In this document: piece by piece, positions 1 through 64,000 of the stretch
Layout of the letters: every line of letters starts with the position of its first letter
Position numbering within the stretch: position 1 is the first letter of the stretch
Assembly (NCBI RefSeq): GCF_009914755.1
Contig: NC_060926.1
Length of the DNA: 64,000 nt
DNA from: the human T2T-CHM13v2.0 reference genome, Homo sapiens
Strand: one strand, 5' to 3'
Notes under the pieces: model-generated
What the model saw: the letters and a program-made list of their open reading frames with translations, nothing else
Databases searched by the model: none
Told to the model about the DNA's origin: nothing
Translations under genes and position numbers: made by a program

Positions 1-689
1 CCATCGGCCAGTAAGGAAGACATGCTGCAGTAGTCAAAGCATTGTTTTAAAATATGTTGATACTCACATATAAATAGACGAGAAATAACAAAGCCAAGTG
101 TCAATTTCCCAGCTCTAAATTTGCACTTAATACTGCACAAAATTCCACTCTGTTCCTTTTGCTGACACTGAAAATGAAATCCACAGACAGAACACAAACA
201 GACGGAGTCCTAGGCATTATTTCTGCAGCCACATCTCAGCGGACTTCCAATTGAGAGATGCTTTTAAAATGCCCTTGAAGGAGAGACCCCCCACCAAGAG
301 ATCAGAGGTTTTTGTTTGTTTTCCTCCGGCTACGCCACTGCCTCAGGCATGCACCTAATGGTCTCTTAAGTGATCATTAGGAGCCTTGTTAAAATTCCTC
401 TAGCACTTTTAGCAATTAGTCATTAATTGGAGTTGCCACTTCAGACCCTTCTTAATTGCTACTCCTGAGAGAGGAGCTCTGTGGGGACAAGTGGGCGAAG
501 CAGGTGACTTCCTGCAGTGGGTCATTCAGTAGAAAACATGGCGTCCTGTTTTCCTGCGGCTGCATCTCCAGTACTCTTACCTTAGTCCAGGTCATCCTAC
601 CCCGGCCACACAAGCCATGCCTGCACAATAAGAAACTTGCTTTAACAAATACTCTGGAGCCTGTCCTTGGGTTCGTTGTTGTTATTGTT

Positions 690-920
690 GTTATATTATA
701 ATAACAAGAGCATTTAAAGTACTATACAGTTTACAAAGAACTTCATACATACGATCTTATATAATTTCAACACCATTTTACAGATGAGTATACTGAGACT
801 CAAGATGGTGAAGAGACTGGCCCAAACCCACACAACTTGTAAGTTGCCAGCATGCACCCAGCCAGCTCCACAGCCCCAGGCTGGCCAGCTTCAAAGCCAG
901 TGCTCTGTTCACCTCGTTGC
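690..920 (-). mobile_element. MIR SINE relic
   Basis: MIR core-like ccattttacagatgag..actgagactca with degenerate flanks. Confidence 0.6.
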
Positions 921-1386
921 ACTGCTTCCCAGCAAAAAGGCCCCCTGCTGAGTACAGTCAGCTGTCTCCAGATTTTGAGCATCTTTAGAGACACGGTCCA
1001 GATACACTGATCTGCCACTTCTCTAGAGATCGATAGCCTGCAGTTATGGGACTGCACCAATGTTCTTCATAGGTAGAACAAAGAGCTCATTTTTGTTTAG
1101 TGAAAAATCTTGATGGACTCTCACAAATGAAGGATGGATGCCCAGGGAGCATGCTCTGGCTGAGCTGAAAGGAACTAAGGAAAGGAGAAGAGAAGAAAGG
1201 TAGGATTCAATATCCAAACACATAATACAAAACGAGCCCCAGAGAGAAGAGCTGAGAGAAAGATAGTTCAGCCTCCGTGCAGCAGAGGATAAATAAACGC
1301 TATTGGGGTGAGAATAGCTTAGAGATTTAAAGAACAGATATTAATCAGTTTTAAGTTGTTTGCTTTTCTGTGATGGGATACTATCC

Positions 1387-1806
<420 letters not shown>

Positions 1807-2589
1807 GGTCATCCCCCGCAGGGCCTCAAAGCTTAGGTAAAGTCTGAAATACACACAGCCCTGTGGAGGCAATATTTTGAGAGCGAGAAAGAATTAGAGC
1901 AGTAACCAGCACCAAGTGATAAGATTTATAATAGGATTATATACTGTTTGGTATATACTTAATTTGGTAATATGAATCATAAACTGAAATAATTAAACAA
2001 AGAGAGAAAAGCCAGAACAAAAAATCACTGGGAAAATATATGCCCCTTCCCCAGGAATTCCCAGAGATGTGAAGCGGGACACTAGGTGTCCCACTACTTG
2101 TAGTCTGGGGATTACAGACAAATGTAACAGGTTGAGCCTGGTCACCTGGAGAATCTCAGCAATTGGGCCACAGTTCCATCTGTGGCTTCGTTACACCTAT
2201 GATGTCGTTGTTTGCTCACAAATGAATACCTCTTTTCTATTTAGCAAGTTTCCTAGATGCCTTATTACATGTATGGAGCAGTAAAGTTGTTTTTGTCTCT
2301 CAGTCTACAGCATCTATCCACTTGCAAGGAGGGGTGGTTTGGGAAGAATTCTAATAATGGGGAAAGGACCTCTGCAGGGGGCTTGTCCTTCTCCAGCACC
2401 TTACTGTCCCTACTCACCTATGACCAGAGGCAGTATGGGAAGCCTGAAGGACATGCTGCACCCAGATCACACATTCTAACTCATCTGTCAAGATGCCAAG
2501 GCCCCAGGACTTGGAAGAGTAACCATTTTAGCATTTGGACAAAAAGCCTTGTGGTCCAATAGAAAGAGGTCTGGGCTGAGAGCTTTGTC

Positions 2590-2780
2590 ATGACTTACTC
2601 ATGCCCCGGCCACACAGGAGCAGTTATTAGAATCAGGTCATTCCAGCTCTGCTACTAACCAACTTCACAACTTTAGGCAAGTCACTCAGCCACTCCTGCA
2701 CGCAGTTTCCTCGTCTATCAGAGAACCTCTGCCTCAAAAGATTGCAGTAAGGAAAGAAAGCAGATTTTTGTAAATGTGAA
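2590..2780 (+). mobile_element. MIR relic
   Basis: ttccagctctgctact..ggcaagtcactc..cagtttcctcgtctat. Confidence 0.55.
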
Positions 2781-2929
2781 AAAATGTGGAAAAAAAAACC
2801 TTTAAAAAGTAAAACAATCTGTGATAATGATCAGGGATTATTTCCATTGCCTTATGATGTTTATGGTTGCAGTTTTTAACAATAACAGTAAATGTTATGA
2901 CTGAGGCAATGAGACATGATTAGGTAATC

Positions 2930-3380
2930 TGCATAGCAAGCACTGCTGGTTGGCCAACCAAACGTCCATTGCCAGACTCTTTCTTCTTCCTTGTCTGGCT
3001 TCATTACAGAGAATGGAAAAGCTACAGTCTCACTTTCTTAAACACACAGACAGCTAGGGGTAACCACATGACATAGTTCTGACCAATAAGTAAGAAAGAG
3101 TCTTCTGCAGCATTTCTGATCAGGTTTATTCTTTGCTAATGAAAAAGAAATCAATGTAAATGGCATCCTCTCTTTTTCCTGCACCGAAGGACATGATGCT
3201 TAGAGCATGGAAGTCATCTAATAACTTGAAAGGCCAAGAAAGTTAGTTCTCATTGAACTGCTGAATCAACATCTTCAGTTCCCTATCTATCTCCAGACTG
3301 GTTCTCATATAAGAAAACAAACCCCTATGTTCAACTTTTGTTAGTTACCTGCAGCTAAAAGCATTCCTGACTGATATAAC
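2930..3380 (+). mobile_element. ERVL LTR (LTR33-like) with 20-bp tandem duplication at its 3' end
   Basis: cacatgacatagttctgaccaataag and gttacctgcagctaaaagcattcctgactgatata motifs; tgactgatataacaa occurs twice at 3368-3407. Confidence 0.5.
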
Positions 3381-3819
3381 AACATCTTGACTGATATAAC
3401 AATATCCTATCTATTTTGTCTTATAGAAATTTCTCTCCTAGTGATCTTTATGAAGAGTTTAACTCAAAGAGAAAGGAGGAAATTTTTTCCTCCAAAGGCC
3501 CAAAGCAATAAAGAAATGATCAAGAAAAATGGGTGAATTTCCTCTGCAAAGTAAGTTCGAATATCACTATGATATCAGGCCACTGGATCTCCCCATGTTC
3601 ATACATTTGTCTTGCCAAGAGACCTAGCCTATAACGAAGCCTTCGCTACCTACCCTACAGGGTTCTAAGGATCAAAAGACATAATGGTTGTTAAAGCTCT
3701 GTATAGACTATAAAATGCCTCGTAAAGGCTGAGTTCCTGAGGAGCCTATGCTTGGTGCTGTTTTTGGTGCTGTTCAAGATCTGTTTCTATTTATACCTCT
3801 GTGCTGCTGAATCTCATTG

Positions 3820-4060
3820 CTGTTTTCATCCCCTGTGTCTCCAAAGAGCTCTTGGTCTTTATTTCTAGCTACTTCCTAAACATCTTCACCTGGATCTTTA
3901 ACAGCACTTAAAACTCAGCATGTCCAAAACTGAATTAATTTCTGTTCTCCACAAAGTCATTCCTCTGCCTGTGTTCCTGGTTCCCAGTAATAGACGTCAC
4001 CATACACCTACTTTCCACAGGTAGAAAACTGAGTCATCTTCAACTCCTTTTTTTCCCTTC
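3820..4060 (+). mobile_element. L2 relic
   Basis: cacttaaaactcagcatgtccaaaactgaatt L2 motif. Confidence 0.6.
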
Positions 4061-4127
4061 TAAGTTCCAACTCAAAAATAATTTTGCCTCTTTTGCCTTT
4101 CATCACATGATCATCACATCCCATCAG

Positions 4128-4437
<310 letters not shown>

Positions 4438-4923
4438 CTCATCAAGTTTTTAAAATCTAAATAATAGATAATAATGTTTTCTGACAGTTCTCTCTGCCAC
4501 CACTTTTGCTGACTCCATTCTAGATGGGATCCTCCCAAAAGAAAACTTGGATGGCATCCTTGTGTCAGTTAGAAGCTCCGTGGATTCCACGTAGCTACTG
4601 ACGGGAGTCAGACACCTTAGAGTGGCCCAAAAGCTTCTTCTGAGTCCAACTGCACCTTATCTCCTCAGGCTCATTCTTGGCCCCTCTCCTTCCTAATCTC
4701 AACCTTCTCTCCCTGGATCCTTATATCTAATGGGCACTTGATGATTTTTCCTTTTTCCCATTTCTTGCCTTTATTCCTTCTTTTTTGTTCTCTTATCATT
4801 ATCCCAGTCCAGCCTTTAGTCTATTACATCTGGACTATTCCAAGAGCCTCCTAACAGGGGCTTCCCATCTTTCTTTAGTCCACACTATACTGTCCAACCG
4901 AATTAAATTACTTGAAAAATCCC

Positions 4924-5211
4924 AGCCAAATTCAGTGACTCACGCCTGTAATCGCAGCACTTTGGGAGGCCAAGGTGGGCAGATCACTGGAGCCCGGGAC
5001 TTTGAGACTAGCCTGGGCAACATGGTGAAACCCCATCTCTACAAAAAATTAGCTGGGTGTGGTGGCATGCACCTGTAGTCCTTGCTACTCGGGAGGCTGA
5101 GGCAGGAGGATCACTAGAGCCTAGGAGGTCGAGGCTGCAGTGGAGCTGTGATCGCACCACTGCACTCCAGCCTGGGCAACAGGGCAAGACTCTGTCTTAA
5201 AAAGAAAAAAA
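4924..5211 (+). mobile_element. AluJ
   Basis: Diverged dimeric Alu with ggaggatcact..gaggctgcag J diagnostics. Confidence 0.95.
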
Positions 5212-8200
5212 GGCAAACAGCATTTATCTTGATTAAAAAAAACTTTAAAAAGCGAAAAAAAAGATTCTTCCTACAGAGGTCTCTATTAGCAACGAATACA
5301 GTTCCCGCTTCTCATCCCAGCTTTCATGACCCTCATAATCATGCTGCTTCTTCATATTTGAGCTTCATCTTTCAGTGACTTCCATGGGCACCCTTCATTC
5401 CTAACAACCAAGTACGCTGCACTCCGTGAACACCACTAGGCCTTTCCATTCCATGTCTTTCTCTATTCCCCACACTTAGAACGCTGCCTCGCCCTATCTG
5501 CCCAGACTATGGTCTTCACTTTCCTGCCACCTGTATCCACAGGCAGCTTTCCACTGGGCCTCAAGCCAGAAATGAGCCCTTTCTTGTTCCTGTAAAGTCT
5601 CATAGCTCTTAATTTACCTTGTACTTTCGGGATTTATCATCACTTGCCTTACCCTGTGGTCATCTAGATTCAAAAGTCATGTTTTCTTACATGTTTATCT
5701 TTGCATGTAACACAGTGCCTCCGGTATTATGGATGTAAAATTCTTAGATAAATTGTTAGAGAAATACTTGCTGGGTGAAATACACTTATATACTTATACT
5801 TTGAATATAATATATTTAAAATATACTTATATTTTGAGATCACTTTCACATCTATTACCACAGCACAACAATTACCGGAAGGAGGCAGAACAGATATTAT
5901 TGTCTCTGTAAAACTGGGGCCAGAAAGGTCAAGGAACTTTCCTTACATCACCCTGGAAGCTCAGGCAGATGAACAAACTCACTTCCTGCTTCTGGTGCTT
6001 CACTGGGGCTTTTTCTGCTCAACTCAACTCTCATGGGTCTGAGTCTATCCTGGGCCTTTTCTGGTCCCAAAGCAACTTGCATCACCCTCATTTTCCACTT
6101 CGCCTTGCAGCCCCCACTCCTGTTGGTTTGAAAACACAGCTTCCTGCCGATCTCTCCCCACCCTCTGTGAAATCTGTCTCAGGCACACAGGGAGAAGCAA
6201 GGAGCTAATGTTCAGGCAATGTGCTGCCCTCCTGTGATGAAAGGTGCAATCTCCATCACTCCCTGAGACACAGCATCCCTGCGTCTGTTTTGAAGCAGAC
6301 CTGTGCCTTTGCAGCTGCTTCCCGTGAACAGCAAAGCCATTATCCCGGCCCACTGTTCTCTTCGTCTGACACTCTCTTAAATATGTCATTTTTCTCATTT
6401 TCATTAATAATGCTTTTTTAACACCTGATCAGCCTCACTGTCTGCTCTAGGTTAAGGCCTATTATTCCATTAGAGTTTGACATTTGAAATGCAATGAGGC
6501 ATTCATGCACAGGTAGAGCTAATGGGGAAAATGGCTTGAGTCAGGGCTTTATGTACCAGGCAGTTTGGAAAATGAGAGTGGTCAACAAGAAACAGAAGCC
6601 TGCTTTTGTGCCAGCCACAGAGTTCTGGGTCCAAGACACACTGGGTCCCCTGTGATAGGTTCAGGACACAGATGTGACCTTTTCTGCCACTGGAGGATAT
6701 CAGGCAGGCACGTCTCCCAGATTGTGCATCTAGAAGAACCTGGAGCAGGTGAAAGAAAATTAGGCAATAGACCTAATGACAAGTCGGTGGGCGTAGAGAA
6801 AATTAATTGAACTTTTCTGCCTTTCTCGACTCCTATTCTCCGATGTTCAGGGCAGCCAGTTATTACGGGGACCTCAGAAGATATTTACCGGCCTCTGGTG
6901 CTGCCACGTGCTTGCCTTTGTCAAATGAGTGAGTTGAATGTAACACTCAAGATTAGAGGGGCCAAAGAAGTTGAGAAATTCAGCCAGTGTGTGTCCCAGT
7001 TTCCCTTCCTAAACCTATCAAGTGAAAATAACCGCTTACATTTTGCTTACTTATTTATTCATCATTTACTCAACAAACACTTATTGAAGGCTTTCCGTGT
7101 AGACGCCGGGTATATCCCTGCCCTCACAGAATTTACAACACTTTTACTATTTCCCCACTTTTACTTTCATTCTGACTATAACTCTTCCATGTAAGAAGGG
7201 GAAATGCCATCTTCAGTTTTGAGACGCAGAGTGAATGAAATCTCAGTGGGCATGAAAACGTATGCTTGCAAGAAATACACCTTTCTCTAACTTGTTGTAG
7301 TAAACTTAACTCCAACTCCAAATCTCCATCTCACCAGGCCGGAGGGAATTTCAGTCAGACATCCTGGCAATGGGTCTCCTCCTAAAGATGCGCCAGAATT
7401 GAGAAGCCTTATGTGGTACCAGGAATGGCAGCAGGGACTATTAGTCCATTGTGACTACTGACGCTATCCTCATCTATCAAGCCCATTGTGATCCCTTGAG
7501 ATATGGTGGCCTTCTGTGTCCATGCCACACATGGGGCCCAAGAATCTTTGCTTAGGGTGGGACCCCCGGCGCCTAGATTCTCACCTTCACAGGCTGACTA
7601 CATGGCCATCCCCTCTGAGCTACTGCAGCCCTCTAGGGTGCTGCTCTGAAGCCAGGTGTGGATTCATGATTAAAGTGAGGCACCATAATTGCTGGAAGCC
7701 TCCCTCTCCCCTCTCCCTCCCTTTTCAAGAAAAAAAAAAAAAAAGCAAGTATAATCTTGTTTTTCAGTTTAGTTGTTCCAAACGAAGAAGGAGAAATTGG
7801 CTCCCAGAAGCTTCTATTTTTCACATACTTAAAAACCTCGGAATCTCTGATTCCAAGGCGTGCTAAGGCCCTAGCAACCTGCTTTCAAGGGAGAAGAAAA
7901 AATAGAGAACAAACATTAATTGGCAGTCAAATTAATTATCCTGCCACAGTGATGAAAAATCCAAAATGCCGGAAGAGGTAACATTCATCACCCTGAGCTT
8001 CTCCTCCAATCCTGGCCCCGGCACACACCCCAAATCCAATGGCAAGTGGGGGCTGCCTGCTGCTTGTGGCTGCCTCCCATCCGTCAGTAGATCCAGAGTC
8101 ATGCAATAACATGGAACTGTGGGAAAGCTTCTGTAACTTACATAGATTAGCCACATGAGGAGAGAAGCACATCATCTAGCCATTGTCCCCCAACACCACC

Positions 8201-8854
8201 CCTGCCAGCAAAATAACTTCACTCCTACTCCTATCAGACCGGAGCTCACCATGACCTGAACCCTACCCACATCTCAGCTCTTCCCTTGCCTTATTTTCCT
8301 GCATCTCATCTCTCACGGGAAAAAGCATCCATTCTTTTTCCTTCCAATCTCCAGCCCCACCCACTTCTGATGAGTCTCAGTCCTCCCTAGGGCAACTATA
8401 TGAGATGCTCAGTGTGAGAGGCCATGGAATCCTCCTGAGCACCCCTACTGCAGGCACTTGTAACCCCGGCTCCCTGTATGCAAAATGCTTCAAAAGGGAA
8501 TGAGCATGACAGGAGGCAAGGAGAAAATACGGGCAAAGCCCATGCCAAATTTCCAGGCTGGAGGAGAGCTGTGAGAGCCTACGGTAGTTGAAAACCCATT
8601 TTAAAAGGTTGAATTGGTTGATTGACTAATGGATCGATTCAGTGACTTTATTCAAAAATTGTATAAGCTTGGCCATGTGCTTACCACTGTGGGGTCACCT
8701 CTGAAGGAGACAAAAAGCATAACACAAGTTTTTAGTCTTCAAAGGGGTTCCACTTAATATGGGAGAAAGGCTATACACACATATAGCTAAATGCCAAAAA
8801 TAATAAAGACAACAGCTAATATAAATTGAACACTTATAAAATGCTGAGTGGTGA

Positions 8855-9181
<327 letters not shown>

Positions 9182-9624
9182 CTATGCAAAAGTAATATTT
9201 CATTTATTCATCAAACATCCTTATATGGTAGGTATCAACATGCACCCCATTTGCAGATGGGAAAACTGAGGCAAAAAGTTTTTTTTTTTTACTCAACCAA
9301 AATTCTATATATAATAGTCTAAATTGACAAGGACAATTTATAACAGTTCATTATACTTTTGTTTCTGATAGTAAAAAGGTAGAAATTATATAACTGTCCA
9401 AAATTAAATGAATGTTAAATTAACTATGACAGCCATACAACAGAATATTGTATAGCCATTACACTCATGTATTAAAAAAATAAAATTGTACAGAAAAATT
9501 TTTATCATAAATGTTAACTTAAAAAGAACAGAATACAAAATGTGTATTAGAGAAAGCGGGAGGGACAGGGAGTGAAGGAGGAGGGAGAGACAAAAGGAGG
9601 GAAGGAGGAAAAGAGATCAGAAGA

Positions 9625-9947
<323 letters not shown>

Positions 9948-11753
9948 CTAATAGAATGTCAAAACTTTTCAATCTGTCCATTTCAAATATGTGCGGCTAA
10001 CTGCATGTCAATTAGAACTCAATGAAGTTGTTAAAAAATGTTAACAGAGCATTTCTGTGTGTTGGAATCATATATGATTTTAATTTTGTTATTCTCTTTA
10101 TTATCAACATACTCTAACAGGATTATTCATTACTTTAATAATCATGGGAAATTACACGGTAATTTTGAAAAGAGTTTATGAAAAGGAGCTCTGGGAAGTA
10201 ATATTGGAAAAAAAATTCTGATTTAATTGCTATGGGGTGAGACTGCTGTATATATTCCCCAGGTGATTCTAACATGCAGTGGGGGGTAGGAACCACAGAC
10301 GTACACAGAGCACCTGGCCCAGCAGCTGGTCTGTAGTTGCTATTTGATAAATGGTGGCCATCACCACTATCACCGTCATCACTGTTGTTGTTATGCTCTT
10401 CAGCATTACTGGCATATTTACATTCTCATATTAAGTGAGAAAAAATGCCTAGGTGGAGCAGATGGCTCAGGCATTGGCAGATTCATTGGAAACATCAAGG
10501 AGTAATCAGGTGTTGGAGCTGGTGATATTTTCCCGTGACAGACTCTGTCAGAGGCTTTCATTTTCCCAGGCCTGTGGGATTAGTAATGCAGAGCACTTCC
10601 AGACTATTAGTGTATAAAACTACAATGCAAAAACTTTTTACTAAAATTAACGATGCCAGGCCAGCCATAAAGAAATTCATCTCCCAAGTGACAAGCTCAG
10701 CAGAGCCGCACCAACTTCTGTAACAGACGTCTAGACAATCTGACTTTGAAATACATACCCTAAGCCTGAACAGCCTGAAGTTTCCCAGCCAGTGCCCAGC
10801 CAAAGTTCAAAACAAGAGACCGAGCAGGAATAGAGGATTTGAAGATTATAAATAAACTTATTCATAGGGAAAGCAGAAAGTATAGCAAGCTAAAAATTGA
10901 TTGCCCAGAGAGGATGACTCATCAATGAGACTATAAAAGACCATCTTTCAGTGATCACACAGCAAGACAGTTCATTGTCCTTAAACATTCACTGCCTGTC
11001 ACACCAGGCCTCCCACCAGCAGGCTGCAAAGCCCAGAAATGGCCTCGTTAAGCATTGTAGACATCCCCACCCAGCAAAGAAACAATCCATTTCTCCTCGA
11101 CCTCTTTGAAGCCCCACATACCAGTGAATATATCTGAAATCGGTGCCCTAGATTCCTAGTGTGTCAGCCAGTTGAAAGGATTTGGCCGGGGTCAGTCTGA
11201 CCTGCCTGATAATTTTAAGACATTACACGTTTGATTAAGCATTTTAGGGCTAACGATCTCAACAGGTGAATGAGGTCAGGGCAAGAGCAACCTGAGACAG
11301 TCTCCAACTGCTGAGGCACTGGGAAAGCCACTTTTCTTGCTTTCATTGTATCTTTTGAAGGGTCAAAACAACACAGAACAATCCAGCCAGGTCATTTATA
11401 TAACTCTGCTTTCCTGCTACCTGCTTCTGCAGCATAGTAGGTGGATTTTCAGACACAAAATTTACCTCTAAGGCCTTGAGATTTACTGCAATGACAAATC
11501 TCTAAATGGTATTGACATTCTAGGATATCATGAACAGTACATTACTATGAGGAAAATCAACAGAGATGCCACTTATCCGACAAACATCTCCCAAGCCCTG
11601 GCTATGAAAAAAATCACTGGAGTTGGGAGGTAAGTCAGACATCAATCCTTTCATTAAGGATAAAGGCCTGGTGAGAGGTGATAGGGTGAGCTATGAGCCT
11701 AAGGAGATGGTTAGAAATGTCAAGGTCACACAGGAAGCACAGGTAAGTGGCTA

Positions 11754-12071
<318 letters not shown>

Positions 12072-12869
12072 GATAAGGGAGAGATGACTTCCATTTGGTA
12101 GCGTGGGTAAGAAGAGACTTTAAGCAGTTGATGGTATATGAGCTGGGCCTTCAAAGATTGATAAAATGGAGGTCATGCAGGGATATTGAGGCCTTGAACC
12201 ACAAAGAGGGTAGGGTCATTTCAGAGAGCCTGTACCAGCATGAGACCAGCAAAGCTTACATGAGGATCAGAAGAATGCCTACTAAAAGCTAGTGAAGGAT
12301 TATAAGTAAGTTGCCAAACTAGTCTGAAAACCACCAGGGAGGAGCCAAGTTTGGGAAAAAGTCACACAATGTATGTACAAGTGATAGCAAGCATCAGTGT
12401 CCAATACACCTTCTGAGATACTGGCTGGCAAGGGCTGGTAAAGAAGGAAAGGGGGTGGTCAAATATATTCCAGCAGACTATGATGTGCACATTTTAAATA
12501 ATGATATACATATGTATTTATCAACATGGAAAGGGTCCTCAATATATTAAGCGGAAAATAAAGAAGGTTAAAGAATGTTTTATACAAAATGTCATCTATG
12601 TGTATAGCAAGATGAACCCTACTCCACTAACCCATGTATGCAATAAATACCTCTTTTCTTCACCAGTTGGATCTAACTTTGAGCCTCCAATTTGGCAGAA
12701 AGTTTTATGTCAATCAATAACAGAGTGTCTTTCACATCCCTACAGCTGCACGATAATTTCAGAACTTTAAATGGTACACACAAAACAAAGTATGACCTCT
12801 ACTCTTCAGCCCATCGTCCTCTCCACCAATCGTTGTCCATGCCTGCATCCTACTTGAAGTTCACCTGTG

Positions 12870-13302
12870 CCAAGCATGTAACAGGAAAACCCAAAATAGC
12901 AGTAGCTTAAACAACATGGGGATCTATCTATCTCGTACAAAACAAGTCTGTAGGTGAGCAACCGAGAGCTGATATGACATTTTCTGAAAAGGACCTTCTT
13001 TTTCTACCCCACCACCCTAGAACATGGCTTTCACTCTCAAAGTCAGCTCATGCCCCAAGGGAGCTGCTTGAGCTTCACCATCATACCCTCATTGCAGATC
13101 AGAAGGAAGATGACAGGCAGAAGAAAATTCTTCCTTGAAGTCCCATACAAAATAACCTTTTCTTTATTACATGGCTGCAAGGGAGTCTGGGAATTATCAT
13201 CTTTATCCCAAGTAGGCATGTGCCCATCTAACATGAGGTTCTGTTACTAAGAATAAAGGAGAAATTAGATGTAGAGGTAAACAAGTAGCTCTCCCTGACA
13301 CA
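12870..13302 (-). mobile_element. MaLR LTR (MLT1J/I-like)
   Basis: gtaacaggaaaacccaaaatagcagtagcttaaacaa start and ttctgttactaag end motifs. Confidence 0.5.
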
Positions 13303-14069
13303 GATGTATAAGGAGAGAAGAGAAGAGGGGTGACAGCGGATCCTTGATGGTCATCAACATTTGAGAGATAAGCAACGGACAAGGAACTCATGGAGGGACT
13401 GAGAAGACGCCATTATAGAAAGAGAAGACATTGTGGAAGATAAGGTGTCAAGAAGGGCAAGGGGGAAGGTTTTTAAGCTAGGGGGATGGCTAATAGCATA
13501 GGACAAAGCCAGAAAAAAATGATCATTAGAGATAATTCAATTGCCCAAAGAAAATAGACAATTGGAAAGCAAAACTTCGGGGACTATTTCTTTTGTTATA
13601 CTCTGTCTGGGTACTCAGGATCACCCTAAAATCAATAGTTACATACATTCCATCTAAGGAATAGATGGCCCAAAGGGGCTATTCTGCCATATTAACGTAT
13701 CAGATGAGGCCTCCATGTCTACTTATGCTCACAGGCCATAGCCACACAATTCTGGGGCATTCTTCATGGCTTTGCCTTAATTGCTCTTTGAATTCTCATG
13801 GTTTCAGGAGCACAAACACACTGATCTTCATATAAGAGATGATTAGACCAGACTCAGGAAGAAAGCCAAGCACCTATTCATAGTGCAGCATAATAAGAAA
13901 AATAACTAACATTTATTAAAACATGTATTACATGCCAGGCACCGTGCTAACCTCTCAATGAATATTAGCTCTGTGTTTGTGTGTGCATGTGCACGTGTGC
14001 ATGTGTGCCTATATAATTAACGTTTGTATGTAATTAATTCTCAAAATGTTCTATGAGGCATGCTTCCCC

Positions 14070-14370
14070 AGGCTCTTTGATCTTGGACTTCCCATGCCCC
14101 AGAACTGTGAGGGTTCTCTTGCTGGCTAGCAAATGCCTGTCTTCTGGTTACATCCACATGTGGCATTTCTTTGTTGCATGCACACAGAGTGAGATCCTGC
14201 ACCTCCACCTTTTTTCATAAGGGCATTCATCCCATAATGAGGGGCCCACACTTATGATCTTATGGTCTTATCTAACCCTAATTGGCCCCCAAAAGAACCC
14301 ACCTCCAAATACCATCATACTGGGGATTGAGGCTACAACATATGAATTTTAGAGCAACACAAACATTCGT
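14070..14370 (-). mobile_element. MaLR LTR (MLT1A-like) inside a MIR
   Basis: cccacctccaaataccatcatactggggatt..caacatatgaatttt..cacaaacattc. Confidence 0.7.
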
Positions 14371-14759
14371 TGTAAAGCAGGCAGATATTCTTATCTTCAT
14401 TTTACAGGCGAGAAATCAGAGGATAAGAGAGGTTAAATGGTTTGCCCAGAAGCAGAGGCCGTTGATTCCCATGTCCATTGCTGCTTCTGCATACCCTGCT
14501 GCCTCCATAGCAACAATACATTTTAGCAAATTTCTCATTATTTTTAGGTACAACTCCTTCTTCCATACTCCAGTTTTATCTGTTACCCTCTGGGCTATGA
14601 TTAGTTGGAAACCTAATTAGTGAGCTAGTGACAATGAGGGTTTACATAGAGCAGATCATTATTTTCTTCCCAGTGAAAAGCAATTCAGAGGGACTTGAAG
14701 GTCAGGGGTTCTCCAAATCCCCTGGATTCTTCAAGACATTTTGATGATATTATCTGGAT

Positions 14760-15010
14760 GATAATAATAATGGCTAAACATCCATTGGACACTTATTTTC
14801 TACACATTTAACTTGTATTAATTCATTTAATTCCCACCTAATGACCTTGTAAGGTAGATATTATCATCCCTATTTTACAAGTAAGCAAAAGGGAAAACTG
14901 AGGTACAGAAAGGCTAAGGCTACTTTTGCAAAAACCAGTTAGTGAATACTAAAACTTAAATTTGAGCCCAAGCAGAATGACTCTGGAGGCTGGTTGTTAA
15001 CCACTCTGGT
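14760..15010 (-). mobile_element. MIR
   Basis: ataataataatggcta..atccctattttaca..gaaaactgaggtacagaaagg..tttgagcccaagcag. Confidence 0.7.
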
Positions 15011-18000
15011 GCAATAATTTCTTTAATTAAGAAGGAAAGATGGGAGAATGGGTTATTTGAAAGGGCAGCATGTCGGAGCCTATCACCCCTCAACAAATCT
15101 CCACTAAAGGATCAACTCCCGAAAATTCTTCTCAGGGGTTCTGCTTCTCTGCAAAGATGAGGGACCATAAGATCTTCACCTTCCCAAACATAATGTGCAG
15201 AAAACCTCCCAGGGCCTTTGACATCCAGGCTCTCAATAATGTAAATAAATGCAGGTGGCAGGGTCTAACTACCCAGTAACCCATGAACCATTAATTGGAG
15301 CTATTTTCAGCTTCTAGGGAGCAATTCCAACTGCAAGATTCTCTGTAATAAAGGTCTGATGAATCAGCTGGTATGGGAGAGGGGGCATATTTGAGAATTC
15401 AGTAGGTAAAAATAGCATTAAAATAATTCAAGCCGAGAAGAAACATGACTGATGAAGCAGTATGTCAGGACATCTTCAGTCAGTCAATCAACAGGCTTAA
15501 CTGAGGTCCCAGCACTCCTGCCTAGAGGACAGATGTTAGTATTGAGAAGGGATATAAAAGGGACAAAAGAAACACATGGTCTCCTCCCTCCATGAACTAA
15601 TGATCCACAATAAACCTCAGTGGTCCAGGGTAGTTGGCAGGAAAGATGTTCTGGTCAATAAAATATGCTAGTTAGTTTGGCATTGCCACATAGATCATTC
15701 AAGGATTGTTAATTTCCTAGAATTAGAATAAAATAATATAGATGCCATATTTTTTAAAGAATCAAAAACTGAATAAAAACATCAAGAAACTTGTGATCTT
15801 CTCTGGTATCTGTATCACCAGGCTTCCTTTTCAGATGTTCTCCCTTAATCCCATTCAACACTTCCCTTACCATCTCTTACTGTTGAGCAACAGCATCATC
15901 TTCTCTCCATGTCCAAGCCTGCCAAACCTCCTGACAGGAGACACTCTGCAGGTACTGAAATCTTGATACAGACAATGTGTTTTTACATTTAATGACGTTC
16001 AGACTCTTGAACAAAAGATATGCATTTCCATGGTGAATTTTGGTCATTTGTTAATTAAATAGGGAAGGTTTTGGGGAGCAGGCAGTACTAAGTTTTTCTT
16101 CATATATCTCAACATTGTTCAAAAGGTTAAACCAAAAAATTATAATACTTTTAAAATGAGTAGGAAGATTAGATCAAATAAAATTATACAGATAATCAAA
16201 AAGAAATACTTGTCCATTTTAGTTTCAACTTCCTCAATACCTAACTGCAAATAATGGAGCCAGGCTGGGTAGAGATCATTCCCTATTTTTATAACTCCAA
16301 CGTCTAGCACAACACTTATAAACATTTGAGAAATATTTGTTAAGCTGAACCAAAGATGATAATTGTACAACTTATTCTACTTCTTATCTTTTGTTTTTAA
16401 TTTAATGGAAGCAGACTTCTTAATGAGAACTGAAGGGCTCAGAAGCAAAGCAACAGTAAAAAAAGAAAATAGAAATCAAGGAATCTAAATAATCCCCAAA
16501 TTGGGCAATCAGTCCCTGAGAAATAGAGAATTAACTATCATTCTTTTAACTATAATTACAGCCTTATTAAAACCAATAATCACTATTGAGCAAGAACATA
16601 CAGAATATTATTTGAACTTGCCTTTTCATGAAGTCTCAACACATTGATTCCATATAGAAGAAAATGTTATTGGTGTTGATGGTATTAAAAATAAGTAATA
16701 CTGAAATATTACAATCTTTTTTAGACGAAAATATATGCAAATTACGGTGGAGAAGGGCAGAAAAAAACTTCGAAATATGTAAAGTGCTCTCTACCTAAGA
16801 AAAGATTTAGATCAATTAACTTTTTCACTTTCAGCAAAAGATGGCAGATTGAACACATGCATTTAATTCTCTTCTTTCCCTTAAGCTCTATACAATTACA
16901 AAAAAGGACAATTTTAAGTTTGAGTACATTCAAAATAACAATGGGGAAGAAGAGAATACTTTTATAAATTGGAAGTCAGAAAATCAAGTAAGTTAGTTAT
17001 ATAGTTGACTAGGTCCTAAGTAAGCTGAATCTAAGTCAGTAGGAAAAGAACAAAACAAATCAATTTATACCACAAACTCCCAAAAGGCTCAGACAGTAGT
17101 AGTGCCACGTATCTTTGGATATAAGGGTGAAAGTGAGGATTAAAAATAGGATGCCTGGATGAAAAACTATTTCAGAGAAAATAAGGTGACACCCAAGATT
17201 TCTCTCCTTCACTCTATACAACTGGGTGATTGCCCTTCCCCAGCTCTGGTAGAGGACTAAAGTTTCATTCTCTTGAGAATGTAAAATAGAGGACTTCTGG
17301 ACCAGGAGACACTATGCTCGCTGAGGGAAAGGGTACTGTACTAAAATAAGGGAAATTAGGTGAATATATACATACCAATGTTAAGGCCCTCAGACGTTTT
17401 CCTCTGCTTGGTTGCCAGAATGCTCCCAGCCAGATACATATACAAACATAAACACAGACACAGAGGACATAGGAAGACCTTTCTTCAGAAATCTGACTAG
17501 TCCAAGAGAACAGACCTAATAAAACTGATAACTGGTATCAGAGGCTTCCCACGTTAAGATCTGGGAGCCCAGCCAGATCTCCCTATACTGAGAGGCCAGA
17601 GCAGACAAGCTCCATCTGTTCATAGTTTCCAGTCTTCTCTACATCCTCACACTTAAGTATAAGCAGACAGTCAAGAATTAACAGATATTTGATGAATGCT
17701 CTGTATGAAAGACAAGAGACTACAATAAACAAAAAAGCAGGTTGGGGGCTATGAGGAAGAAGAGGAAAACTTCAAAAAATGTTATAATTAACTGTTAGAG
17801 AGATAAAAGAATATGTTGCCTCCATAAAACAAGAAAGGTATTGTTCCATTTTTAAAAGGAGCAATCAAAAACAAAAAAATAGCTCTTAGAAATTAAAAGT
17901 ATAACAAAAATGAAAAATTCACAGACAGGATGGAAAGTAATTTTGAGGAAATGTTACAAAAGAGAGAAATACAACAGAGATGGAAAATAGGAAGAAAAAT

Positions 18001-18283
18001 AAATAAAAATTTGTATATCAATCCAGGATTTTTAGCTTTCAAATAATAAGAATTCTAGAAAGGAGAGAGAAACAGAGGAGAGAAAATCAAAAACATAATT
18101 CAAGAAAATCCCTCATGACTAAAAGACAGAATTTTCTAGACTGAAAGTATCCAGTAAAAGGGATAAAAATTATCACACATCCAGACATATATCATCATGA
18201 AGATTCTGGAAGACAAAGAGAAAATACTACAAGTCTTCAGAGAAGGGAAAAGAAACAATTTTCATACACAAGATCAAAAATCA

Positions 18284-18564
18284 GGCTGGGCACAGTGGCT
18301 CACACCTGTAATCCTAGCACTTTGGGAAGCTGAGGCAGGCAGATTGCCTGAGCTCAGGAGTTCGAGACCAGCCTGGGCAACATGGTGAAATCCCAGTCTC
18401 TACTAAAATACCAAAAATTAGCCAGGCATGGTAGCATGTGCCTTTATTTCCAGCTACTCAAGAGGCTGAAGCATGAGAATCACTTGAACCCAGGAGGTGA
18501 AGGTTGCAGTGATCTAAGATTCTGCCACTGCACTCCAGTCTCGAAAACAGAGCAAGACTCTGTC

Positions 18565-18607
<43 letters not shown>

Positions 18608-18617
18608 AAATAAAATA
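18284..18617 (+). mobile_element. AluS with (TAAA)n tail
   Basis: Dimeric Alu; tail expanded to a tetranucleotide repeat at 18565-18617. Confidence 0.95.
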
Positions 18618-18894
18618 ATTCAGTGTGGCAGTGACTTCTTAACATCATCTCCTAGATGTAAAAGATAATGAAGGAATGCCATTAAAATAACGATGGAAAA
18701 AAAATTTCCAACCTAAAATTCTATACCCAGCCAAATTATCGATTCAGTGTGAAGACAGAATAAAGATATTCAACATTTCAAAATTTTTCATTCTCGCATA
18801 CCTTTTCTCAGGAATGTACTGGAATATGAAATGAAATGAAAATGAAAGAGAAAAATAAGAATGGATGATAAACATAATCAAAGGAAAGCCAGAA

Positions 18895-19277
<383 letters not shown>

Positions 19278-20199
19278 TCAGGTCTAAAGATCAAGCAGTA
19301 CAGATCAGTGCAGACCCAAAATTCTAGGGGAGATTTTTTTCAAAAAAACAAAATTGGTAGATGGCCTAATATGTTTAAATGTATTGAGATAAGCTATGCA
19401 CAACTGAGGAGGGCTTTGGGTTGAATCAGCAATTCATACATAGAAAAATAAGCAAATATATAAGTTTAAAACATATTATTAACTTTGAGAAAAACAAAAT
19501 CTTATAAAGGGAGCAAAATTGATAATAGTATACTACCTGGCTCACTGAATTTACATTAACATAGGTTTAAGATTGTAAATACAGCAAGAGGAGAGAAGTT
19601 TCTACGTATCTTATATGTAGAAACAGTCATTACTTCCAGCATATGTGGTAGGTTAAATCCTTGTCTTACATAAAAGAAAGTTAGTAGCTAATGTCGAAAA
19701 CTAAAAACTCAAGAAGTCGTAGTACCAGCATTTTATTTAGAAACATGGAGGTGAAAAACAGTTGCCTCCTGGGAATGCAAAATATCAGGCTGTAAGATGA
19801 CCGGTCAGCTGTTTCTCATTACAAGCTGTGTAACACTCTGACTCTTCAAATATGTATATGTATTACTTTGATAAAATTTTAAACTTCACAAAAAAAGAAT
19901 TTCCCGACTCTGAAAACTGTGCAAATTTAGAATGTTGTCACGTAATAAAAATAACTGACAATTAGTTAGAATGAACCACAAATTCTTCTGGTTTACATGC
20001 ATTCACTTATTTAATGCAAAGCAACCCTATGAAGTCGATACTTTTATCTCTTACCATTTTTAATCTTTTCCTCAGGAATTGAGGCTTAGAGAAACTAACT
20101 GGCAATGTTCACTTAGTGAATAATAAAGCCAGGATTTCATGGAGTAGGGAACCCCAGAAACTACTCTTTCGAGTATTGTGTCTGGAGAATTTTAAGAAA

Positions 20200-20560
20200 A
20201 TCTTTTCCCTTCCATAGGGTGATGCCCATGAGACTCCTCCCATCTGGAACACTCTCCTCCATTCCACCTCATCAAATTAACTTTCATTCATCCTTCCATC
20301 AAGTCTTTCCTAACCTACAAGTCTAGGTTTGTCTTCTTCATTGCATGTGCTTACAAAACTTGGTGCCCTCCTTCAGAGCATTTCATTATTACCATAGTCA
20401 TATACTTCATATCTGTGATTAGTTATTTAGCATATGTTATCTCCCCAACTAGAATTAGTGTTCCATGAGGACAGGAATCACATCTGATTTCACTCAACAC
20501 TATTGCCCTAACACCTACAAGAATAGATAAATGAATGAATAAACAAATTCATGAACAGAC
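20200..20560 (+). mobile_element. L2 3' end relic
   Basis: ttccatgaggacagg..aatgaatgaataaa tail. Confidence 0.55.
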
Positions 20561-21409
20561 AATCTAAGTTCCTGATACATGGTTTAATATATTCTCTCAG
20601 GGCAACCAGACTACCCTTTGTGGTTCTTGTCATTCCTAAGAATCTAAGCTTCCAGCTTCCCCAGGGACACCAGATGAATCAAATCTTGGTAATGCCAGCC
20701 AACACACTCTTTCAAAGAGAAAGATTCCCCTGCCTGCACAAATGACAAAAATAGTTTATTTGATTGTTTCTTTGTTTTGTTTTGTTTTTTTTTTTTTGAC
20801 AAGAATGAGACTTTAATCAGTTTTAAGTAGAGTTTATAACACTAAGAGATAAAGGGTTATTAACAAACACAATAACAAGTGGACCTCTGATTGGGATGAG
20901 GCATTATCCTGTACACATCATATTGGTATTTTTGTGTACCCTCAGTGCTAGAAATTTTGTTTTGTTTTCTAAGGAGGATGGGTTGTTAAGGTTTATCAAG
21001 AGTAGTGAAAAAGGTATTTGTATTCCCTGAGCCAGGATTTCCTTTCACCTTCCCATCATTCTATATCTCTGCCTCTGAGAAAAGGGAGATACTAACTACT
21101 GAAAGAATACTAGGGGACAGAAGTCGGCATTCTGAACTCAAGTCCTCTCTCAGAAGGTGGGAAATGATGAAGAACTGAATCACTTCTCAGCTGGATGCTT
21201 TATCATGTGCAGTTGACCCTTGAACAACACAGGTTTGAACTGCACAGGACCACTTAGACACAGATTTGTTCAATAAATATTGAAAAATTTTTGGAGATTT
21301 ACCACCATTTGAGAAAACTTGCAGATGAATCTTGTAGCCTAGAAATATTTAAAATTTTTGAGAAAAAGTTAGGTAAGTCATAAATTCATAAAATATATGT
21401 AGATATTAG

Positions 21410-21927
<518 letters not shown>

Positions 21928-22976
21928 TTCTCTTGCTATTGCAATGAAGTAGTACCACTAGTAATGCTGGAAGTGCTCCCAAGAAGAAAAGTCATGACAT
22001 TACGAGAAAAAGTTAAATTGCTTGATATGTACCATAGATTGAGGTCTGTAGCTGTGGATGCTCACAAATTGGAGATAAATGAAGCCAGTATAATGACCGA
22101 TGTAAAAAACAAAAAGGAAATTTGTGACACCTTCACTGCAGCTATACCAGCATGCACGAAAACCTCGTACTTTTTGCAACATACATTTTTATCTCGTATT
22201 AAAAATTCAGCTTTTATATAGTTGCAGGATTGCTATAAGAAAGGCACGCCTATGGACTCTAATATGATTTGAGAAGAAAATGAAGTCATTATATTACAAC
22301 TTAAAGCAAAAGGAAGATGAAGGATCTAAAGTTGGAGAATTTAACACCAGCAAAGGATGGTTTGATAATTTTTGAAAGAGGTTTGGCTTTAAAAATGTCA
22401 AGATAACAGGAGAAGCAGCTTCTGCTGAACAAGAGTCAGCAGACAAGTTCCCAGATGCCATTAAGAAAATCATTGAGGAGAAAGGATATTTGCCTGATCA
22501 GGTTTTTAATGCAGACAAAAGTGTTCTACTCTGGAAAAAAGAGAGAGAGAGAGAAGCAAACACCAGGATTAAAGGCAGGAAGAGATTGGCTAACTCTACT
22601 GTTATGTGCAAATGCAGTTGAGTTTAAAACAGGACTGCCCTTATCTATAAAGCTGCTAACCCCTGAGACTTGAAAGGAAAAGATAAACACCAGCTTCTAG
22701 CCTTTTGGTTGTACAAAAAGAAGGGCTATACAGTGAGAACATTTTCTCTGGATAGGTTCCATCAATTCTTTGTTCCTGAAGTCAGGAAGTACCTTGCCAG
22801 TAAGGGACTGTTTTTTAACGTTCTTTTGATATTGGACAATGCCCCCAGCTACCCAGAACCCCATGAGTTTAACACTGAAAAAATGTGGTATACTTGCCCC
22901 CAAACACATCTCTAATTCAGGTCGGGGGCTCTTAACGACTTTAAGGCTCATTACACACAGTACTGCATGAAAATGA

Positions 22977-24204
22977 TTCTTTTTTTTTTCTTTAAAAAAA
23001 TTTTTTTTTACTATACTTCAAGTTCTGGGATACATGTGCAGAACGTGCAGGTTTGTTACATAGGTATACATGTGCTATGGTGGTCTGCTGCACCCATCAA
23101 CCCATCATCTACATTAGGTATTTCTCCTAATGCTATCCCTCCCCTTGCCCCTGACCCAATGACAGGCCCCAGTGTGTGATGTTCCCCTCCCTGTGCCCAT
23201 ATATTCTCATTGTTCAACTCCCACTTATGAGTGAGAACATGCGGTGTTTGGTTTTTTGTTCCTGTGTTAGTTTGCTGAGAATGATGGTTTCCAGCTTCAT
23301 CCATGTCCCTGCAAAGGACATGAACTCATTCTTTTTTATGGCTGCATAGTATTCCATGGTGTATATGTGCCACATTTTCTTTATCCAGTCAATCATTAAT
23401 GGGTATTTGGCTTGGTTCAAAGTCTTTGCTATTGTGAATAGTGCTTCAGTAAACATACGTGTGCTTGTGTCTTTATAGTAGAATGATTTATAATCCTTTG
23501 GGTATATACCCAGTAATGGGATTGCTGGGTCAAATGGTATTTCTGGTTCTAGATCCTTAAGGAATTGCCACACTGTCTTCCACAATGGTTGAAGTAATTA
23601 CACTCCCACCAACAGTGTAAAAGCATTCCTATTTCTCCACATCCTCTCCAGCATCTGTTGTTTCCTGACTTTTTAATGATTGCCATTCTAACTGGTGTGA
23701 GATGGTATCTCATTGTGGTTTTGATTTGCATTTCTCTGATGACCAGTGATGATGACCATTTTTTCATGTGTCTGTTGGCTGCATAGATGTTCGTGTCTGT
23801 TCATATCCTTTGCCCACTTTTTGATGGGGTTGTTTGTTTTTTCTTGTAAATTTGTTTAAGTTCCTTGTAGATTCTGGATAGTAGCCGTTTGTCAGATGGA
23901 TAGATTGAGAAACTTTTCTCCCATTCTGTAGGTTGCCTGTTCACTCTGATGATAGTTTCTTTTGCTGTGCAGAAGCTTGTTAATTTAATTAGATCCCATT
24001 TGTCAGTTTTGGCTTTTGTTGCAATTGCTTTTGGTGTTTTAGTCATGAAGTCTTTGCCCATGCCTATGTACTGAATGATATTGCCTAGGTTTTCTTCTAG
24101 GGTTTTTATGGTTTTAGGTCTTACATTTAAATCTTTAATCCATCTTGAGCTAATTTTTGTATAAGGTGTAAGGAAGAGGTCCAGTTTCAGTTTTCTGCAT
24201 ATGG
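22977..24204 (-). mobile_element. L1PA (about PA7/PA8), 5'-truncated: ORF2 C-terminus plus 3' UTR, nested in Tigger2
   Basis: ORF2 peptides DPAIPLLGIYP, WIKKMWHIYTMEYY, KHRMFSLISGS; L1PA 3' UTR and T-rich tail. Confidence 0.95.
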
Positions 24205-25599
24205 AAGAGAAACCTGAAAGAGAGAACACCATAAAAATCTGGAAGGATTCCAGGACTTTTGATGCCATTGTTGTTATAGAAAAAAAAAAGTTAAATCCTT
24301 CAAGCCCAAGCCATAACTTTCTGCTGGACAAAACTATATACATATGTTGTTCATTACTTCGTAGGCTTTCTGACAGTGCCTATGAAGAAAATCACAAAAG
24401 AGACTGTGGAAATGGCAAAAAAAAAAAAGTGGGGTATAAAAGGTTTGAAGATACGGATGTTGGAGAAATTCAAAAGCAAATAGACACTACACAAGAGAAA
24501 TTAACAGAACAGGACTTGATGGAGATGAGCATTTCTGAATCAGTGCCAGACAACGAGGAAAAAGACATAAAAGCAGTGCCAGAAAAGAAGATGACATCAG
24601 ACAACCTGACAGAAGGGTTCTGATTATTCAAGACTGATTTTAACTTCTTGTACAACATGGACCTTTCTATGATACAGGCACCAAAACTAAAGCAAAGGAT
24701 TGAAGAAGGATTAGTACCTTATAGAAACATTTTTAGAGAAATGAAAAAGCAAAAAGTCAGAAAAATTATGATGTATTTCCATAAAGTTACACAGAGTGTG
24801 GCTGCCTCTCCTGCCTCCCCTTCTATCTCCTCCACTTGTTTTGCCTCTGCCACTCCTGAAACAGCAAGACCAATGCTCCTCTTTGTCGTCCTCCTCAGCC
24901 TACTCAATGTGAAGATGACAAAAATGAAGACCTTTATTATGATCCACTTCCAGTTAATGAATAGTAAATATATTATCTTTCTTATAATTTTCTGAATAAT
25001 ATTTTCATTTATCTAGCACACTTTATTGTAAGAATACAGCACATAATACATATAAAATACAAAATAGATAACATAATCAACTATATGTCATTGTTAAGGT
25101 CAACAGTGCTTATTAGTAGTTAAGTTTTAGGGGAGACATCAAAAGTTATACACAGATTTTAGACTGTGCAGGGGGTCAATGCCCCTAATACCTGCATTGT
25201 TCCAGGGTCAACTGTATACAGAAATCATCATTACTTCTGACTACCCAATTTCTTGTGGCAAAAGAAAGAAACTCTTCCAAACTGGTTACCTAATGATAAA
25301 CCAAGGAACAGAAATGATTGATTAGCTAGAATTTTACTTTTTAAGCAATAGCAGTAATAGCATCCTATCTCTCCATACTTAAACATTTTCTTTCTCCTGA
25401 GGGCCTTCTCTGATCATCCTTGTAAGACAAAATTTATTCACATCTGTCTTTAGGTGACGGAATTTACACATATGAAGAAAGGCTAGGGTATCCAGACATG
25501 GGCAATGCTGCTCTTATTTGACTAATTAGAAAGACCCCTTCTAACCACCATGTCATTTAGTTGCAGACAAGTGGTTTTCCTTGGATTAATACAAATTAG

Positions 25600-26480
25600 T
25601 TTGTCTCTTTATTTCTTAACCAGCTGGATATACATTTTTCCATCTAACAGAAACACTCTATTCCATACAATTTAATAAGCACTAAAAGATTCAATGACAT
25701 CTCACTCATCAGTGTTTTCAAAGAGTCTGCATATGGATGTGGATGTTTTGTCTTCTGTCATGTCATCATTAATGAAACTCAAAGACAGGCCTTTGGATGA
25801 TGCTTCTTTATTTCTTTAGGTCTGCTTTACAGAGTACCTAGACTGATAGGGAAAAGATTCATCAAAGGCGCCATGATTTCACATTTCTTTGCCCTGCTTG
25901 TGTCCTTTCCCGTCCGTTATCCTCCCAGACATCTAAGGCCCTGTGTGTCTAGCTGTACTACTCTCCTCATTATCTGCTATTCCACTCTCGTCCATTGCCA
26001 GCTCAGGCTGCCCTTTGTTCTTTGGTTCTTTGTCTTTCATTCTCAGAGCCAAATATCAATACTGCTCACAATGTTCCAAATGTTCAGAATCAAAAGTCAC
26101 ATTACCAATTCTTTCTGAATATGCTGTCCATTTTTAAATTTTCTTTATTTATACTGACTCTTTTCACATGTAAGAAACATACACACATTTGCTTTCAGAG
26201 GCAGGTACACTTTGATCCTCCAAGAGACTGAAAAAAAAAAATGCCTGTGGGTGCTGTAGGTTCATATTTTATGGCACATACAGACTTGACTTTCACTTCA
26301 TTGCATCCTCATTTTAATCATTCATATTTAATGTTACATATACTTGACTCTTTGACTTTTTTAATCTCATATGCTGAGTGGTGCACAAATTAGTACCATA
26401 TTCCACTATCCAGCCAACTTTTTATTATTTATCGGCATTGACTGAGCTATCATTGTCATCTATTCATTAGTTTGTGAAAG
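25600..26480 (-). mobile_element. Possible decayed hAT-Charlie transposase 5' fragment
   Basis: Purine-rich minus strand with aaaaatggac start and faint resemblance to Charlie N-terminal coding sequence; weak. Confidence 0.25.
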
Positions 26481-29239
26481 ATTTAAGCCTCTTCTCATGT
26501 ATAATCTAGCTGTTATTTATCATATTCTGTCAGTAACTCCTCTTTCTCGTGGTGTCTGCTTGCAGCAATAGATCATCTTCTGGTCTGAACTTCTCATGAA
26601 TATAAGAACTTCTACTCTTTATCTACCAAGGTTAACCTCAACGGGACTCACTGCTTGGCTAGCTCAAACTCTGTCATCCTACTAACTAAGCAATGACATC
26701 TCATCACTAAACAGTCGTGATAACTGTCTAGTTCCTATAATTTCCACTGAAGAGAGCTACCAGGTGCCTTTCCAGAAACATTCTAGGAGAGCAGAACCAG
26801 CCCTTTAAGGAAACGAGATTTTATCTCATTTGGAAAAATCCTCAGCCCGTTAAAGTTTTTGGCAGGACAGGTGCTACCTAGCAACCCAACCCCATTTCAT
26901 GTGTTTCAAGGTTTCAGATAGAGAAGACCTGAAATAGTGGTTACATTGTGTGCCTTTCAGTGCTTCATTTTAAATCTCCTGGAAAGTCTGTCCTCTGGAC
27001 TGAGAACTTCCACACAGCAATAAGCATCATTCACCCTGACTTCTTGATAGCATCAGATACAAAACAAATCTGGCTTGTGAATGGCAGGCTCAGCCCAGGA
27101 CTGAACAGGAGCTACATAAAATCAGAGTATGCTCCATAGATACCAGCAATCAGTATGATGTTCTTGGATGAAGAGCGTAATACATTTCCAACAAGTGGCT
27201 TATTCCTATGCCATTTTATTATCTCTTGGCATATTTCCATATGAGTACCAAATTAGGCCTGGAGGAAGGAGATAAAGCAGAGCCAATGGATAAAGTAACC
27301 TCAGATTTAAAATGTCCACTTATTCTTTAGTTTGAATCATGGCACACACAAAGAAGTTCCTATATTTGGCAAAAGAAGAAAATGTGAAAATAAGCAGCGG
27401 GGGGAGCAAATATTCATTTTAAGAAACAGCTAAGGCTCTGACTAGAACATAGATAGAATCCAGTCTAATTCTTTCCATAGAGCCAGCCAGTGTTCAACAA
27501 ACATTTGTTGCAATGGAGCCTTTTTTGAAAGCTGTATCATTGTAGCCACGGTTCACTTCAATGATAAGGAAAATAAGGCTCACAAGTGGATCCGCAGGGC
27601 AAGCTCATTGAGGAAGGAAACAAGCTTTGTATCCCCTCAGTGCTATGTAAAAGGCAGATGATCAACAAATAGGTATTGAACAAATAGACAAGTGAACAAA
27701 TGAATACCCGAATCCTTCAGTGACCTCAATCTTCCAGCACTGCCTGCACGAGACGATCATGCTTAAAATGAAATGCTTCATTCCGATAATATTATAAAGT
27801 TTGAAAATTTCTATCATAAACTTAGATTTTATGCCTTAAGCTGAGAATGTTTTTTACTTGGATAATAGCACCTTCCCTGGCTTTTTCCTCCCTTACATAG
27901 ACATTTTGGCCCGTATTTACCCTCTATGATGTAGCAGACACAGGTGTTGCTACAAATTTTGTGTTGTACTGCACTGCAGGACTTACAGCATGTTCTATCA
28001 TGGAACCACGTTTTGGCCTTAATAAAACACAGCACCACACAGCATGACATTCACTATAATCTAATTAAATACAATGCCAAGGGAAATATGTCACTGTAAT
28101 GGTGAAACACACGTGCTATTTCCTTCTCTTCTCCATGAAAGGGGCAGCTAAGTCATAATTTAGGAAGAAGGTATTTAACACAGTGAGGTTCTGCAGCTTG
28201 CCAGCAAAACAAAAGGAAAAAAAATGAGGATGTAAGGGAGAGGACATAGAGAAATATGAGGAGGAAGGGGAAGACACAATAGTGAATCAGTAGTATTTCA
28301 ACTATTTTTTCCTACTTAAACCAAAATCTCAGAGAATTTCTGAACTTAAAGATTTGAGAGAAGAAGTGTCTCTCAGCAATGAGTAAAAGGCAAAAGACCA
28401 AAAAAAAAAAAAAAAAAAAAAAAGAGTTGTTCTTACCCACATTACTGGCCTACTTCTAAAAGAATTGGTTTAAATAGTCCCCCACAAAAGAGTGAAAATT
28501 TGTTTTGTTTCCATCTTAACAAAGAGTTAATGCAAGAACCATCACCAAGAGTCAGGATATCTGGGTTCTGGTCCTGGCTGCATTTTTAATGGATTGAAAC
28601 CTAGGACATGTCAATTCGCATTTGAGGCCCTCAGTTATCTTATTTAAAAGACAAGACATTGGGTTTAATTATCAATGCTAAGATTCCACCATTGATTTTA
28701 CATAAGAATACCTACCATTTGCATTTCTGTCTTACCTACTCAATCTGAAATTTCTGTTAGGGTCAGTAAAAGATATATCTTGCAATGCATGTATACATAA
28801 GTGTAGGATAATAAACATAACACACAACAAGCACAAGTCCCCAATTTCCTCTCACCCTGCAGCCTAGAATACTTGGACAGATGAAGGAATACAGTACTTG
28901 CAAAGTTGATTTATTGATGGTCAAAGAGCAAGCTAGTGCCCTCCTTCTGGCAAACATCTCCAGTCTCTCTAAGGGGGTCTTGAAGTCCGTTTCTCAGCTT
29001 GTGGGGTAAAAAAACACATAAAAAGAGAAGGGCATCTTACTTCCATGGACCACCTTTAAAGAATCCTTCTCTCTGTCAGATACTAGAGGCAAGCTCAGGT
29101 CTAGTTCAGCCACCTTTTAACATGCCATGTGAGGGTGTGTATAACATCTGTTTTTAAAATGGGGGCAATGGTCACCTACTGTCCTCAGCTTTGGGCTTCA
29201 GTTAAAATCCCAGAACAATAGGAAAAATCTCATTTAAAA

Positions 29240-30045
29240 TCTGGTTAGAAACATCTAACATTTTAAACAGCCCAAAAATAGTTCTTTTTTTTTTAACCAG
29301 ATCCTCTCTTATAAAAAAAAAAAAAGAAAAGAAAACCTAGTCTTTCTTCCAATCTTTCTCAACTCATTATGATGACACTATCTGACCTACCAGCTGCTCA
29401 AACCAGAAGTCTAAAGCAAGCCTCAGTTTTTCTTCTTCCCTACTTCCAACCCAGCAGCAAGTCATGTTGGCTCCATGTCCTCCATTCCCAACCTAGATCC
29501 AAGCCACCGTCATCACTGAGATTCCTGCAAGAGCCCAACTGGTCCCTCAGTTTTCACTCTTGCCCCACTACAGTCCATCTACCACCCAGTGGCCAGAATG
29601 ATGATCTAAACATGTAAAGTACATTATGTCACACTCTGGTTAAAGCATCCCAATGGCTTTCTAAACTACTCAAAATAAAATCCAAGAAGGGCTCCACATT
29701 ACCAGGCCCACTGGTTGCACTATGCCATCTATTCACTGCCTTCCAATCAAACATTCATTTCCACCTCTGGGTCTTTGTATGCACTCTTCCCTCTCCTGGG
29801 AACACTCTACATTTAGATCTTTGACATTTAGGTCACGATTGAAATGCCCCCTCCTCCATGAGGCCCTCCCTCAACATCCATCCCACCCATGGGATCCCAA
29901 CTATTCACTATCCCATGAATAGTTTTGTTCATAATCTGAAATGCTCTCATGCATTTATTTGCTTGAGCAAGGGTACCACTATACGCCTAAAGAGCAGGAC
30001 CTGGCCATCGTTCTCACTCAATGGATTTTTTCTGAATGAATGAAT
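29240..30045 (+). mobile_element. L2 relic with 3' tail
   Basis: gctcaaaccagaa, cattatgtcacactctggttaaa, tgaatgaatgaa tail. Confidence 0.7.
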
Positions 30046-30424
30046 TTTGTCTTTGGACTTAATGTGTGAAGCAGTTCTTCAATGAACCTATCTGTGGGTA
30101 TGGTTAACAGGAATGAATCTTCAGAGAAAGTACCAAACTAATAAAAAGACTGTTGGCATCCTTTCTTGAGTTACTGTTTAAAATCAAAATTTTTACACAA
30201 CATTTCAAGTGTTTAATTCCAAAAGGGCTTATTTCTGAATCAATTCAAAGGTACTGGGGTGGGGGGGGAGGGGGTTGAGATAATGACACATAAACCTTGA
30301 CTTCATTCTTAAGATTTTATTAAATAAATGTGCCACCTAAACTAGAAGAGGGGAGCATTTTTCCAATTGCAAATCAGCAGAAACCTACAAAACTCCATTA
30401 AAAGTAAATAAAATATCTAAGCAG

Positions 30425-30522
30425 TTTTTTATCTAAAACAGGACACTTTTGAGGGTGAAGAGGAGTGCTATTAATAAATATACAGTACTGAGACAACAGC
30501 ATATACTCATGTTGTCACCCTA
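30425..30522. mobile_element. MER94-like hAT MITE fragment
   Basis: ggacacttttgagggtgaagaggagtgctattaataa..gtcacccta. Confidence 0.55.
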
Positions 30523-30899
30523 GTTAAGGGCCATATAGGTAATTTCAAAAATGAGATTCAGTCATTTATTTGGGCTAATTTTTTGTTTATTTTTTTATGA
30601 AGAGTGTGTTGGATTGTAGATTGTTTTGAAGAGAAACTAGAAGGAATGAAAGGAGAGTGTACTATGAAAGAAATAAATAGAAAACAATTATTTTAAAAAA
30701 TAGAGTACAATAAACACTACTAAACAATTAAAACAAACATTTTAGGCATACATTTTGGTGAAAGACAGGAGCATGAGAAAAAAAGAAGGGTGACTAGACA
30801 AGGGAAAGACAAATAAACAAAGAGAATGGCAGATGAAAGAGAGTCACAGAGAAGCAGAGGAGCTGAAAAGAAGGGCAGTGTCATTAATAGACCCAAGAA

Positions 30900-31300
30900 G
30901 TTATTACAGGTTGGGTTTCCCACAAAGAAGATGGTGAGATGGAGACTGGCAACCTGTATGTTTACTAAAAAGAGCTGTTGGGATTAACACTTGTAGAAAC
31001 ATAGGAAAGGAGGTGGATTTGGGCAGAGGGAGAAGTTAAGCTTCAATGCAGGACCAACAAAGAATTCTACCTACCCCTCAAGTAGTTCTGGAGCTGGGAT
31101 GGCTTTTCTAAGTTGTCCTAAGTTGGAGCAAGAGAGCCAGGTCTTTATACTCAAGTGTTACTTGGCTACTGCACAGAGGTCAGTGACTGAGTAAACATGA
31201 TTTTGAGGGAGGCAGTTTTCTTCAGCTGAGCTCATCTCCAGACAGAGCTAAAAGCTCCAGACAGAGCTGAAAACTCCAGACAGAGCTTCTGTCCCCACAG
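30900..31300 (-). mobile_element. LTR16-family ERVL LTR containing three copies of a 19-bp repeat
   Basis: caggttgggtttcc..gggcagagggagaagtt..ctggagctgggatggc; ctccagacagagct x3 at 31236-31288. Confidence 0.7.
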
Positions 31301-32277
31301 AAGCCTAGTGTCCAGATAGGTCATTTTGGTTCTTCCTCTTTCTTTTTGTCTATATGTGTGACCTTCCACATATTTCTGTTCTTCCTTTCCATGCATGTAA
31401 AGGAAGTATGTGTATATACCAGTTTCTCAACACTTATCCTGACATATGCTTTTGGGTTAAAATATCCTTGAGGGCATAACTTCCACATTTTCCTTACTGT
31501 TTTATCTCAGTATCTGCTAAAATAAAACAGATGCACATGGTAGATGTTCAATAAATCACTTTCCAGAGTCAAAATGGGATTCAATCTGACCTCCAGGGCT
31601 TGCTGCAATCTGGAGCCAATTGTACATGACCACGTCCTTCCTTGTGTTAATCTCTGGTGAAAGAACTGCCCAAATTTTTCTTAAATTTGTTGATATATTT
31701 TTATTTTGCCTAAATCATCATTCCTTTCCTCATGGCTACCTCTACAATGCCAAAAGCAATCTTCTCTCCATCTTGAATCTTATCGATGAGAACATATATA
31801 ATTTTAACACTGTCATCACTGTCATCACTAAACTTCCTCCAAAAGTTCTGAATATCCATGCTTAATCTGTCTACTTATCTTTCACATTTCCAAAACATCA
31901 AATAAGTTTAAAGTAGTTTAAAAAAATGATGTCTACATGAGAATAATGTGAAAAGTTATTCTATCCTGTTCTTTCCCTAACAAACTTGCTACAAATGTAT
32001 AGCAAGATCCATAGGGAAAAATCTGAGCCCATTTGCAAATTGTCATATGAAAGCTGCTCAACTGCAGAAGGAAACTGAGATTTTTAAGTATGTGGAGTAA
32101 TTTTTATAAGTCACCATTTTAAAACCCCTTTAAAATGCTTGAGATTTCAGTTGCTAGGAGAAATCATCTTTAAACTGATAATTGTCTAAAAAGAATTCTG
32201 TTTTAATTAAATATTATTTAATTCCTTTTACTTCACTTAAATTTACTGGATTTTTTAAATTTATAACTCAGTTTGCC

Positions 32278-32846
32278 ATTTTTTTTTAATTTCAATAGCT
32301 TTTGAGGTACACATAGTTTGTGGTTACATAGATGAATTCTATAGTGGTGAATTCTCAACTTCTAGTGTACCCATTACCTGAGCAGTGTACACTATACCTA
32401 ATATGTAGTCTGTTGTCCCTCACCACCTCCCAACCTCCCCCAACCCTGAGTTCCCAAAGTCCATTATATCACTCTGTATGTCTAAGACATTTCATTCTTT
32501 TTCATGGCTGAGTAGTATTCCATGGTCTCTATATATCACATTTTCTTTATCCACTTGATGGTCAGTAGGCACTTAGGTTGCTTCCATATATTTGCAAATG
32601 TGAATTGTGCTGCTATAGACATATATGTGTATGTATCTGTGTCTTTTTCATATACTGACTTACTTTCCTTTGGGTAGATACCCAATAGTGAGATTGCCGG
32701 ATTGAATGGTAGATCTACTTTTAGTTCTTTAGGAATCTACATACTGTTCTCCATAGAGGTTGTACTAATTTACATTCCCACCAGCAGTGTAAGTGTTCCC
32801 TTCTGCCACATCCACACCAACATCTATTGTTTTTCCACTTTTTAAT
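32278..32846 (-). mobile_element. L1PB 3' end, 5'-truncated
   Basis: ttcaatagcttttgaggtac..ggttacatagatgaatt L1PB 3' UTR; TSD agtttgccattttt / agtttaccattttt. Confidence 0.85.
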
Positions 32847-33144
32847 TCTAGTTTACCATTTTTTCTAAGGATTTTTAGATATTTGTGATAATTAATTTGA
32901 TTTTTCAGTATCCTGTTAGAAGTTTTAGCTTCTCCCTTGACTCTTCTCTACCAGCTGAGAAAAGTTACTGGATGCCTTAGCAACTTTGACAAAACAGGCT
33001 GACACTTTCAGAAAAACTTAAATGGGGACAAGCAGAACTCAATAATAATATCCTATCTATTTCTAACTATAAGAAAAGTAAAACTCTATATTACTATGTA
33101 AACAAATTTAAAGTAAGTTTTCTATCATGGATTATACTCCCAAT

Positions 33145-33345
33145 GAGGCAGCATAATACAACCAGACAGACTGAGTTCAATGTGCTGACCAGCAGTGTGA
33201 CTTGGGACAAGTGTCTTTGCTGCTCTGAGCCTTGATTTCTTCACCTATAAAATGACAGTCTCTACAACCACCATGAGGATTCCATAGACACTTAAGACAG
33301 TATCTTGTACAGAGTAAGCAACTCAGAAAATGGCAGTTATTACTA
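33145..33345 (+). mobile_element. MIR
   Basis: tgtgacttgggacaagt..ctctgagccttgatttcttcacctataaaatg. Confidence 0.65.
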
Positions 33346-33487
33346 ACTTTTGTTTAGGGTAAATGCTTAAAATATATGAAATGTCAATTATGAACACACA
33401 CAGTGTAGTGTATTTACATCCATGAATTGAACATCAAGTTTTGTTTAATGATAATGGACTCCAGATTCATAATTAGGCAAGCAAATG

Positions 33488-33868
33488 CAGTAATCCCCCT
33501 TTATCCAGCGTTTCACTTTCTGAGGTTTCAGTTACCCATGTTCAACTGCAGTCCTAAAATAATAAATGGAAAATTCCAGATATAAACAATTTGCATGCTT
33601 GAAATTGTGCTGTTCTGAGTCGCATAATAAAATCTCTCACCATCCTGTTCTGTCTTCCACCCCACCCTCCACCAGACATGAATTATCCTTTGCCCAACCT
33701 ATCCACACTGTATATGCTACCTGCCCATTGGCCACTTAGTAGCCATCCCAGTTATCAGATTAAAAATACATAGTCCATACTGTATATACAGGATTTAGTA
33801 CTATACACAGTTTCAGGCATCTACTGGGGGTCCTGGACCATATTTCCTTCCAATAACGGGGACCACTG
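33488..33868 (-). mobile_element. MER44A (Tigger7 derivative)
   Basis: TIRs cagtaatcccccttta..cggggaccactg followed by TA. Confidence 0.8.
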
Positions 33869-34291
33869 TAATTAGGAAACACCTACTTCTTTTGTATATC
33901 ATGTCTTGGGCTCGCCTCAAAGTTAAGTACAAGCCAGCTAATTATTTTTGATGCTCTTTATTTTTTCCTTCTTAAAAGAATTAAGAAATTCATTTTCTTT
34001 TACTCTTAATAAATATCAAACTGAGGACAGGCCATACACAACTGGTTGTAATTAGAAATACACATAATCATTCCGTGATAAATTACTTTATTAATATGTT
34101 CAGGTGAGTCTTTCCATAGAGGAATATCCTCCACTAGCCATTTATCTTACATCTTTTTACTTTAGCATGCTACAAAGTACTAAAAATGCATACATTGCCC
34201 AGCAAATCCATGATGATGACCAATGAGAATATTTCCCTGGATACATGCTTTAAAATATTAGTAAGTATTTTCTTTTTATTATTATTAATGA

Positions 34292-34702
<411 letters not shown>

Positions 34703-37559
34703 TGACCAGTCACTCACCTTACATAAGAATTATCTGGCAACTTATTAAGTTAAATTATTACTGAAGGCTTGCTGCGTAGCTAAAGAACATCATCTGATTA
34801 GGTTCCATGAGAAATCAGAAAGTTTAGGAAAAGTCTGAACTAAACACCAAGCAACTGGGCATCTATTGATCTGGCTGTTTTTCTATTTTTAATTAGAAAT
34901 TGACTTCCACAGTCATTTTACATTAGTAACAGAGTAAAACAAGTGGAGCAGATTTGGAGTATTCAGACATTTACCTAAAAACCTGACGTACTATGATGTT
35001 TCTGCAAATGCAATATTAAGTGGAGCATTGAAGTAATTATCTGGATAATTAAAAATCTCATGATATGCTATCAAGGGGAAAGGGTGGGAAGTAGAGAATG
35101 GAGACTCAAATTACCCATTAAAAAATCATTACCTCTGTTTTAACCACTATTAGTTTCCAAATGGAATGCCTCATTTAGATGACAAGAATCTCCAAAACAA
35201 AGAAAATATTCCAATGTGATTATGTGATTATGTAATTGAAAAACAATTACTCATATCTATAAAAAGAGAGGAAGTATTTCTATAGAATCACAAGTGAAAC
35301 TTTGTCCAAATTATTTATGTTTTCCCACAGTGTCAGCCTTGCCCAAATTCAAATGCAAGCTCAAATGAGAAGCAATAAAACAAGATTTTCAACGTGTTTG
35401 AAATTCTATTAGACTGGCTTTCCCTCCGTTGCTCCCGCCAATGAGATCACAGCAGTTGTAAAAGATACACAAAAGTTAACTCCAAAAGACCACCGGAAAT
35501 TGGCTTGAAAGGGGAAGTAAACTTGGAATCATTAATTCAGAGATCATTGACACCATCAAAGCATTTCATTTTAGCCATAATATCGAGATTTACTAAATCT
35601 TTTCCCCAACGTGAAAGCTGATAGAATATAAGCTAGAACTAACTATTAATACAAGCCCAGACCTGACTTTCTACGTTCCTATTTAGTAGGCTTTGCCAGC
35701 AGCCTGTCTTCTCAGGACAAGAGGATAATGTCAGGTCTGGTCAGGACCAATCTAACCCATAGGCTATCACCTCACATGCATATAAATTATTCTCTTTGAG
35801 GGAGTCATACATTAAGCTTTCTTTTGACAATTTAACATGAAAAGTTGTGTCACACTGATCTGTTTCTGAGTTCACACTCTTTGAGCAGGTTGAATGAAGT
35901 AAAATAAACCCACCATCTGTTCCTGACACTTGTTTAATTTTGGAGGGAATCTAAAATTTGACTAACTCTGTAAAAGGAGCTGAGAAAATGTAAACAAAGC
36001 CTCTTAATTTAAAATTGACTAAACGCATGTTTTTCCTACTTTCAGACAATCTGCTGTCTTTCAGCTGTGCTTGCTCAATTCTGCATCATTCTGGGAGCCC
36101 TGGTGTCACAGCAGTGAATAGGCAGGGTTCAGTGGAGATGAGACTGTGCCAACCTGGCCTCCTTTGCAGCATACAAATAAGTGCCCTTATGAAAGATTAA
36201 TAATGCAGAGCACACCAAGGTAGACGGCTTGGCACAGCGCTGAATGCACATGAACAGAAGCAGCCAGGACTCGCCAACCCAAATGTGTCTGCACAGTCTG
36301 ACTGTCTACAAGTGTGCTTGGCCTCCTAATTGCCAGTCTCCTTTCCCATCACCCTCAAGGGCTTCATGAATAAAGATGAAGGACAAGCACTTTCTGCTTC
36401 CCTTTAGTACCTCAGCAGGTGCACACTTAATAAACTTTTTTATCTCTTTGGGTACAAATGACCTCAGAGATTCTGCAAACCCAAAACTGTCATCATTTTT
36501 TCTCTTTTTGTCTACAAAAATATGCCCAAGTTACTGAGGAAGAGGAGAAGGGAATGCATGGATGACAACAGTAAAAGAAACAAACTAATCTCAAATGCAG
36601 AATGTCCACGCAGAAAATATCCACCCACTGTGACAAATATGCCTTACTCCTTAGCAATCCATCTGCTACACTTACCAAAGAAAAGCCACCAAATTCAAAA
36701 ATGCTAAAAAGTGTTAGCATGTGATAAGGAGTCCCTAGTGTCTCCATGAAAGATGTACAAACATCTTTGGAAAGAGAAATGTGGATTGTATTAATTTGAC
36801 GGTCATCTGAAAGGATGGCTGGCCCCAAACCCAAGGGCTGAATGCAGCCTATGGAAGCTCTACAGGCAGCCATCAGGGAACACATCAAGAGAGAAAACTG
36901 ACTTTACAGAGCTTTTTCACATAGGGATTTACAATCAGATTTCAACCTTCAACAGACCCACAATAGTATTACAATATAAAGCCACAAATGTGTGAGTGAG
37001 CCAGCCAGCAACTGAACACATTTTTAAAGTCACAATGATCTAAAAGTGGATTTGTTTTTACATGTGGCAGCTACTTTCACTCCACAGTCAGTAGCACCTA
37101 ACTGGCATTTGCTAAATTTGTAGAATGAATGGGTGAATTAACAGTGATAAATTATGGATCTTGCCACTGACAGGGTTTTGCTTCCCAAAATGTTCACTGC
37201 CTCTTTCTTTCAAGCAGTTGGAATGGCTTCCTATGATGCATATACCAAAATTCATGGTAAACTATAAATAAGAGGGCAAAGCATGAAATTCAAGGGAAAT
37301 ACAAACTAAAGCAGAAAGACAAAGCAAGGCGAAGACAAAAATACAGATACATTGGATTCAGTTCATGATGACCCATCGAGTTTCTTCCAAGCTTCCTGAG
37401 AGTCAAAAGAAAGAGAAAACTTTATTCAGCAACACATACATGTGTGTTACCAGAGAGGATACAATATCCCAGTTCCACAGAAAAACCAAGTTCTAAATTA
37501 GGACTGGTATTACAAAAAAAATTTATGTGTGGTTTTACAGAGGGGATGCCTTGTCCTGC

Positions 37560-37950
37560 TGTTACACAAATATGTCTGGACTGCTCCTGCCTCCGGCCTT
37601 TGTAGCTACTGTTCTGTTGCCTGGAATGTTCTGTTCCCTGTAATTCACACAACTCACTCCCTCACTGCCTCAAGTCCTAGCTCAAATGTCCTTGTTTCAA
37701 TAGGACCTTTCCCAACAATCCCACTTAAAATTGCTAACCTCCATTCTCATCCCTGCACTCCTGCCCCCTTTTTTCCGGCTTATTTTTCTGCATAGCATCT
37801 ACCATCATTTTAACATACCACATATTTATTTTGTTTATTGGCTTACCACCAGCTAGAATGTAGGTTCCCCCAGACCAGAATTTTCCTCTGTTTTGTTCAT
37901 TGCTGTACCCTAGGGCCTATACCAGTATCTGCAAGTTTATTGAATGAATG
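37560..37950 (+). mobile_element. L2a 3' end
   Basis: gctgttctgttgcctggaatgttct-like core; ttgttcattgctgtaccc..ttgaatgaatg. Confidence 0.7.
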
Positions 37951-38170
37951 GATAAACGGACAATAGTCTAAACAATATTATTATGACAAGTGCAATAGTT
38001 TCCCATGGTGAAGTAATTCCAGTGGATAAGATAATGTGATCCTGTTATATGAACATCTAGTGATGTGGCTTGATCCTAGGTCAGATGTAAACCACCTAGA
38101 ATGACTCTTAATCATATCTGGTCACAGATTCCTTTGAGACTTAGGAAAGAGATAAACCTTCTAATACAGT

Positions 38171-38389
38171 TGCTATGGTTTGAATGTTTGTGTCTCCTCC
38201 AAAATTCGTATGTTGAAACTTCATCACCAGTATGATAGTAATAAGACGTGAGGCCGTCCCAGACACTGAAACTGCCAGCACCTTGATCTTGGACTTCCAG
38301 CCTCCAGAACTGTGATAAATAAGTTTCCATTTTGTGTAAATTACCCAGTCACAGGTATTTTGTTATAGCAGAACAAACAGACTAAAACA
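38171..38389 (+). mobile_element. MaLR LTR (MSTD/MLT1A-like), internally deleted
   Basis: tgctatggtttgaatg start; ttggacttccagcctccagaactgtga; gactaaaaca end. Confidence 0.8.
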
Positions 38390-38630
38390 GCAGTGTTATA
38401 CAATAAAAATATAATGTGAGTTGTATATCATGGTAAATTTTCAAGAAGCCGCATTTAAAAAGCTAAATTAATATTAAAACTATATTGTATATACCTAAGT
38501 TATTTCAACATGTAATCAGTATAAAATATTATTAAGGAGATATTTTATTCCCTTTTTGTAGTAAATCTTTGAAATCTGGTGTCTATTTCATTCACATTAG
38601 ACACATTTCAAGTGCTCAATAGCATACATA

Positions 38631-38769
38631 GGCCAGGTGCAGTGGCTCATGCCTGTAATCCCAACACTATGGCAGGGTGAGGCAGGAGGATCACTTGAGA
38701 CTGGGCAATTGAGGCTGCAGTGAGCTATGATAGCACCACTGCACTCCAGCCTGGGTGCCAGAGCAAGAT

Positions 38770-38775
<6 letters not shown>
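38631..38775 (+). mobile_element. FLAM (Alu monomer)
   Basis: Single Alu arm ggccaggtgcagtggctca..gagcaagatcctgtctc. Confidence 0.85.
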
Positions 38776-38866
<91 letters not shown>

Positions 38867-38898
38867 ATATGTATATATATATATGTGTGTGTGTATAT
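38774..38898. repeat. Compound microsatellite (TC)~20(TA)~18(TG)n
   Basis: Directly visible. Confidence 0.98.
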
Positions 38899-39626
38899 GT
38901 AACACACATAGCTAGTGGATACTATATTGTATAGCACAGCTCTAACCAGACAAATTTCATGTATATCCATACACAGAAAATTTCAAATATAATTCTGGGG
39001 GTCTCAGGCTCTGTGAAACCCATCTATGGATTCCAAAGGAATTCTAGACTCTAGTTAAGAATCTTTAATGGGATTGAGAGAAAATATCTACTGGAAATCA
39101 GTTATTCCACAACAGAAACTTATTCATTCCTTCACACATTCATTATTAATCCATAAACATGTACATTCTTATGCAGGTCCTTTACTTGGCCCTGAGACAC
39201 ATGGTAATATATTTAATCCTGATACTTCAAATGAGAATAGTCATTTCTGACTTTCCTGTCCCAGGAACCTAGAAAATAATTCAGTAAGCTCAGACAAGAC
39301 ACCAAACTTTCCAAAGGAGTCTGTTTTTTTCCCAACTCTAAATATAATTCTTCTTAGCCTCCTTGTAAAATGATGTACCTTTAAGTCTATAATTGCTACA
39401 TTACTTGTGATGTGCCTTTTGGGAGAGAAAACAGCCTGAAGTTTTATAGCTCCCAGTCCCCAACCAGCTATATGCCATAAAATAAAATGGGTCTCTCCAG
39501 TGGGTTGGACCAGATCTGGCCTTTCCAAAACAGCAAGGTGACCCATCCTTGGTCACCACCTGCACATTTGTTAAGACTCAGCTGAAATATTACTTTCTCT
39601 GTAATAAACCTTGGAACTCCTCAAAG

Positions 39627-39801
39627 TAGGACTGCCAGATAAAACACAGGATGCTCAGAAAACTTACATTTCAAATTTTTAAAAAACAATTTTTATCTGA
39701 TTTTTCTATGCAATATTTGGGACATACTTACATTTAAAAAATACTGTTAATCTAAAATTTAAATTTAATTTTATTTTTATTTGTTAAATCTGGTAACCCT
39801 A
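39627..39801. mobile_element. MER53 hAT MITE
   Basis: TIRs taggactgccagat..atctggtaacccta; 8-bp TSD cctcaaag/ccacaaag. Confidence 0.8.
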
Positions 39802-40270
39802 CCACAAAGACAAATTCATTTTCCCCCCTCTTAAAGATAAATATAAATCTACAGTCCTTTAAGCAAAACCTTGGAGCCAGAAAGCTGCTCCCATCCTCAT
39901 TACAACTAGATCGGCAAGGAATTTCTGCCTAGGTGGAGCTGGCTGTGAGGACACACAGCACCATCAAAGAGGAGTGGTGAGAGAGGTCCACATCTAGTGG
40001 CGGTGGCAGTGAAAGTGACAGTGTTGGCAGTAGGCCACCTGGAAGGGCCGATGGTTCTATTGGCTAAAGTTGCAGTTGTCATCAGGACAAACCTATTCTT
40101 AGCTGAAGTTGTGTACCTGTGAACACTGACCAAAGACAGCCCAAGCTAGCAACACATTCCTGGTCAATCCTGACACTGTATGCATGCAGCAAGGAGATAC
40201 AAAACGACCCAGCAGAAAGTAAAAGCAAGGCAGATTTGAAAACAGCCTTAATTTGATCGTGCTCTAATAT

Positions 40271-40275
40271 GCGCG

Positions 40276-40329
<54 letters not shown>

Positions 40330-40340
40330 CACACACACAC
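40271..40340. repeat. (GC)7(AC)n alternating purine-pyrimidine microsatellite
   Basis: Directly visible. Confidence 0.98.
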
Positions 40341-40374
40341 TCCAGCAGATGACAGAAGGCTTTTTTTCTTTAAA

Positions 40375-40500
40375 AATAGACATTTATTTTCTTACAGCTC
40401 TGGAGGCTAGAAGTCTGAGATGAAGGCGTCAGCAGGAGTGGTTTCTTCTGAGGCCTCTCTCCTTGGCTTGTATGTGTCTTCACATGGTTGTCACTCAGTG
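40375..40500 (-). mobile_element. MLT1 LTR fragment
   Basis: catttattttcttacagctctggaggctagaagtctgagatgaagg. Confidence 0.65.
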
Positions 40501-42657
40501 TCTTGGGTCACAGTCTTAGTATAAATTCCATTCTATCAGTGGCTAGCCAATAAGCTATGTATGCAGACACACATGATGCCTAGGAAGCCATGCTTAAAAA
40601 TAAAAATGAGAACTTAAAAAAAAATGAGCAAAAACATCAGTGGCTACACACAGTGGGGGAGACAAGTTTTTCAAATCCCAGGCAATTGTTAAACCAACAG
40701 CAACACAACTTTAGGGGACATGAGAGAGCAGGAAATCAGAATTTATAATTGTTACCACATATTACCTAAAATGTCCAGTTTTCAACAAAAAATTATGAGA
40801 CATACAATGATACGGCCAAGTGCAACCTATACTCAGGGAAAAAAGTAATCAGTAGAAACTGTCTCTGAATATCTCCAGATGTTGGATTTAGTGGACAAAG
40901 ACAGCAAAGCAGCTATTACAAATATGTTAAATGAACAAACGGAAGCATATTTAAGGAATTAAAGTTTTTTTGTGTTCACACACACTAAGGTCTGTATATA
41001 TATAAGAATTCTACAGCTCTTCTGACTTTCCATGCAGTTGGCAGTACCTGACTGAGAGAGGTAAGTTTCCTGGGTATGCTATAATTTACCCAGGACAATT
41101 GCAGTAGACCAGAGATTGGTTCCTTTGCTTCTGTTTTGTTTTGTTTTGCTTTGCTTTTCCTTTTGCAGTGAGACCAGAAATTGGCTTCTTTGCTCGTTTT
41201 ATATATCTCATTGCATCTTATATCAGTACAGTATCAGTAAACACTAGTATAAATAGCAAACTTTCTATGTAGCACACCTGTTAGGTTTCAGTGTGACTTG
41301 CCTTCCTTTCCAGCAGCAGCCTTGCAAATGGTTTTGGTAAAGACATTCTGTGGGCAAATTACCAGTTTTTTCCATTTATTTGCTGTGTGACTTTGAGCAA
41401 GTTTCCTAACCTCTCTGAATTTTCTCATGTATAACACAGGGTTTTTAAAAAACTCTACCTTGTGAAGTTCTCATGTGTTCATTTAATAACTATCTTATGG
41501 AGCACCTACTATGGTCCAGGCATTACATAGGTGCTAGGGAAAGAGGGATGTACAGGACAAATAAGATACCTAGCTTTCATTCTATTGAAGTGGGGGTGGG
41601 GTGGGGGGGTGCAGACAGTAGAGAAGGAAAAAGATAACTAATTCAGTAAGATATTTTAATTGAGTGATGACTGTTATAAAGAAATTAAACTTCCTATTGT
41701 TTAACAATAAAGCAATAAGTAGAAAATCTCAATAAAGAGACAGTTTTTTAAGAACTAAATGAAAATTTAGGAGCTGAAAAGTATAACAATTGAAATAAAA
41801 AACTGACTAGAATAGCTCAGTGGTAGGTTAGTGACTGAAAATAAATCAATAGAAATTATCTAATCTGAAGATCAGAAAAAAAAGATTAAAGAAAAATGAA
41901 CAGAGCTTTCAACACCTGTAGGACAACATCAAGTATATCAGCATACATTTAATGGGAATCTCAGGAAGAAAGGAGAGAAAGAGAAAGGGGCAGAAAAACA
42001 TTTTTAAAAATTTTGTGGGAAATTTTTTTTTAAGAAATGTATCTACACATCTAAGGATCTAAACCAATCTCAAGTAGGATAAATTTAGATGCTTACACCT
42101 ATCTCATCATACTCAAATCATTGAGAGCCAAAAAGAGAGAGAAATAATTCATTTAAATAGAAAGACAAAAATAATTCATCGTGTACAAGGGACCATTAAT
42201 GTGAACTGACTTCTCATCTGAAACAATGAGAGCCAAAAACAGGGGAATAGTCCATATGCTGAAGAAAAGAAAAAAATGTCAGCTGAGGATTCTATACTCA
42301 GCAAAACTATCTCAAAAATGGAGGCAAGATAAAGACATTCCCAAGAAACAAACACAGAAAAGTTAGTGCTAGAAACCTGCCTTACCAGACATTCTAAAGT
42401 TCTTCATCCTGATAGAAAATGACACCAAACAATAACTTAAATCCATAAGAAGAAATGAAGTGCATTGAATATGGTAAATATATGAGTTAACATGAAAGAT
42501 TATTAATATATTTTCCTCATTTCTTTGTTTAAATTCCTTGACAAAATATGTGATTTTTATTCTAAAAAGAATTATAACATTGTATGGAGAGATGTAATAT
42601 ATGTAACAATAACAGTATGAAGTAATGGGGAAAAAATGGAGCTATATTGAAGCAAGG

Positions 42658-42969
42658 TTTTGTTTTGTTTTTCTTTTTTTTTTTTTTTTTTTGAGACAGG
42701 ATCTCATTCTGTCATTCAGGCTGGGGTGCAGTGACACAAAGATGGCTCATTGCAGACTCGGCCTCCTGGGTTCAAGTGATCCTCCTGACTCAGCCTCCTG
42801 TGTAGCTGGGACCACAGGTGTGCACCACCACACCCAGCTAATTTTTAAATTTTTTGTAGTGATGGGATATCACTTTGTTGCCCAGGTTGGTCTCAAATTG
42901 TGGGCTCAAGCAATCGTCCTGCCTCAGCCTTGTGAAGTGCCAAGATTAAAGACATGAGCCACCATACCG
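42658..42969 (-). mobile_element. AluJ abutting the NORAD retrocopy
   Basis: Diverged reverse Alu flanked by aaggtttt. Confidence 0.95.
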
Positions 42970-42984
42970 AAGGTTTTTATTGTA

Positions 42985-45900
42985 TTTTTTTTTTTACAAA
43001 ATATGCTAATTTTACTAAGTACTCTGTCATACACTGGCAACCTCTTTAACATCTAGAGACTAAATGTCACAAAATTAGGACTCATTTGTCCATTATATAC
43101 ACTATATACAGAGCAAAACAAAATGCATGAAACATACAGAAAAATGGTGTCTGAAAATGTCCAATTATGAACACACTAGCATATTACTTTTGGCAATTTC
43201 TTCCCTCCCACCTCCTCTGAACCATTGAACAAGTATAGACAGTACTATACTGCTCACAAAGGTGGCTTCACAATTAAATTTCCAAAAGACAACATTTCCC
43301 ATGAATTTTAGCAAAAAGATATTTACAAAGTGGTATTTTACTACCTCTACATTTAACATACATTGGGCACCTCTAAACATCTAGGTAGACTAGATGTTTC
43401 AAGTAAGGAGTGAATTCATCCACTCCACACAGCAGTCTTGAATAAACTGCAAACATGTAACAACAGTTATAATTTGAAAGAGTCTTCCAAATATGAACAT
43501 TCTGGCCTAGAACCTTTCCTATCTTCATCAACCCAGTGGGCAAGAATGCTCACATTTTCAGAAGACAATCTTTCCTATGACTTTTAAAACAAAATGTACA
43601 AAATATATTAGTTTACTAACTATTTTGGACATACACTGGCAACCTCTTTAACATCTACAAGAACTGGATTTGTAAATTAGGTTTCATTTGTCCTATATGT
43701 ACACTATAGACACAGGTAAGTAAAGCAAGTCAGGGACACCCACCCCGCTGATGATGCTGGGTTCCTGCGCCTTGGGAGGAGGCTCTGCATGAGGCAGTGT
43801 CCCCAGAGTCTGCCCCACATCAGGGTGACTGCTGAGCCTGATGCTTCCAGTGGTCAAGCCTAGGGTCCCCAATCCACTCCCAGAGGCACCACATGGAGTA
43901 GGGCTATGAGCCAAGTGAGGAGGAGCCCAGGACCACCACTGAGCACCAGGGCCATCAAAAGAACTTGTGGCGATGTCACCCCTGCCCTGGATGCCAGCCC
44001 ACGGCCAGAAAGGACCTGGAGCCCCTGCCCCAGGCTGCAAGGAGGCATGGCCAGGGCTGCACACTCCACGAAGCCTACAGGAGCCAGGGACAAGCAGAAG
44101 CCCTGGCCCTTCAGAGTTGGCAGGGCAGGAGCTCCCTAGGTGCAGCTGCAGCCAACCTGACATGGCTGTGGACCCAGGCATCTCTGCACTCTCAGGGCCC
44201 AGCAAGCACCCCCTTCCCCCTGCAGGCTCAAGTGTGCCTGCTCCTGCTGCCTGGCTTCTCCTCATTGTTGGCACCCACTCCAATCTTGGAGCAAGGGCAG
44301 GGCCAAGCCCAGGCACTGTCACAGCCTGGCTGGGGGTGCACACACTCAGGGCAGTACTGACATACAAGCCTGCTGCCACCTCAGCCCCCTCCAGACTTTG
44401 GTGCCCACAAGCATGGGAGGGAGGCCAAGGGGACACTGAGGACAGCCCAGCACTGGCCTGCAGGTGCCCCTTGGCATGAACAGCCTGGGCACCATGAACA
44501 GCAGCAGGAGGCAGACAGGCTCCTGGGCAGAAGGGGGAGGGTCCCCAGTGAAGCCCAGCTTTCAAGCCGGAGAGGGCCTGAAGCCTGGGGGCTGGGCCAC
44601 TGGTCCCACAGCCCAGAGGGGGAACTTGTGGTGCTTTTTTCTGGGCCCATCCATGGTCACCCATAAGCCAATCAGCACACACTTCCTCTCCTCTGTGGCC
44701 CATAAAAACCCCAGACTCAGCCAGACTCAAACAGAGGACAGAGAGACGATGGGGAGGTGATGGGATGACCAGCTGCAAAGAGGAACCACCCTTTCTGCTG
44801 AGAGCTGGACATTCATCAGGACAACCTGCCTAGCAGAGAGGAACTACCCTCTCTGCTGACAGCTGAAGAGATGATGGGATGACCAGCTGCAGAAAGGAGC
44901 TGCCCCTTCTGCTGAGAGCTGAACACTCTTTAGGACACCCTGGCTATGGAGAGGAGCTGCCTACTGCAGGTTTCCTCTGAGCTGTTCTATTGCTCAATAA
45001 AGCTCCTCTTCATCTTGCTCACCCTCCTCTTATCTGCACACCTCATTCTTTCTGGTCGCAGGACAAGAACTTGGGACCTCCTGAATGGTAAGGCTAAAAG
45101 AGCTATAACAAAAACAGAGCTGAAATATGCCCCTTGCTCACCACATTGTGGGTAAAGAGAAGGAGAGAAGAGCTGTGGCCCTTCAGGGAGCCCAGACCTG
45201 GGAGTTCCCCAAGCCAGGGCTGTGACTCCCTCTTTGGGACCTGTGGTTCCTGGCATCTCCAATCTTCTGGGCACTACCACATTCCCCAGTGCCAGCCAGG
45301 GAAGCAGCTTGTAGTGCACCTGGTCCAGCCACAGCCTCTCAGAGAACCAGCACCCAGGCCAGCATCTGGAGCCGCCCACCCTGTGGCAGCAGTGGGTGTG
45401 TCTGTGTGACCCCACACTCACTCACACACCCCTCACCACTCAATGACTGACCTGCAGTCTCCCTTGGAGGCATGAGATGCAGGCTGATAGCATGCAGCCT
45501 GCTAGTCCAAGTGGGCGGAACAAGCCCAGTGGGCCCAAGCAAAACTCAGGCAAAGGCACAACTAGCCACAGAGTTTCCCAGCCAGAAAAGCGACACCCCA
45601 AAGATCTCATAACAACAGATCTCATCCATTGAAACACAGCAGTCACCTGGGACCCAGATCTGCACAGCTCCATGGCCTAAAGAGGTGACCAAACCTGCCT
45701 GTGTCCACAGACCTCCTTCCCAGGCCCTCCACACCCTAATGGCATTTGCCGCATTTGGGTGGTCACCATGCTTCCCAGCCTGCCATTCCCACTGACTTCA
45801 AAAAATGCTGCATCCTGGCAGCTCAATGGGGGTTTCATGTAGGCCAAGCAGGGTTGAGCTGGGATACCCAGCAGTGGCCAGTGGGGTCCAGGCTTGGAGA

Positions 45901-46121
45901 GGCCACCACCATTAGTCACCAAGGTGAGGTAGGGAAGAGAGGTTCACCACTGCTTCAAGGCCTGGGCCTGGCCAATGGGTAGCCACAGCAAAGGCCCCGG
46001 GTGTCTGCAGGGCAGAGGGTGCAGCTTGTCCTGGGCCCCCTCAGCTCACCTGCTACCCAGAGGGCCCTGGAGGAGCACGCTGTGCTCTGCATCTCACCAT
46101 GCTCTCTGCTAGACTGGAGCT
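42985..46121 (-). pseudogene. Processed copy of lncRNA NORAD (LINC00657) 5' ~1.5 kb, interrupted by a MER52 LTR
   Basis: Minus strand starts agctccagtctagcagagagc..gctcctccagggccctc and contains gaacctctcttccctacctcaccttggtgactaatgg, matching the recalled NORAD 5' end with CpG decay; 3' part has ~300-nt repeat units with TGTANATA elements; T11 tail at 42985; TSD aaggtttttatt at 42970 and 46123. Confidence 0.85.
43966..45614 (+). mobile_element. MER52-family ERV1 solo LTR
   Basis: TG..CA ends; ccagccagaaaagcgacaccccaaagatctcataaca 3' end; CCAAT 44668, cataaaa 44701, AATAAA 44996; ~58-bp internal repeats 44760-44960; TSD not resolved. Confidence 0.85.
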
Positions 46122-46486
46122 CAAGGTTTTTATTTTTTACCAAAATTAAGTCAGTATTATTCTAAAGTCGATAGTGAAGAATTAGAAAGTATATTGTAAT
46201 TCCTAGAGCAACTACTAAGAAAATATATATATATGTATATGACTACATATATGCATCCATGTTAAATAAATCTACCGTGAATCTAATTGGCACACTAAAT
46301 TACTGAACATAAAAGACAGCTGTAAACAGGAACAGAAAAACAAAAAATACATTAGACACAGAAAACAAAGAAAAATGTCAAATGTAAATCTGATCATATT
46401 AATAATTACACTAAAAAAGAATGTACTAAGTTATTTAATTAAAAGGCAAAAATTGCCTGACTGATTAAAAAAGCAAGAAGCAACTA

Positions 46487-46718
46487 TAAGTTGAGCATGC
46501 CCTATCTGAAATGCTGGGGCCAGAAGTGTTTCGGATTTCTGATTTTTTCCGATTTGGGGATATTTGCACTATTTACCAGTTGAGCGTCCCAAATGAAAAA
46601 TTAGAAATAAAAAATACTCCAATGAGCATTTCCTTTAAGCATCATGTTTGCACTCAAATAGTTTCAGATTTTAGAGCATTATGGATTTCAGATTTTCACA
46701 TTTGGGATGCTCAACCTG
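46487..46718. mobile_element. Tigger4/MER46 MITE
   Basis: TIRs gttgagcat..atgctcaacctg followed by TA. Confidence 0.75.
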
Positions 46719-47647
46719 TATTTACTATCTATAAGACAGATACCACACATTCAAAGACATACATAGGTTGATAACAAAAGGATAAGAAAAGATGAACCAC
46801 TATTACAAACAGTATATATAAGACAGCTGAGTGGCTATATTATTATCAGACAAAATAAATTTTTAAGAAATATTATGGATAAAATGGTGAAAGCATACAA
46901 TTTATAATAAATGTTTACACACCTAACAACAGAATCTCAATATATATGAAGCAAAATCTGAAAAACCAAAAGAAAAATGACAACAATAATAGTTAGAAAT
47001 TGTCATATCCCATTCTCCATAGTTCATAGAACAAATGGAAATTCATTAAGTCTATAGGAGACTTAGACAATACTATTTACACACTTAGCCTAAGCGATAT
47101 GTAGAATGTTCTACCCAATGACTGCATAATATACATTCTTTTCAAGCATGTATGAGACATTCTTCAGGGTCTACCATATGCTAGATTATAAAATAAGTTT
47201 TAATAAATTTAACATGAATAAAATCATAAAATATTTTCTGAGTACAATAGAATTAAATATGAAATTCCCAAATATTTGGAAATTAACATACTCCTAAATA
47301 ATCTATGGGTCAAAAAATAAATTACAAAAAGAATTAGAGAAGAATTTGAAGCAAGTGAAACTGCAGAAATTTATGGGCTGCAGTACTAAAACAATGCTTA
47401 GAGAGACCTTTATAGATTTAAAAGCCTTTATCAGAAAAGAAAAAAAGGCCTTAAATCTGTAAACTTAGCTTTTCTCTTAAGACACTAAAATAAAAATAAC
47501 AAACCCAAAGCAAGCAAAAGAAAGTAAATATAAAGACTACAGCAGATATCAACAAAATAGAAAACAAATTATATAGGGAAAAAAACTATGAAACAAATAG
47601 TTCTTTGAATAAAACAACAAAATTGACAAATCTTTAGATAGAATGAC

Positions 47648-48132
47648 TATAGTGAACTGAACGGTGTCCCCCAAAAAGCCATGTCTGTAACCTAATCCCT
47701 GAGGTCTGTGAATATTACCTGATACAGCAAAAGACTGAATATTACCATCTGAAGCAAATGATGTAATCAAGTTAATAACCTTGAAGGAAGGAGATTATCT
47801 TGAATTACACAGGTGGGCCCTAAATGCAATAACATGTAACCTTACAAGAGAGAATAAGTGGGAGCGTTAAGACAGAAGAAGAAGATAAGGCAATGTGACC
47901 ATGGAGGCAGAGATTGGAGTGGTGGGGCCACAAGCCAAGGGATGCCTGGAGCCACTAGAAGCTGGAAGGCTAAGGAATGGTTTCTCTCTTAGAGCCTTCA
48001 GAGGGTTCATGGCTTTGCCAACACCTCAACTTTGGACTTCTGGCATCCAGAACCGTGAGAGAATAAATTTATGTTATTTTAAGCCATCCAGTTTGTGGGA
48101 ATCAGTTTCAGGAACCACAGGAAACTAATACA
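47648..48132 (+). mobile_element. MLT1C/D MaLR LTR
   Basis: ggaggcagagattggagtgg..ccacaagccaagg..ggaaactaataca; 5-bp TSD atgac/ctgac. Confidence 0.85.
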
Positions 48133-48532
48133 CTGACCAAGGGGGGAAAGAAAGAAAGATAAATTACCAGAACCAGAAATATTAAAAAGGAGCATTGCTA
48201 CCAATCTTACTGAAACCCAGGCTTAAATCATGTTCATCATTATTGGATCAAGGAGATCTATTGCTACTCTAACAGGGTCTGCTGGCTGAAAGAAAATCAC
48301 ATCTTCTCTGGAAGAATAACAGATCCGCAACATTACCTATAAATTTTGATACACAAAGCCTGACATTAAACGGAAACTTAACAGGCATGGCAAGAAGAAA
48401 GACCAAATAAGAATAAAATGCTAAAATACAAAAGCAGCAGACCCAGCAGCAATCCAAATATTGGAGTTAGATATTGAAATAACTGTTTAATATGTTTGTG
48501 AAAATAGATTGGGATGTACAGAATATTACCAG

Positions 48533-48942
48533 TGTATTAGGCCATTCTTACATTACTGTAAAGAAATACCAGGACTGGGTAATTTATAAAGAGAAGAGGA
48601 TAATTGGTTCACAGTTTTGTAGGCTATACAGGAAGCAAGGCACCAGCATCTGCTTGGCTTCTGGTGAGGGTCTCAGGAAGCTTACAATCGTGGCGCATCA
48701 TGAAGCGGGAGCAAACGTCTCACATGGTGGAAGTAGGAGCAAGAGAGAGAGGGGGAGAGGGATGTGCCACACACTTTTAAACAACGAGATTCCGCAAGAA
48801 CTCACTCACTGTGGAGAGGACAGCACCAAGGCATGAGGGATCCACCCCCAATACCCAAGCACTTCCCACCAGGTCCCACCTCCAACATTGGGGATTACAT
48901 ATCAACATGAGATTTAGGGGGACAAATATTTAAGCCATGTCA
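48533..48942 (-). mobile_element. MSTA/MSTB MaLR LTR
   Basis: tgtattaggccattctt..cccacctccaacattggggattaca..caacatgagattt. Confidence 0.85.
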
Positions 48943-49763
48943 ACTATTGAACTGGAATCTATTCTAAAAAGCATCCATAATTTATAAACCTTCCACAAAG
49001 AAAAAGCCCAGAGACTTTCACCAGTGAATTATTCCAAATAATTAAGGAAGAAATAATGCCAATGTTACACAGGCTTTTCTAGAGAATATAAAAAGAAAGA
49101 ACACTTCCCAATTCCTTTTACGAGACTAGCATAACATTGACAGCAAAACTTGACAAGGACATTACAAGAAAAAAGACAAGCCAATCTATTTTATGAATAC
49201 AGATGCAAATATTCTAAATAAATGGAATTTAGCAATACATGAAAAAGGTAGTTCATCACAATCAAACTGAGTTCATTCTAGGAATTTAAGGTTGGTTTAA
49301 CGTTTGAAAATTAATGTAATTTACCACATTCACAGAATAAAGAAAAAAACTCATATTTTCATCCCAATGGGTGCAGAAAAATATCTGATAAGATTCAACA
49401 TCCATTCGTGATTTTTTTAGATGTCAGCAAAATTAGAAAGAAACTTCCTTAATTTAATGGTGTATATTTTTAAAACCTATGACAAACACTATATTTAACA
49501 ATAAAATATTAAAAGCTTTACCCCTGAGATCTGGAATATAACAAGAATGCCAGCCATCACCACTTTAATTCAACTTTGAGCTAACCAATGGAACAAAATA
49601 AGGAAAAGAAATAAATGGTATAAGAAATGGAAAGGAAAAAATGAAATTGTCAGTATTCACAGATGACATGTAGAAATCCAGAAGAATACACATATGACTT
49701 ATTAGAATTAATAAGTGAATTTAGCAAAGTTGCTGATACAAAATCCAAAAAAAAGTATTTTTA

Positions 49764-50298
49764 TGTATAGTCACCCCCCCTTACCACTTTATCCATAGAG
49801 AATACATTCCAAGCCCCACAGTAGATGCCTGAAACATGGATAGTATTGAATCCTATATGTGGTATGTTTTCTTCTATACCTACATACCTATGATAAACTT
49901 AACCTTTTCACTTAAAGGAGGTACTTTATGGCTTTGGCATATCTGAATTACCAGCATTACTACTCTTACACTTTGGGACCATTATTAAATAAAATAAGGA
50001 TTACTCGAACATATCAACTGTTGTGATACTGCAGCAGTCAATCTGATAAGCAAGACAGCCACTAAGTGATTAAATGGTCAGGTAGCATAGACATTGTAGA
50101 CATGCTAGACAACAGGATGAGTCACATCCCAGGGCGGACAGAGCAGGTTGGCACAAGATTTCATCACTCAGAATGACACAGTTTAAAAGTCATAAATTAT
50201 TTATTTCTGGAATTTTCCATTTAACATTTTTGGACCACAGTTGACTATGGATAACTGAAACTCCAGAAATCAAAAACACAGGTAAGAAAAGATTACTG
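49764..50298 (+). mobile_element. MER44B-like (Tigger7 derivative)
   Basis: ttccaagccccacagtagatgcctgaaac..gattactg followed by TA. Confidence 0.75.
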
Positions 50299-50727
50299 TA
50301 CCTACCAGCCAAAAAGAATTTGAAAATAAAACTTTTTAACATGACATAATTTTTAAATAACATTTTTATTTAAAAAATTAATACCATGAAATTAGTCTAA
50401 TGAAAGATGTGCAAAACTCAATACACAAAGCAAGAAAACATTACTGAGGGAAAATAAAAACTTGGGTGGGAAAGGAAATTTTATAATTAAGTAATGGAAG
50501 ACTCAACATTGCAAAGGCATCATTTTTCCTTTATATTGATCTATAGATTCCATGCAATCACAATCAAAAACCTTTGCTGAAATTTTTCAGTGAAAAATGA
50601 CAAGATGATTCAAAAATTGTTAGGAAAATTCCAAGGGCCTACAATAGCCACTGCAATCTTGAAGGAGAACAACACTGGCAGTGTGCTGAGGAAAACATGA
50701 TCTTTACATTAAATGGTTTCTGAGTAA

Positions 50728-51129
<402 letters not shown>

Positions 51130-52166
51130 TAAAACAGCAAAGCTCCTAGATGATAACAAAAGAACATACCTTTACAACCTTTCTTACACAGAACATAAAA
51201 AAAATTAAACACAAAGGAAAAGATCATAAATTGGAATATATTATTCTTTTTATCAAAAGACAGCCTTTGTTCATCAAAAGGCAATTTTTTTAAAGACAAT
51301 TTTAAGAGAGTGAAAAATAGAAGACATTTGCAACACAGATATTCAACAAAGGACTTATATTCTGATTATATTTAAAAAAACACTGGAAATCAACTTAAAA
51401 ACCCAGCAACCAGTCTTAATTAATGGGCAAGATACTTATAAAAGAGGATATCCAAATAACTAATGAATGTATAAAATCGTATACAATATTATTAGTAATT
51501 ACAAAAATCTACTTTAAAACCACAATGCGATGTCATTATACACCACCAAACTGGCTATTTTTTGTTACAAAACAGACTATAACAAGTGTGGGTGAGGATG
51601 TAGAATAATGGAAATTGTCCGTTGCTGCTGGTATGAATGCAAATGGATGAAACCACTTTAGAAAACAGTTTATCATTATCTACTAAATCTGAACATACAC
51701 ATACCCTTTGACCCGGCACTCCCACTTCAAGTTACATAGCTAACAGAAATACATGTTTATGAGCACCAAAGACACGTGCAAGAATATAGTACATAATTTG
51801 AAATAGCCAGAAACTGAAAACAGCACAAATGTTCATTATCAACAAACAGGATACATAACTTGGGCATATTCAGAATGAATTTGTTCTTGATCTTGTTGTA
51901 CTTGTGAACTACAGCTATTCCCACAAGTATCTAACATAATGTTGAGAGAAAGAATCCAGACCCAAAAGGGCACTGGCTGTACGATTCCATTGCTACATAT
52001 CTTATATAAAGATAGAATAAGTTACCTTTTGGGAAGGGATCCTGACCAGAAGACAGCAAGAGGAAAGCCTGTGGGGTGGTGGTAATGTATTCTTCACCTA
52101 AGTGATGGTTACATGGGTGTGTTTATTTAGTAAAAATTCAAAAGGGTTATATAAATATAATATATA

Positions 52167-52225
52167 CAGTCGGCGGCCTCTGTATCCATAGGTTCTGCAT
52201 CTGTGGATTCAACCAACTGCAGAAT
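52167..52225. mobile_element. MER2 terminal fragment
   Basis: cagtcggc..ctctgtatccataggttctgcatctgtggattcaaccaactgc. Confidence 0.7.
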
Positions 52226-53039
52226 TAGCCGTTGTCTTTCCAGTGTTGGAGATGAATTCACACTGATTCATCTCTCTTTACTCATCTTCCACCCCTACCC
52301 CCACCCACCAATAATCATGGCCATTTATTTTACTATGATCAGGCAAAGATGGGCTGCAGTATTTGTCTCTGAAGAGGACAAAGGTGACTGGCTCCTGTGG
52401 TGCTTTAGGACCAGCTTTCCTGACTCCCAGTCTTACTCTACTTTGGGAAGGCAGTCTGGACAGGAGACACAGCCATGGAAGTCACCAGCACATGGATGGT
52501 AGTGAAGACCTGGTTCTAGAAGAGCTCACGCTGAGCATGCAAGTGTGGGGTGAGGAGACGGCTGAGGCTAGAACACTGGATGGAAAATGCCAGCATTTAA
52601 AGAGTAAACAACTAGAGATGCCATAAGACAGAAATTAGGAGAGGGCCATTCTAATGAGTCTGCACATTCTGCTCCAGGAAAAGTCTGAATCTGTGACTAT
52701 GAGCCCAAGGAGCACAAAGGAGTGGTAGAAGCAGGTCCAGGTCTGAATCTCAGCCATCCAGCAACAGGTGCTGAGAGAAGGAGAAGCAAGCACAATGTCT
52801 TTGTTCCTGGAACCAGTTCCAAAAACAAAATGACATTGTCCTCTCCCTCTTCTGCAGCACAAAAGCAAACTGTCACTGAGCAGATGCTTCCCATGGGTCT
52901 CCCTTCAGTGGCCCTGGGGCAGAGAATGGCTCCACCCAAATATGGGCAGCTCTGAGTGCAATCCTAGGATGGCGCAATAGTTCCAACTCTAATGCGCTAG
53001 TGGCTCATTAGGACTAAATTAGTCCACAGCTACTAATAC

Positions 53040-53585
<546 letters not shown>

Positions 53586-54283
53586 TTTTAACCTCAATTT
53601 TTATTCTCAGGTTTCTAAACTTACTCTACTGAACATCTCTTGGAGCAAATGACTTGCCCTCCAAAAATACACCACCAGACACTCCTATTGGAATCATCTC
53701 CCTTGAACACCCCTTTCATCCTGACGTTGGCTCCTTGTTCTCTCCAATGTTAATTGTGAACTCTATTCCCTCCAACTTCTAGCCTCTCCTTATCTGCTCA
53801 CCTGCTCTCACTGCTCCCAAGCAGCGATGTCTCCTTAGAGGCAACCTCTCTCTGTATGCCTGTGTCCCCCACCCTCACCAACCATTGCCTCATCTTCAAC
53901 TCGAGCCTCATCGCTTCTCTTTCCCTTCAAACGCCTCCACATAATTGAAGCTGTCACTAACCCACCTGACACTCCCTGCCTTCTGAGATCTTGTAGCATC
54001 ACACCTGCACTACATAATTTGCGCTTCATTATATTCGATGGAGCACGTGGGGAATCTTTTAAAATATGGCCAATTGTGGGCCCAGAGTATTTCCAGGGAA
54101 ACCAGCAGGCCATCTCCTAAAAAACCTTAGAGGGTGACATTCATTAGCTTAAAAAATATTTTAAAAATGGTTCAGAATTTCTCTCCTGGACTTGCAGGCT
54201 CAGACACCAAATGTGCCATCATACCATGAGTAGACTATTTCTTAGGAAAGACTTACCTTACCCAGGCCCATAAGATCCTCTGG

Positions 54284-54492
54284 TCATTTGTCATAAACAG
54301 TAAATGCAAGAGGTGATGCACCTACTGGATACACAGACTCAGTGAGATCTTCCCAGAGGGAGGTGGGAAAGTGACTCTTCCCTGCCTTGGCCTTCAGGCA
54401 CCTCTATTTCTATGCCAGGCCTGTCTCTTCACCCTGATTTAACCTCAGAAAATTCATAACCATGTGAAAAGGAGAAAATAAAATAAAGATAG
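54284..54492. repeat. Local direct duplication, copy 2
   Basis: Colinear with 53040-53261. Confidence 0.9.
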
Positions 54493-54499
54493 TGCCAGT

Positions 54500-55125
54500 A
54501 CAGAAGAGTGGTTATGAGTTTAGACACCAACGCCAGACTGCCTGGATTCAGACTGACTTTACTACTTGCTAGCTTGGGCCAAGTACAGAGCCTTTCTGGG
54601 CTATATTTCCTTGTTTGTTAAATAGAGATATTAATAGATAGTAACATCCTCAAAGATTGTGGTGATGATTAAATGAGCGATAACTGTTGTGAGGATTAAA
54701 TGTGTAAAGTGCTTGGAACAAAGCCTTGCACCTAGTAAGCACTCAGTAGAGGTTAGCTATTATTTTTAATTAAACCAGAGGAGTAGTTTATTGATTTATG
54801 ATTTCGAATATAAGTGTTGCAAAGAAGTTATAAACTCTAGCCAGCCTAGCCTCTGCTTAGTAAACATGGACCAAGAGCAAGAACTTTTTTATGGGATTCA
54901 AATAATGAGAAGCAATAGAGAATGATGCTTTTAATCCTGGCTCCAGTACTTAACTGTGTAAACTTGGGTGGCCTATTTAATTTCTCCAAGCCTCAGTTTC
55001 TTCATCTGTAAAACAGAGATGGTGATAGGATCTTCATCACAGGGTTATTATTAAGATTCACGGAGAAAGTCCACATAGGGCTTCGCACTGCGGCCCAGCA
55101 CATAGAAACCATTCAATATATAATA
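54500..55125 (+). mobile_element. Two adjacent MIR copies
   Basis: gttgtgaggattaaatg; gcctcagtttcttcatctgtaaaacagagatg. Confidence 0.7.
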
Positions 55126-56765
55126 GGTCTTGTTAATATTTAGCGTCTTGAAACAATCAGCCCCTCCTTCTCTCTTTTCCATGTTTTATTTTCTTCAACA
55201 CCCAGATCTCATCTTTTGACACTTTGATCTGTATGCACATTCATAAAGAACTTTCAAAGAGCCTAGATTACCACAGAGAAGACCTGCTCATCTGTAGTGT
55301 AAAGACAGGTGCCCAGTGGAAAGACCCACACTTTAGTGTGATCCTGACATATGATTTGTGTTACATTGGGCTGGATACTTAACATTAGACTCATTTTTCC
55401 TCATCTTGAGAGATCAATAGTCAATCAATATGAAAGTGATTTTAAAAGTTTAAGGTACTATACAATGTCAAAAACTATTTTATACCATTACTTGAAAAAG
55501 AACACACAGTGACGGGAAACATACTGGACCCCAAAATACAAGACTTGGATTCCACATCTGCAAACTAGAGATACTAATAATGTTTTAATGGCACTAGCTG
55601 AGGTGAAATGAGGGATGTAAAGCTCTGAGAAAAGACAGATTCTATAGAAATGGCAAACAGAATGTAATCCTAGTGTGGGAGGGATATTGAGGCACCTCAC
55701 TTCTGGCGACTCAGAATTTAGGTGAGCAATGAAGCACAAAATGAACCCAGAATTTGCTCCTTAGATATTTCCTTGTCTTTCCCCCATCTATTACTATGGC
55801 CAGCTCCCCAACTAAGAACCAAGGACTGAAACCCAAGTTTGTCAGGAATCCGATTCTTATTTCTCATTTATCTGTACTTAGGTTCATTAGAGACTCAGGA
55901 CTGGGTTTTCTTCCATGCCTGGAAAATATTATATCCACCAGTCACCTGCAAGTATGAACACTGAACTTCAAAGCAAACGACTGAGTCCGAAAATAGATTC
56001 TTTCTCCAAAGGGCACTAATAGAAGATTTGCCCCAAAGTTTTGAAATCCAGAATGCCTGGAACATCCTTGTGGAGTCATAACTAAGCAGGCATACTGCAA
56101 AAGGCCTCACAGCTCCAACGTCTATGCATATTATGGGACAGAACTCCCATTGACCTAAGAATAGTCATGTTGGCTGACAACCAACGTCCTCCTACTTGTC
56201 TTCTGGGTATGATGGGTGTTAAAATGCAAAATGCTCCAAAATAACTATACGTCAAAGTTCTCAGTCATTTGCAGCTTACTGTTAATAAGTATCAGATCTT
56301 TTTGTGAAGAAGTGTTACCTTTTCAAGGGGGAAAACCCTACACTAAATCAAAAAGCAGTGGACACTAACCACTTTACAATTTTCCTTTGGTCAGGCCTCA
56401 AATTGTTGCTACTGATTCAATTAATTCCAAAGGACCGCTTCATATTATGGAACCACTTCACTTAGGAGAGAGCCTTCCCTTTTTATCTTTAAGAGAAGTA
56501 GCACTGCAGTTTTGAATTTGACCATCTGAACAGTAAGAAATGGAATGCATCAGTTTACTTGAAAATTATACTTGGTCAGAAAAATATCTTAAGAAAAATT
56601 GTAATGTTTCATCACAGTAAAAGATAAATTGTAATCCCACAGAATACTGAGTAGATAAAAGAAAATTAGAAGAACCTAGAAATGTCCATTTATTTCCTTA
56701 CTTGAATTGAGGCAGATGAATTATTTTCTACAACCAAAAACGTACAAGTCCACAAAGAGGTTCTT

Positions 56766-57034
56766 GCCGGGCGCGATGGCTCACGCCTATAATCCCAGCA
56801 CTTTAGCAGGCCTAGATGGGTGGATTGCCTAAGCTCAGGAGTTCAAGACCAGCCTGGGTAACATGCCGAAACCCCATCTCTATTAAAAATACAAAAAATT
56901 AGCTGACCGTGGTGGCACCCACCTGTAGTCCCAGCTACTGGGACGCTGACACATGAGAATCGCTTGAACCTGGGAGGCGTGAGCTGAGATTGTGCCACTG
57001 CATTTCAGCCTGGGCGACAAGAGAGAGACTCTGT
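56766..57034 (+). mobile_element. AluS lacking poly(A) tail, with 10-nt internal deletion
   Basis: Ends at gagactctgt; flanked by 23-bp repeat gtaca(a/g)gtccacaaagaggttct. Confidence 0.95.
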
Positions 57035-57949
57035 GTACAGGTCCACAAAGAGGTTCTCTGAGTAGGGAAAACAAAAAAAGCAGCCCTTTAAAGATCTGGA
57101 TTTTATCAAAAGTGAGGGAAACTAGAAAGTATCTGTGTCCAGGTATCACATTCAAAACTGCAATGTCATTCCTCGTAGAGATAAAACGGAAGGTTGTCTC
57201 CTAAGTGAAATGGTTCCTCAGCTTGATTTTCGAATGAGGCTTGATTTGGGAGTAGCAGCGAACTTCATTGAGCAAAGCTAGCCCAGACCTGGCCATAGCA
57301 TTGGAAAATGCCCCAGAAGGGCCCCAGAGATGAGGGCTGTAGTTTTGCCTGAATAACAGGGGAAATGAGGGCCTTGAGAACTCATATCTTGCGAGGCTAC
57401 TTCTTGAGAAAACAAATATGACAAAAGGCTGTTAGCAGCTTTAAGATGTAGAAAGGGTTCCCAAGTCTGTAGCAAGCTCAGTAAGGAACCTCAGTGGCTA
57501 TTTGCCAAAATCAGAAGAATCATCTGAAATTATGCATGGGAAAGAGGACAATTAAGGTGTCTTGACTGGGCACTCCCATTCCTAGCAGGAAGTACAGCAA
57601 GTCTTCCTTCCTCACTGTGGCAGACTGAAGCTTCAGAATGTGTATTAGAGCTCTGCAATACAAGGAAGAGAGCAAGTTGAGCTCCATTGCAGGACATTGC
57701 AGCTATCAACTGGTGGTCATTAAAATAAAATAAAGCTTCTCAGTTTGCAAAATCACATTTTATGTGAATTTTTCATATTCAAGTTTGTAATTTGGTTCCC
57801 TGAATGGCATTCTATGTTTGGCACCTGGTGTCTTGGGTGGAAGTTCCCAAGTCTAACCAGAATCACAGGAGGAAGGGAATGTGAGGTTGTGGAGGCTGGG
57901 GAAAAAGGTGCAAGAACCACTGAATCATCATCCCTAGGGTGGGACTTGG

Positions 57950-58400
57950 AAAGGAGTACATACGTCCCCAAAAGATTTATACCACTGTGCTTATATAGCT
58001 CCATTCCTCACAGCCCCAAACTGAAAACAAATCAACTTTTCAAACAACAGGAGAATAGGTAAACAAATTTGGAATCGAATAAAATAACTCATGGCAATAA
58101 AATAAACAAATCACTGAGACTTGCAAAAATACGGATGAATTTTGAAAGCATCATATGGAGCATAAGTGCAAACTGAATGATCCCATTCTTACAAAGTTCA
58201 AGTAAAGGCAAAATTAATCTATGGTGATAGAAATCAAAGAGAGGTAACTTTTGAATACAAAGCGGTTTTGACTATAAAGAGACATGAGAGAGCTTTCTGG
58301 AGTGATAATTATATAAATATTTATGTACGCAAAAATTCATTGAACTATGTTTCAGATTAGAGCACTTTCCTGTGTATAAATTACCTTGTTTTAAATTTAC
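57950..58400 (+). mobile_element. Old L1M 3' UTR fragment
   Basis: aggcaaaattaatctatggtgatagaaatcaa motif. Confidence 0.65.
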
Positions 58401-60329
58401 TTTTCAAAAGAAATATTATTTAATAAGAAAGAACAATCTGTACTTTAAAGGTTTGGTAACTCCTTTCCACTACACTAAATATTTTGCCTTAAAAAAAAGT
58501 TTGACAACCCACACACACATGCACACTCATTCCCCATCCTCCTACTTGACATAATGTTGAATACTGAATTAGTCTTGAATAACTTACACTTTCATAAAAG
58601 AAGCTCTTCATTCTGGAATCTATGCAGTTCACTAAACTGTACTGTTCACATTGCTTTCATCATGTTAAAATTCTCAACAGCTATTTCATTATTTCTTACT
58701 AGGTCTTGTAATAAAAACAGGTGTCAGTATGCATCCAAATGCAAACCAGCTCCACCCAGGAAAATCATAACCTTGCTTTTAACTATATTGTAAATTTTTG
58801 TATAGATGTCATGTTTTCAATTACTTTTAAGTTTTAAGAGTTAACTTACACAAATGTTTTCATCTATGGCTTTTCTCACTGTAATTCGTTGAGTCCCCTT
58901 GAATTACTGCTCAAGTGTTTTTAGCTTTCATTGTTTAAAAAAATTGGATAACTTCACATTGCAAGTTGGTTGTGCAACCAATCACCACAATGGTTTCATT
59001 TTACACACAGTATGACACCGCTGGTGTTTCTGGGGCTTCATGGCTTCTGCCCATCCCATTGACTGCTGCTCTGTGTTCCAATTAGCCTCACCTCCTGTGT
59101 TTTCGCTTCTCTCCTCCCACCCTAGCCATCAAGCACAACAAGGAAGTTCATCTGACCTCCCAAGAGCTTTCACGTGTTTCTCAAGGAGCTGCTTTGTGGA
59201 TCAAATCTTTCCATTCCCCTCCTCTTTCTCTGCTATTCTTTCCCACCAATGCTGATTGATTAGAATTTTGCAGCTTTAAAAAGAATAAGGTGGCAATTAC
59301 ATCGTCTCCAATAAATATTTTTCTCCCACATCTTGTTACCTGAGGAGCAGGTCAGCTGAAAATATGCATTTTCCATTGGTAAGGGGTCAGTTCTGCATAT
59401 GCTGTAATTTAGTTTATATCTGGTTTGCAACACACACCTGCAGTTCCAAATGAAACCCCAAAAGAGACTGACAAGTACTTTTATGAAATAAACAGGAAAG
59501 AACATAACCTAGCAAACCTTCCAGAGCCCAATAGTCTCCAAATATATGACTATTTCAGTGACAAATGTAGCCAAATATTAAATAAGGAATTGAAACATTT
59601 TTAAGTGTTAAAGAGAAAGCACTCTTATTTATTACAGCTCATCTCCACAGATCTGAACTCATATGTATCTTCAGGTCTTCTCTTAGGATTCTGAGACTCC
59701 CAGACTCACAAACCTATAACTTAAACACAGCTGGAGCTTGCTCGCTATTCTGGTTTTATATTCCTAGATCTCCTTAATTCTCATGACTCTAAGAGGACCG
59801 CTTACTCACCACATCTGTTCAAGGAGAAACCAAATGCTTTGTGCCTTTCCTACCAGCCAAAGCACCTTCAGTAGAGTTTTCAGACACGGCTTTCAGAAGC
59901 AAAATGCATAGTGTACTGGAGACACATCTAACACTTCCATAATTTTAGATACAGCAGTAGTGTCAATGAAGAGTGAAGAAAAAAAATGTTTGTGAAATTG
60001 CCAGCCTATCAACTCTCAACAAATTTGCCACTCACCTAAACCCTACTTTGGTCTAATGGCCAGCTACTTGAACAGATGGCTCCTTTGCTTATCAAAATAA
60101 CATCTGTCAATCCTGGCAAGTGAAGAATTGTATCTGTGTGTCCTCTTCCAATGCTACAACTAATTTATTAGGGTCTTAAATTCTTTTTGATGGATTAAGA
60201 GTCCTGGTGAGCACAAACAAGCCATTAGATTGACAGCAAAATTTTTCCACACTATAATGATTCACTAATGTGTTGACTGCTATCACACAATAATCAATTA
60301 GAAAACTTAAAGAATAGAAAATCTGAACT

Positions 60330-61015
60330 ATTTTTAATGTGTTTTTTCCTCTTTTCACATTGAGATCACTTACATACAATAAAATGCATAGGCTTTGAGC
60401 GATGAACTTTGACAAATGCGTATATCCATGTAACCATAATGCTGGTCAAGACAAAAAGCATTTCCATCAGCACTAAATGTCCCCGTGTGTCCCTTCCAGT
60501 CAACTCACCACCACCACCCAGAGGCAATCACTGTTCTAATCCTAGTACCATAGAGTAGGTTTGCCGGTTCTAAAGCTTCATGTAAATGGAATCATACAGT
60601 TTGCACTCTTTTATATCTGACTGCTTTCGCTTGACATGTTTTCAAGATTCATCCATGCTGTGTTTATCCATATGTTATTTGTTTATTATACGGATATACC
60701 ACAGTTTGTGTTTTCTTTTCTTATTTTAAAAATTAAAAGAATGCTTTATGAGTTTGCGTGTCATGCTTGCGCAGCGGCCACGCTAGTCTTCTCTGTATCG
60801 CTCCAATGTTAGCATCTGTGCCGCTGAAGCCAGCACTACCACAGTTTGTTTTCCACCCTCCTGGGAATGGACTTTTGGGTTTTTTCCAGTTTGAGGCTAT
60901 GAGAACTACAAGTCTTCAGGTGAACATATGCTTCATTTCTCATAGGTAAATACCTAGGATTGGAGTTGCTGAGTCATAGGGTAGTCCTAAGGCTTAACTT
61001 TGTAAGAAATTGCCT
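60330..61015 (-). mobile_element. Old L1M 3' UTR fragment hosting the U6 retrocopy
   Basis: catgtaaatggaatcatacag, aagattcatccatg, ttccagtttgaggctatg. Confidence 0.7.
60728..60836 (-). pseudogene. U6 snRNA full-length retrocopy (RNU6-like pseudogene)
   Basis: Minus strand GTGCTGGCTTCAGCGGCAC..GATACAGAGAAGACTAGCGTGGCCGCTGCGCAAGCATGACACGC; A-rich tail 60710-60727; TSD taccacagtttgt at 60697 and 60837. Confidence 0.95.
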
Positions 61016-61307
61016 GGCCAGGCATGATGGCTCGCGTTTGTAATCCCAACACTTTGGGAGGCTGAGGTGGGCTGATCATTTGAGCCCAGGAGTTTTGAGA
61101 CCAGCCTAGGAAACATGGCAAAATCCTGTCTCTACAAAAAAATACAAAAATTAGCTGGGTGTGGTGTCACAGGCCTGTAGTCCCAGATACTCAGGAGGCT
61201 GAGGTGGGATGATCACTTGAGCCCAGGAGGCAGAGGCTGCAGTGAACTAAGATTGTACCACTAAACTCCAGCCTGGGTGACAGAGCTAGACGTTGTCTTA
61301 AAAAAAA
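61016..61307 (+). mobile_element. AluJb-like
   Basis: Full Alu; TSD aagaaa(t/c)tgc. Confidence 0.95.
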
Positions 61308-61390
61308 GAAACTGCTGAACTTTTTTTTTTTACATGAACACTTCCATGTCCACTGATGCCCACATGCCAGCCTCAGCCACAGGCCAACTC

Positions 61391-61683
61391 TTTTTTTTTT
61401 TTTTTTTTTGAGATGCAGTCTCACTCTGTTGCCCAGGCTGGAATGCATGATCTCGGCTCACTGCAACCTCTGCCTCCCGGGTTCAAGTGATTCTTCTGCC
61501 TCAGCCTCTTGAGTAGCTGGGATTACAGGCGAGTGCCACCACGCCCAGCTAATTTTTGTATTTTTAGTAGAGTAGGGGTTTCACCATGTTGGCCAGGCTG
61601 GTCTCGAATGCCTGACCTTGTGATCCACCTGCCTCAGCCTCCCAAAGTGCTGGGATTACAGGCTTGAGCCACTGCGCCTGGCC
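61391..61683 (-). mobile_element. AluSg/Sc-like
   Basis: TSD gccacaggcc(a/c)actct. Confidence 0.96.
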
Positions 61684-61850
61684 GCCACAGGCCCACTCTT
61701 AAAAAGATAATGCATAATATAAGATTTTGTTTTTCTTTTCTTTTGTTTCTTTCTGCTCTGACAGGTAACTTTGATTGTCATTGACAGTTTTAAGAATTCA
61801 GTACCAACCACTGAAAGGGTATGAATATCCTTGCTTAAAGAAAGTTAAAA

Positions 61851-62190
<340 letters not shown>

Positions 62191-64000
62191 TCAGACCAGG
62201 CCTTCAGAGGCTCTGCCAATAAAGAGATGCTATGTTCATTGTTGCAAACACATCCATTCCCGGGTTACCCTCTGAACTTAGGCAGCGGGAAACTTTTTTT
62301 TTTAATATTACCACTTGGTTTTAGCAGTGAAATCACTGCTAAAAGGGGGGGTATTGTGCAAATTAACATTATAATTAAATGCTTGGTACTAAAGTAATCT
62401 TGGACAAGTCTTTCCCTTTGTTTCTGCTTTGGAGACTTGGGGTTCCCCAAATCCTCTTGGGTGGCATTCAATGGCCAGCCCTGGCATTAGAGGGAGGACA
62501 GTTGTTCATGTTAAGACAGCTCCGGTTTTGCATGATCAGCAGCCATGCTCTACATGGGATTAAGATTTATCCCTTTGATAATATGAAAAACAAGTAAACA
62601 AAAGGCACTGCTTGAAAATAATGATTTACCACAGAACATATTTTGCTTTAGTCAAACCTTTTTTTCTTCCTAAGGAAAAAGTGTGTGGGCTTATCTCTTG
62701 AAAATGCCAGCATGGCTGTGAACACTGGGGAAATTAAAAGACTGAATACAATAGATTTCTTATGTATGCCTATGCAGGGAGTTGCATAGCTTATTTATTA
62801 AGTTGTGTGCTAGGGGAGGATTATCTGCTTTGAACTTATCTATTACTTTGTGACAGTGATTTTTAAATATGGGGTAGTTTTGTATTGTACAAAGCCAAGT
62901 TCAAATGGAATCTTAAACTTAATAACTTTGGGAGCTTTGGCTATGACTTAGAATTTGGAAAATCAGAGATATAAACATTGTCTCCACCACCACCCCTTGC
63001 CCAGAAAAGGAAAGAATATGATGATATTCTATAGCCTTTTGACATAGCATCAATTATTCTTTCATAAAAATAGAAGTCAGTAGAACATTAGTACAGGTGT
63101 CTAGAGTAATGAATGCTGCCTAGCAAGGTTGATGGTCAGTACATCCCCATTTACTGCAATAGCCAAAAAAGAACTAAGACAGAGATGTCTCTGTCATGTG
63201 AGAAAGAGATGCACACTCTGGAGTCACATATTACAACAGGGAAACAATGGACACAATTGTGACTATCAGTGCAGCTTTCAGCTCAGTTCAAAGGCAAGAG
63301 TGGTCTCATTTATTAAATGGGATAGTTATGACCTGGTGCCTTGAAGTTTTATGCCACCAGCTAATACTCTGCACCAAAGACACTTCTTGTTTTTAACATG
63401 AAAAGTATGCAATAGCTATTAGCCGGTCTTCAGAATATTGCTCAGAATCTAAGGTAATGCTATTACTCTTATTTTATTTGAGGAGAATAAAGAGAATACA
63501 TATACAGAGAATAAAGATATCTATTGACCTTCAAGAATGCTTGCCCCTTGTCCTGATCAAACTTATACTTTTGACCAAAAATATGAATCTCTACAAAGAC
63601 TTTGTGAAATACTTTGTGATAGCTCTTTTAAATGACATTATCAAATATCTGTTCATTTTGGACCAAAACATAGAATGTGCAACGTTAAAAATAGGATGGA
63701 TTTTGTCCTGCCCTGATCCCAGCAGTTATGCCTGCAACTCCTGCAAAGGTAACCCTGTTATTGCCTCTTGACAATAACCCAGTTGGACAAGATATTTTAT
63801 TAGAAAATTCTTTTGGAATGCATGGGCCTCTTGCTATTAGAAAATACTTTCTAACTAAAGAAAAATTTATTATTTCCATCGAAGGGAATGAGTGACCTAT
63901 TATTTCAAAGCAGCATCCTTTCTTCCACAGATAAGTCAGTCAATATTTATTTTCATTCAAGAATCAGAGTTCCAAGCTGGCATAGTCTTACACGTATGGT

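What the first reader, a model, noticed from the sequence alone, without database searches (positions are those of the whole stretch)
42996..43720. Intact Pumilio response elements and NORAD-type repeat units: a potential mini PUM decoy
Seen on the minus strand: perfect TGTANATA at 43094-43101, 43103-43110, 43320-43327 and 43696-43703, plus one-mismatch sites at 43234 and 43705. Three ~300-nt-spaced units share ggca(a)cctct..aacatcta (43036, 43366, 43638), one with a catctag/ctagatg hairpin stem. Known: NORAD sequesters PUM1/PUM2 through clustered UGUANAUA elements. Inference: any minus-strand transcript through here, including a host pre-mRNA, would carry a multivalent PUM-binding module.
Basis: partly seen in the sequence, partly recalled or inferred. 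Interest (0 to 1): 0.7.

Follow-up and report, generated by a model that had tools for sequence, protein, structure and literature searches.

The report
Dead NORAD retrocopy with short tail
This is a broken genomic copy of the human NORAD RNA, likely pasted in by reverse transcription and likely silent; its Pumilio-binding sites are inherited and decay at the background rate, and its end point, shared with other copies, suggests that NORAD once made a shorter form.

Summary
The motifs are real: four perfect minus-strand PREs, 0 of 20,000 shuffles reach four. It starts at NORAD's 5' end, ends at NORAD nt 2148 in an 11-A run, and lies between 12-nt target-site duplications. A 1.9-kb LTR-like repeat splits it and NORAD nt ~535-1424 are missing. 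No sign of selection: 4 of 6 inferred ancestral PREs survive (4.07 expected), 85 of 94 predicted pairs survive (87.7 expected), and the 5' CpG island is erased (1 of 48 CpGs kept; HCG11 keeps 43 of 56). RefSeq lists no transcript here. Verdict: most likely a silent NORAD pseudogene, a known kind; a working decoy is unlikely (about 4%). By-product: three independent copies end at NORAD nt 2148-2150, 16-18 nt after AGTAAA, and three at nt ~2718-2720 after ATTAAA, which points to proximal poly(A) sites of NORAD not found in my searches. Expression and CLIP could not be tested.

The parts
46123..46134 (-). 5' target-site duplication of the retrocopy (12 nt exact, A-rich; preceded by further A's, as at an L1 endonuclease site)
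45617..46121 (-). NORAD 5' module remnant, NORAD nt ~1-534; CpG island decayed (1 of 48 aligned CpGs kept, 39 changed to TG/CA/TA; CpG o/e 0.07)
   Evidence: (69% identity over 529 columns)
43729..45613 (+). Multi-copy GC-rich LTR-like repeat that splits the retrocopy; TATA-like site at 44701 and AATAAA at 44996 on the plus strand; CpG o/e 0.07; 5' end likely truncated. Family label MER52-like is recalled, from no call
   Evidence: (2215 first-look candidates, 40 scored; best copies 72-78% identical)
42995..43728 (-). NORAD nt 1425-2148: repeat units 3, 4 and the first part of 5
   Evidence: 660 of 740 identical; published unit-4 core matches the middle unit's NORAD counterpart
43705..43712 (-). 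Decayed PRE (intact in NORAD and in the majority of copies)
43696..43703 (-). Intact PRE, unit 3
43320..43327 (-). Intact PRE in the 3' part of unit 4
43103..43110 (-). Intact PRE, unit 5
43094..43101 (-). Intact PRE, unit 5; majority state of the copies, lost in present-day human NORAD
43011..43016 (-). AGTAAA, a variant poly(A) hexamer 16 nt before the 3' end; present in NORAD (nt 2127-2132)
42985..42995 (-). 11-A run that is not in NORAD beyond its first A (1 A in NORAD's next 10 nt): remnant poly(A) tail
42970..42981 (-). 3' target-site duplication of the retrocopy; also the 5' flank of the Alu
42663..42969 (-). Old Alu with A-tail, second most diverged of 53 Alus compared (18% at non-CpG sites from their majority); likely inserted before the NORAD copy
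   Evidence: (SRP-family match 42691-42838)
42654..42661 (-). Third copy of the target-site core, closing the Alu

Best explanation
The locus is a broken copy of NORAD with a poly(A) remnant and target-site duplications, likely made by L1 reverse transcription of a short, proximally polyadenylated NORAD RNA, and it is likely silent, its four Pumilio sites being inherited and unselected. Inferred order: an Alu inserted at an A-rich site; a NORAD RNA running from the 5' end to nt 2148 was copied into the same site; an LTR-like element inserted at about nt 537; one deletion removed that element's 5' end with NORAD nt ~535-1424; germline methylation erased the CpG island. Shown: homology, ends, tail, duplications, background-rate decay. 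Inferred: L1 mechanism, order of events, silence, cleavage-and-polyadenylation as the source of the 3' end.
For: 89% identity to NORAD nt 1425-2148 and 69% to nt ~1-517. 12-nt exact duplication on both sides and an A-run. Five other copies start within 2 nt of the same 5' position. PREs: 4 of 6 intact, 4.07 expected, P(>=4)=0.70; substitutions 3 of 41 in PRE positions against 37 of 684 elsewhere, Fisher p=0.49; over 19 copies 61 of 108 intact, 64.6 expected. Pairs: 85 of 94 kept against 87.7 in permutations, P=0.92. CpG: 1 of 48 kept, against 37 of 54 (chr7 copy), 27 of 49 (chr9 copy) and 43 of 56 (HCG11) in copies of similar divergence. Star-like tree, end branch 0.056, no supported clade holding the window copy. 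NORAD pseudogenes are described as unexpressed except HCG11, a remark made of the four long ones (PMC4947167, passage). No RefSeq gene over the locus (hub table).
Against: The neutrality tests have little power: six sites cannot show weak or recent selection, and HCG11, which is expressed, also fails to depart from background (6 of 6, P=0.20). No expression, CLIP or primate orthologue data were available. The retained parts (5' module, units 3-4) resemble mini-NORAD3/4, which works when over-expressed (PMC7617650, results); its boundaries were not found in the supplement, which was cut when stored. The 3' duplication contains an AATAAA that could end a passing minus-strand transcript. The ancestral state is a majority of copies of different ages, not a dated reconstruction.
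Confidence: 0.9

Rival explanations
1. Functional mini PUM decoy: a minus-strand transcript (read-through or antisense from the LTR-like element) is exported and sequesters PUM1/2 through four PREs.
For: Four intact PREs; unit-4 and unit-5 hairpins keep all pairs (10 of 10, 9 of 9); mini-NORAD3/4 de-represses a reporter, and four PREs can suffice for NORAD-PUM bodies in a specific context (PMC7617650, results and discussion); AGTAAA and AATAAA at the 3' end.
Against: Background-rate loss of PREs and pairs; both unit-3 hairpins damaged (3 of 5, 5 of 8 pairs); CpG island erased; the LTR-like element points away from the PREs; the 5' module, needed for activity, is decayed and cut off; even NORAD and HCG11 each hold under 1% of expressed PREs in HEK293 (PMC5758885, passage); no RefSeq transcript.
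Confidence: 0.04
2. Passive passenger: the block lies in an intron or read-through tail of a minus-strand host transcript and binds PUM now and then without regulatory effect.
For: The nearest downstream-numbered genes (LOC105374600, ASB3, GPR75-ASB3) are on the minus strand and end 24 kb and 114 kb from the copy (hub table). I recall long ASB3 models in GENCODE reaching this region; this is from memory and unchecked.
Against: No RefSeq model covers it; intronic RNA is nuclear and short-lived. Compatible with the best explanation, as it claims no function.
Confidence: 0.25
3. The 3' end at nt 2148 comes not from cleavage and polyadenylation but from adenylated decay fragments or internal priming.
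For: AGTAAA is a weak hexamer; one internal end (nt 2592) has no hexamer among the 12 scanned; NORAD is described with a single major poly(A) site (PMC4947167, passage); the tails are short, and in two copies hardly separable from the A-rich duplication.
Against: Three copies with unrelated flanks end within 3 nt (uniform chance 4.5e-5 for 3 of 7); NORAD and the 14 copies that read through have no A-tract there; the paralogous position two units on (nt 2757, AGTAAA 15 nt before) is used by a fourth copy; 8 of 9 internal ends have a hexamer 13-21 nt upstream.
Confidence: 0.2
4. DNA-level (segmental) duplication of NORAD or of another copy.
For: NORAD has no introns, so intron loss cannot be used; the chr7 copy is as close as NORAD (91% against 89%) and ends at the same base.
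Against: Homology stops at the transcript's 5' end and at the tail; no NORAD flank is in the window apart from Alus; the chr7 copy has its own duplication and shares only 5 of the window's 42 differences (range 0-9 over 19 rows).
Confidence: 0.01

Closest known systems
NORAD (LINC00657), chr20
   Same: Parent. 89% identity over nt 1425-2148; same unit layout, PRE spacing and hairpins; same 5' start. Identified by position, 15 PREs, a 5.34-kb span and the published unit-4 core (PMC7976429 passages).
   Different: 4 PREs against 15; about 1.25 kb of 5.3 kb kept, in two pieces; CpG island lost; ends at nt 2148; no known expression.
HCG11 (chr6p22), the expressed NORAD copy
   Same: Also starts at NORAD's 5' end with tail and duplication; similar order of divergence (end branch 0.031 against 0.056).
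   Different: HCG11 is full length, holds 16 PREs, keeps 43 of 56 CpGs and is expressed at about 1/20 of NORAD (PMC4947167).
Unexpressed NORAD pseudogenes (PMC4947167; PMC6407921)
   Same: Same origin and background-rate decay; 18 further copies analysed here.
   Different: Those papers mention four long copies or a high number, in the passages read, and not this locus; 3' ends are not discussed there.
mini-NORAD3/4 (engineered; PMC7617650)
   Same: 5' module plus units 3-4 is about what survives here.
   Different: The construct is intact, contiguous and plasmid-driven; here the 5' module is decayed and separated by 1.9 kb of repeat.

Membership tests
Processed pseudogene (L1-mediated retrocopy) | Homology confined to the parent transcript | tested here: met
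   Starts at the 5' position shared by five other copies; no NORAD flank
Processed pseudogene (L1-mediated retrocopy) | Untemplated 3' poly(A) | tested here: met
   11-A run; NORAD has 1 A in the next 10 nt
Processed pseudogene (L1-mediated retrocopy) | Target-site duplication at an A-rich site | tested here: met
   12 nt exact at 42970 and 46123
Processed pseudogene (L1-mediated retrocopy) | Loss of introns | not testable with these tools
   The parent is unspliced (PMC4947167)
Processed pseudogene (L1-mediated retrocopy) | Neutral decay | tested here: met
   PREs, pairs and CpGs; low power for the PREs
NORAD-type PUM decoy lncRNA | Clustered canonical PREs | tested here: met
   4 in 610 nt
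NORAD-type PUM decoy lncRNA | Repeat units with hairpins | tested here: inconclusive
   Units 4 and 5 keep their long hairpin, unit 3's hairpins are damaged; predicted structure only
NORAD-type PUM decoy lncRNA | Intact 5' CpG-island module joined to the PRE region | tested here: not met
   1 of 48 CpGs kept; 1.9-kb insertion and ~890-nt deletion
NORAD-type PUM decoy lncRNA | Purifying selection on PREs | tested here: not met
   4 of 6 against 4.07 expected; paralogue comparison only, no primate orthologues
NORAD-type PUM decoy lncRNA | Abundant cytoplasmic transcript bound by PUM1/2 | not testable with these tools
   No RNA-seq or CLIP access; no RefSeq model
Proximal poly(A) site of NORAD | Recurrent A-tailed end 10-30 nt after a poly(A) hexamer, no genomic A-tract | tested here: met
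   3 copies at nt 2148-2150, 3 at nt ~2718-2720
Proximal poly(A) site of NORAD | Use in present-day RNA | not testable with these tools
   Needs 3'-end or long-read data

The most novel reading that the evidence does not exclude
This copy is one of several fossils of short NORAD isoforms: NORAD is cleaved at proximal poly(A) sites near nt 2148 and 2719 in the germ line, giving natural mini-NORADs (5' module plus 7 or 10 PREs, no 3' module), and these sites are still used in humans, so that poly(A) site choice tunes Pumilio buffering.
Probability: 0.35. Interest if true: 0.5.

Novelty: new member of a known kind. Interest (0 to 1): 0.25.

Why it matters
The locus itself is ordinary: one more NORAD pseudogene, absent from the RefSeq table, and a mapping hazard for NORAD RNA-seq and CLIP reads (identical runs of up to 64 nt with NORAD). 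The by-product matters more. NORAD is described with one major poly(A) site, and removing its 3' part strengthened Pumilio de-repression in a reporter assay (PMC7617650). If the short forms recorded by 9 of 16 copies with resolved ends are still made, they give exact coordinates for a testable way of tuning NORAD. The CpG survey also points to a better decoy candidate than this locus, the chr7 copy.

Tried and rejected
Rfam scan of 41,500-46,500 at E<=1: five matches, all below gathering score, four from the Alu; no family for the units. Bacterial promoter/terminator scan: not applicable to human DNA, ignored. The gap as a spliced-out intron: rejected as unlikely, because a repeat fills the junction and related copies of the repeat run on 5' of the point where the window's copy stops (one copy seen); no NORAD remnant inside the repeat or elsewhere in the window. 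Selection on PREs or on structure: not found (NORAD's own P=0.01 there is circular, since the structure came from it). Descent from the chr7 copy or segmental duplication: rejected. A fourth end at nt 2148 in the chr12:75.9 Mb copy: not found, it is cut by Alus at nt 2135. Paper searches for NORAD short isoforms or proximal poly(A) sites and for this locus (top 10-30 listings each) showed none. Lee et al. 2016 (Cell) was not held, so its account of pseudogenes and transcript ends is unread.

Full report
Observation. The four perfect minus-strand PREs, the two one-mismatch sites and the three unit motifs are at the stated places. Over the whole window 22 matches were found against 9.4 expected, many in TA-rich stretches; locally 4 were seen against 0.20 expected, and 0 of 20,000 shuffles reached 4.

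Identity. A search of the own genome with 42,960-43,760 gave 112 matches (40 of 52 candidates scored), among them chr20:37,769,792-37,770,515 at 89%. That locus is NORAD: it is on chr20, holds 15 PREs, spans about 5.34 kb from a CpG island to an AATAAA at nt 5313, and contains the published unit-4 core (supplement of PMC8192489); PMC7976429 (passages) gives 5,339 nt and at least 15 PREs. My numbering sets nt 1 at chr20:37,771,939. The window block is nt 1425-2148: units 3, 4 and the start of 5. A second piece, 45,617-46,121, matches nt ~1-534 at 69%.

Anatomy, on the minus strand: 12-nt duplication (46,134-46,123); NORAD 5' piece; 1,885-nt repeat (45,613-43,729); NORAD nt 1425-2148; 11 A's; the same 12 nt (42,981-42,970); an Alu; a third, shorter copy of the site (42,661-42,654). 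The chr7, chr12, chr5, chrX and chr6 (HCG11) copies begin within 2 nt of the same base, so the copy is complete at its 5' end. The middle repeat has 2215 first-look candidates in the genome, the best at 72-78%, a plus-strand TATA-like site and AATAAA, and ends in CA; I recall it as MER52-like, a label from no call. One other copy runs on as GC-rich sequence for about 170 nt beyond the window's left junction, so one deletion probably took the element's 5' end and NORAD nt ~535-1424 (inferred). The Alu is 18% from the majority of 53 Alus at non-CpG sites, second highest (part of this is subfamily difference), while the NORAD block is 5.4% from the majority of copies: the Alu likely came first and the site was reused. 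With a recalled primate neutral rate, 5.5% is about 35-45 million years.

Selection. I aligned nt 1425-2148 from NORAD, the window and 18 other loci. The majority state has six PREs. The window keeps 4 (4.07 expected from its background rate of 37 of 684; P=0.70); PRE positions changed at 3 of 41 (Fisher p=0.49). Over all 19 copies 61 of 108 survive, 64.6 expected. One surviving PRE (43094) is lost in human NORAD; two (43705 and the unit-4 site) are lost here. Of 94 confidently predicted NORAD pairs 85 survive, 87.7 in permutations. These tests are weak: HCG11 does not depart from background either (6 of 6, P=0.20). The CpG test discriminates better: 1 of 48 kept here, the lowest share among the 14 copies with an aligned 5' piece, against 43 of 56 in HCG11, 37 of 54 at chr7 and 27 of 49 at chr9. 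That indicates long germline methylation and loss of the internal island (inference).

Mechanism. A decoy needs abundance and cytoplasmic location: about 70 NORAD molecules with 17 sites per cell (PMC4947167, passages). In PMC7617650 (two of three parts of the results, discussion, plasmid methods) the 5' module was needed, and 5' module plus units 7+8 or 3+4 sufficed on over-expression; four PREs suffice for condensates only in a specific context (its citation). PMC5758885 (passage) found NORAD and HCG11 each under 1% of expressed PREs in HEK293. An intronic passage through a minus-strand host is possible and would not make a decoy.

The 3' end. Of 21 copies looked at (window, 18 fetched loci, two short stretches), 7 reach the distal site (nt 5331-5342), 5 are unresolved (cut by insertions, deletions or the fetched range) and 9 end internally in an A-run: nt 2148 (window), 2148 (chr7:23.34 Mb), 2150 (chr9:105.95 Mb), 2592, 2718, ~2719, ~2720, 2757 and 4242. 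The first three have unrelated flanks; the window and chr7 copies have their own duplications, none was found for the chr9 copy; they form no clade. NORAD has AGTAAA 16 nt before nt 2148, a U/G-rich stretch after it and no A-tract, nor do the 14 copies that read through. Uniform chance of 3 of 7 ends within 3 nt is 4.5e-5. The second triplet follows ATTAAA at nt 2700, but two of its three members were fetched because their matches stopped there, so no probability applies to it. Nt 2757 is the paralogous position of nt 2148. The ends at 2592 and 4242 have short tails merging with their duplications, and 2592 has no hexamer. The copies were found with a query from nt 1425-2148, which biases the census, and further copies listed were not examined. 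PMC4947167 describes a single major poly(A) site; eight searches (listings only) and term look-ups in PMC6407921, PMC10854850 and PMC8192489 (passages) showed no short isoform, but poly(A) databases and Lee et al. 2016 were not available and may list these sites.

Comparison and verdict. It is a processed NORAD pseudogene, a class noted in PMC4947167 and PMC6407921 (passages); it meets the testable features of a retrocopy and fails two features of a NORAD-type decoy. New member of a known kind; interest 0.25, most of it from the shared 3' ends.

Noticed in passing
L032:3462-5574 (chr7:23,342,461-23,344,573, +): Uninterrupted NORAD copy of nt 2-2148 with tail and duplication, CpG o/e 0.89 (37 of 54 CpGs kept) and 4 PREs: a much better candidate for an expressed natural mini-NORAD than the window locus.
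   Followed up: partly
L035:2825-5391 on the minus strand (chr5:25.29 Mb): Youngest copy (96.6% to NORAD), nt 1-2592, 53 of 56 CpGs kept, 7 PREs; its match to NORAD nt 2150-2592 is shorter than collinear, suggesting an internal gap not examined.
   Followed up: partly
L034 (chr12:29.26 Mb), L036 (chrX:79.43 Mb): Near-full-length copies with 16 and 13 PREs and most 5' CpGs kept (48 of 57, 39 of 57).
   Followed up: partly
L031, NORAD nt ~1718 and ~2047: Human NORAD lacks two PREs that are the majority state among its copies (unit 4 and the second site of unit 5), and has two small deletions against older copies: PRE turnover in the parent.
   Followed up: partly
L038, L040, L041, L043 near NORAD nt 2526: Older copies carry a stretch of about 40 nt after nt 2526 that present-day NORAD lacks.
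   Followed up: no
L038, L045, L047, L049, L050 at NORAD nt ~3660-3946: Older copies lack the Alu that lies inside present-day NORAD, which dates them before that insertion.
   Followed up: no
window 42654-46134: One A-rich target site appears three times: it was used by an Alu and by the NORAD copy in turn.
   Followed up: yes
L040 and L049 (chr6:28.48 and 29.04 Mb), with further matches at chr6:28.91 Mb and HCG11 at 26.39 Mb: Several NORAD copies lie within 3 Mb on 6p22; they do not form a clade in the tree.
   Followed up: partly

What the first reader, a model, noticed from the sequence alone, without database searches (positions are those of the whole stretch)
42985..46121. NORAD lncRNA retrocopy hidden inside an old L1
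Seen: an insert bounded by a 12-bp TSD (aaggtttttatt at 42970 and 46123) with a T11 tail, a GC-rich CpG-decayed 5' part and an AT-rich repetitive 3' part; the host L1M reads through once the insert and adjacent Alu are removed. Recalled knowledge: the minus-strand start matches the NORAD 5' end from about nucleotide 1, and NORAD is known to have many retrocopies, some transcribed. Inference: a 5'-complete processed copy of a non-coding RNA, invisible to ORF-based annotation.
Basis: partly seen in the sequence, partly recalled or inferred. Interest (0 to 1): 0.8.

Follow-up and report, generated by a model that had tools for sequence, protein, structure and literature searches.

The report
Broken NORAD pseudogene in old repeat

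Summary
An exact 12-bp target-site duplication (42970-42981, 46123-46134) brackets a minus-strand insert with an 11-nt A tail (T-run at 42985-42995). I confirmed the chr20 parent as NORAD: published NORAD primers match it exactly, and it has a 5,339-nt unit and 15 Pumilio motifs.

The copy starts at the same nucleotide as four other independent NORAD retrocopies.
- Window 46121-45618 is NORAD nt 1-534. Its CpGs have decayed: 1 of 58 is kept.
- Window 43728-42996 is NORAD nt 1426-2150, with 91.8% substitution identity.
- NORAD nt 535-1425 are missing.
- In their place sits a 1.9-kb LTR-like dispersed repeat (43737-45617). One of its ends is intact, the other is truncated, and it has no duplication of its own.

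The A tail joins at NORAD nt 2150, 22 nt after an AGTAAA hexamer. Two other independent retrocopies (chr7, chr9) end within 3 nt of this point, so the template was probably an internally polyadenylated short NORAD RNA.

The host repeat reads through once the insert and the adjacent Alu are removed. That the host is an L1 is only weakly supported.

NORAD pseudogenes are already in print as a class. Nothing suggests this copy functions. Interest is low.

The parts
42654..42661 (+). Left copy of the Alu's own short direct repeat (AAGGTTTT). It is the same target sequence as the first 8 nt of the NORAD TSD.
   Evidence: Read; positions confirmed.
42662..42969 (-). Alu element. Its A-rich tail reads as a T-rich run at 42662-42692 on the + strand. 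It abuts the left NORAD TSD.
   Evidence: Metazoa_SRP match at 42691-42838 (minus), 65.4 bits against a gathering score of 70; sequence.
42970..42981 (.). Left copy of the 12-bp target-site duplication AAGGTTTTTATT.
   Evidence: 2 matches in the window; 0 of 100 shuffles reach 2.
42985..42995 (-). Poly(A) tail of the retrocopy (A11; T11 on the + strand). Positions 42982-42984 are 3 odd bases between the tail and the TSD.
42996..43728 (-). NORAD nt 1426-2150, about 2.4 NORAD repeat units. It holds 4 UGUANAUA motifs (at 43703, 43327, 43110, 43101).
   Evidence: blastn 89.2% over 740 columns. Base-level alignment. Substitution identity 91.8%, K2P 0.088. Motifs.
43729..43736 (.). 8 nt at the junction that match neither NORAD nor the nested repeat.
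   Evidence: NORAD homology ends at 43728. Repeat homology starts at 43736-43739.
43737..45617 (+). Nested LTR-like dispersed repeat, family not named. It has a 114-bp tandem duplication (44754-44946), an ATAAAA motif near 44703 and AATAAA at 44997 on the + strand. The end at 45617 is intact. The end at 43737 is truncated. It has no flanking duplication.
   Evidence: 2215 first-look candidates, 40 scored; right ends pile up at query 1877-1889. Terminus compared with L016-L018. The family continues at least 480 nt further in L020, L023 and L024. Repeat D1. None of 4 ORFs has a Pfam match.
45618..46121 (-). NORAD nt 1-534, the 5' CpG-island part, heavily CpG-decayed.
46122..46122 (-). One extra G (on the minus strand) between the TSD and NORAD nt 1. 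It is not templated by the parent, which has C there.
46123..46134 (.). Right copy of the 12-bp target-site duplication.
41868..42363 (+). Host repeat upstream of the insertion, with weak colinear traces of L1 ORF1p domains.
   Evidence: Tnp_22_trimer E=0.008, 16.9 bits against a cut-off of 22.2. Tnp_22_dsRBD E=0.077, 13.5 bits against 22.2. Both are below threshold.

Best explanation
This is a dead processed pseudogene of the lncRNA NORAD. The steps below are marked as shown or inferred.

1. Shown: the copy derives from a NORAD transcript that began at the normal start site.
2. Inferred: that transcript was cleaved and polyadenylated inside the RNA, at about nt 2150 of 5,339. The site lies 22 nt after an AGUAAA hexamer and just before a GU-rich stretch.
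3. Shown by its hallmarks (12-bp target-site duplication, A11 tail, start at the transcription start site, no promoter sequence): the LINE-1 machinery reverse-transcribed the RNA into a T-rich site of an old dispersed repeat.
4. Inferred: an LTR-type retroelement later integrated at NORAD nt 534/535. One subsequent deletion then removed the far part of that element together with NORAD nt 535-1425.
5. Shown: an Alu used the same target sequence. The order of the Alu and NORAD insertions is undetermined.
6. Shown: CpG decay erased the former CpG island.

The copy retains about 2.4 of the 12 NORAD repeat units and 4 Pumilio motifs. RefSeq annotates no gene here, and the copy most likely has no function.
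For: TSD and tail.

Parent identity: both NORAD primers are exact in L011 (chr20) and both HCG11 primers are exact in L012 (chr6). AATAAA lies at nt 5314. There are 15 UGUANAUA motifs (primers, length and motif number from passages of PMC7976429).

Colinear blocks: insert nt 1-488 matches parent nt 1-517 at 69%, and insert nt 2394-3127 matches parent nt 1426-2149 at 89%.

CpG decay explains the low 5' identity: 40 of 58 parental CpGs are now TG or CA, and non-CpG identity is 84.2%.

Same start: HCG11 and the chr5, chr12 and chrX copies start at the same nucleotide, each with unrelated upstream DNA.

Internal poly(A) site: the parent has no A-run at nt 2150. AGTAAA lies at nt 2128 and TTTGTGTTG follows the site. 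The chr7:23.34 Mb copy has its own TSD and an A9 tail at the same base. The chr9:105.9 Mb copy ends 3 nt later with an A-run.

Nested repeat: it has many genomic copies. The 45617 end coincides with the family terminus in 3 of 3 loci compared. The 43737 end is internal to the family in 3 loci.

Missing segment: nt 401-1425 give no alignment to window 43729-44100.

Uniqueness: only the window itself matches at 100%. The chr7 copy carries the intervening about 870 nt without the repeat.
Against: - No transcription data could be consulted, so 'dead' rests on truncation, decay and the absence of a RefSeq gene.
- 'Insertion, then one deletion' is the simplest history but is not proven. Eight bases at the 43729-43736 junction are unexplained.
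- The L1 endonuclease site is T-rich but not the textbook TTTT/AA as I read it.
- AGUAAA is a weak variant signal. That it counts as a signal at all is recalled knowledge and was not tested here.
- Non-CpG identity of the 5' part (84.2%) is lower than that of the 3' part (91.8%). I attribute this to composition but did not test it.
Confidence: 0.9

Rival explanations
1. The copy was not made from NORAD itself. Its template was an RNA from another expressed NORAD retrocopy, such as HCG11 or the chr7:23.34 Mb copy, which ends at the same base.
For: In the raw search the window's 3' block matches the chr7 copy (91%) and the chr9:116.17 Mb copy (90%) slightly better than NORAD (89%). FastTree places the window next to the chr7 copy. 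HCG11 is expressed (PMC4947167 passage).
Against: Counting substitutions only, identity to NORAD (91.8%) is no lower than to chr7 (91.3%), chr9:116.17 Mb (91.0%) or HCG11 (91.9%). The window and the chr7 copy share 1 exclusive change in 733 nt. Unrelated pairs share 0-4. The tree is a comb along one master lineage, and the window branches off before HCG11. The copy starts exactly at the NORAD start site, which a promoter-less daughter locus would be unlikely to reproduce.
Confidence: 0.05
2. The NORAD / LTR-like / NORAD arrangement arose in a single event. Either the L1 reverse transcriptase switched templates during retrotransposition, or the source RNA was already chimeric. No later insertion and deletion occurred.
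For: The nested repeat has no target-site duplication of its own. Both NORAD blocks keep the same orientation and order within a single TSD pair.
Against: One junction falls exactly at the natural terminus of the repeat family (TG..., with unrelated flanks in 3 of 3 other loci). Integration predicts this; random template switching does not. No other genomic locus carries these junctions. A double switch back to the same RNA in register is less parsimonious than an insertion followed by a deletion.
Confidence: 0.08
3. The locus is a transcribed, working NORAD-like decoy for Pumilio proteins, in the manner of HCG11, perhaps driven by the nested LTR.
For: Four UGUANAUA motifs survive. The nested element carries TATA-like and AATAAA motifs. 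HCG11 shows that a NORAD retrocopy can be expressed (PMC4947167).
Against: Only about 2.4 of 12 repeat units are present, and the NORAD 5' CpG island is erased. RefSeq lists no gene in 42985-46121 (hub table). PMC4947167 states that the close NORAD pseudogenes other than HCG11 do not appear to be expressed. The LTR motifs face the + strand, opposite to the NORAD sense strand.
Confidence: 0.03
4. The 3' end at nt 2150 does not reflect a real poly(A) site. It reflects priming by the L1 reverse transcriptase on an internal A-rich stretch, or random breakage of the RNA.
For: 3'-truncated retrocopies can arise from degraded or internally primed templates (general knowledge).
Against: The parent has no A-run at nt 2150. 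Three independent copies end within 3 nt of each other. Of the other internal ends, three lie about 18-26 nt after a hexamer: ATTAAA at 2701 for the end at 2719, ATTAAA at 4217 for 4243, and AGTAAA at 2738 for the end near 2758. The end at nt 2593 (chr5 copy) has no recognised hexamer before it.
Confidence: 0.12

Closest known systems
NORAD processed pseudogenes, including HCG11 on chr6p22.2
   Same: All derive from the chr20 NORAD RNA and start at the same nucleotide. They carry a TSD and an A tail and contain NORAD repeat units with Pumilio motifs. [quoted passage not shown]
   Different: The four pseudogenes singled out in PMC4947167 share >90% homology over >4 kb. This copy holds only 1.26 kb of NORAD in two blocks, ends at nt 2150, lacks nt 535-1425 and is interrupted by another repeat. 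RefSeq does not annotate it (hub table).
chr7:23.34 Mb NORAD retrocopy (G000:C7:23342460-23344580)
   Same: It covers NORAD nt 3-2149. Its A tail joins at the same base. It is of similar age, with K2P to NORAD of 0.067 against 0.088 for the window.
   Different: It has its own TSD (ATTTGTGACTC). It keeps nt 535-1425 and carries no nested repeat.
Generic L1-mediated processed pseudogene
   Same: TSD of 12 bp, poly(A) tail, no promoter sequence, T-rich target, and one untemplated G at the 5' end.
   Different: The parent is a single-exon lncRNA, so intron loss cannot be used as a criterion. The template was a short, internally polyadenylated form.

Membership tests
L1-mediated processed pseudogene (retrocopy) | Flanking target-site duplication of about 7-20 bp | tested here: met
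   An exact 12-bp repeat occurs only at the two ends of the insert; 0 of 100 shuffles reach 2 matches.
L1-mediated processed pseudogene (retrocopy) | Poly(A) tail at the 3' end that is not encoded by the parent locus | tested here: met
   The A11 tail follows ...TTTTGTA. The parent continues CACTTTG.
L1-mediated processed pseudogene (retrocopy) | Homology starts at the transcription start site and promoter DNA is absent | tested here: met
   The copy starts at the same A as 4 other independent copies, and its upstream DNA is unrelated to the chr20 promoter.
L1-mediated processed pseudogene (retrocopy) | Introns of the parent are absent | not testable with these tools
   NORAD has one exon (PMC7976429 passage), so this criterion carries no information.
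L1-mediated processed pseudogene (retrocopy) | Insertion at an L1 endonuclease consensus site (TTTT/AA) | tested here: inconclusive
   The target is T-rich (…GGTTTTTATT/TTTTACC on the + strand), but by my reading it is not the textbook site.
NORAD-derived sequence | Colinear alignment to the NORAD transcript | tested here: met
   Two colinear blocks, nt 1-534 and nt 1426-2150, with an 891-nt gap. The parent was verified by primers, length and motif count.
NORAD-derived sequence | NORAD repeat units of about 300 nt with UGUANAUA motifs | tested here: met
   Direct repeats spaced 602 nt apart and 4 motifs. The 12 units of about 300 nt are from PMC4947167.
Functional NORAD-like lncRNA gene (HCG11 type) | Near full-length array of repeat units | tested here: not met
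   Only nt 1426-2150 of the roughly 3.5-kb array is present.
Functional NORAD-like lncRNA gene (HCG11 type) | Evidence of transcription | not testable with these tools
   No expression data are available here. The RefSeq table from the hub lists no gene in 42985-46121.
Solo LTR / ERV insertion (nested element) | Many dispersed copies sharing a defined TG...CA terminus | tested here: met
   2215 first-look candidates. The end at 45617 starts TGTT... on the minus strand, and 3 of 3 other loci show unrelated flanks there. Only this one terminus is present.
Solo LTR / ERV insertion (nested element) | 4-6 bp target duplication on both sides | tested here: not met
   The flanks (...gcaag / gatctc...) do not match. 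This is explained by the deletion on the 43737 side.
Solo LTR / ERV insertion (nested element) | Retroviral protein domains or a named family | tested here: inconclusive
   None of 4 ORFs has a Pfam match.
LINE-1 (host repeat) | ORF1p/ORF2p domain matches | tested here: inconclusive
   Two colinear but sub-threshold ORF1p matches (E=0.008 and 0.077). None was found in 1.9 kb downstream.

The most novel reading that the evidence does not exclude
NORAD repeat units contain a cryptic cleavage/polyadenylation module: AGUAAA, then 11-12 nt, then UUUUGUACA, then a GU-rich stretch. It occurs at nt 1540, 2128 and 2738. The module was used repeatedly in the primate germ line. NORAD's only two internal ATTAAA hexamers (nt 2701 and 4217) were used as well. 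Short NORAD isoforms carrying only a few Pumilio-binding units therefore existed, and may still exist. The retrocopies are a fossil record of them. Of 19 NORAD-derived loci examined, 7 end with an A-run at an internal position. Three of these ends lie at nt 2150-2153 and one near nt 2758.
Probability: 0.5. Interest if true: 0.35.

Novelty: new member of a known kind. Interest (0 to 1): 0.15.

Why it matters
For annotation, this is one more unlabelled NORAD-derived stretch. It can attract multi-mapping RNA-seq or CLIP reads; PMC6407921 describes mapping NORAD reads specially because of the many pseudogenes.

Biologically the copy itself is ordinary. The small point of wider interest is that several independent NORAD retrocopies record the same internal 3' ends. 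That makes the existence of short, internally polyadenylated NORAD isoforms directly testable with 3'-end sequencing.

Tried and rejected
- Rfam: no lncRNA family matched the insert. Only Alu/SRP and sub-threshold miRNA-like matches in the flanks appeared, so Rfam could not name the insert.
- Missing NORAD segment: a local alignment of window 43700-44100 (minus) to parent nt 401-1600 found only the start of the nt 1426 block. The idea that 43729-43965 is decayed NORAD was dropped. This stretch is part of the nested repeat.
- Splicing as the cause of the gap: the parent reads GAGACC|TACC at nt 534/535, with no GT donor, and the repeat sits exactly in the gap. Rejected.
- Recombination between two LTRs as the cause of the gap: rejected, because the 43737 end is internal to the family.
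ORF pieces and X-read-through frames gave only two sub-threshold L1 ORF1p matches and nothing for the nested element.
- The genome-wide pattern search for the tail junction is noisy at 3 mismatches: 58 hits against 25 for the reversed control. Only 4 hits lie in NORAD-derived loci.
- One paper (PMC7694907) was read for primers and gave none in its main text.
- Two literature searches for an internal NORAD poly(A) site or short isoform showed nothing relevant among the listed papers. PMC10854850, from the first search, held no relevant passage. This does not show that no such report exists.
I used the hit table only.
Full report
**1. What is in the sequence**

The 12-mer AAGGTTTTTATT occurs exactly twice in the window, at 42970-42981 and 46123-46134. 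None of 100 dinucleotide-preserving shuffles gave two matches.

Directly inside the left copy lie 3 bases and then a run of 11 T (42985-42995). On the minus strand this is an A11 tail at the 3' end of the insert.

G+C content changes along the insert:
- 42996 to about 43700: 31-37% G+C.
- About 43700 to 46100: 50-66% G+C.

The AT-rich part contains direct repeats spaced 602 nt apart (families D2, D3 and D5).

An Alu lies immediately left of the insert. It matches Metazoa_SRP at 65.4 bits, just under the gathering score of 70. It sits between two copies of AAGGTTTT at 42654 and 42970. The Alu and the insert therefore used the same target sequence. Either order of insertion gives the present arrangement.

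**2. The parent is NORAD**

The window's own genome, the human T2T assembly, could be searched. The first 507 nt of the insert (minus strand) gave 20 matches: the window itself plus 19 others. One of these is on chr20 at 37.77 Mb, with 69% identity over query 1-488.

I fetched 8.5 kb around that place (L011). Four tests identify it as NORAD:
- Both NORAD qPCR primers printed in PMC7976429 (passage read) match L011 exactly, in the expected orientation.
- Both HCG11-specific primers from the same paper match the chr6 locus (L012) exactly. Only the HCG11 forward primer also matches L011.
- Counting from the base aligned to the insert's first base, AATAAA lies at nt 5314. Full-length retrocopies end at nt 5336-5339. 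This fits the 5,339 nt given in that paper.
- There are 15 UGUANAUA motifs; the paper says "at least 15".

Rfam holds no family that matches the insert.

**3. Which parts of NORAD are present**

There are two colinear blocks.
- Insert nt 1-488 aligns to parent nt 1-517 at 69%.
- Insert nt 2394-3127 aligns to parent nt 1426-2149 at 89%.
- At base level, the 5' block runs from window 46121 to 45618 and equals parent nt 1-534.
- The 3' block runs from window 43728 to 42996 and equals parent nt 1426-2150.

CpG decay explains the low identity of the 5' block:
- Of 58 parental CpGs, 1 is kept, 40 are now TG or CA, 11 changed otherwise and 6 are gapped.
- CpG observed/expected is 0.069 in the copy and 0.834 in the parent.
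- Identity outside CpG sites is 84.2%.

Parent nt 535-1425 are absent. A local alignment of window 43700-44100 (minus) against parent nt 401-1600 found only the first 29 nt of the nt 1426 block.

**4. 5' completeness**

HCG11 and the copies at chr5:25.29, chr12:29.26 and chrX:79.43 Mb all begin at the same A of AGTTCCGG. Each has unrelated DNA upstream, and the window's copy begins at that same A.

One G (window 46122, minus strand) lies between the TSD and nt 1. The parent has C at that position, so the G is untemplated. An extra 5' G on full-length retrocopies is commonly ascribed to the cap. That ascription is recalled knowledge, not tested here.

**5. The 3' end is an internal site**

In the copy, the A tail follows ...TTAGCATATTTTGTA. 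The parent continues CACTTTGTGTTG, with no A-run. AGTAAA lies 22 nt upstream, at parent nt 2128.

Two other copies end at the same place.
- chr7:23.34 Mb covers parent nt 3-2149. It has an A9 tail at the same base and its own TSD, ATTTGTGACTC.
- chr9:105.9 Mb ends 3 nt later, at ...TTTTGTGCA plus an A-run.

The window and the chr7 copy share only 1 exclusive substitution in 733 nt. Unrelated pairs share 0-4. They are therefore independent events and not parent and daughter. I conclude that the template was a short NORAD RNA polyadenylated at about nt 2150. That AGUAAA is a recognised weak variant of the poly(A) signal is recalled knowledge.

**6. The nested element**

Window 43737-45617 is one unit of a dispersed repeat.
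- The whole unit gave 2215 first-look candidates, of which 40 were scored. Nearly all alignments that reach the right side end at query 1877-1889 (window 45605-45617).
- The part 44650-45110 alone gave 1784 candidates.
- The part 43725-44010 gave only 50.

At 45617 the element starts (on the minus strand) TGTTGTTATGAGATC. Three of three other copies (L016-L018) start there with the same words and unrelated flanks, so this is a true family terminus.

At the other side, repeat homology starts at 43736-43739. In L020, L023 and L024, however, the family continues at least 480 nt further. The window's copy is therefore truncated on that side.

Other features:
- There is no flanking duplication.
- On the + strand there is an ATAAAA motif near 44703, a 114-bp tandem duplication (D1) and AATAAA at 44997. 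These are LTR-like.
- Its long open frames, including one of 378 aa on the minus strand, have no Pfam match (0 of 4).
- Without a repeat library I cannot name the family.

The simplest history is integration at NORAD nt 534/535, followed by one deletion from inside the element to NORAD nt 1425. Eight bases (43729-43736) at that junction match neither partner.

Splicing is excluded: there is no GT at nt 535. Recombination between two LTRs is not supported, because one end is truncated. No other locus in the genome has these junctions, and the chr7 copy keeps the intervening segment.

**7. The host**

The flanks are an old dispersed repeat: 222 first-look candidates, with the best matches at 67-73% identity. 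Of 11 related loci:
- 7 hold both flanks in order and orientation. In L050, window 42659 and 46131 lie 4 nt apart, which is the spacing expected once the Alu and the insert are removed.
- 1 holds both flanks out of order.
- 3 hold the left flank only.

Two sub-threshold, colinear matches to L1 ORF1p domains lie upstream on the + strand: Tnp_22_trimer with E=0.008 and Tnp_22_dsRBD with E=0.077. There is no match in the 1.9 kb downstream. 'Old L1' is plausible but not established.

**8. Family context and age**

The 3' block finds NORAD-like sequence at 36 separate places, counting the window and NORAD itself. This is my count by eye from the table and is a lower bound, since 40 of 54 candidates were scored.

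A tree of this block from 15 sequences is a comb along one master lineage. The chr5 copy is youngest (K2P to NORAD 0.014), followed by chr12:29.26 (0.024), chrX:79.43 (0.039) and HCG11 (0.051). The window (0.088), chr7:23.34 and chr9:116.17 branch earlier, and six copies are older still.

The window is 0.0585 (K2P) from the majority consensus and has 23 strictly private changes in 733 nt. At commonly quoted primate neutral rates (recalled) this means a few tens of millions of years. I could not test primate orthologues.

**9. What is known**

- PMC4947167 (passages read) states that NORAD has a "large number of closely related" pseudogenes in mammalian genomes. Four human ones share >90% homology over >4 kb. 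They do not appear to be expressed, except HCG11. NORAD has 12 repeat units of about 300 nt.
- The hub's RefSeq table lists no gene in 42985-46121.

This is therefore a new, unlabelled member of a known class.

**10. Side result**

I examined 19 NORAD-derived loci: the window plus the 18. Seven have an A-run directly after an internal NORAD position:

| Copy | End (NORAD nt) | Hexamer before it |
|---|---|---|
| window | 2150 | AGTAAA at 2128 |
| chr7:23.34 Mb | 2150 | AGTAAA at 2128 |
| chr9:105.9 Mb | 2153 | AGTAAA at 2128 |
| chr5:25.29 Mb | 2593 | none recognised |
| chr2:108.87 Mb | 2719 | ATTAAA at 2701 |
| chr7:25.27 Mb | about 2758 | AGTAAA at 2738 |
| chrX:79.43 Mb | 4243 | ATTAAA at 4217 |

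Five copies end at the canonical site. Three of these were read directly and two are inferred from coordinates only. The remaining 7 are undetermined.

The only two internal ATTAAA hexamers of NORAD, and two of the three AGTAAA...TTTTGTACA modules, thus each sit about 18-26 nt before a recorded retrocopy end. Two literature searches showed nothing on internal NORAD poly(A) sites among the listed papers, and PMC10854850 from the first search held no relevant passage. This does not show that the point is unpublished.

**11. Verdict**

The thing itself is an ordinary dead pseudogene, so interest is low.

Noticed in passing
NORAD-derived loci L013, L025, L027, L029, L036, L038 and window 42985-42996: Seven of 19 NORAD-derived loci examined end with an A-run at an internal NORAD position (nt 2150 twice, then 2153, 2593, 2719, about 2758 and 4243). 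Six of the seven lie about 18-26 nt after an AGTAAA or ATTAAA hexamer; the end at nt 2593 has no recognised hexamer. This suggests recurrent internal polyadenylation of NORAD in the germ line.
   Followed up: partly
window 42654-42981: The Alu and the NORAD copy used the same target sequence. AAGGTTTT flanks the Alu, and the right-hand copy is the start of the 12-bp NORAD TSD. The order of the two insertions cannot be told from this window.
   Followed up: partly
window 43693-44829 (minus strand): A stop-free frame of 378 codons lies inside the GC-rich nested repeat. It has no Pfam match and is most likely a chance product of composition.
   Followed up: partly
window 46480-46721: A stretch in the right flank gives sub-threshold matches to mir-1290 (40.7 bits against 82) and MIR8643. 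It looks like the end of a DNA-transposon-type repeat inserted in the host repeat. It was not examined further.
   Followed up: no
L011 (chr20 NORAD) nt 3662-3950, and many other loci: NORAD nt 3662-3950 matches many of the fetched loci at unrelated positions and in either orientation. This segment behaves as a common interspersed repeat embedded in NORAD.
   Followed up: no
L030 (G000:C6:29033000-29042500): Two NORAD 5' matches lie in opposite orientation about 6 kb apart on chr6 at 29.03-29.04 Mb. This suggests a local inverted duplication of a NORAD pseudogene.
   Followed up: no
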